A stretch of 63,794 nt of DNA, counting the filler, from Octopus bimaculoides (lineage: Eukaryota): the NCBI RefSeq assembly GCF_001194135.2. It is 7 parts of 7 records of this genome, joined end to end, with 100 filler letters (N's around TTAATTAATTAA, not from the genome) between each part and the next. Parts side by side here need not be neighbours in the genome. Positions count along the whole stretch, not along the records: positions 15,634 to 33,175 come from NC_068984.1; positions 33,276 to 45,276 come from NC_068991.1; positions 45,377 to 52,652 come from NW_026301542.1; positions 52,753 to 58,042 come from NC_069004.1; positions 58,143 to 62,679 come from NC_069005.1; 2 more parts are not named here. One strand, given 5' to 3'. Every line of letters starts with the position of its first letter. The stretch's first letter is position 1. Position numbers and translations under genes: made by a program. Of the stretch, positions 1 through 63,794 are shown one piece after another. A model generated the notes under the pieces. The model searched no databases. It worked only from the letters and a program-made list of their open reading frames with translations, and was not told the origin of the DNA.

Positions 1-520
<520 letters not shown>

Positions 521-589
521 TATATAGTATGTGCATATTTTGGAGTACTTCACACATGTGCTCTATAAATAAAATAAAAATATGGTATG

Positions 590-790
590 TGGATCACCGT
601 CACTTACTACGATGTGCATCCATTTGTCGATCAACCGAATTACCGGCACGATGAATTAACTTGTAAGTGGCTGAGTATTTCAGAGACCCATGCCCCAAAT
701 AGCATGTTGTGGAATCGAAGCTGAACCATTGTGACTGCAAAGCGAACCTCCTAGCCATTCCACCGTTATACGCTTATTTTTGTACGCATA
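590..790 (-). mobile_element. Degenerate tRNA-derived SINE fragments
   Basis: GATCAA...TTAACTTGTAAGTGGCTGAGTA resembles the SINE body at 26580-26640; GGAATCGAAGCTGAACCATTGTGACTGCAAAGCGAAC is a reverse tRNA-like head. Confidence 0.6.
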
Positions 791-1424
791 TTTTTCATGC
801 AAACTTGTGTGTGTCTGCGCGCGTGCGTGTACCTGTCAGTGTGAGTGTGTGTGTGTGTGCGTGTGTATATATGCGTGTGCGTGTGAGCATTTTTACTCCA
901 AATATCTTTTCTCATTCATCTCTTATTTTATTTTCTGGTAAAAGACTAGCATTCAGAAACGTCAAAACTTTTTACCTTATGTTTAACTGTTAAACTGATA
1001 ATAACATCTCCGCCAATATTCCTAGGATCATACATATCATTGCAACCAGTTTTGCAGTACAATAAATTATTTAACAAATTGTTGAGTCAGATAACACCTC
1101 AGATTTCCTTCAGGCCCCCATTGAAGACAGCATTGAGATCACTTATGTTCCCTTTTTATCAATCACTAGCATTCTGAGCCATATATTTATGACATTTAAT
1201 ATCAATATCTACAACTAAAAATCAGGTAGCAGCTATTTAACCGTCTTAATTTCTACCTCTGTCTACCCAATCACATTCACAAGTCTTGAGTTGTGTCAAA
1301 AACTGAGAGAAGCAGCTTTCTCAATGTAGTACGCAATCAAGCATAAAACACATAAAACCGTGTGAGTACGAAACAAATTTCTTTACTTGGGGCCCTTACT
1401 TGTGCCCTAATATGTTTAAATATA

Positions 1425-1680
1425 ATAAATAAATGCGCCCTTTTAAAGCCTAGCCAGGCTCATGGGCCCGGTTTCCGGTTTCAATGGCGTATGTGTTCTC
1501 CAGCTGGACGGGACGCCAGTCCATCGGAGCGTTACTCATTTTTGCCCGCTGAGTGGACTGGAGCAACGTGAAATGAAGTGTTTTGCTCAAGAACACAATG
1601 CGTCGCCCGGGCCAGGAATCGAAACCACAATCTTACGATCATGATGCTGACACCCTAACCATTAAGCCACACGCGTCCAC
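1425..1680 (-). mobile_element. tRNA-head SINE (family C), near full length
   Basis: Reverse complement begins GTGGACGCGTGTGGCTTAATGGTTAGGG (A box) ... GGTTTCGATTCC (B box), has a conserved body and ends in a (TTTA)n-like tail. The same tail sequence recurs at 45553-45588. Confidence 0.85.
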
Positions 1681-1695
1681 CCTAATATGTTTAAG

Positions 1696-1880
1696 GGTAG
1701 GAGAAATAGCAGCTAAATCACACTAAAGTATAATCTACAGTTTTAAAAATGTCGGAACATATTCGATAACGTTGATCCAGATACGTTATGTCTTAAATGA
1801 ATAACAGGAAGTTAACAGCTGGAACGCTTTGCGGGCTAGAACTATCGTATTAAACCTGACCCAGGGTTAAAAAAATAACT
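1696..1880 (+). mobile_element. Dispersed repeat body (family E), diverged
   Basis: GAAATAGCAGC...GACC(C/T)GGG shared with 9480-9680, 17040-17320 and ~26410-26480. Confidence 0.55.
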
Positions 1881-1985
1881 GGTGTTACACTTCAGGTTGT
1901 TATATTTCATGTTTTCTTCGAATGCTTTTCGCTCCTTTACAGTGGTTGCATTTAACCCACCTCTACCCTAACCACTTTCATTTCT

Positions 1986-2027
<42 letters not shown>

Positions 2028-2382
2028 ACACACACACATGTATGTATATAAATATGTATATACACACACCTCTCTTCCCCTCCTCTCATTCTCTCCCCTC
2101 GCTCTCTCTCTCGCTCTCTCTCTCTCTCCCACTCTCTCTTTCTTTCAACCTTTCGGGCTCTGCTGAGTTTTATTAGTATCTTTTTTTCCCATGGCGTGTA
2201 GCTTCCGTGCTNNNNNNNNNNNNNNNNNNNNNNNNNNNNNNNNNNNNNNNNNNNNNNNNNNNNNNNNNNNNNNNNNNNNNNCACACACACACATAACAAA
2301 CAGACGCGCCCGCACACACACCCCTCCTACAACTAGAAATATTCGTATTTTCAACGCCTGTTCAAAAGAAAATTTGTTCTTC

Positions 2383-2433
<51 letters not shown>

Positions 2434-2779
2434 GGTGTATATATGTATATGTATGTGTATTTGTATGTGTGTATCTATGTATATGCACATATATATATAA
2501 ATATAATATATATGTATATATATGTCTGTATGTATGCATATATATATAATTATCTATGTATATGTGTGTATATAAAACATATATACACGCACATACATAC
2601 AAAAACTCACATCTAAATATTTACATACATACATACACATATATAGGCCCGCGCAGACATACACACAGATGTACACCCTGGTGGTGGTACAGTAATTACT
2701 GTTCTGATGATTGACTAAACACAATACTCTACTTCATTTAACAGAAAACTGCTTCTAAATTCCACGCTCTCCCTACACC

Positions 2780-2805
2780 CACCATACTTACTCTCTCTCT
2801 CTCTC

Positions 2806-2840
<35 letters not shown>

Positions 2841-2850
2841 NNNNNNNNNN

Positions 2851-2895
<45 letters not shown>

Positions 2896-3520
2896 TACCT
2901 CAACCAGATTCCATTTCTCTTATATTCTGTTATTCTCTCTTTCTCTCCCGTCTCTTCCTCTCTTTAAATTCTATGTCTTACTTTTCTTTCACATTCTAAT
3001 AAGCCTCTTACTATCCCTCTTTATTTCTGATAACCGCTTCTGTTTGTCCGTTCTTCTATCCCTCTGTCCCTTTATCCCTCTGTTTGTCTCACTGTCTCTC
3101 TTTGTCTTCCTTTTTGTCAGTTTTTCTCTCTGTATCGCTGCCCGTCTGTGTATCTGTCTGTTTGTCTGTTTGTCTCTCTCTCTCTTCCTCTCTCTCTCCC
3201 TTTCTCTATTTGCCTGTCTTTGTCTGCCTCTTTCTCTCTCTGTTCCTCTGTCTTTCTACCTATCTGTCTATCTCTGCCTGTCCCTCTGTCTATATATTTC
3301 TCCATTGTCTATTTCTTTGTCTGTCTCTGTCTTTCTCTGTTTCTCCGTCCCACCCCTTGTATGTTCCTCTGCCTATCTCTCTGCCTGTCTCTCCTTCTAT
3401 CAGTCTGTTCCTCTGTCTTTGTCTGTGTTTCTTTCTCTCTCACCGTCCCTCTGTCTATCTATTTGTCCTCTTTCTTTGCATATCTCTCTTTCTCTCTTCT
3501 CTGTTCATTTACACCCTCTC
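2780..3520. repeat. CT-rich/(CT)n/(CTGT)n low-complexity block
   Basis: Pyrimidine-rich simple sequence; it generates the spurious L/S/C-rich ORFs at 3044-3799. Confidence 0.9.
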
Positions 3521-4155
3521 ATCCTGGCAAGATCATCTCAACAGCATCATGAGCTCCTTAGCGCAAGAATGTACCAAAGTCCTAACGTACACAACTACAT
3601 TACGCATAAGTTAGCATTGGGTCTCCTAGACCAGTGGTTGCTCCAAGTAACTGCTCAGTGTAACGGTCATGTCTTCGGTATTATATTCAGGACCAACTTA
3701 AGGCAAGAATATCATACTCTGCACTTATCCAGGGAGACTCACGTATCTAGGTGTCCAATGCTAATCTATACAGGGCATTGGCTTGCAGTCAATAAATGAT
3801 TGTCAGAGGATACAGTACCTTGCATTACATGATAAAGGGCTTATGATTCTGTTAAAGGCTCTGCTCTAATCCTTGTCTCACTTTCACTCTGTTTCTCAAT
3901 ATCCCCCTCATATTTAATACATTCTTTCTCTCCCCGGGGAATGGCTTATAATGCTCTTAGGGGTACTACTCCCCTCTCTGGCTCATTTTAACCCTGTTTT
4001 TATTTTTATTTTCAATATTCCTCTCATAATTAATATACCTTTATTTTTCCCCAGGGCTTATAATTCTGTTAATGGAAAATTGGAGTTTGTGATATTAATT
4101 TTATTTCATCGTTCACAATTGTTTCAACGAATATACGGTGACTATTTTCGCAAAA

Positions 4156-4240
4156 CAGTAATCCCTCAACTATCGCGAGTGTTACGTTCCAAACCCCACC
4201 CCCGCGATAGGTGAAAATCCGCGAAGTAGAAGGTCTACTG
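4156..4240 (+). mobile_element. pogo/Tigger-like DNA transposon end
   Basis: CAGTAATCCCTCAACTATCGCG...CCGCGATAGGTGAAAATCCGCGAAGTAG; near-identical copy at 32805-32890. Starts with CAGTA like Tigger-type TIRs. Confidence 0.65.
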
Positions 4241-4599
4241 TAATATTTTCCCCGCCCCATATTTGATAAATCTTTAGTTTTATTCCTGAAGAAGAGCTTA
4301 AAAGGTTGTTAATGGCTCTACTCTCATTCCTCTCTCACTTTCACCATGCTTCTTTATATTGACCCCATATTTAATAAATCGCTATTATATTTTCCCGAAG
4401 AAAAGCTTATAAGACTATCAAGGGCCCTGCTTAAAAAAAAATATCCTACTGTCTTTTCGCTTCCTTCTCTTCTAATTCTCTTACTTTATCTTTTGCATTC
4501 TGAAAAGAAGCTCACTGTCCTTATTCATCTTTCGGTTTTTTCTTTTGTCTTTCCTTTTCTTTCTTTTTTTCTGATGGGGTTAAGGGTGGCTCCCATTGC

Positions 4600-4680
4600 T
4601 CTACGGGTTAGGGCTTTAGCCTCACAACCATAAGGTCGCGGGTTCAATTTCTGGATCGGGCGACGCTTTGTATCCCGAAG
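4600..4680 (+). mobile_element. SINE family C head fragment
   Basis: GGTTAGGGC...GGGTTCAATTTCTGGATCGGGCGACGC matches the head of the 1425-1680 copy. Confidence 0.65.
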
Positions 4681-5078
4681 AAAGGCAATTACTTCAATTC
4701 CCGTTGTCACAGTCTAATCAACTGTAAATAAACTCTAACTCAGTGCTAATGCAAACCTCCCCACCTCTCTCTCATTTACTCCCTCTCTCCTTCTCTTTCT
4801 CATTCCCTCTCTCGTTCACTCTCCCTCTCTCGTTCACTCTCCCTCTCTCCCTTTCTCTTTCTCATTCACTGTATCTCTCTCTCACTCTCTATCAATCTCT
4901 CTCTTTCTATCTGTCTGTCACTTTCTTTCATTCACTCCCTCTCTCCTTCTCGTTTTCATTCACTCTCTCTCGTTCACTCTCCTTCTCTCCTTCTCTCCCC
5001 TCTCTACCAATCTGTCTCCCTCTATGTCTGCCTGTTTGTCTGTCTGTGTCTGTCTGAGTCTCTCTCTCTCCCTCCCTC

Positions 5079-5118
<40 letters not shown>

Positions 5119-5139
5119 CTTCTCTCTCTCTCAACTATA

Positions 5140-5250
5140 GCACCAGCATTTCACTCAGCTAGTACTAAATTTTCTGCTAACTAGACTGGAGCAACGTAGA
5201 ATGAAATGTCTTGCTCAAGGATATAACGCGCTGACCAACTCTGGAATTCA
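5140..5250 (-). mobile_element. SINE family C body fragment
   Basis: GACTGGAGCAACGTAGAATGAAATGTCTTGCTCAAGG matches 1555-1595. Confidence 0.7.
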
Positions 5251-6069
5251 ACTCACGCCATTATAATTGAGAGATGAACACCTCTAAGATCACAAGACCA
5301 TACTTCTTAACAGGTAGACCAAAAACATATAATATACATAAAACACTAATACCAGAAATAAACAAAAACCAATAGAAGAAAATAAAATAAAAAGTTAATA
5401 AAATAAAAATTAAAAAAACTTCAACACAAAATATTAACATAAACAATACAGTAATAGAAAATAAAAGCAATATGAAACACATATAAAACACTTATAGAAC
5501 AAAGCAAACAACAAATATAAAGCAATAACAAAAATTAAAATGCAAAAACAAAAACAAAAAGACTCAGAATTATTGGCGGAATAACGTATCAAAGTGACGT
5601 CACAGAAGATTNNNNNNNNNNNNNNNNNNNNNNNNNNNNNNNNNNNNNNNNNNNNNNNNNNNNNNNNNNNNNNNNNNNNNNNNNNNNNNNNNNNNNNNNN
5701 NNNNNNNNNNNNNNNNNNNNNNNNNNNNNNNNNNNNNNNNNNNNNNNNNNNNNNNNNNNNNNNNNNNNNNNNNNNNNNNNNNNNNNNNNNNNNNNNNNNN
5801 NNNNNNNNNNNNNNNNNNNNNNNNNNNNNNNNNNNNNNNNNNNNNNNNNNNNNNNNNNNNNNNNNNNNNNNNNNNNNNNNNNNNNNNNNNNNNNNNNNNN
5901 NNNNNNNNNNNNNNNNNNNNNNNNNNNNNNNNNNNNNNNNNNNNNNNNNNNNNNNNNNNNNNNNNNNNNNNNNNNNNNNNNNNNNNNNNNNNNNNNNNNN
6001 NNNNNNNNNNNNNNNNNNNNNNNNNNNNNNNNNNNNNNNNNNNNNNNNNNNNNNNNNNNNNNNNNNNNN

Positions 6070-6105
<36 letters not shown>

Positions 6106-6289
6106 GCTATTATGATAAAACAAAAGCGTTGAAGAAATAACTTGAAGCATTCATGTGAGGAAATACCGAAAACGGACATAACTACGAAAACATTGCAAAA
6201 ATAAAATAAAATAAAACAAGATAAATGAATAAGTTAAAATACATTCCAACGGTACAAAAAAGTCGAAAATTAAAACATATATACCTTTC

Positions 6290-6476
6290 TAATTTTGGAT
6301 CAAGGCCAACAATTTTGAGGGGAGGGGAGTTGATTACGTCGAGCCCAGCGTTCAAGTTTTTCGACCCCGAAAAGACGAAAGGCAAAGTTGCATTCGGTGG
6401 AATTTGAATTCTAAATTTAAAGCCGGAAAAAATGCCGCTAAGCATTTTAGCTGGGCGTGTTAACGATTCTGCCAAA
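6290..6476 (-). mobile_element. tRNA-derived SINE (family B)
   Basis: CGACCCCGAAAAGACGAAAGGCAAAG...GGAATTTGAA...CTAAGCATTT...ACGATTCTGCC, the recurrent family B motif. Confidence 0.8.
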
Positions 6477-7579
6477 AGCCAAAGAAATATTGATGGGCAA
6501 CAGAGTTGATTGCAAATAAATAAATGCATAAATACAATAAAAGAGCCCTTCACCAGACGTAACAATATACCTGGGCGGAAAACAACCTGAAGCCAAAGTA
6601 ACCAACCGAAATATGAACGAGAATGTCAAGAAGTTTTAGTGTTGTATTTAGCGTAAAAATGAATACGAGCGATCGGCAGAGCAATGGAACAGTTTGCAAT
6701 AAATAAATAAATAAATGAATAAATGAATAAAATTAAAACAGAAGAAGTAAAATGCAACAAAATTGTAATAATAATCATAAAGAAATTGACGTCACAAAAA
6801 TACTGGCCGAAAACAGCATATACTGACGGAAAATAATAAAATGTAAAACATAGACGTTCTGCACACATGCACACACGGTCGCACGTACATACATAAATAC
6901 ACACATACACACACACACACACGCACACGCACACACGCACGCACAACTACAATGATGGTTAGCATGAAAGCCTCTACAAGGTCGTTACATCTCGCAAGGT
7001 TCCACAAGAGGTCGCTAGTAGATCCGCGAGAAATAGATTAATAATATGAAAATGGGCAAAGTCTTGCTACTAAACCCGTGACAGGAGTAACAGTAAAAAG
7101 ATTTACAGGGAAAAGGGCATGAAATTGGAGACCAAAAATGTCAAAAATGAAACGACGGGGGGGGCAAAAAATTCTTTCGCAGAAGGAAATAGCAACCAAA
7201 TTCCATGATTTTTTTTTCTTTTTCCGTCAGATATTGATAGCTTTTCCGAAAGTCCACCGATCAAATATAACAACTGTCTCAGGAGACGGATGTTATAACA
7301 AAAATTAAACTGTAGATTCATTTATATTTCATTGCGTATTTATGATTTTATACACATTTGCACATCATTCCTTAACATGGTATCCTGGTATCTGTAGGTA
7401 GTGCGACACAGCAAGGAAAATTACATCTTAATCGAGAATTGTAAAAGAATTTAGTCTTAACAATGTGTTAGTTAAAGTGAAATTTCTAAAGTTTTCTCAG
7501 TAACATCTGATGGTTTTAGCACGGCAAAACTTTCAAAATCAAACTTATTTATTTTTGTTATTTCTTTAATCTCTAAAGC

Positions 7580-7695
7580 AGCAAACTGGTCGAATTGTAA
7601 GAGCGTCGGAAACAATGGTTTACAGTATCTGTTCTAACTCTTTATATTCTGAATTCAAATTCCGCCGTCAACTTTGTCTTTCATCCGACTGAAAT
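7580..7695 (+). mobile_element. SINE family B head, degenerate
   Basis: TTCTGAATTCAAATTCCGCCGTCAACTTTGTCTTTCATCC. Confidence 0.65.
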
Positions 7696-8832
7696 TGTCT
7701 TCCAAAAAACTATGTATATAATTTACATATTGCAAGACTTCAAACAAATTACAGAACTCTTTTATTAATAAATATATTTAATATATTTTTTATGTAAGGG
7801 TATCTTGAGACATGAAATATATTCCAAGAGGCATGAAATATATTTCAAGTAAAAATTCTTATAGTTTACACGCTGTGAGTTCGGACATCAGAGAAATTCT
7901 GGTCTATAAATATAGAGTTTGGTTTAGTCATGAGGTAACCCAGTAGTGGCCCTGTAAGTTTATAGACACTGGGCATAGTACGAACCTATGATAGGTAATC
8001 TTGTGGTAGCCCTGTTTAGTAATTATCAACAGAGAAGAAAGATAATAAAAATTTACTAGGAATCGATATTTAAGCCAAATCATATAATATCGAAAACCCA
8101 GAATTTAAAAAAAAAATACTTGATTCTCATTTCTTGTGTTAATTATATTAACTGGGTTAAAATCATTAATTAAATATAAATTATGACAACATTGTAAGGA
8201 ATAAAAAATTTTGAGATATTGAAAGGCGATTTTAGATTGTGAGAAGGCGCACGAATGCGTACACACACACATGCACACATGCACGCTCTCTTTCTCTCTT
8301 TCTCTCTCTCATACACACCCACGCACACACTCACGTGATGCTGATTCTTTCATCATTATCCATTGTAATAAGGGCATAGCACATTTAAACGGCGTATGTA
8401 AGGCCTTACCATATCTAAAACTTTGTATTGTGTTGGGGTGAAGTACCGAGGGAATGAGTCGCCGGCTTATAGTATATACAAGCAGTAAGAATACCAATGT
8501 TTTCTGCATTTCTTATACGATGCGGCTTGGGATCTGCTCTTTAGCCCACCCTTCAATTTAATGTTCGAATTCACAGCGTGTAAGATATAAGGGTATAATA
8601 TGGAACCAATTACTGAGTCCCAAACTCACCGGTAGGTAACATGTCGTGCATATAATTATATACATACGAGTATGTATGTATGTATGTATGTATGTATGTA
8701 TGTACGTACATATCTATCTATCTATCTATCTATCTATGCAAAGTTTAGATTAATTAAATATGTTTGTGACATATTTCAACTGCGCAAAGGCAAATTCATT
8801 GCCGTTACTGTAGAGAAAATTTTCTCTTATGG

Positions 8833-8875
<43 letters not shown>

Positions 8876-9479
8876 NNNNNNNNNNNNNNNNNNNNNNNNN
8901 NNNNNNNNNNNNNNNNNNNNNNNNNNNNNNNNNNNTATACATATATATATTGTGAGGGTGTGGTGGGGTGAAATCACTTCAAGATAATGGCTAATTTCAA
9001 CAGAGTCTTTCAACTATGTATAATGAAAAGTTCAACAGCGCTACTACAAAATAGTTCCATATTGCTAGATTTTTAAAAACCTAAAAGCATTGTGCATGTA
9101 AAATCAATTGTATGAACTGCACAAGAACTATTTCCGGCAGGATGTTTTTTAAATATATTACATACTTACACACTTGTAATAAACAGAGCTTATTACATTC
9201 CGAAACACCTGGCTGTAGTATCGCCTTGCGGAATTACAAGTGAATTGTTCTAAATTTTTCGTTAGGGAAACATTACTTCCTCTAAAACTGAATTTATCTG
9301 TGCCGTTGGTTAAACAGCGTTGCGTTTGAAATATTTGGTGATATGGTTACCGCTACTACTATGGGCAGTAGCAGCAGCAGTAGCTGTTGTAGTAGTAGAA
9401 AGAGTAGCAACAAACATAAAAGTAAAACTAACAACTGCATCTCCATAGTCCAAGGTAAGACCCTTTACGTGGTAGCTCA

Positions 9480-9680
9480 CTTGCTCGAAATAACAACCGA
9501 ATCCCTCTCAAATCATACAATCACATAGAAAAAGAAAAATAGAACACGCTGGTTAATGGGATCTCGGGTTCCTTGTAAACAAGGAAATTACAGGATGGTC
9601 ATGGTTGGACTTCTTTTGATCAGAGAACTGTTTAAACAATGGTTACCTAGAGTTAAGCAGCTAACTTTTGGGCAAACTAG
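9480..9680 (+). mobile_element. Dispersed repeat body (family E), diverged
   Basis: GAAATAACAACCGAATCCCTCTCAAATCA...GGATGGTCATGGTTGGA...; similar to 17040-17320. Confidence 0.5.
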
Positions 9681-9892
9681 AAATTTGAACTAAATATCTT
9701 TCAAATTAAACTCTACAGTATTTTTAAATACAGGATGGACACATAGAATAAGATATTACTATCTAGATAAAATTACATCTTTTTTTATTTAATAGAAAAG
9801 GGATGAACACGGGTACAACGTCTTTGATCATTGCTCTGCGAGATCAAAATTGACTTTGGGATAAAACAGCAACTGCGACACCAATTAAATAG

Positions 9893-10415
9893 ACACTGGC
9901 TTCTGATCTTAACTGATTGGAAATATTATCATGTACATATTTTGTCTTGGTATAAAAGATGGGCTACAGCAAATATTCTGCTCAATACCACAGATTAGCT
10001 TGTCAGTTGTTTGACTTTAACCAGTTGAGCATGTCCTTTGGTGGGTGACGATATGTGCATCTCTGACCACGAGCAGAAGTAGTGGGGGAGCATCATAGCC
10101 ATGTGTTGAGAGGAATTCTTTGAAGCTCGAATAATTCACCTCTGAAAACATGGGTGTTTCGTTCATCATCCTTGAACAACCCTTATTCAAGGACTATTTG
10201 AGCGGGATGGGCTACTCGACGTGAAGAAAATTCTAAGTGGGCCCCACCTTCAAGGTCATGCGCTGTTTATCTTGATATGAGATCACTGTGTTGCGGACAT
10301 ATGGTTGTGATGCATGTGCCTGGTGTGCCCTTATCAGACGGGTAGTCATGATGGGTACACTGGGCTTCGTATATTTTACCCCAGTGTCACTTTGATGGCA
10401 TGCACTGCTCTCTCA
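9893..10415 (+). mobile_element. (TAA)n-tailed retroposon/LINE 3'-UTR-like repeat (family D)
   Basis: About 520 bp ending GCACTGCTCTCTCACTC followed by (TAA)n; homologous reverse copies at 51013-51330 and 52330-52492. Confidence 0.8.
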
Positions 10416-10418
10416 CTC

Positions 10419-10474
<56 letters not shown>

Positions 10475-10605
10475 NNNNNNNNNNNNNNNNNNNNNNNNNN
10501 NNNNNNNNNNNNNNNNNNNNNNNNNNNNNNNNNNNNNGAAGAAGAAGAAGAAGAAGAAGAAGAAGAAGAAGAAGAAGAAGAAGAAGAAGAAGAAGAAGAA
10601 GAAGA

Positions 10606-10812
10606 GCTATAAAACAAATGAAATCCAAACTAAAACTAGAACAGCAACGGACCATGATAAAACGATGGCAAGAAAAGCCCCTACATGGCAAATACTGGCC
10701 TAAACTAAATGCAAAAGAAATAGACAGACAAAAATCCCAGCAATGGTTGAGAAGCTCAAGACTCAAAGAAGAGACTGAAGGATTTTTAATTGCTGCACAA
10801 AACCAAAGCGTA
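10606..10812 (+). mobile_element. R4/Dong-like non-LTR retrotransposon ORF fragment
   Basis: WQEKPLHGKY...DRQKSQQWLRSSRLKEETEGFLIAAQNQ is the conserved R4-clade segment between RT and the CCHC knuckle; it abuts (GAA)n. Confidence 0.8.
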
Positions 10813-10849
10813 TAAGAGGTAGACCAACTAGAAAATTTGGAAGCAAATG

Positions 10850-11720
10850 TTTCTGTCATTTGGAATTGAAGTTTCCAGTTGGAAAGTAAGTCGCTGCTCT
10901 CTAATTTGGCGGATCGCCTTCTGGCAACTGTGTTGGTTAATTCTAGAGACAGAAAGGTGATGAGAAGATGGGTAAAGGATCTGAAGGGGATATCTACATA
11001 TTTCAGAATGCTCACGAGATGTTTTCAGAACTGATCGCGATGACAGTAACCAGTCCCATCTATATACAAAGGACTACAGTGGCTATGGCATATAGAGCAA
11101 TGGAATAGATTAGAAGTGTTGTCAAAATTAGCATAAACTTGAACATTCAACTTCAGGTCTCGTAGTGTTGTGGCGTTAGATATAACGAGACAAATATTGC
11201 ATCGAGAACCAAAGCAGGCAGTTCTTTCAGGTTGAGTGAGGTGTGGTTGAGGACAAAGAAGCTCTTGACCAGCCGGTTCTGTAGGCTTTTGTTAGTGATA
11301 AAAAAATAAGAGTGGATGTTGAAAACAGGTGGGTGAAATGGAAGGATGGGGATGCAGAAAATGGAAGTTGTGGAGGAGTGTGTTGTGGAGCGTTCGGGAA
11401 GCGCGGTGGGTGAAGGATGAGGAGGGATTGAGTGCACTTGATGACTTTGCGAGGAAAAGGGTAGATGGGAATGCTGATAGTCTGGACACAACAGCACTCA
11501 TTGTTTATGCCAGGTCGGGACAACGTCCTAACGAAATTAAGTCTACATTTCGAGTCAAACAACATCGAATTTAGTTACTTCTCGCAGCATGGCCGAAATG
11601 ATTCAGAAGACCGCTTTGCAGCACGTGGGAAAAAAGTATGATCCCACTGCAGGTATTGGGTAAGTGTAATTTACCATAGCTTCAGGTGTACCCAAGACTT
11701 GAGAGCAAATTTGGATAGAA
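10850..11720 (-). mobile_element. Penelope-like element, Neptune-type, decayed 3' half (RT thumb, Zn linker, GIY-YIG)
   Basis: Mixed minus frames give PFHPP...LQNRLVKS, CFGSRCNIC (CxxRCxxC linker), SNLFHCSICHSHCSPLYIDGTG (GIY-YIG-like) and RDQF*KHLVSI; many stops and frameshifts. Confidence 0.7.
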
Positions 11721-12560
11721 AGAAAATGTGCAGAAGCCTACTAGAAAGTGTGGACATGTTATTCATGTTTTATAACACATTGAATGACGCAGATTCTGAG
11801 AGAGGATTATGTTAAGGGTATACACATCTATGGAATACGCAACCACTTAGAGTATATACATATAAACACACACATATATATATACACACGTATCTATATA
11901 CATAAGCATACACATATAGGTATGGGAATGAATTCAAAATAGATTAGATTGATGTTGAATATCGCCACAGCCATCATTCATTTACAGTTAATTGTTTATA
12001 TAAGGATGGCTACAAGCTTTTATTGTTGTTGTTATTATTGCTGTAGGTGTTGTTGCTGCTGCAGTTATTGTTGTTGTTGTTGTTATTGTTGCTACTGATG
12101 TTGTCGTTGCAGCTGTTGTTGCTGCTGCTGCTTCTGCTGCTTCTGCTGTTGTTTTTGTACGGACTTTTATCTCTAGATTGATGTGTGATTTACACAAATA
12201 CGTAACGCTTTACGTCAACATTTGCACGTAACGTCAATATACACACACAGACACACGCACAGACACACACTCACGCACAGACACACACTCACGCACGCAC
12301 ATATATACATAAATATAACCTTAAATATACATTGGTGTATATCTATATGATGCATATATTCATTCTATATTATATGATATACATACATACATACATATAT
12401 ATACATACATATATACATTCACATACATATATACATATACATATACATATACATATATATATATATATATATACATACATACATATATACATATATATCT
12501 ACATATTTATAAACATACATATATAAGTATATATATAATACATATATAAGTATATATATA

Positions 12561-12595
<35 letters not shown>

Positions 12596-12607
12596 CATAC
12601 ACACACA

Positions 12608-12647
<40 letters not shown>

Positions 12648-13243
12648 NNNNNNNNNNNNNNNNNNNNNNNNNNNNNNNNNNNNNNNNNNNNNNNNNNNNN
12701 NNNNNNNNNNNNNNNNNNNNNNNNNNNNNNNNNNNNNNNNNNNNNNNNNNNNNNNNNNNNNNNNNNNNNNNNNNNNNNNNNNNNNNNNNNNNNNNNNNNN
12801 NNNNNNNNNNNNNNNNNNNNNNNNNNNNNNNNNNNNNNNNNNNNNNNNNNNNNNNNNNNNNNNNNNNNNNNNNNNNNNNNNNNNNNNNNNNNNNNNNNNN
12901 NNNNNNNNNNNNNNNNNNNNNNNNNNNNNNNNNNNNNNNNNNNNNNNNNNNNNNNNNNNNNNNNNNNNNNNNNNNNNNNNNNNNNNNNNNNNNNNNNNNN
13001 NNNNNNNNNNNNNNNNNNNNNNNNNNNNNNNNNNNNNNNNNNACACACACACACACAATATGCCCACAGCCCTGAGTGTATGGTTTTCACAACTAAACTG
13101 TTTTCTGCTCCTATCGTTCCTCTGTTCCACGCCTATCCTCTAATCTTTTATTTTTCTCCTTCTTCTTCCTCTCGCTCCCTCCCCCCGCCTTCTTCTCCCT
13201 CTCCGCATATTATGTTTTACACAACACACACAGACACAGACAG

Positions 13244-13282
<39 letters not shown>

Positions 13283-13371
13283 CATACATACATATATATA
13301 TATATATACATACATATACATACACACATATATACATACATATATATATACATATACACACACACACATAT

Positions 13372-13404
<33 letters not shown>

Positions 13405-14137
13405 TATATACATATGCATACACATACACACACATATATATGCATATAAGTATATATATATACATATGTATGTATATATATATATATATATATNNNNNNN
13501 NNNNNNNNNNNNNNNNNNNNNNNNNNNNNNNNNNNNNNNNNNNNNNNNNNNNNNNNNNNNNNNNNNNNNNNNNNNNNNNNNNNNNNNNNNNNNNNNNNNN
13601 NNNNNNNNNNNNNNNNNNNNNNNNNNNNNNNNNNNNNNNNNNNNNNNNNNNNNNNNNNNNNNNNNNNNNNNNNNNNNNNNNNNNNNNNNNNNNNNNNNNN
13701 NNNNNNNNNNNNNNNNNNNNNNNNNNNNNNNNNNNNNNNNNNNNNNNNNNNNNNNNNNNNNNNNNNNNNNNNNNNNNNNNNNNNNNNNNNNNNNNNNNNN
13801 NNNNNNNNNNNNNNNNNNNNNNNNNNNNNNNNNNNNNNNNNNNNNNNNNNNNNNNNNNNNNNNNNNNNNNNNNNNNNNNNNNNNNNNNNNNNNNNNNNNN
13901 NNNNNNNNNNNNNNNNNNNNNNNNNNNNNNNNNNNNNNNNNNNNNNNNNNNNNNNNNNNNNNNNNNNNNNNNNNNNNNNNNNNNNNNNNNNNNNNNNNNN
14001 NNNNNNNNNNNNNNNNNNAGAGAGAAAGGGAGGAAGAGCAAGAGTGAGAGGGAAGAGAGACGGAGAAAATAAGAAAGTGAGATAATGGGCGAGAAAAAGT
14101 GTGTGTGTGTGTGTGTGTGTGCGTGTGTGTGTATGTT

Positions 14138-14175
<38 letters not shown>

Positions 14176-14347
14176 TGTGTGTGTGTGTGCCTACTAGCGT
14201 AGGGCTGTCAAAGAAAATAAGCTTTAGGAGATAAATGAAAAACCGGAAGAATCGGTAAAGGGTTTGCCAAAATTGTTGCTGTGCTGAATTCTCAGTTCGA
14301 TTCCTACTGAGGTCTATCTTTCTGTTAGAAATCGATTATATAGAATT

Positions 14348-14386
<39 letters not shown>

Positions 14387-14450
14387 CAGTAGTAGTAGTA
14401 GTAATAGTAGTAGCAGTAGTAGTTGTTGTGGTGGTGGTGGTGATTGTAAT

Positions 14451-14621
14451 GGGGGTGGGCTAGTCGATCGCATCGACCCTAGTGCGTAACTGGTACATCG
14501 GCCCTGAAAGGATGAAAGGCAAAGTCGACCTCGGCGGGATTTGAACTCGGAACGTAAGGATGGACGAAATGCTGCTAAGCATTTGCCTCGGCGTGCTCAC
14601 GATTCTGCCGGTTCGCCGCCT
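14451..14621 (-). mobile_element. SINE family B
   Basis: GAAAGGATGAAAGGCAAAGTCGACCTCGGCGGGATTTGAACTC...CGATTCTGCCGGTTCGCCGCC. Confidence 0.85.
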
Positions 14622-14832
14622 TCTGAAGATCTATGAATGCCAATATCTATAAAAACCGGTATGGTACATGAAGAGAAAAAGGGGATAGAGGAGGAGAGGT
14701 GGAGAGGAGGGAGGGTGATAGGGGAGAGATAGAGGGGAGAGAGAAAAGAATAGTAGTAGTAGTAGTGTTGGTGATAGCAGCAGCAGCAGCATTAGTAGTA
14801 GGAGTAGTAGTAGTAATAGTAGCAGCAGCAGC

Positions 14833-14894
<62 letters not shown>

Positions 14895-14897
<3 letters not shown>

Positions 14898-15055
14898 CTT
14901 AGCAGAATTGTCAGAGCGTCATTCAAAGATACGGTATGCGTTCCGTTGGGCTTTCGGAGTTCAAATCCTGTTCCATGCCAGCTAAGCTGTTTATACTTCC
15001 TCGGTCGATAGAGCAACATACCAGTTATATGCTGGGATCAATATAATCAAGTACT
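14895..15055 (+). mobile_element. SINE family B, degenerate
   Basis: GCAGAATTGTCAGAGCGTC...GAGTTCAAATCC...TACCAGTTATATGCTGGGATC; lies next to (GTA)n. Confidence 0.65.
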
Positions 15056-15533
15056 GATTTATGTCAGCGTGGAAACGTACAATGAGCTAACATCGTACGA
15101 TAGACCCGCCACCTTCGAACTTCTGTTTCAATGTAACAACCACTTGACTTATGATTGAAAATCAAAATAGATGCATGAGTAAATAATAAAATAAGTAAAA
15201 CTGCGACACAAAACTACATAGAGTAACTTAATTCTGTTAATAAATATATTTTTCTACTGGTTAAACATATTCGAACTATAATACAGGATTTAATTTCAAC
15301 ACAAATAAACTTAAAAATAAAACCAAACAATCAAGAATTTCACAACTTACAAGTAAAAATAGGGTGGATACACATCCGCACACACACTCACACACATATA
15401 CAGACATAGACACACACACGCAAACATATATATGTTTACATATATATATATATATATACATATATATAATACTATATGTATATGTGTGTGTACTGAGAGA
15501 GGAATGGATATATGCATATATATGCATATATAT

Positions 15534-15633
15534 NNNNNNNNNNNNNNNNNNNNNNNNNNNNNNNNNNNNNNNNNNNNTTAATTAATTAANNNNNNNNNNN
15601 NNNNNNNNNNNNNNNNNNNNNNNNNNNNNNNNN
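15534..15633. other. Artificial scaffold-join spacer (44N-TTAATTAATTAA-44N)
   Basis: Exactly 100 bp; the palindromic 12-mer puts stop codons in all six frames; identical in six places. Confidence 0.95.
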
Positions 15634-15666
<33 letters not shown>

Positions 15667-15678
15667 ATGTGTTTGTAT

Positions 15679-15882
15679 GTCTGTGTTTGTCCCCCCAACA
15701 TCGCTTGACAACCGATGCTGGTGTGTTTACGTCCCCGTAACTTAGCGGTTCGGCAAAAGAGACCGAAAGAATAAGTACTAGGCTTCCAAAGAATAAGTCC
15801 TGGGGTCGATTTGCTCGACTAAAGGCGGTGCTCCAGCATGGCCACAGTCAAAAGACTGAAACAAGTAAAAGAGTAAAAGAGT
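15679..15882 (+). mobile_element. SINE family A 3' half, young copy
   Basis: GTCCCCCCAACATCGCTTGACAACCGATGCTGGTG...GGCGGTGCTCCAGCATGGCC...AAGAGTAAAAGAG. Confidence 0.85.
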
Positions 15883-15904
15883 ATATACACACACACACAT
15901 ATAT

Positions 15905-15937
15905 GGCGTGACTCAGAGTTTCCCCATTTCCCCGGAA
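15905..15937. promoter_or_regulatory. Candidate AP-1 + STAT/ETS motif cluster
   Basis: TGACTCA at 15909-15915, TTCCCGGAA at 15928-15936, and a kappaB-like GAGTTTCCCC between them. Motif match only. Confidence 0.3.
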
Positions 15938-16076
15938 ACGAGAAGATCCGAGTAGTGTTTGAAGTATCCCTGTACTCAATCTAACATCGCTGACTTTCCT
16001 CAACACAGCAGTTTGAACCCGTCGCCGTCACTATATACATACAAGTGTATATATATATATAAAGCAAACTTACGAC

Positions 16077-16108
<32 letters not shown>

Positions 16109-16111
16109 TAT

Positions 16112-16251
16112 AGTCGTAAGTTTGCTTTCCAGCCACATGGTTCCGGGTTCAGTCTCACTGCTTGGCACTTAGGAGTAAAGGTCTTCTACTACAGCCTCAG
16201 GCTGACCAAACCCTTCTGAGTGGGTGACGGAAATTGAAGGAAGCCCGTGTA

Positions 16252-16290
<39 letters not shown>

Positions 16291-16510
16291 GGGTGTGTCT
16301 CACTACCACTTGTCAATCCGTGTTGGTGTTTACCTCCCAGTAAACTCGCGGTTCGGCAAAAGTAACCGATAAAATAAGTACCAGGTTTTAAACAACAAAA
16401 GCAAAACAAAAAAAAAACATAAGAACTGGCGTCGATTCGATCGACTAAACATTTTTCAAGGCTGTGCCCCAGCTTGGCCGCAGTCCAATGACTGAAAACA
16501 AACGAAAGAC
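16112..16510 (+). mobile_element. SINE family A, near full length with internal (TG)n
   Basis: tRNA-like head GGTTCCGGGTTCAGTC (B box), GGCACTTAGGAGTAAAGGTCTTCT core, (TG)n, and 3' half ending GACTGAAAAC. Confidence 0.85.
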
Positions 16511-17039
16511 ATATATACAACAGGCCCGTACTGAATTCGTCTCCATATACACCTAGATTCCAATAAACATAATATACATACTTCGATTCTTATATATATA
16601 CATACTTCCATGTAATATTGACAACTATATATACATATTGATAGAATACAGATCCTTACCCATATTTCATATTGTATATATATATATATATATACACACA
16701 CACATACACACATACCTTTAATATCTAGCCCTTTACTTACTATACATGCAGACTATATACACACCTATACAATCTAGTCCCCAGCTTATACATACGCGTC
16801 AATATAAATCATACTATACAACTCAAAATAAAACACCCATCACTATATATAATATATACAGGTCCAACACAGACTCCCTATTATATCTATATATCATAAT
16901 GTATTATTATAACAGACTCCTTACTATATATATATACACACACACACAGACAGACACACGCTTCAATATAATACCCACTACTGCTGTATATACACACACA
17001 TCTCGGTATCAAACTAGAGAATGAACCTTTACACGAATA

Positions 17040-17320
17040 ATCGGTTTGCTAGAAATAGCAGCTTCTCGTCAACCTCATAGTACTGATCTTAGGAAAAGGA
17101 AAGGCCATTTTGAATGTGGTTGTGGATAACATATTATCTAAACATAAGTGGGGGTGGTCACGGTTGGACAAGCTTTATTCGTGAGTCAGCTCCAATAGGG
17201 CAGACCTGGGGCTAACAATATTCGGGTATACCTCACATTTTTTCTTTGGTATCCCAGCTTAATGAGAAAGACTCTCCATGCTTGCTCGTTCTGTTAGAAA
17301 TAGCAGTCAAATCCATCCTA
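17040..17320 (+). mobile_element. Dispersed repeat body (family E), partly duplicated
   Basis: Two GAAATAGCAG starts and GGTGGTCACGGTTGGA...GACCTGGGGCTAA. Confidence 0.6.
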
Positions 17321-17963
17321 TCATATGAGTGAGTGCTTCCTTACAAAAGGAAGCACTCAAACCCGGAGATCCGGATACAGTACTCCAGGGAAGAAGAACA
17401 AGACGAAACGGTTACAGTTGAGTGCTTTTGATTACAGGTGTTTTATGAAGGCTAATTGGTGCTCAAGAACAGCTCCACCTTTTCGTTTCAAGACTACACT
17501 CGACCATTTTGACACACAGGCCATATAGTTCTTAATAGCCAACCCATTAAATAAACGGGATGGTCATAATTAGAATACATTTAGGTCTGTTCGATTATGC
17601 TGAACAGGAAGTCGACAGTAACAGAGCCTTAACTCCATAGTGTGTGTGTGTGTGTGTGTGATGTAGTTGCCAGTTTCCAAACACCTTTTCATAACAAAAA
17701 AACAAAAAAAAAACGGATATGAAGATATATTTTATACTGTGTATATATAATGATAGTTTGTGGTTTTCATATATAAGACAGTTTATACACAAAACATTAA
17801 TATATACACATATATAGATATACATACACACACATAGATACGTACATATATTCGGAGTTTTGCGCTGCGCTTTAAATGTAATAAATTTTAATAAATATAA
17901 TACTACAAACTGTTTTCAGTGCCTTTCCCTCACGTTTGTAAACACAAACGCATTAAATTACAT

Positions 17964-18009
<46 letters not shown>

Positions 18010-18533
18010 TATATATACATATTTACATGTACACGTGTGTGTGTAAATGATGTTTATATTTATAATTACATCTTACACAGCAGAAAGCGAATGAAATACG
18101 TACATACATGCATACACACATGCATACACACATACATACACACACACATATATACACACACATATACATACACATATATATACATATATATATATATACA
18201 TACACAAATATATACACACGCACACATATACATACTTATAAACACACACATATATACATATATAAACACACACACACACACATATATAAACACACACACA
18301 CACACATATATAAACACACACACACATGTATATAAACACACACACACATATATATATATATAAACACACACACATAAATACACACACATATAAACACATA
18401 CACATATATAAACACACATATATATACACACACACACATATAAACACACACACATATATATGAACACACACACACATATAAACACACACACATATATAAA
18501 CACACACACATATATAAACACACACACATATAA

Positions 18534-18593
<60 letters not shown>

Positions 18594-19206
18594 ATATATG
18601 TATATGGCCTAGAATAAACATGTCTTCATTATTGAACTGTATTTATAGATTATAGAGAAAAAAGGAAGTGGATTTAGAAACAAGAGCTTGTTTCCTCATC
18701 AGCTGAGAAAGTGAAGTCCCTCCTGGATTGGGGAATACCACATCAGAAGACGAAGGATGTTGAGGAAATGATGTAGAATATATGTTTGTGCGTAGAGAAC
18801 GGATTGAGCACTAAATGCATGGCACGCACACTTCATTATTTACCATACAAAACAATCAGTGAATTTACACCGTTGTATATATACGTCCTTTATTCAATTT
18901 CCCACTACACATATATATATATATATAATAACCATGCTATAATCTCTCTCTTTCTCTCTATATATACACTGGAATATCTAACAGACAGGTATCAGGATAC
19001 AAAGAGATGAATGGAAGTTAATATAACAAAAGAAGTTATTAATAAGAAGGCATGTGTTTTGTTGCAAGGCCACAAGTGTAAATATATAAAGCCTGGACAC
19101 AAAATGGGGGTTGCATTCTGTATAGTCACCAAGTAATATATCGATCCCCCATTTCGGGGATGATTTGTAAATACGGAAAAATTAATTAAAAATATTAATA
19201 ACTTAC

Positions 19207-19620
19207 CATTCAACAAAGATTTTCCTAGAATTTTTGGTTTCTTCTTTTGGGTTCTTGTGGGGGGAGGGGTGTCTCACTTATTCCAAACAGAACAAAATAA
19301 CAGAAGGAAACAAGGGGGGGGAAAAAGACGGGTTTAAAAAAAACGGGGGTCGTTAATAATTCCTAACGAACAAACCAACATAAAGAACAAAAAGTCTAAA
19401 GGATCAACTGTTTGTAAAAGTAAAATCCCGAAGGAATGTGTGGTCAACAGTGTCGATGTCCATTAGTGAGGTGTTGGTTGTACACTATCGAGGTAGTGGT
19501 GCTGGTAGTGTTGCTCAGACCTTCTTCTGGCTACACTAAACACAACAACATGTCTCTCTGACGACGTCTTCAACAAACGGGACGCCATTTTGGCCTTACT
19601 TCATCACTGCTGCTGCTCCT
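19207..19620 (-). other. Candidate first exon (5' UTR plus start ATG) of an unidentified minus-strand gene
   Basis: Minus strand reads ...TTGAATG|GTAAGTT followed by a T-rich intron start; YY1-type AAAATGGCG near the 5' end (19583-19591); non-repetitive sequence next to a 1.8-kb GA-rich block. No downstream coding exon recognised. Confidence 0.4.
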
Positions 19621-20099
19621 CCTTCACCTCTTTTACCATCTTTATAATCATCCTCATTCACCCTCTCATTGTGCTTATTCGCTCTCTCTCTTTTTTTTCA
19701 CTGCAACCCTCTCATCGCTTCTGGTCCACCCCCACCACTATCAAGTCTTCTAGTGTATCGTCACTCACACTCAGGTGTTACTTCTTTCTCTTTCTGTTTC
19801 CCTCTCTGCTCTGGTGCCTCCTCCTCACTCATAATTGTTCTTTCATTCTTTTTCTTTCCTTATGACCCTCTTACCACTGCTCCTTCACCTTCCCCACAAC
19901 TCCGGCTACTGTCATTGCTCACACTCTCATAGTAGTTCTTCTCTGTTTCTTTCTCCCACTCCCTCTCAATACTACTGCTTCACCGTCATCTCCCCCGTCT
20001 TACAGTTGTTCCTCTCTCTTTTTACTCCGTAGACACTTACTCGCTCACTCACCGATCCATTATCTCCATCAACATCATCATAATCATACAGCAATACTC

Positions 20100-20133
<34 letters not shown>

Positions 20134-21450
20134 GTTGTTCTGCCACCGTCGTCTGCGTCATCTCCCTTTCAATACTGTTGCCCCCTTCACCACCATCACC
20201 ACCACCACCACCATCACCTCATCCTCTTACTCTCTTATTGTTCTCTCACCTTTTCCCCTACTACTCTTTCATTACTGTTACTTCACCACCACCACCACCA
20301 CCACCACCTTCACTACGTCATATCTACTTCACTCACACTCTCATAGCAGTTCTCTCTCTCCTCTTCCCCTCTCGATACTGTTGCTTCACCATAACCGCCA
20401 CCCCTGTCACCTTTCAACAACCCATTGTCTCACTCTTTCACTCTCCACTCTCTCTTATTGCCGTTTCTCCACCGCCGTTGTCACTCTTACAGTCAACTAC
20501 GTCGTCTCCTTCCTCCTACTCCCTCTCTCTATCATGTCTTGTTCCACTCCACCTTTACACTCATCATCTCCCACACTTATTGTATTTTATCTCACTCAGT
20601 TCTTGTTGTTACCTCTCTCATTCATTTTCATAGTAGTTCCCCCTCTCTCACTCCTTTAATCTATTCACTTCTCTCATTCCCTTCACTCATAACTTATCTC
20701 TTTTCCTATCTCTTTTTCTATTACAGTAGTTCTCTCTGTCTCTCACTCTCTCAATCTCTCTCTCACTCTCTCAATCTCTCTCTCACTCTCTCAATCTCTC
20801 TCTCACTCTCTCAATCTCTCTCTCACTCTCTCAATCTCTCTCTCTCTCTTTCTCTAATCCGTATGAGAATTTTACTTGACTCTTTTTCTCTCCGTTTTTC
20901 TTATACATCTTCCCCCATCTCACACTCAAACTTCCATAGTAGTTCCAACTCTCTTTCATACATTTCTCTCTTTCGCTGTCTTTCTTTCGCTCCTTTCTCG
21001 GACATACATTCACTTTCTTCAGTGATTCTTCTCTTTCTCTAATCCAACTACTTTATTTCTCATTTACTGTCTCTTTTTCTTTCTCTTAGGGACCAGGACG
21101 CCTTTCTCTCTCTTTCTCTTAGCGACTAGGCCCCCTATCTCTCTCTTTCTCTCGCTCTCACTTTTTCTCTTTCTCTCATTCTCTCTCTCTTACTCATGCT
21201 CAATTTCTTTCTTTTCCTCTCTCTTTCTCTCTCTCTATATATCTTACTTTATCATTCTATCCTTATCCCTTCACTTTCTTTTCTGTCTATCAACCAGCCT
21301 CTTCCTCACGTCACCCCTTTGTCTACCCTTCTCTCATGTCCAGGCTATCGTTCTCCTACTGTATTCCTCCTCCATTACGTTCTTCTACTTTTATTGGTGT
21401 CTATCTTTAGCCTTCATCTTCAATTTGTGTTTGCCCATTATCCCAATAAC
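19600..21450. repeat. Long CT-rich low-complexity block with (CAC)n and an 18-bp minisatellite
   Basis: Pyrimidine-rich plus strand; CTCTCTCACTCTCTCAAT tandem at ~20735-20840. Confidence 0.85.
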
Positions 21451-22040
21451 ATTCCCTAGATTACTGGCACAATCAGAGTAGTACCATCTACTTTAAAGTC
21501 TTTAAACTGTAAACGCGCCGAAACTATGACGAGTTTGGTCTCCATGGCTAATGAGAGGATTTCCATGTTTATCTATGTTGTTAATTGACTTTTCGTGTTG
21601 CCAAAATTATTCAACTATTTCCTATATATATATATATATATATATATNNNNNNNNNNNNNNNNNNNNNNNNNNNNNNNNNNNNNNNNNNNNNNNNNNNNN
21701 NNNNNNNNNNNNNNNNNNNNNNNNNNNNNNNNNNNNNNNNNNNNNNNNNNNNNNNNNNNNNNNNNNNNNNNNNNNNNNNNNNNNNNNNNNNNNNNNNNNN
21801 NNNNNNNNNNNNNNNNNNNNNNNNNNNNNNNNNNNNNNNNNNNNNNNNNNNNNNNNNNNNNNNNNNNNNNNNNNNNNNNNNNNNNNNNNNNNNNNNNNNN
21901 NNNNNNNNNNNNNNNNNNNNNNNNNNNNNNNNNNNNNNNNNNNNNNNNNNNNNNNNNNNNNNNNNNNNNNNNNNNNNNNNNNNNNNNNNNNNNNNNNNNN
22001 NNNNNNNNNNNNNNNNNNNNNNNNNNNNNNNNNNNNNNNN

Positions 22041-22099
<59 letters not shown>

Positions 22100-22105
<6 letters not shown>

Positions 22106-22480
22106 AGGTTGGGAATCCACTGTGCCAACTATCGCCTCATCGTAGTTATTTCCAATGTGCCAAAGTTAATAAGGACATCCATGAATGATACTCTTCTTCA
22201 GTGCCGCCATCCTCCCTCGGATCCCAAAGTGCCGTCCTCCATAAAAGCATCGTTCGGGGTGGGCCATCTCTTGTCTGCCACCCATCTACGCTACTGACTT
22301 TAAAATCTTTCTCTCTCCTTACTGACCATCAAGACGGTCGACACAACCAAATTTACTGGAGACCAAATGGCTTCACTATTGCAACATATCGGCTTCGTTA
22401 TGACCCACATCCTTTCAACTCTGGTGTTCCCTAGATTTCGATTTTGACACCCTCTTCACATTCTTCCTCCCACACAGTAA
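22100..22480 (+). mobile_element. CR1/L2/Jockey-group LINE RT fragment, decayed
   Basis: CANYRLIVVISNVPKL (NYRPISL-like) ... PFNSGVP*ISIL (SGVPQGSIL-like). Confidence 0.65.
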
Positions 22481-23029
22481 TGCTCTATTGTTTCCTAGGG
22501 CTAAATAACAGTAGCATTCTTCCCTTTCATGGGACTGTCACATTAAGTTGACAACATACTATCGACTTTAATGGTCTATCTGTTGTCACCTCCAGCCACA
22601 ACCAAACCGACTACAAATGTTATCACCCGTTATTCTTCTGTAGCCTTCCATATCCAAGCTTAATCCTATGAGGAAAAGCTCTCGAAGACATTAATCTTAT
22701 ATGCTTTAGCAGCAAAAAAAAACTTTACTCGCCGTGAATGAACATAAGCACTGTATATGTTATAACACACATACACACACACACAAAATTCATTGTCTCA
22801 CTCTTACTAAACATAAATATTATGCAACTAGAACCCTCACAAATCGCTTCAAATGCTAGGAATCACCAATGGAATAGCTAGAATGCGTGCCGTGTGGGGA
22901 TATCCCTTCATTTTGCCGGATCCCGAAGCATACAGGCTTATACAGCAGACCGCCAAAAGTGCTGCCCTATTAAGTGTCGCCCGGGACGGACCACCCACTT
23001 CGGCTCACCGTCTATCTATCAGTTTCTGT

Positions 23030-23191
23030 TTTTCTGTCTGTTCATCTATCTATATATGTCTGTCTGTGAGTCTATCTCTCTATCTATCTATCTACCTATC
23101 TATTTATCTATTTATCTGTCTGTCTGTCTGTCTGTCTGTCAGTCTGCCTGCCTGCTTGCCTGTTAGTTTGCTTGCCTGTTAGTTTGCTTGC

Positions 23192-23222
<31 letters not shown>

Positions 23223-23400
23223 CCCGTCTGCCCGACTGTCTGTCTGCCTGCTTGCCTGTCTGTCTGCCTGCCTGTCTGTCCGTCCGTCCGTCCGTCCGTC
23301 AGTCTGTCTGCCCGTCTGCCCGACTGTCTGTCTGCCTGCTTGCCTGTCTGCCTGCCTGTCTGTCTGGCTCCTCATCCGTTTGTACGTCTCCCTATCTGCC
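23030..23400. repeat. Compound (TCTA)/(CTGT)/(CCTG)/(CCGT) tetranucleotide array
   Basis: Simple repeat containing an internal ~70-bp duplication (~23191-23260 vs ~23275-23345). Confidence 0.9.
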
Positions 23401-23880
23401 TGTCTTTCAACGTATGTATTTATCTAATCAATCTACATCACTTTTCACTCACACATACTCACACACGCACATAAACACAAAAACACACATACGTAGCTAC
23501 GCATACACATACATGCACACCTACTGACATTCATTTATACACACACACACAAGTGTATATGTAAACAAGTTCACGGCAATAAATATACCCAACACACCAC
23601 CCAGTAAAACAATAAACCACAAAATAAAGCGTATTCCGCGAACCAAATGCACCCTGGCTATAGAATAGATGAACACTTCGTATAAAAATTCTCTTCAAAC
23701 AGAACAGAATACAAATTACACCCAACCATAAACCAACATTTAATGATATATTACAACGGCTCAACAGTCTCATCAGCTACAAACAGTAAGCCTGCAATTC
23801 ACACAGAACAAACTTTAGATGACTAATGTGTTTTAGAAATTTAGTAACAAACATGAAAGTTATAAGCCTCATGACTCTTG

Positions 23881-24440
23881 TTGTTACTTTGGACATACAA
23901 CTACTACACTATCTTGTTAACTGGCGATGCATCTATAATAAGGAGGCAATGTAGCACATTGAAATTACATAGCCAGAAAACTAGACAGAAAGTCTAATGT
24001 ATTTTATAAATTTAGAAGCAGATATTATTCTAGCTGTTAATTTGGACATACAGCTACTACTCTTTCTTGTTGACTGATTATGCTTCTATAACAAGGAGGC
24101 AATGTAGCATATTGTATTACATAGCGCAACAAGCAAACTAGAAAACAAAGCAAATGTATCTTATAAATTCAGAAGTGATTATGATTCCAGTTGTTATATT
24201 GGACAAACAATCACAAGACTTTCTTGTTAAGTGATTATGCATCTACAACAAAGTCCCACAACTCAATAAGAATAACTACTTAGAAAAGCAATATATTTTA
24301 TTAATTCAGAAGTAAACGTGAGTGTAGCAGTTATTGTGAACATACAACTACTACACTTTTGTTATTCATTGCAACTATAACAAGGAACCACTGTAACACG
24401 ATGTATGACATAATATAGCAACTAAATTAGATGGAAAACT
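23881..24440. repeat. Diverged ~150-bp tandem repeat, about 4 units
   Basis: TGTTA.TTTGGACATACA.CTACTAC recurs at ~23882, 24035, 24192 and 24331. Confidence 0.8.
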
Positions 24441-24774
24441 ATGAGCAGATAATTTGTCCACCTTGTATAAATTCCTTTAAACAATTAAGTGTTTATAAAT
24501 AAGAAGCTTTATTAATAACAAAATAACTTGCAAAGTGGCTGGCTTTGTGCCAAATTTAGAAGCTATTAATAAAATGCAATGTAGAATTTAACTATCAAAT
24601 AACACAATCCTAGTAAGAAACTAACACCGGATATTAGTGAAACGAAAGAAATTTGATGTTAATAACAAAATGTAACATAGAACTTGACTGGGTCAAACGA
24701 AGGAGTCTTCGTATAGTATTTCGAATTTGCTGGAAATACCAGCTAAATCTTACGAATAATCGGAAACCGTATAT

Positions 24775-25225
24775 TGGTTTCAAATTTTGGTACAAGGCCA
24801 GAAATTTCGGGGGAGTGGGTAAGTCGAAAAGATAAAAGGATGAAAGGCAAAGTCGACTCCGGCGGCGCTTGAACTCAGAAAACAATTTTTCCCATGCGGT
24901 AGCGATTCGGCCAGCTCGGCGCCTTAATCGGAAACATATATTTATTTCTTTATTACCCACAACGGGCTAAACATAGAGGGGACAAACAAGGATAGACAAA
25001 GGGATTAAGTCGATTACATTGACCCCAGTGCGTAACTGGTACTTATTTAATGGGCTCCGAAAGGATGAAAGGCAAAGTCGTATTTGGGTCTAAGTCTCCG
25101 TGACAGCGGTTCGGCAAAATACTGATAGAATAAGTACTAAACTTTAAAATAAGTACTAAGGGGGGAGGGGCGATTTGTTCGACAAAAGCCCTCCAAAGCG
25201 GTGCTCCAGCATGGCCACAGTAAAA
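24775..25225. mobile_element. Cluster of SINE B (two, minus strand) and SINE A 3' fragment (plus strand)
   Basis: GGATGAAAGGCAAAGTCG occurs twice; AAGGCGGTGCTCCAGCATGGCC-type tail. Confidence 0.8.
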
Positions 25226-25744
25226 GAGAAAAGATAAATAAGAGTTGGTAGTGAAACTGGAAAATATAAGAAAGCCAAGAGAAGGGGGCGGCAGTGGTGC
25301 GTGCTATCGGTAGATCTGTTTTCGTTATACAATGAAATCATTTTCTAGGATTTATTGAACGTATAACCTTTGTACAGTGAGAAGCATAAACAGCAACAAT
25401 ACCTGTTGTACAAACAAGACAATCTTCACAACATTATCAAAGAAGGATCTACAAACATTAATTAGTACTGTTAATGACTCAATCATTTTCACCTGACATG
25501 CCTGCGAAAAATTTCCATCATCAAGTGAGAAGATAAAACTTCTATTGTGCTTGAGAGAGCTAATGTGTCAAACATGTCGGCTTTCTGAAATAAATTGCAA
25601 CTGCGGTAGAGTTGCCGAGCTAGCAGTTAACCATCGGTCACAATGGACCGAAGAAGCGATGCAAAGACACTCTCATTATGATTTTGAAAAAACATATAAC
25701 TTGTGTGGCACCTTGGGCAAATGTTTTTGATTCTTGTTTTATTC

Positions 25745-25962
25745 GGGTGGACTCCCTTAACCATTCGATGATTTTAAAAATCCTCTTCTATTTTCATAAT
25801 TAAATATCATTAGCAATTGCATAAAAAATTTGTTAAAATATTTTGTATATTGAAGGAATATAAACAATTTATTGCACAAAAATTTAACATTAAAATCAAA
25901 TATGGACACGAAGAGTCATACGAACCCCTAAAGTTCATATGGGCCCCGGTTGAGAATTACTG
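25745..25962. mobile_element. hAT-like DNA transposon/MITE end
   Basis: Reverse complement begins CAGTAATTCTCAACCGGGGCCCATATG, resembling Charlie-type CAGTGGTTCTCAAC TIRs. Confidence 0.5.
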
Positions 25963-26544
25963 CTTTTCATGAATGCTGAAGGTGTCCTACTTAGAGAAAG
26001 CGATAAAATGTCGAAGGCTTTCGACGAGCAAAACTACCAGAAAACTTTTCAAGAACATGGGCAGGCACGAATAAGTTTTATTGGACACCGAATGAGAAGA
26101 CAAAGCTTTGGACACAAATAGCGGAACTGTTCGGCCCAGGAGACGTTTTTAGGTGGGGTGGGGGACACTTATGGATTTCTTCTATATACCTGAAAAGGCT
26201 TGGGGACCCGGGAGCTGCAAACGAAAGGGCTGCCTGCCTCGGGTGACACACACTTTGAGTACAACACAGACACTGGGTGACAACTAGATACTGAAAGGAA
26301 GAAAAGGTTGAGGAAAAAAGACAAAGAAGACCTTTTTTTTAAGGAGAGTAAGTCAAGGATCATCGACGTTTGTGTGCCCAGCACATAAAGAGTATGCACT
26401 GTGTGAGGGAGAAGAGGGAATGGTCATGGTTGGAGTGAATTCGATCATAGATTTACTCGATCAGGGCTGACTCGGATTAAACAAGAACAAAAACGAATAA
26501 AAATAAAATAAAGCACAAAATACAACAAACTTTAACTGACAATC

Positions 26545-26858
26545 CGTTGTTTACGACGACGAGGGTTCCAGTCGACCCGATCAATGGAACAGCCTGCTCA
26601 TGAAATTAACGTGCAAGTGGCTGAGTACTCCACAAACACGTGTACTCTTAATGTAGTTCTCAGGGAGATTCAGCGTAACATAGAATATGATAAGGTTAAT
26701 CTTTTGAAATACAGGTACCACTCATTTTTACCAGATGAGTGAACTAGAGCAGCATGAAATAAAGTGTCTTGCTCAAGAGCACAATGCCCCGCTGGGAATC
26801 GAAATCGTGGTCTTACAATCGTGAGCCAAGTACCCTAACCATTTAGCTACGCTCCTCC
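26545..26858 (-). mobile_element. tRNA-head SINE with Nin-like central domain
   Basis: GATCAATGGAACAGCCTGCTCATGAAATTAACGTGCAAGTGGCTGAG body; reverse tRNA-like head at the right end. Confidence 0.8.
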
Positions 26859-27279
26859 GAATATAATCTAACCGAGTGACGAATTAACTCCAGACACCTC
26901 GATTCAGCTAAATCATAATTGAAGGAGAGCTGACACTAAACGGTTCGTTTATCATCAATGAATCTCAATTCACAGCGCCACCTTGTGTTTTTTTTATCAA
27001 CATTTCTCTATTGTAAACTGGTTTATTACAATGCCAACGAACAATGACAAAGATTATACTCCCGATGACAAAGCCTTAATAATCAATATTAATAAACATT
27101 TGGAATTTTCTCTCTTGCTTGCTTGGCCAAACATCGCCTTTATTTAACCCCTCTTATCGTCCTGTTCACTGCGTTTAACTATACAGCGGTTATTTCTGAT
27201 ATTGAAAGCATTCAAAAGAACCAGACTCCCCTCTTTTTAAATATATGGCTAATGTCCCTTTATAACTAAATTTCCAGAA

Positions 27280-27630
27280 GGTGCAGTCCTGGGTGTGTGG
27301 TTCAGAAGGTCGTGGTTTTGGGTTCAGTCTCATTATACAGTACTTTAGGCAAGGGTTTTCTACTATAAACCTAGACGGACCAATGCCTTGTGAACAAATT
27401 TGGTTAACAGAAACTGTATGGAAGCCCGTACATGTATTTATGTTTGCCCTCCTCTACTTGACGACCGGTGTTGGTTATTTAATATCACCATAACTTAGCG
27501 GTTCGACAAAGAAATCAATGGAATAAGTGCCAGACTTTAAAAAATTAATAAGTCGGTTTGTTCGGCTTAACCTTTTAAGACGGTGCACCAGCATGGCCAC
27601 ATGTCCAATAACTGAAACAAGTAAAACATG
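27280..27630 (+). mobile_element. SINE family A, degenerate
   Basis: GGGTTCAGTC head, AACTTAGCGGTTCG, GGTGCACCAGCATGGCC, ACTGAAACAAGTAAAA. Confidence 0.75.
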
Positions 27631-27959
27631 AAGCTAAATTCCTCTAAACGTGACAACAGCTGAAAATGAAATGATTTCATCTCCACTGGGACGAAGATGG
27701 TGCGTCAGGAAAGTTTAGTTCGTTACATTGCCAACAGCCTGCTTATACTTTCTAAATCATTCGACACAAGTTGGAGATGTTCTGTTTACTTTTTGCATTT
27801 GTTTTATAATGCTTAATGAAGTAATTTTCTAAATTTGATGAAGGGCCCCTACTCGAAACATTATATCTGTCCCCTTCCTCACAGCAAAGAAATATTTAAA
27901 AAGGCTTGTCGGTCAGCCTCATGGTCCCAACAGACAAGATGGAAAGAGGATTACTCCGG

Positions 27960-28620
27960 AAGATGGCGAGGAAGATGCGCTGGAACAGTCACTCTGACTC
28001 ACAGGGCTCGCATTTGCGGTTAGTCATCTCCGCCCCGATATCGATGAGCGAGGTTGTGGCCCGGGGTCCGAGGACACCGTAGGTCTCCACTGTCACAGGC
28101 TCAACCATAAACCTGTCAGAAGGCAGGCGATACTTTGGCAGTTTGCCCTTCTCGGCCTGACGAGCAGCGGAGCTTCAGGTGGTTGTAGAACACACCAGGT
28201 TATCACTGGAGAAGGCTGGCAGCTTGCAGAGTCCCAGATGAGGACCTACCAGCAAGGAACGGCAAAATTGTCATACCGTCAGGCCTTTCTTTTACCGTCT
28301 CCTCGGGCTATCCCTGCCGGCTCGAGTTAGGAAGGGAAACCTGCGGCATGTAGGCCATGACGTGTTCTATCATTAAAGCTGTTGTCTAGCGTAATTGGCT
28401 ATTTAAACTCATACCGCTTAATTACTTAGAGCGACTAATGGCAGACATGGCAAATGGATAGGCAGCGTCGGTATTCAACTGGTTTGTTAGTGGTATAGCG
28501 AGAGTCTGTATGCCGCTAGTGGTAACACTTGAGTTTGCTCCGACCGCCAGGCCCTCAAGCCTATACAAGTTTTTACAGGAGACCACACCTAACCCTACTG
28601 TGATTTTAATGATAAACACT
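27960..28620 (-). mobile_element. CRE-like non-LTR retrotransposon C-terminal RLE endonuclease fragment
   Basis: Minus frames give ALND...AAGFPS*LEPAGIARGD(G)KRPDGMTILPF...WD and FMVEPVTVETYGVLGP...QRI; KRPDG is the PD-(D/E)xK motif of CRE-type RLEs. Confidence 0.75.
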
Positions 28621-29244
28621 TTATTGAATGTTAGGCTTGTACTGGATACAAACTCGCAAGGTTTTCTGTATCAAACTAGTTAGAGACAAACGACGATCAC
28701 TTCTGCATACAAAATGGCTACGAACTGTTGACAGTACTTAAGTCGTTCAGCTAAAACCGGATTCAACAAGTAGTAGAGAACGCAATACTATATGTCTTGG
28801 TCTTTCCGCAAAAAGTGTGGAAAATTCATGGAAATTTGTGAACTGCTTTTAAATATATTCGCCGCAACCGACAGAGAATCGGGTAAATCGACTAAAGGTG
28901 AGGCTTATTATTATCCCCCCCCCCACCATTAATTTCAATTTCATAAATAAAAAAAACGGTGTACAGTTGAAAAGATGTAATTCGAAACGACGTAAGTTGA
29001 GGTATGCTGGTACTTTTTGGTAAATTATGTTTTCCGAATTTCAATCTAACTTGAGCTGTTTGGTCACTTTGTAAACTCAATGAGGCCTTTTTGTTATATA
29101 AGGATCAAGAATTAAATGCATTTACTGTAAATCGATCGTCCTCCTTCAACTAATCTGGAATGTTTATCTGAAACAGCTTGCTGAACCGAACTTTTGTTTA
29201 ATCGCTGGACAAATATTTCAGGTACTCAAGATCCACAGAGATAT

Positions 29245-29628
29245 TGGTTTAAAATTTCGGCACTTATTTTATCGACCCCGAAAGGATGAACGGCAAGGTA
29301 TGCCCTGGCGGCATTTGAACTCAGAACGTAATGTCGGAAGAAATGCCTTTAAGCATTTTATCCGGCGTGGTAGCGATTCTGCCAGCTCATTGCCTTAATT
29401 TGGGCTGAAATATTGGTTTCATATTTTGGTACAAGGCCAGCAATTTCGGGGGAGGGGGTAAGTCGATTACATTGACTCCATAGTTCAACTGGTACTTATT
29501 TTATTGACCCTGGAAGGACGAAAGGCAAAGTCGACTTCGGCGGAATTTGAACTCAGAACGTAATGTCAGACGAAGGGCCGCGAATCATTTTCCCCGGCCC
29601 GATAAAGATTCTGCCCGCTGGCTGCCAT
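29245..29628 (-). mobile_element. Two tandem SINE family B copies
   Basis: Both carry GACCC.GAAAGGA.GAA.GGCAA...ATTTGAACTCAGAACGTAATGTC...GATTCTGCC. Confidence 0.85.
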
Positions 29629-29755
29629 AATTTAGACTGAAATACTAAAACCTATTAATAACCCATTTAAAGGCTTAACTACAAAGGTATAAAAACAGTA
29701 AATGTTTTCAGCAAAGAAATTAAATATCAGAAATATATATAAACAAAAAGAGACG

Positions 29756-29804
<49 letters not shown>

Positions 29805-29948
29805 NNNNNNNNNNNNNNNNNNNNNNNNNNNNNNNNNNNNNNNNNNNNNNNNNNNNNNNNNNNNNNNNNNNNNNNNNNNNNNNNNNNNNNNNNNNNNNNN
29901 NNNNNNNNNNNNNNNNNNNNNNNNNNNNNNNNNNNNNNNNNNNNNNNN

Positions 29949-30005
<57 letters not shown>

Positions 30006-30273
30006 GGACTATGCTCATCCAGAAATGAAAGGTTTTTCCTCTTACGCTGGTTTTGTTTTTAAAACAGATATCGGATTATTTATGGTTTCCAATGTTTAAA
30101 CAACAAGGATATACTTTCACTGTATGAAGTTCAATTATTCTTCGACAATAAATTTCCTATAAAGAGGGCAATTATGCTAAGCATTATTCCTATATACTTT
30201 GTAAGGATTGGTATACATTAACCTATATAAATATTCATACATACATTCACACACACATACATACATACATACA

Positions 30274-30304
<31 letters not shown>

Positions 30305-30786
30305 GCATATATATACNNNNNNNNNNNNNNNNNNNNNNNNNNNNNNNNNNNNNNNNNNNNNNNNNNNNNNNNNNNNNNNNNNNNNNNNNNNNNNNNNNNN
30401 NNNNNNNNNNNNNNNNNNNNNNNNNNNNNNNNNNNNNNNNNNNNNNNNNNNNNNNNNNNNNNNNNNNNNNNNNNNNNNNNNNNNNNNNNNNNNNNNNNNN
30501 NNNNNNNNNNNNNNNNNNNNNNNNNNNNNNNNNNNNNNNNNNNNNNNNNNNNNNNNNNNNNNNNNNNNNNNNNNNNNNNNNNNNNNNNNNNNNNNNNNNN
30601 NNNNNNNNNNNNNNNNNNNNNNNNNNNNNNNNNNNNNNNNNNNNNNNNNNNNNNNNNNNNNNNNNNNNNNNNNNNNNNNNNNNNNNNNNNNNNNNNNNNN
30701 NNNNNNNNNNNNNNNNNNNNNNNNNNNNNNNTAACCTATATAAATATTCATACATACATTCACACACACATACATACATACATACA

Positions 30787-30817
<31 letters not shown>

Positions 30818-30828
30818 GCATATATATA

Positions 30829-32078
30829 CAGAGTGTGTAAAGTATATGAGGACAGCTATTTTTGGGTCGTTGCTGCATTTTTCGCTAACTCTGTTTAATC
30901 TTTGTTTCAGAAAATGATAATGGCAGACCACCAGCTTACTCAAGAAATGAAGACGCATGATGCTATTGTGGTTATAAAGGCTGAGCATAGCCATTTAGAA
31001 ATACCTCGATTTTAAGAAGTCGCCAAATATTTCCTCTACAAAGTTTTTAAGGAGCTAGAAACTGAAGATGGAAACGTATCACCAGTATCAAAGCATAAAA
31101 AGCATTCTAAACGCTATGAAATCATTAGAACACTTGAATTTATCCAGCAAGTTCAACGGACCATTCATTGATTACAATCACAGAAAGTCTATGAGGTCAA
31201 TTGCAAAAGATCTCTATGTGCCATAAGGAACAGTCAGAAATGTTGTCCACGCAAACATCAGATATAAGTTTTATATGATAAGGAAAGGTCAATTTGACCG
31301 AAAAAGCAAAAGAAAATCACTACATCAGATCTTGAAAAATCCAGCAGAAGAAGATTTGATTTGGTTTTTCTCAAAAGAGAGAAACTTCGACCAAGTTCAA
31401 AACGTTAACAGAAGAAATGACTGATGGTTATGTGCAGACCCTTCTGAAGTTCCAAGTGTTATGCATATAAAATTTCCTGCAACTGTCATGGTTTTAGGGT
31501 TGTCAGTAATGAAGGACATATGATACCTCCTTACCTCTTTCCACAAGACCTTAGAGTTAACTCTGCCGCCTACACTGAGGTCCTGGAAATAATTGTTAAG
31601 CCCTGGATAGACAGTGTCTGCAATGGAAGGCCATATGTGTTTCAGTAAGACTCTGCACTATCACACATGGCTCTAGTACCGCAGGAATGGATGGCTGAAA
31701 ATTTTCCTGATCACACAACCCCTAACATTTGGCTTCCTAATTCCCCAGATCTCAATCCATTGGACTATTACATGTGGAGCATTGTTGAGAGAGGGGTCAA
31801 TGAACACGCCCACAGCACCAAAGATTCTTTGAAAGCAGCCATAGTCAGAGTAATGTCCAAAATGAACCAGGACCACTTGATTCGAGCATGGAGATGATGT
31901 AGATCTCATATAGACGCAGTTGTTGAAGCTGAAGGTGGCTTTATTGAATAACATTATAGAAAAGAAGGGTTATTTTTATCCTCAGAGCATTTTTTGATTA
32001 ATAAAGTTATTATCTGTTATCATATATGTGTTTTTTTCAATAAACATAAATCTCTCCTCAAATATCTTACGCACCCTG
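30829..32078 (+). mobile_element. Full-length but inactivated DD37D (maT-type) Tc1/mariner transposon
   Basis: TIRs CAGAGTGTGTAAAGTATATGAGGA / TCCTCAAATATCTTACGCACCCTG with TA on both sides. Decayed transposase has WFFS..RNFDQ and FQ*DSALSH...WLPNSPDLNPLDYYMW, with 37 residues counted between D2 and D3; stops and frameshifts. Confidence 0.9.
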
Positions 32079-32119
32079 TATATATATACTAAAGCAGCAG
32101 CAGCTTTATTTCACCTGTT

Positions 32120-32258
32120 ACCTCTTTTACTCTTTTATTCTTTGGTCGGCCCGAGGCTATAGTAAAGGACACTTGCCCAAGGTGCCACGCAGTGGGACTG
32201 AACCCGGAACCATGTGGTTCGTAAGCAAACTACTTACCGCACAGCCACTCCTACGCCT
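32120..32258 (-). mobile_element. SINE family A head
   Basis: CTTGCCCAAGGTGCCACGCAGTGGGACTGAACCCGGAACCATGTGG. Confidence 0.85.
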
Positions 32259-32384
32259 AGCATATTCATAAGTTTGTCTTGAAGCTCTGCGTTTGTTTTC
32301 AGACTTTCAGTTACCCCTGGTTTCATATGTTCTGATTAATATAAAGCTTCTCTTTCCTAAGTTACAAGTTACTCTAAACGTTGA

Positions 32385-32423
<39 letters not shown>

Positions 32424-32804
32424 AAAAGACGTCAGGAATGTCTATCATATACAATGCATTGATGCCAGGGAAATATGTCCCGTGTATCACATGTAATGCA
32501 CAGGACAGGCAAAGGGTTATCTTGTGTTAGTTTACTTTTGGTATGACTTGAGAAGCGACAGTTATTGGATTTATGCTGGGTATTGGACTCTGTGATTGGA
32601 AATCCTGTAATAATTTCATAATACTCGACGCTATATTGGTGAAGACAATGAGTTATGAACAAATTTAAAGTTACCTCAATAGATAAGTAATGTTTGTTTA
32701 TTATGCTCTTTTATATTTCAGTTTATTAGAAATGAGGTGTGATACATTGAGATGTGACAAGTTAATCATTTCTGGTTGTTTGAAATAAATTGAAAGGTAG
32801 TCTA

Positions 32805-32890
32805 CAGTAATCTCTCGACTATCGCGGCTGTTCGTTCCAAACTCCACCGCGATAGGTGAAAATCCGCGAAGTAGAAATAGTATTGTACTG
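32805..32890 (+). mobile_element. pogo/Tigger-like end (second copy)
   Basis: TA|CAGTAATCTCTCGACTATCGCGG...GAAAATCCGCGAAGTAG; homologous to 4156-4240. Confidence 0.7.
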
Positions 32891-32982
32891 TATTTTTTTT
32901 ACTTATTATTTTTATAATTTGTATATATTTATTTTACATTATTTACATTTGACGGATATTTGTCCTCAACTTGTTTGTTGTT

Positions 32983-33028
32983 AACACAATGTTTCGCCTG
33001 ATATACCCTCCAGCCTTCATCAGGTGTC
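32983..33028 (-). ncRNA. Minimal type I hammerhead-ribozyme-like motif (canonical CUGAUGA core) in a short repeat spanning ~32930-33078
   Basis: Minus: GACAC-CUGAUGA-A-GGCUG(GAGGGUAUAU)CAGGC-GAAAC-AUU-GUGUU; stem I 5 bp, stem II with one mismatch. Confidence 0.65.
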
Positions 33029-33095
33029 TTGGGGAAATTTCGAAATTGGGTTCTCATTCCTAAAGTATTTTTCGATGTTGTTGTTGTTGTTGTTG

Positions 33096-33175
<80 letters not shown>

Positions 33176-33275
33176 NNNNNNNNNNNNNNNNNNNNNNNNN
33201 NNNNNNNNNNNNNNNNNNNTTAATTAATTAANNNNNNNNNNNNNNNNNNNNNNNNNNNNNNNNNNNNNNNNNNNN
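33176..33275. other. Artificial scaffold-join spacer
   Basis: 44N-TTAATTAATTAA-44N. Confidence 0.95.
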
Positions 33276-36205
33276 GGTGAAGACCTGGGGTGTGGAAAAA
33301 AGGAAAGAAAGAAAAGGAAAACTGAAAAAGACGAAAGAGAGAAAGAGAAAAGAAAGCAGAAAGGAAGGAAAACAAGAAAGAAACAAAAGAAACTCTTTTT
33401 CCTTCTTTTCTTGGAATGCTTTTATTATATTTTTATGGTCAGCACTTACGTAGGTCTTCGAAGTTAATGACATTTCATGATGTCAGTTTTGATTTTTTGA
33501 AGTCACCTATCTCTCTGCCTCTCTATGTATGCATGTGTGTGTAAGTATGTATGTATCTAGTGAATTTTTGAAGGTTTGGTCAGTGGGATACACGCAGACA
33601 CAACATTTATTCACACACACAAATACACACCTACATATATATTATATTTAGAGGCATCGCATATGTATCCACATACGCTCATACACGCACGCGTACTCGG
33701 ATGCGTGCAAACACGGATGCGCGCACATACACGCGCGCGCAGACACCACGCACATCTGTACCCATGTATATATATTTTATTACATCAAAGTGTTTAAAAG
33801 TTCAGTCGAAGATTGAAAAGGTGATTTCTAATAGCTTTAAGAATGCATGTAGTCATGATTGTAAGATATGAAAGAAATCCAAAGGGGCCAAATGGGATTT
33901 AAAATGTAAACATACACTCGCCCCAAGTTCGATTGATCTCATACAGAAATGATACGATTGGAGAACTTTTGATTATTTCACTCCAAACACATTTCCGACA
34001 AAGGTACAGTACTTGAATGCGTTAACTATGTAAAATTGTGTCCATAGCTTGTGCAATTTCAGTAACTCTCTGCGTTTATTACTTTGCTATAAATATTACC
34101 TTTCTCCCTTTAGTTTCTTCAGTTGAGTGATATCCAAATTCATCGCCTTTATAATATCAATTTTAGTGAGTATTTCTGTACTTTTAGGATGACTTTCAGT
34201 TCGTTGTATTCAACGTATTTTCCGATCAGCTATCATTGCTCAGAATCGTTTTACTGTACTGTATGGAATGTTCCTTTTGATGTGTAAAGGATGGCAAAAG
34301 TAGAAGTCCGATTATTGATGTATGTTGTTTTTATTTTTGTAAAATATACCAGTTGTGACTTTGGAATCGCGTATCTTTAGGAGAACATCTACTGTAAACG
34401 GTAAGTCGTGAATTTGGTAGTTGGTGAAGTGTTGTAAATGTTATTAAATAATTATAGAGGCTATCTTCGTATGAATTTATAATGATGTAAGCGGTAAGAT
34501 TGTTCTAAGTGTGTGATCTAGTCATGTATTTTAAAATCACATTTATACACGAATGATTAAGTCTTCAAATATGGGATCATATGAAAAACATACAATCTAT
34601 AATGGAAGATATAGAAATTAAATATTCTTTCTCAGAGCATTAACGTTGTATCTACTGCCGTCGAGATTACAGTGTTAATGATGCATACCAAAAGGACACT
34701 GGCATATTCTCCTGCCACGTAAGTTTACACGAATAGATCACTGCAGCACTGTACAGACCAACTTGTATTCAAAGCTTCGGATAGAATATTATATAGATAT
34801 TTTCGATCTAGTTTGTATTATTTCTTATCAAATTTGATGGCAAAGAATCCAAACTAGATTGAAAATATCTATATTACTATCTAACACTTTAAAACATTGC
34901 ATTTAACTTTTACAATTGTTAGGGGAATTAACATAAAACACGAATAATTATGAGTTATAGATTAACACTTAGACCTTTTAAAGATTTGAGAAGCAAGCTC
35001 TTAAACTCTCTTAAATGTACACAAAAGTTTAACCATACAAAAACACATACACGCACGCACGCAAGCGCACGCGCCTACACGCACTCACACACACAGACAC
35101 AACATTGAATAGTATTCATACTCTTCTAAGTAAATTGCTAATAATATAATTTATAATACATTTTCCTCATGAAGTATTCAGTTCTAGCTCTATTCAGTGG
35201 AATTATTAATCCCTTTCGTTTCTATATATCGGCTTGAACACTCTATTGTAAGACTTATTGATTCGAATATGTTTTCACTTAGCAATTCCTTGTTTATCAT
35301 GTCTTTTTGAAGCTACCTTAGAGAACAATTAAGTGACAGACTGAAGGAGCAAAAAACTCCACAGGAAAATCTGATTGCAATTACTTAATTATCCGCTCAC
35401 TCTCGTACAATCAAATTGACTNNNNNNNNNNNNNNNNNNNNNNNNNNNNNNNNNNNNNNNNNNNNNNNNNNNNNNNNNNNNNNNNNNNNNNNNNNNNNNN
35501 NNNNNNNNNNNNNNNNNNNNNNNNNNNNNNNNNNNNNNNNNNNNNNNNNNNNNNNNNNNNNNNNNNNNNNNNNNNNNNNNNNNNNNNNNNNNNNNNNNNN
35601 NNNNNNNNNNNNNNNNNNNNNNNNNNNNNNNNNNNNNNNNNNNNNNNNNNNNNNNNNNNNNNNNNNNNNNNNNNNNNNNNNNNNNNNNNNNNNNNNNNNN
35701 NNNNNNNNNNNNNNNNNNNNNNNNNNNNNNNNNNNNNNNNNNNNNNNNNNNNNNNNNNNNNNNNNNNNNNNNNNNNNNNNNNNNNNNNNNNNNNNNNNNN
35801 NNNNNNNNNNNNNNNNNNNNNNNNNNNNNNNNNNNNNNNNNNNNNNNNNNNNNNNNNNNNNNNNNNNNNNNNNNNNNNNNNNNNNNNNNNNNNNNNNNNN
35901 NNNNNNNNNNNNNNNNNNNNNNNNNNNNNNNNNNNNNNNNNNNNNNNNNNNNNNNNNNNNNNNNNNNNNNNNNNNNNNNNNNNNNNNNNNNNNNNNNNNN
36001 NNNNNNNNNNNNNNNNNNNNNNNNNNNNNNNNNNNNNNNNNNNNNNNNNNNNNNNNNNNNNNNNNNNNNNNNNNNNNNNNNNNNNNNNNNNNNNNNNNNN
36101 NNNNNNNNNNNNNNNNNNNNNNNNNNNNNNNNNNNNNNNNNNNNNNNNNNNNNNNNNNNNNNNNNNNNNNNNNNNNNNNNNNNNNNNNNNNNNNNNNATA
36201 TATAT

Positions 36206-36360
36206 GGGAGAATGTACGAAAAAACAACAACAGACGAGGACAGGTGGTGTAAATAACAAAAGGATGTATTAGTATGACGCTCGGGAATACGGAAAGTTTT
36301 TGACGTTTCGAGCTACGCTGTTCAACAAAAATAATACGGAGACAAGGAGAAAAACACACA
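36206..36360 (-). mobile_element. Short hammerhead-bearing PLE pseudo-LTR-like repeat (family H1)
   Basis: Homologous to 61661-61850 and 45130-45276; minus motif UUUU-UGUUGA-A-CAGC(GUA)GCUC-GAAAC-GUC-AAAA at ~36297-36331; end joined to (TA)n. Confidence 0.75.
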
Positions 36361-37677
36361 TTTCTCAACATATTTTTATTTTCAAGGGACACAATGAAGT
36401 TACATTAATGTGAATCTAAATATGCGCTACTTTTCTTTATATTAAATTGGCAAACGATTTTTAATTATTGAATACATATGGAATAATGGATTTCCTCTGT
36501 TACAGCATATCGTATCTGAGAGACGTAAAATATACGTACAAGGCTATTCAATATGCAATATTGGGCTTATCAAGTGTACTTGTTATATAATGTTTTTAAT
36601 ATAACGTTATCTTTGTTTCAGCTCCGTATGAATACATCGTGCAGTATAAGATTAAATATATCCGATATATTCCGTTGCATCTGTGGCTAATGTTCTTTGC
36701 AGAAAGAAAGATAAAATATGACAGACTTCGAAAAAATCATTGCCTACTTGTTGAGGGAAACATCTTAATCGAGATGATGGAAGAGTTCTTACATATTTCT
36801 CAAAACATGTGAAGTTTGCCCATTGCAATAAAAAAAAGTTGTGAAATAAAGTGTTTAGTGTTTGTTGAGATTATAGTTTAGGGAGATAAATGCACACACA
36901 AACATAGGCGCGTGTGCGCGCGTGTGCTATCGAATACTTACTCTAGAATTCGTGACAGATTACAGCAGGGTTTGTGTGCCGTGGATAAGTTCCAGACAAC
37001 TCGTCTTCTAAAACTTTGTCAGACAACAACCTTTATAACTCCAAAGAAGCTAGTGTCCAGAGTTCGTGTACCGTACAGACATTGAGCACAGAAAGCATAA
37101 CCAATATTTAAGCTTTATTAGATACATCAGGTTGTTTGAGAAAGCCGACACCAATAATTACGTAAGCTTAAAGACCCTATTACGCAATACAGTGCAGTCC
37201 GCTCCCTTCGTCAGCTTTATTTTAAAAAATAGAAAAAAAAAAGATAAAAATGGAAATACAGAGCCTTACAATACCAGTATGAATTTAACTGCAATTAGGA
37301 TATCAAAGAAGAATGGAAGAAAGGAAGAATGTAGTGGGAACGTAAAAGAAACTTACAGGAAAATGTGACGAGAAGAAAGGAAATCCAGCAAAGCCACGCT
37401 GCAACATACGCAAACACCTTCGTCTAATCCCAGATACACAAATATGGTTGGTGGTAAAAGGGGAGAAAGAAAGAGTTAGATTCCAGGCAGTATTGTATGA
37501 AAAGCAAAGATAATAATATTGATTTCTTATTAATAACAACTGTAAAATGAAACATAACAAAAATAATAGCAATAATAACAGCAAGAACCGTAATAGTAAA
37601 ATCGACGAACTACCTGTAGAGAATTGTAAACAAAGCCATAAGCAAAATGTTTATAACAATAACAGTTCAAATATTAA

Positions 37678-37795
37678 CCATTTAAACCTGACCTCCTGAA
37701 CCATATTTTAACGTATACCTGGCACTCCGCCGTTGTCACGTTTTAGAGAAACATAAGCCACCCACCGGTAAAATGGTGTTACGGCCTAAAAAGGG
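37678..37795. mobile_element. Possible piggyBac-like MITE
   Basis: TTAA|CCATTTAAACC...GGCCTAAAAAGGG|TTAA: imperfect short TIRs with TTAA on both sides. Confidence 0.4.
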
Positions 37796-37809
37796 TTAAT
37801 CATGATTTC

Positions 37810-38040
37810 ATGTTTGGGCACAAGGCCAGCGATCTCGAGGGAGGAGGTAAATCGATTACATTGACGCCAGTGTACCAGTGTTCAACTGCTACTTATTTTA
37901 TCGACCCCGAAGGGTTGGAAGGCAAAGTCGACGTTAGTGGAACTTGAACTCACAAGGTTCTGGGCCGATCTGCTCGACTAAAGGCAGTGCTCCAGCATGA
38001 CCGCAGTCATATGACTGAAACAAATAAAAGAATAAAAGAA
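37810..38040. mobile_element. SINE B fragment (-) joined to SINE A tail (+)
   Basis: ATCGACCCCGAAGGG...GGCAAAGTCGAC, then TGCTCGACTAAAGGCAGTGCTCCAGCATG. Confidence 0.75.
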
Positions 38041-51530: not shown

Positions 51531-51580
<50 letters not shown>

Positions 51581-51581
<1 letters not shown>

Positions 51582-51722
51582 TCATGTTTGACTTTTGCTT
51601 TGCATTTGTACAAGTTCGATCCAAGTCTCACCCAGAGACCTCAAGAGACAACAAGTTAGAAGTTCATGTAGGTGTTATGCTTAGGGTACAATATATTTCG
51701 ATTTGTACATAGTGTTCTAGAA
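51581..51722 (-). mobile_element. Probable 3' UTR of another (TAA)n-tailed LINE
   Basis: Minus ...GGTCTCTGGGTGAGACTTGG...GCAAAAGTCAAACATGAA runs into (ATA)n, tail to tail with the previous element. Confidence 0.5.
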
Positions 51723-51774
51723 AATTTATTATTATTATCATTATCATTAGTATTATTATTATCATCATCATTAT

Positions 51775-52269
51775 TAGTTTATAGAGAGGACTGGAAACTC
51801 AGCAGAAATGTAATAGATAGATAGATGAGTTCTTAACTTTTGTATACGATTGCCAAATTCCATCACTAAGGTAAACATAGCTGACGTAATCCATCACTAC
51901 GGCGAACCCAATGACAAAAGCGCAACTCGAAAGTAACTTATTTATTGGTCCTTTGAACAATATTTCGACATCTCGTGTGTCTTCAACGGGTTCAAAATAA
52001 AATAAATGTCAGTCTAATTCATTTTTAGTTTATAGAGAGGACTGGAAACTCAGCTGAAATGTAGTAGATAGATAGATGAGTTTTTATAGCCGTTGAAGAC
52101 ACACGAGATGTCGAAATATTGTTGTTCAAAGGACCAATAAATAAGTTAGTTTCGAGTTGCGCTTTTTGTCATTGAGTTGGCCGTAGTGATGGATTACGTC
52201 AGCTATGTTTACCTTAGTGATGGAATTTGGCAATCGTATACAAAAGTTAAGAACTCATCTATTTATCTA

Positions 52270-52270
<1 letters not shown>
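51775..52270. mobile_element. Fold-back element (~177-bp inverted arms plus 57-bp direct repeat) inserted in (ATT)n
   Basis: 51813-51989 is the near-perfect reverse complement of 52090-52270; 51775-51831 repeats at 52026-52082. Confidence 0.85.
51952..51996 (-). ncRNA. Minimal hammerhead-like fold, variant core, 7-bp stem I
   Basis: Minus: UUUGAAC-CCGUUGA-A-GACA(CACGAGA)UGUC-GAAAU-AUU-GUUCAAA. Confidence 0.6.
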
Positions 52271-52329
<59 letters not shown>

Positions 52330-52331
<2 letters not shown>

Positions 52332-52652
52332 ACTGAGAGAACAGAGCATGCCATCAAAGTGACACCAGTCTGATAAGTGTACACCAGGCTCATGCATCAC
52401 ACCCATATGTGTGCGACATGGTAATCTCATATCAGGATAAACAGCGCATAAACAGTGCAAGTGGGGCCCAGTTAGCATTTTCTTCAGGTTGAGAACATAG
52501 AAAAAATAGCAAAGTAAAATGATCTAGTGCTTGAATTACAGTGACTATGGAAAGTGTAGGTAAAATTCATCCCAGTAGTTATAGGTTCATTGGGATCTAA
52601 CCCTAAAGGACTGAACAGATGAACAGAGGAAATTGCATAAAACCCAGTTTAG
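52330..52652. mobile_element. Family D fragment (-) fused to a third R4-like 3' segment (+)
   Basis: 52330-52492 matches family D; 52495-52652 matches ~50590-50742. Confidence 0.8.
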
Positions 52653-52752
52653 NNNNNNNNNNNNNNNNNNNNNNNNNNNNNNNNNNNNNNNNNNNNTTAA
52701 TTAATTAANNNNNNNNNNNNNNNNNNNNNNNNNNNNNNNNNNNNNNNNNNNN
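52653..52752. other. Artificial scaffold-join spacer
   Basis: 44N-TTAATTAATTAA-44N. Confidence 0.95.
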
Positions 52753-52809
<57 letters not shown>

Positions 52810-54671
52810 TGTATATGTATGTACACATGAGTGTGTGTGTGTGTGTGTGTGTGCTTGTTGGTTTCTGTAAGTTTCTTGTGTGAGTGCGTGTTTACACACT
52901 CTTTCTATCTCCCTCTCTCACACACACACACACACATTCTGTCTCTACCACACACACACACACACAGACACGCACACACGCAAATATATAGACGCGCACA
53001 CACACACACACACACGTATGTATATACACACACGCACACACAAATCACGTGCCACTGGTATGTGTTCATATGTGTTTGTGTGTGTGTGTGTGTGTGTTTA
53101 TGGGTAATGTGTAAGTAGAATGCGCTGCTCTACATTCAAATGTAAACTTGTGTGCCTGCACGAGCATAAATGTGTGTGTGTGTGTGTGTGTTCATATACA
53201 TACGTGTGTGTGTGTGTGTGTGTGCGTATGTGCATATGCCTGTGTGTTTGTGTATTTAACCAGGAGATTGTAAACACAATCGAAAGCAGCGAGGCACGTG
53301 AGAGAATCCCTCTGTTCTCTTACTACTCCCCCCCCACCAAACACCTCCCTTTACTGTTGACTTTCAAGGCCGGCTTTAATGTTTTGCGCATGCGTGTCTT
53401 CTTTGCCTTTTTTTTTGCCATTCTTTGTTTTTTTTTGTTGTTTTTTGCACTGTCACCCCCCGTCACCCCTCTCTTCCTTCCCACTCCACCACTCGTCTTA
53501 GATCGGTTTTCTTAATTAGTAAATGAATTACAGATTATCGAACGCGCGCACGCACAGCCCTGCACACACACACACACACNNNNNNNNNNNNNNNNNNNNN
53601 NNNNNNNNNNNNNNNNNNNNNNNNNNNNNNNNNNNNNNNNNNNNNNNNNNNNNNNNNNNNNNNNNNNNNNNNNNNNNNNNNNNNNNNNNNNNNNNNNNNN
53701 NNNNNNNNNNNNNNNNNNNNNNNNNNNNNNNNNNNNNNNNNNNNNNNNNNNNNNNNNNNNNNNNNNNNNNNNNNNNNNNNNNNNNNNNNNNNNNNNNNNN
53801 NNNNNNNNNNNNNNNNNNNNNNNNNNNNNNNNNNNNNNNNNNNNNNNNNNNNNNNNNNNNNNNNNNNNNNNNNNNNNNNNNNNNNNNNNNNNNNNNNNNN
53901 NNNNNNNNNNNNNNNNNNNNNNNNNNNNNNNNNNNNNNNNNNNNNNNNNNNNNNNNNNNNNNNNNNNNNNNNNNNNNNNNNNNNNNNNNNNNNNNNNNNN
54001 NNNNNNNNNNNNNNNNNNNNNNNNNNNNNNNNNNNNNNNNNNNNNNNNNNNNNNNNNNNNNNNNNNNNNNNNNNNNNNNNNNNNNNNNNNNNNNNNNNNN
54101 NNNNNNNNNNNNNNNNNNNNNNNNNNNNNNNNNACAAAGTGACAATTGAAGAGGGTGGGGTTAAAATTTTTAAATGCTAGGTTTTTCTTTTTTCTTTTTG
54201 CAGAATCAGAATCTCCGTACTCGAAAATGGGGTGGGTGTTAAAAAGAGAACAAAAAAAAAAACGAAAGGGGGTGCAGTCCACATTCTTTACGTCCACCCC
54301 ACTGAGCCTTCGGGTGCATGCCTATACGTAGACTCATACATGTGCCTGAGTATGGGACCCATAGAACTTCAGAGTGCCTTGCCACAGGTAATCTAAGATA
54401 CGGTATAAAACCACATATCACCGTTAGGAACGCAAATAGGGGCAGTGTTTCTACCTCACTTGATCACAGGTGGCCAAACACAAGACGTGGCAATGGTGTT
54501 GAAGGTGCGTAGAAATCAAATGAAATAAACAGCTATGCACGCTGATGGCGGTGCTCCAGCATGGTCAGGACCTGGTTGAAACTTGTGAAACTATGAGGCG
54601 GGTGCACACACACACACACGTCGTAGCGCACCCCCCATCTCCAGTTTCCGTTCACTCACAAAGCGTTGGTC

Positions 54672-54782
54672 GGCCTGAAGTTAGAGTAGAAGACCCCTGC
54701 TCACGGTTCCACGCAGCGGGACTGAAACCGGAGCTATGTGGTTTGGAAGTAAACTTTTTACCGCACAGCCATACCTGCACCT
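54672..54782 (-). mobile_element. SINE family A head, degenerate
   Basis: CCACGCAGCGGGACTGAAACCGGAGCTATGTGG...CGCACAGCCATACCTGCACC. Confidence 0.7.
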
Positions 54783-55689
54783 TTGTGTGTGTGTATGTAT
54801 GTATATATATATANNNNNNNNNNNNNNNNNNNNNNNNNNNNNNNNNNNNNNNNNNNNNNNNNNNNNNNNNNNNNNNNNNNNNNNNNNNNNNNNNNNNNNN
54901 NNNNNNNNNNNNNNNNNNNNNNNNNNNNNNNNNNNNNNNNNNNNNNNNNNNNNNNNNNNNNNNNNNNNNNNNNNNNNNNNNNNNNNNNNNNNNNNNNNNN
55001 NNNNNNNNNNNNNNNNTATATATATCCTTACATATACACACACATCACATACGATAGTCCCCATCACCACCACCACCCGTTGCAAATTACCAAACTCACT
55101 CACAAGACATTTCCAAGATCTTGTAAAAGGCAGGTGTACAATTGTAGAGAAACAAAATCGCAAAAATTTTCAATATGTTTGTTTTTGATATTTTGAAATG
55201 TGTTATTTAGTCTTTTTTTTTTTATATATTTTTCCTTTTTTCTTTTTTTCAAAACTGTTTACTTAGTGTATTTCGTTCGTTGTAATTCAACAAAATATTC
55301 TCATTTCAATGACAGTTAATATATTTCTTTATGTAAATTCTGGCGCCACTTATTGGCCAGTATAGCTCAGCTGTTTAGACCTTTACATGGATCACCTGAT
55401 GTCCCCTATTTCGACCTCGTGTTTTATTTTTCAAATTCATTTTCTTAATCGAAATTCGTTTTAGTTTGATTTGGTAGTGTAAGAAGACAGAAGACGACAT
55501 TTGTTCGTTTTTCTCTGTCGCATCGGCACATATCACACACGAATTTACTGTGTGGGCGAGTGCTCTTCCTGTCGCCGATCCTTGCCTTCTCCAAGCAAGG
55601 AAATAATTGTACAAGACTGCGCATGTCTTTACGGAAGATTACGGGGAAATGGAACCCCTTGTATGGCTGTGACTCTTCTTGGAAATTAT

Positions 55690-55815
55690 CAACTTTGCCT
55701 TCCATCCTTTCGGGGTCGATGAAAATAAGTACCAGTTATGCACTGGGGTCGATGTAATCGATTAGCCCCCTCCCCAATAATTTCAGGCTTTGTGTTTATA
55801 GCAGAAAGGATTATT
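55690..55815 (+). mobile_element. SINE family B 3' part
   Basis: AACTTTGCCTTCCATCCTTTCGGGGTCGATG...GCACTGGGGTCGATGTAATCGA. Confidence 0.85.
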
Positions 55816-55969
55816 ATTGTTGTTGTTGTTGTTGTTATTATTATTGGCTTTTAGATGAGAGTCCCTCACATGTTTTGGGATTTCACTGCTTTTCCTTCCA
55901 GGTGAAGCTTTTGCATTATCCTAGGGTCACGTTTGATGGATTGAGGGTGTGAAAAGCACCCTGTCAACT

Positions 55970-56001
<32 letters not shown>

Positions 56002-56034
56002 CGAATGTGGGTGGTGCATGTCATCTTAATATTT

Positions 56035-56250
56035 TAAGTGAAGCAGTGAGCTTGGTAAAATCGTCAACGCGTCGGGAAAAATGCTTCACCGCATTTCTCC
56101 GACTTGACGATCCGAGTTCAAAATGCGCTGGGGTCGACTTAGGGCCTTCATCTTTCTGGGATCGATAACATAAGCATCAGTTGAATAATGGGGTCGATGT
56201 AATCGTCTTGTCCCTTCCCCGAAATTGCTGGCCCTATGCCATGCCGAAAT
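56035..56250 (+). mobile_element. SINE family B
   Basis: GAGTTCAAAAT...GGTCGACTT...GGGGTCGATGTAATCG...GAAATTGCTGGCC. Confidence 0.75.
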
Positions 56251-56781
56251 TAGAAAAAAAATATTTTGGGTGGTAATATATTTCTAAGAGTTATGCTATC
56301 CACTTTGTGTTGTTCTTTCTCTCTCTTGTTTTTTTAAATTTTTTTTTAAAATACGGTTTGTTGTGATTTGAGGTTCAGCTATCGAAGTGACCTCACCTTC
56401 ACCTTTGTTTTGTGAACTTAGATAATTCCTTGGGTGCGGCTCGGTTTCACGAGGCAGNNNNNNNNNNNNNNNNNNNNNNNNNNNNNNNNNNNNNNNNNNN
56501 NNNNNNNNNNNNNNNNNNNNNNNNNNNNNNNNNNNNNNNNNNNNNNNNNNNNNNNNNNNNNNNNNNNNNNNNNNNNNNNNNNNNNNNNNNNNNNNNNNNN
56601 NNNNNNNNNNNNNNNNNNNNNNNNNNNNNNNNNNNNNNNNNNNNNNNNNNNNNNNNNNNNNNNNNNNNNNNNNNNNNNNNNNNNNNNNNNNNNNNNNNNN
56701 NNNNNNNNNNNNNNNNNNNNNNNNNNNNNNNNNNNNNNNNNNNNNNNNNNNNNNNNNNNNNNNNNNNNNNNNNNNNNNNNN

Positions 56782-57085
56782 CCCCACCACCCACTTTCCA
56801 TTCTCCGACCCAGTTTCATGTCCACGACGCAATTTCCACCTTGAAACCAACTTCCCCACTCTCCGAGACCCATTTTAATTTCCACAGCCCAGTTTCCACG
56901 CACACGACCCAGTTTAATTCTCCACCGTCCAGTTTCCACTCCACGCAGTCAGTTCCTATTCCCACGACCCAGTTTCACCCCCACAGCACAATTTACCGCA
57001 CGCAAGCACAAGCTTGCACCCCGACGGCTCATGTTCCGCTCCCCGGAGCCATTTCCATCCCCGTGGCCCAGTTCCCCAATTTTCA
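56782..57085. repeat. Degenerate ~20-bp minisatellite with CCCAGTTT(C)CA core
   Basis: About 12-14 diverged units such as ACGACCCAGTTT, AGCCCAGTTTCCA and GTCCAGTTTCCA. Confidence 0.7.
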
Positions 57086-57158
57086 ACGCAGCCTCTCTCT
57101 CCTCCCCCGTTCTCATTGTTCTTCTTGCTAATTAAGAACTTCCTTCTCAGCTATTCCT

Positions 57159-57194
<36 letters not shown>

Positions 57195-57975
57195 ATTCAC
57201 AGAGCATGACCCCTCTCCCTCTCTCATTCATAGAAACATTACACTAACCCACTTGTCTTTCTCATTCATAGATCCACGTCCTCATACAATCTCTCTCTTT
57301 CTCTCTCTCTCATATTATCCTTCCTGTCTCTAATTACCCTTCGCTTATTCTAGCTCACTCAAGCCTTTGTAAGTGCGTATATATTTATTATATACACATA
57401 CTGGTGTGTATAAGTATATTTATACGCTCAAATATGCACGGTCCTTTATATACGTTTTCATAGTTTTTGTTGTCGACTTAGGAATATATATATATGTATG
57501 TATGTATAGTCACTGATTCTATCTATCTATCTATCTATCTATCACAAGTGTGTGAGTATGGATCTATGTATGTATACACGTATGTATATGTGTGTATATG
57601 TGCATCTAATGAGCCTGTATATGCACACATGCATACATATACAGAAAACTTTATATACATCTGCAATTGTACGCATGGAGACTATCCTATTTATGCTTGC
57701 TTGTGTGTGTGTGTTTTTGTGTGTGTGTATATATATATATATGTGTACACTGTACATACATCCTCTCGTCAGAAAATTGTTGATGGTGCGCGTACACATA
57801 CTCACGCACACAAACGCACACACGGTTTTGTGCAGTGTACATACACTCCTCTGCGGTCACATGCTTCACGTGATTTTCACATAGCAGTTGCCATGGATAC
57901 ACCGGCTTTTTGCTAGGGTCAGAAGGCAAGCGACATAAACATACTCGCGCGCGCGTACACACAGACACACACGCG

Positions 57976-58042
<67 letters not shown>

Positions 58043-58142
58043 NNNNNNNNNNNNNNNNNNNNNNNNNNNNNNNNNNNNNNNNNNNNTTAATTAATTAANN
58101 NNNNNNNNNNNNNNNNNNNNNNNNNNNNNNNNNNNNNNNNNN
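58043..58142. other. Artificial scaffold-join spacer
   Basis: 44N-TTAATTAATTAA-44N. Confidence 0.95.
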
Positions 58143-58211
58143 TATATATATATAGATATATTTATATATAGGAGTGTATTGTAGTTGGCTTGAAGCATTG
58201 TGTGTTGTTTG

Positions 58212-58337
58212 TAAAGAATAAAAAGTTTTGAATGGTACAACAATGCACTATAAAACAAAAAATGGACTATATACCTGTTTGTAGTCCATTATTTGTATTA
58301 TAGTGCATTGTTGTACCATTCAAAACTTTTTATTCTT

Positions 58338-58339
<2 letters not shown>
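58212..58339. repeat. Near-perfect 58-bp-arm hairpin (inverted repeat)
   Basis: 58212-58269 vs 58282-58339 with 2 mismatches and a 12-nt loop. Confidence 0.9.
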
Positions 58340-58370
<31 letters not shown>

Positions 58371-58447
58371 CTTTGTGTCTATGTGCCAGATGAACATAGA
58401 CACAAAGACATATACACACACATACATACATATAACTATATATATAT

Positions 58448-58612
58448 ACGACGGGCTTCTTTCAGTTTCCGTCTACCAAATCCACTCACAAGGCTTTGGT
58501 TGGCCCGAGGCTATAGCAGATTACTCTTGCCCAAAGTGCCACACAGTGGGACTGAACCCGGAACCATGTGGTTGGTAAGCAAGCTACTTATCACACAGCC
58601 ACTCCTATGCCT
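58448..58612 (-). mobile_element. SINE family A head, young
   Basis: GGGCTTCTTTCAGTTTCCGTCTACCAAATCCACTCACAAGGCTTTGG...GAACCCGGAACCATGTGG. Confidence 0.9.
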
Positions 58613-59050
58613 ATCTGTAAATGTATTTCTATGTCCCTATTTGTATTAGCTTATGTGTGTCCTTGTTAATAAATATTTACGCATCTGGGTGTATGAGAAT
58701 AAAATGCCTTGTCATATTGTTCGACAGAAAAAAGATGGATGAATTGAAGTTACATTTTAACCGAGCTTCTATCAAACTTGACAGATACATACATACAAAT
58801 AAACTTTTAAATTTGAATGTTATTGAAATAAATTAAATTTGAATTAAATTAATTTTAGATTAACAATAGATAATGGAACTCCTGACTTAGTAAATTGTAA
58901 TTCATCATATTATACGGATCCTCGTTGTTTGGCAAAGGAAATTAAATAAGCTGTATAATTTTGTGTGTATTTGTGTTTATTGTTTGTGTGTGTATATATG
59001 TGTATATAATGCACAAACATATATACATGTATGTATGTGTATATCTATGC

Positions 59051-59094
<44 letters not shown>

Positions 59095-60538
59095 NNNNNN
59101 NNNNNNNNNNNNNNNNNNNNNNNNNNNNNNNNNNNNNNNNNNNNNNNNNNNNNNNNNNNNNNNNNNNNNNNNNNNNNNNNNNNNNNNNNNNNNNNNNNNN
59201 NNNNNNNNNNNNNNNNNNNNNNNNNNNNNNNNNNNNNNNNNNNNNNNNNNNNNNNNNNNNNNNNNNNNNNNNNNNNNNNNNNNNNNNNNNNNNNNNNNNN
59301 NNNNNNNNNNNNNNNNNNNNNNNNNNNNNNNNNNNNNNNNNNNNNNNNNNNNNNNNNNNNNNNNNNNNNNNNNNNNNNNNNNNNNNNNNNNNNNNNNNNN
59401 NNNNNNNNNNNNNNNNNNNNNNNNNNNNNNNNNNNNNNNNNNNNNNNNNNNNNNNNNNNNNNNNNNNNNNNNNNNNNNNNNNNNNNNNNNNNNNNNNNNN
59501 NNNNNNNNNNNNNNNNNNNNNNNNNNNNNNNNNNNNNNNNNNNNNNNNNNNNNNNNNNNNNNNNNNNNNNNNNNNNNNNNNNNNNNNNNNNNNNNNNNNN
59601 NNNNNNNNNNNNNNNNNNNNNNNNNNNNNNNNNNNNNNNNNNNNNNNNNNNNNNNNNNNNNNNNNNNNNNNNNNNNNNNNNNNNNNNNNNNNNNNNNNNN
59701 NNNNNNNNNNNNNNNNNNNNNNNNNNNNNNNNNNNNNNNNNNNNNNNNNNNNNTATATATATATGTAAGTATAAGTATGAGCATATACATACATATATAT
59801 ATATGTGGGTATGTGTGTATTCACTATGTAATATGTTTACACATACACATGTGTGTAGAAATATTAAAGGCACTCACATATAGTTACTACTCTCATATCC
59901 CTCTACACAGAAGAAAGAAAACATGCACACATCTGTAAACACACACATACACACTCATATATAAATACACACACAATATCATACAAGGTTGTAGTAACTG
60001 TTATTCCTATACACCAAATGTTCCTCCTCTTTCTCTTCTCATCTTCTAGGCTTCTCTCTCTGCTTGTCTATCTGTCTGTCTGTTTGTCTCTGTCAGTCTG
60101 TTTGTCTCTGTCTGTTACAAATGTTCTCTATATTTCTTCTTTTTCTTCCTCACTATTCCTTTGTCCTCTTCTTCCTTAATTCTACCCCCATTTCTCTTTC
60201 TTCTAGTCTGATTTCTCTCTTTTCAGCATCATCTATGTTCTTCCTGTTTACTCTCCCTTCCTCTATCTTTCATACTCTCTTTCCCACCCAATCTCTCATT
60301 CTTACTTTCTCAGACACCTTTGCTTTCTGTAAAAAGATAGAAATTATTTTTCAGTGTTCATAAAATAACTAACAACATTCTTTGGTTTTGAGGCTTCTGT
60401 GGCTCAGAAATGCATAAAGTATTTTAGACAAAACGGCTGTCAGTGAACCTGAGTTCTAATATTCTTAAGCTATAATGGAATGTATTCATTAAATTCTTGG
60501 TACACACATGCTGCTAAGCAGATTCTCAATTTTAAAAG

Positions 60539-60570
<32 letters not shown>

Positions 60571-60788
60571 GGTATATAGTTTTAGGGAAAAGAACCAAGG
60601 TTCATGAACTCATTGATGCAAATCCACTGTCACGTAAACATAAAATATATAGTTTCCCTAAAACTACATATTTATATATATTTTACTGTGAAACTTAATT
60701 TAATTTTAATTTTTAATAAATTGATTTTTATTGAGTTTTTACCGGTAATTTTGGATTTTATCCCTAATATTATTATTATATATATATA

Positions 60789-60828
60789 GGGAGAATTCAC
60801 AAAAACACAAAAGACGAAGAAAGGTGGT
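60789..60828 (-). mobile_element. H1 repeat terminus, interrupted by the RTE-type insertion
   Basis: (TA)n|GGGAGAATTCACAAAAACAC...GGTGGT; same terminus as at 36206 and 61661. Confidence 0.6.
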
Positions 60829-60830
60829 CA

Positions 60831-61084
60831 TCATCACCATCATCGTCGTTTAACGCCCGCCTTCCATGCTAGCATGGCTTGGACAATTTGATTGAGGACT
60901 GGCGAACCAGATGGCTGCACCAGGCTCCAATCTGATTTCGCAGAGTTTCTACAGCTGGATGTCTTTCCTAATGCCAACCACTCCGAGAGTGTAGTGGGTG
61001 CTTTTACGTGCCACCGGCACAAAGGCCAGTCAGGCAGTACTGGCAATGGCCATGCTGAAAATGGTGTGTTTTACGTGCCACCTG
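60831..61084 (-). mobile_element. RTE-type LINE 3' end or RTE-dependent SINE with (GAT)n tail
   Basis: GGATGTCTTTCCTAATGCCAACCAC RTE 3'-UTR-like motif; CATCAT tail at the left end. Confidence 0.7.
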
Positions 61085-61626
61085 NNNNNNNNNNNNNNNN
61101 NNNNNNNNNNNNNNNNNNNNNNNNNNNNNNNNNNNNNNNNNNNNNNNNNNNNNNNNNNNNNNNNNNNNNNNNNNNNNNNNNNNNNNNNNNNNNNNNNNNN
61201 NNNNNNNNNNNNNNNNNNNNNNNNNNNNNNATATATACAGATATGAGTGTGTAAACGCCGGTGTTTTAATGGTGGCAGCTGATGAAGGATATGTTCTCTA
61301 TGTGGCCTGCTTGTTTTTTGTACCTTGTTTATCATTTTGTCCATGTTCTTTTGCAACGTCATGTACCCAGATATGTATCTATATGTACATGTAGATGAAG
61401 GTATGTACATACATGTACATATATATGCATATACTCATATATTGTTTATATATATATATATAAACATATATATTTAGATATGCATGTATATACATATATA
61501 ACCATATATATTGGGGGGAGGGGTACAGATATGAATTTGTTCATTTGATGCTTGTTTATATGTGCACATTTGTATGCATGTACTTGCACACAAATGCAAA
61601 TATAATGCATGCACACACACACACAT

Positions 61627-61660
<34 letters not shown>

Positions 61661-61850
61661 GGGAGAATATACGAAAAAACAACAACAGACGAGGACAGGT
61701 GGTGTAAATAACAAAAGGATGTATTAGTATGACGCTCGGGAATACGGAAAGTCTTTGATGTTTCGAGCTACGCTCTTCAACAGAAAGAATACGGAAACAA
61801 GGAGAAAAACACGGAGAAAAAAAATTGAATAGTGTCCAGTCAACGGTCAA
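61661..61850 (-). mobile_element. H1 hammerhead-bearing repeat, full copy between (TA)n runs
   Basis: Homologous to 36206-36360 and 45130-45276. Confidence 0.8.
61753..61787 (-). ncRNA. Minimal hammerhead-like motif, A6U core
   Basis: Minus: CUUU-CUGUUGA-A-GAGC(GUA)GCUC-GAAAC-AUC-AAAG. Confidence 0.6.
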
Positions 61851-62679
61851 TCATATATATACACATGCAGATATAGAAATAGGTAGATAAATAGATTTAT
61901 AATGTGTATGGATGCTTACATTCACATGTGCATGTGTGTGCATGTTTGTCTATATACACATGCATACTCTTCTGGAAGCAATGTGAGTTCCATCTTTCAC
62001 AGAAGCAATGCATGTCTAACGTGTCTTGTGTGGAGATTTTTTTTCAACAGATTTTTCTCTAATCCTTTCCCAAACGAAATTCAATGTTCTCCGTATATAC
62101 ATTCAGTAAAAAGACTGCGAATATTTCCAAAACGAAAAGTCACTCTCATCCATTCCTCTGTTCCTCCCAGAAGACATAAGAAATAATATATGTTTTTCTT
62201 CATCTCTCCAGTTGTTCTTTCGCAAATATTTCCAGTGTAAATTAGGGAAAAATCTTCCATATGTACCACAACGTTCATTAGAGATTTTTCCAGATTTGCA
62301 TGGTTTCCAAGAAAGACTTTATTTGTTTGTTTGTACTTGTTTCTCATTCTAAAGAATATATACTCCGATGTACACAGCCCAGAAAAAGAAAAAAAAAAGA
62401 CAAAGTACACCCCACCCACCCCTCCTAAAAGAAATCAAGCATGTTCTATGCAATATACTACATGTCTTTGTCATAAATAAATGTTCTGCTGTGTATCTGA
62501 GAATTTTTCTAAGAAAATTTTAAGCAATGCAGTGTTTTTTCTTTTTATGTAGTTTTTGCTTTTTTGTTTGTTGTTACTTCATTTCGTTTTATTTTTTGTT
62601 ATTTTACACCAAATATAAAAATAATTTGTGTTAAGTACCTAGAGAATAATTAGAATCCCTGTGAGTATTTTTTTGTAAT

Positions 62680-62779
62680 NNNNNNNNNNNNNNNNNNNNN
62701 NNNNNNNNNNNNNNNNNNNNNNNTTAATTAATTAANNNNNNNNNNNNNNNNNNNNNNNNNNNNNNNNNNNNNNNNNNNN
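62680..62779. other. Artificial scaffold-join spacer
   Basis: 44N-TTAATTAATTAA-44N. Confidence 0.95.
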
Positions 62780-62836
62780 GAAATACCGCTAAGCATTTCG
62801 TCCGGCGTGCTAACGGTTCTGCCAGCACGCTCTCTC

Positions 62837-62889
<53 letters not shown>

Positions 62890-63145
62890 TGATGATGATG
62901 ATGATGATGATAATGGCTTCAGATTTTGCACCAAGGGCAGGAATTTTTGGGGAGGGGATGAATCGATCACGTCGATACCAGCGTTCAGCTAGTGCTTATT
63001 TTTATCGACTCCGGAAAGATAAAAGGTAAAGTCGACCTCGGCAGAATTTGAACTCAGAACGTAGCGACAGACGAATGACTGATAAGCATCTTGCCCGGCG
63101 TGCTAACGATTCTGCCAGCACGCCTTATCATCATCATCATCATCA

Positions 63146-63227
<82 letters not shown>

Positions 63228-63794
63228 CAAATTCTTTCTACAATAGGCACAAAGCCTGGAACTGTGGGTGAGGTGGGAATAATGCACCTAAGTGTACAAC
63301 TGGTATTTAGTTTCTCGTCCTCGAAATGAAGAAAGGCGAAGTGGACCCCGATGGAATTTGGTCCCAGAATGTAAAGAAGCTGGAAAATGATGCTGAGCGT
63401 GTTGTCCGACGGTTTAACGATTCCAATAGCTCGACGCAGTAACAAGAAGAAGAAGAAGAAGAAGAAGAAGAACAACAACAACAACAATAATAATAATGAT
63501 AGTAACATGGTTTCAAATGTTGGCACATGCCCAGCGTTTTCGGGGGTGGCCGTAAGACGACTACATCAACTCCACTGCTCACCTGGTGCGTATTTATCGA
63601 CCCCGAAAGGATAAAAAGCGGTCGAATTTGAACTCGGAACGTAGTCCGGCGTGCTAATGATTCTGCCCTTTCGATATTAATTATACTAATACTAATGATA
63701 ATGATAATGATGAGAAGAAGAAAGGCACAAGGCCTGCAATTTGGGGTCAGGGGCAAGTCAATTATATTGTCCCCAGTGCACAACTGGTACTCGA
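62780..63794 (-). mobile_element. Pile-up of about 5 SINE B fragments separated by (AAT)n/(GAT)n/(ATT)n/(AAG)n
   Basis: Repeated GGCGTGCTAA.GATTCTGCC and GAATTTGAACTC.GAACGTAG motifs. Confidence 0.8.

What the first reader, a model, noticed from the sequence alone, without database searches (positions are those of the whole stretch)
32983..61787. Recurring non-canonical minimal hammerhead ribozymes across unrelated short repeat families
Seen: five complete folds share the architecture stem I - core - extra A - stem II - GAAA - loopless stem III - NUH - stem I. They are 32983-33028(-), ~36297-36331(-), 45170-45205(+), 51952-51996(-) and 61753-61787(-); 52090-52125(+) is a copy of the 51952 motif lacking the 5' strand of stem I, and ~49190-49225(+) is a degenerate sixth. 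Stems I and II differ completely between families, yet the pairing is kept. All except the 33-kb copy have U at core position 6 (CUGUUGA, UUGUUGA, CUGUGGA, CCGUUGA). Known: PLE pseudo-LTRs carry minimal type I hammerheads with palindromic stem III that are thought to cleave as dimers, and A6 is normally conserved. Inference: this lineage may have a family-wide A6U + extra-A hammerhead variant, active, dimer-dependent or attenuated, spread by short non-autonomous carriers. I do not know of this combination being described for cephalopods.
Basis: partly seen in the sequence, partly recalled or inferred. Interest (0 to 1): 0.75.

Follow-up and report, generated by a model that had tools for sequence, protein, structure and literature searches.

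The report
Penelope hammerheads with fixed U6 core
Two abundant jumping-gene families in an octopus genome carry a small hammerhead RNA motif in which one normally fixed catalytic-core letter is changed (A to U) in most copies; in the larger family the rest of the core stays fixed, so it is likely a slow, helper-dependent variant, but cutting is untested.

Summary
The motifs are real minimal type I hammerheads of Penelope-like element (PLE) ends, but the window holds three families, not five. Family A (36297, 45170, 61753) is the 3' end of an RT/GIY-YIG PLE whose ORF end lies at 43047-43560. B (51952/52090) is one inverted insertion. C (32983) is canonical. The extra A is the published norm. 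U6 is not decay: family A has 5,696 exact U6 matches against 39 A6, and 85 of 88 flank-anchored copies carry U6, none A6. Across A subfamilies only N7, H17 (U/A/C, never G) and loop length vary: 0 of 30 constrained columns against 31 of 65 flank columns. That points to selection on the hammerhead fold. U6 is not lineage-wide: two canonical-A6 patterns give about 13,000 matches, including A's sister family. B has U6 and compensatory stem changes but also drifts at position 4. RNA reads show no cut-site ends for A or the canonical control. Published mutagenesis predicts low activity. I found no A6U in print, but a key paper was unavailable; this scan noted A6U and A6C PLE hammerheads in other genomes. 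New variant of a known kind.

The parts
45170..45205 (+). Family A minimal hammerhead, complete: stem I CUUU/AAAG, core CUGUGGA (U6, N7=G), extra A, stem II GAGC/GCUC, GAAA, palindromic ACGU, H17=U; predicted cut after 45201
   Evidence: cut site inferred from hammerhead numbering
43047..43820 (+). 3' end of the parent PLE ORF (CX4CxxC linker plus GIY-YIG, broken) and start of its pyrimidine/CA-rich 3' UTR
44946..45274 (+). Distal 3' UTR of the same PLE, carrying the 45170 motif; separated from the ORF end by an N gap and a nested insertion
   Evidence: 80-86% identical to the distal UTR of four ORF-bearing relatives
61661..61850 (-). Family A, young short subfamily (about 190 nt, ends in (TA)n); motif 61753-61787 with U6 and a C15.2/A16.2 mismatch
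36198..36359 (-). Family A copy, 96% identical to the 61.7-kb copy; motif 36297-36331 with U6 and copy-specific U3 and C10.1
51783..52270 (.). Family B insertion with inverted arms, flanked by (ATT)n; motifs 51952-51996(-) and 52090-52125(+, 5' strand of stem I missing); U6, C4
32941..33067 (-). Family C copy, canonical core CUGAUGA plus extra A (motif 32983-33028), two copy-specific mismatches; internal canonical control
46700..49330 (+). Broken full-length PLE (element D: RT, CxxC linker, GIY-YIG)
49190..49225 (+). Hairpin with CUGUUGA in the 3' UTR of element D; family majority state; lacks G12; not accepted as a hammerhead

Best explanation
These are minimal type I hammerhead motifs at the 3' ends of Penelope-like retroelements; in two families core position 6 is U in most copies, and in the larger one every other core position stays fixed, so the motif is likely kept by selection as a slow ribozyme that would need dimer formation and the element's own protein to cut. 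Shown: family A is the terminal part of an RT/GIY-YIG PLE, U6 has persisted from its oldest to its youngest subfamily, and only the positions a hammerhead leaves free have changed. Inferred: A6U arose from an A6 ancestor, once in A and separately in B. It weakens the CUGA U-turn but was tolerated because these loop-less hammerheads are slow and assisted anyway, and cutting does not limit transposition. The palindrome (ACGU in A, AUAU in B) would let two motifs in a tandem transcript pair and cut after GUH or AUH.
For: U6 fixed in A: 5,696 vs 39 exact matches; 85 U, 2 C, 1 G, 0 A in 88 copies picked by a downstream flank (93 picked, 5 truncated ones dropped). Ten sampled A6 copies do not form one clade; the five shown in the tree lie among U6 subfamilies. 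Selection pattern: a minor allele of 10% or more in 0 of 30 constrained columns vs 31 of 65 flank columns (Fisher p 6e-7; right flank only 17 of 43, p 3e-5). N7 is U55/G16/C15/A2 and H17 is U34/A27/C27/G0. At constrained columns the minor copies are nearly all singletons (steps about equal to copies); at 7 and 17 they are inherited (33 copies/15 steps, 54/10). Subfamily identity spans 81% to 98%. Parent PLE: motif 400-1160 nt downstream of the GIY-YIG end, same strand, in 9 of 30 loci, 0 on the other strand; 0.3 expected. The A6 sister family differs by a compensatory stem I swap. B stem II has two pairs with changes on both sides, 100% paired, on 13 hand-picked copies. Tandem copies exist. 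Literature: PLE minimal hammerheads cut weakly and only as dimers (PMC4209133). The Anolis PLE hammerhead cuts only with PLE protein, and its catalytic mutants still insert (PMC11167929). Natural A6C keeps low but detectable activity (PMC3088659; PMC7151607).
Against: No cleavage data. In a complete single and double mutant scan of a type III hammerhead, all CUGA-region mutants except the C-G swap had low activity and were not rescued (PMC9901934 passages; the A6U value itself not seen). RNA reads span the predicted site without a pile-up of ends, though the canonical control behaves the same. Family B also varies at position 4 (A4 in 27 of 33 listed copies), has an A4/A6 subgroup (7 of 39 copies have A6, none with U4), and has duplications in stem III. 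That looks like loss of the U-turn constraint; three A copies share U4A too. A fold kept for protein binding would fix much the same bases. Nothing shows selection FOR U6: about half of flank columns are also unchanged. Tree support for the U6 clade is only 51. Columns and copies are not independent events, and the 88 copies all come from the first 13 Mb of one chromosome.
Confidence: 0.5

Rival explanations
1. The U6 motif no longer cuts. The hammerhead fold is kept as a structural or protein-binding signal in the PLE 3' end, for example for loading the RT/endonuclease.
For: Core mutants are expected to be nearly inactive. Hammerhead catalytic mutants do not impair PLE insertion in vitro. B drifts at positions 4 and 6 while keeping stems. 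Element D keeps a hairpin with a compensatory change but lacks G12.
Against: In A the catalytic G8 and G12 are fixed, and H17 follows the cleavage rule (three states, never G, 10 steps). Catalysis predicts this pattern; pure binding does not require it.
Confidence: 0.3
2. The motif is a dead passenger: A6U killed it in a master copy, and it spread with the element without further constraint.
For: PLE clades without canonical hammerheads proliferate well (PMC8557442). Short lineages can keep 35 nt unchanged by chance.
Against: 0 of 30 constrained vs 31 of 65 flank columns vary across subfamilies that are only 81% alike within the oldest group; the changes fall on N7, H17 and loop II. B stems show compensatory changes.
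Confidence: 0.08
3. A6U is itself selected, as a brake or an ion-dependent switch: slower cutting spares the full-length template, or cutting becomes Mn2+-dependent as for A6C.
For: U6 arose in two unrelated families here, and the scan noted position-6 changes in other genomes (unchecked). A6C shifts preference to Mn2+. Family A is very abundant (12,183 flank matches).
Against: Canonical family C is comparably abundant, and most families keep A6. No test here separates selected from tolerated.
Confidence: 0.12

Closest known systems
[quoted passage not shown]
   Same: Short stem I, an extra nucleotide between A9 and G10.1, G10.1-C11.1, loop-less palindromic stem III, NUH site, position after the GIY-YIG ORF, thousands of solitary truncated copies, inverted pairs
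   Different: The published consensus is CUGANGAH; all 44 rows I saw have A6 (the descriptor required it). The core variant described in the text is U3-A8. Families A and B have U6.
Natural A6C hammerhead of phage Bcep176 (Perreault et al. 2011, PMC3088659, passages and section 8; Naghdi et al. 2020, PMC7151607, passages)
   Same: Natural substitution at core position 6; low but detectable cleavage
   Different: C rather than U; a single phage ribozyme, not a high-copy retroelement family; activity measured there, not here
Protein-assisted hammerhead of the Anolis Poseidon PLE (PMC11167929, passages)
   Same: PLE hammerhead; no read ends at the cut site in public RNA-seq
   Different: C3 and G8 conserved and cleavage shown with protein. 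The parent of A has a CX4CxxC linker, the type PMC8557442 describes for Neptune/Nematis; clade not tested by a tree.
Short-stem-III hammerhead variants of PLEs (Lunse, Weinberg and Breaker, RNA Biol 14:1499; seen only as a reference entry)
   Same: By title: PLE-associated small variants that cleave as dimers
   Different: Could not be read; it may already list position-6 variants
Metazoan non-LTR retrozymes (PMC7229834, passages; bioRxiv 10.64898/2026.07.22.740005, part 1 of 5)
   Same: Some B copies form head-to-tail units of about 152 bp
   Different: A and the window's B copy are dispersed PLE-type ends with minimal motifs; no circles shown

Membership tests
PLE minimal hammerhead (min-HHR) | Located in the pLTR/3' end of an RT + GIY-YIG element | tested here: met
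   Family A: 9 of 30 GIY-YIG loci have it downstream on the same strand; window 43047-45274 is one element. No parent ORF found for B or C in the loci held.
PLE minimal hammerhead (min-HHR) | Extra nucleotide between A9 and 10.1; G10.1-C11.1 pair | tested here: met
   A86/87, G85/87, C80/88 in family A; invariant in the 13 aligned B copies
PLE minimal hammerhead (min-HHR) | Loop-less palindromic stem III followed by NUH | tested here: met
   ACGU with H17 = U/A/C, never G, in 88 A copies; AUAU in B
PLE minimal hammerhead (min-HHR) | Stems I and II pair | tested here: met
   compensatory swap between A and its sister family
Canonical hammerhead core | C3 U4 G5 A6 N7 G8 A9 | tested here: not met
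   U6 in A and B; also A4 in much of B. Met by family C.
Canonical hammerhead core | G12 A13 A14 A15.1-U16.1 | tested here: met
   Families A, B, C. Not met by the 49190 motif, which has C at 12.
Hammerhead ribozyme (functional) | Site-specific self-cleavage 3' of H17 | not testable with these tools
   RNA-seq shows no end pile-up for A or for the canonical control, so the test is uninformative
Non-LTR retrozyme | Tandem non-coding units each with a hammerhead | tested here: inconclusive
   Some B copies in 152-bp tandems; A mostly solitary, a few pairs per 100 listed
Non-LTR retrozyme | Circular RNA closed at the cut site | tested here: inconclusive
   The back-joints in reads (1601 to 1482; 1639 to 1593) are not at the cut site (1574/1575); the first matches a 122-bp genomic tandem spacing
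Neptune clade PLE | CX2-5CxxC linker before a C-terminal GIY-YIG; RT phylogeny | tested here: inconclusive
   Linker and C-terminal GIY-YIG present; no tree with reference clades was made

The most novel reading that the evidence does not exclude
A retroelement lineage has run through several waves of amplification on a hammerhead that lacks the U-turn adenine. This would be either because its own RT/endonuclease protein supplies the missing contact (a protein-completed ribozyme core) or because the hammerhead has become a non-cutting RNA handle for that protein. The repeated position-6 changes in unrelated PLE families would then mark what PLE hammerheads are really selected for.
Probability: 0.3. 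Interest if true: 0.7.

Novelty: new variant of a known kind. Interest (0 to 1): 0.45.

Why it matters
What PLE hammerheads do is an open question: they cut poorly, need protein, and can be mutated without loss of insertion in vitro. Family A and its A6 sister family form a natural matched pair with the same stem II and homologous flanks. The U6 side keeps every other hammerhead rule across old and young subfamilies. Assaying that pair would show whether selection acts on cutting or on the fold. It also shows that descriptor searches requiring CUGANGA miss thousands of such motifs in this genome. It is not a new ribozyme class or a new kind of element.

Tried and rejected
Rfam scan: no hammerhead among the 150 of 250 matches shown; microsatellite noise. 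Repeat finder: swamped by microsatellites and N runs. An apparent 'A6G family' (CUGGUGAC) from a relaxed pattern is mariner-type transposase coding sequence (family name recalled from the translated motif) and was rejected; relaxed patterns do give false families. Other U6 families: the pattern for U6/N7=U with stems not starting GA gave 220 hits against 70 controls, mostly mutated A, B or C copies; U6 with N7 other than U outside A was not searched. The 49190 motif was rejected as a hammerhead. No parent ORF was found for B or C in the loci held. Sequencing-run search: no RNA holder listed. Two raw RNA-seq runs of the same species label were laid anyway: 2,649 and 2,691 reads on A and 5,390 and 4,337 on C from about 6% of each run, both orientations equally, no end pile-up in either. 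This is uninformative on cleavage and does not show transcription from the element's own promoter. One contig in a run labelled organism B matches A with U6; a single contig, not counted as cross-species evidence. Metagenome scan for the A motif: 0 hits. Folding energies: the hammerhead monomer (-3.7 kcal/mol) and a hand-drawn dimer (-5.7) are less stable than the minimum-energy folds (-6.2, -19.1), so they give no support. ARAGORN found no tRNA in 10 loci, most with family C copies. Pfam missed most PLE fragments; PLE identity rests on homologues and a profile built from them. Literature searches that found no natural A6U hammerhead. Supplementary file 1 of PMC4209133 and the supplements of PMC9901934 were not read, and the Lunse paper was not held; any of them may bear on novelty or on the A6U rate.
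Full report
Setting. The window is a pack of stretches from a 2.34-Gb genome. The nearest named relatives of its retroelement protein are from Octopus species at 85% and 72%, so I call it an octopus genome.

Observation. All seven strings are present. A strict descriptor with position 6 free finds only 45170 in the window and four motifs in 0.70 Mb of evenly spaced genome (80 stretches), with none in shuffles. Self-comparison shows 36297, 45170 and 61753 are one family, A. 51952 and 52090 are the arms of one inverted insertion, B, and 32983 is a canonical family, C. A, B and C share no flank similarity. The architecture, including the extra nucleotide after A9, G10.1-C11.1 and the palindromic loop-less stem III, is the published consensus of PLE minimal hammerheads (PMC4209133). 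Only U6 departs from it.

U6 is the family state. Exact genome-wide patterns for family A give 5,696 matches with U6 and 39 with A6, controls 0. To avoid selecting on the core I sampled copies by a downstream flank motif (12,183 matches). I took 93 copies from the first 13 Mb of C1 and dropped 5 truncated before the motif: position 6 is U 85, C 2, G 1, A 0. Of ten sampled A6 copies, eight entered a flank-only tree and are spread among U6 subfamilies rather than forming one clade. An unselected sample gives 10 A-like hits in 0.70 Mb; of 8 with a visible core, 6 have U6 and 2 belong to an A6 sister family. For B, 32 of the 33 B-type rows among the first 100 listed have U6 and 27 have A4 (my count). 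Among 39 B copies held, 7 have A6, none of them with U4.

U6 is not lineage-wide. Canonical patterns give 7,179 matches with N7=U, nearly all family C among the first 100, and 5,983 with other N7, from many families (controls 57 and 264). One of them is a sister of A with the same stem II, homologous flanks and a compensatory swap in stem I. It falls outside the U6 copies in the tree, with weak support (51). That A6 is ancestral therefore rests mainly on A6 being the general state.

What carries it. Window 43047-43820 is the broken 3' end of a PLE ORF (CX4CxxC linker, GIY-YIG). In 9 of 30 relatives the A motif lies 400-1160 nt downstream on the same strand and never on the other (0.3 expected). 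Many of the remaining loci are truncated or gapped downstream. All nine have U6, with N7 = G, U, C or A. Window 43047-43820 and 44946-45274 align collinearly to such relatives, so 45170 ends that element. The many short copies end in (TA)n, and the youngest share a 5' boundary. They are truncated ends or a non-autonomous offshoot. No parent was found for B or C.

Selection signal. Across A subfamilies (mean identity 98%, 87% and 81%), no constrained column of the motif has a minor allele of 10% or more (0 of 30), against 31 of 65 flank columns (p 6e-7). Using only the better-aligned right flank it is 17 of 43 (p 3e-5). Inherited variation is confined to N7 (four states), H17 (U, A, C; no G) and loop II length, plus one three-copy U4A group. 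RNA reads agree: between positions 1536 and 1584 of the laid copy, the only variant at 5% or more is at H17. B shows two compensatory pairs in stem II on 13 hand-picked copies, but it drifts at position 4 and in stem III. These counts are of related copies, not independent events.

Mechanism. Shown: location, fixation of U6, and the pattern of constraint. From the literature: PLE minimal hammerheads cut weakly and only as dimers. The Anolis one needs PLE protein, and its catalytic mutants still insert in vitro. A6C is slow but active and prefers Mn2+. CUGA-region mutants of a type III hammerhead are of low activity and not rescued by second mutations. The NUH rule is from PMC12192606. That A6 holds the U-turn through a purine-specific contact is recalled, not checked. 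Inferred: A6U weakens an already slow, assisted ribozyme whose cutting does not limit transposition, so it was tolerated while the remaining core stayed under selection (0.5). A non-cutting fold kept for protein binding is the main rival (0.3). RNA-seq cannot decide, since neither A nor canonical C shows ends at the site.

The sixth site. 49190 follows the GIY-YIG end of a broken full-length PLE at about 46700-49330. Thirty relatives read almost the same, and the hairpin has one compensatory change, but G12 is C and stem I is unconvincing. Related ORF-bearing lineages carry recognisable minimal hammerheads with U3-A8 or A3-U8 and A6.

Novelty. Eight literature searches found no natural A6U hammerhead and no description of these motifs in octopus. 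The most relevant survey (Lunse et al.) could not be read, and several supplements were not seen. Earlier notes of this scan report a fixed A6U core and a fixed A6C core in PLE hammerheads of other genomes, and PLE ends with hammerheads elsewhere in this genome (unchecked). Verdict: new variant of a known kind, interest 0.45.

Noticed in passing
L181, L183, L185, L193, L240, L208, L210, L214 (U3-A8); L194, L198, L200, L216, L219, L222, L230, L243, L221, L245 (A3-U8): ORF-bearing PLE lineages related to element D carry minimal hammerheads just after the GIY-YIG ORF with swapped 3-8 pairs, including A3-U8, several with an ACCGGU palindrome and one with a 2-bp stem II; all keep A6. I did not see A3-U8 in the passages read.
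   Followed up: partly
family C, e.g. L098, L110, L116, L124, L140; window 32941-33067: 13 of 50 family C copies have a tRNA-like head with A- and B-box-like motifs (read by eye) upstream of an (AAT)n spacer and the hammerhead-bearing tail: probably a tRNA-headed SINE with a PLE-type end. ARAGORN calls no tRNA.
   Followed up: partly
L159/L160; G000 C1:46651079-46651566, C1:51776564-51776746, C1:56705178-56705360: A B subfamily with core CAGUUGA occurs in head-to-tail units of about 152 bp, a retrozyme-like layout.
   Followed up: partly
window 44600-44830 (+): Broken C-terminus resembling another PLE-type endonuclease region (recalled resemblance), nested in the 3' UTR of the family A parent.
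   Followed up: no
window 34112-34445 (-): Decayed fragment of a PLE RT (profile hit E 9e-11).
   Followed up: no
L290:3655-3815: RNA reads on family C show many A>G and T>C differences largely absent from contigs of a run of unrecorded kind, consistent with A-to-I editing of inverted copies; not a same-individual comparison.
   Followed up: no
L103, L106, L123, L126 around 1500: A small repeat family has a U6-like core with GAAACGUU but no adjacent stem I, and a second canonical-looking CUGAUGA about 40 nt upstream in some copies.
   Followed up: no
L137, L142, L152, L153: Abundant mariner-type transposase copies contain a chance hammerhead-like string (CUGGUGAC ... GAAAUGUU) that relaxed descriptors pick up.
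   Followed up: yes
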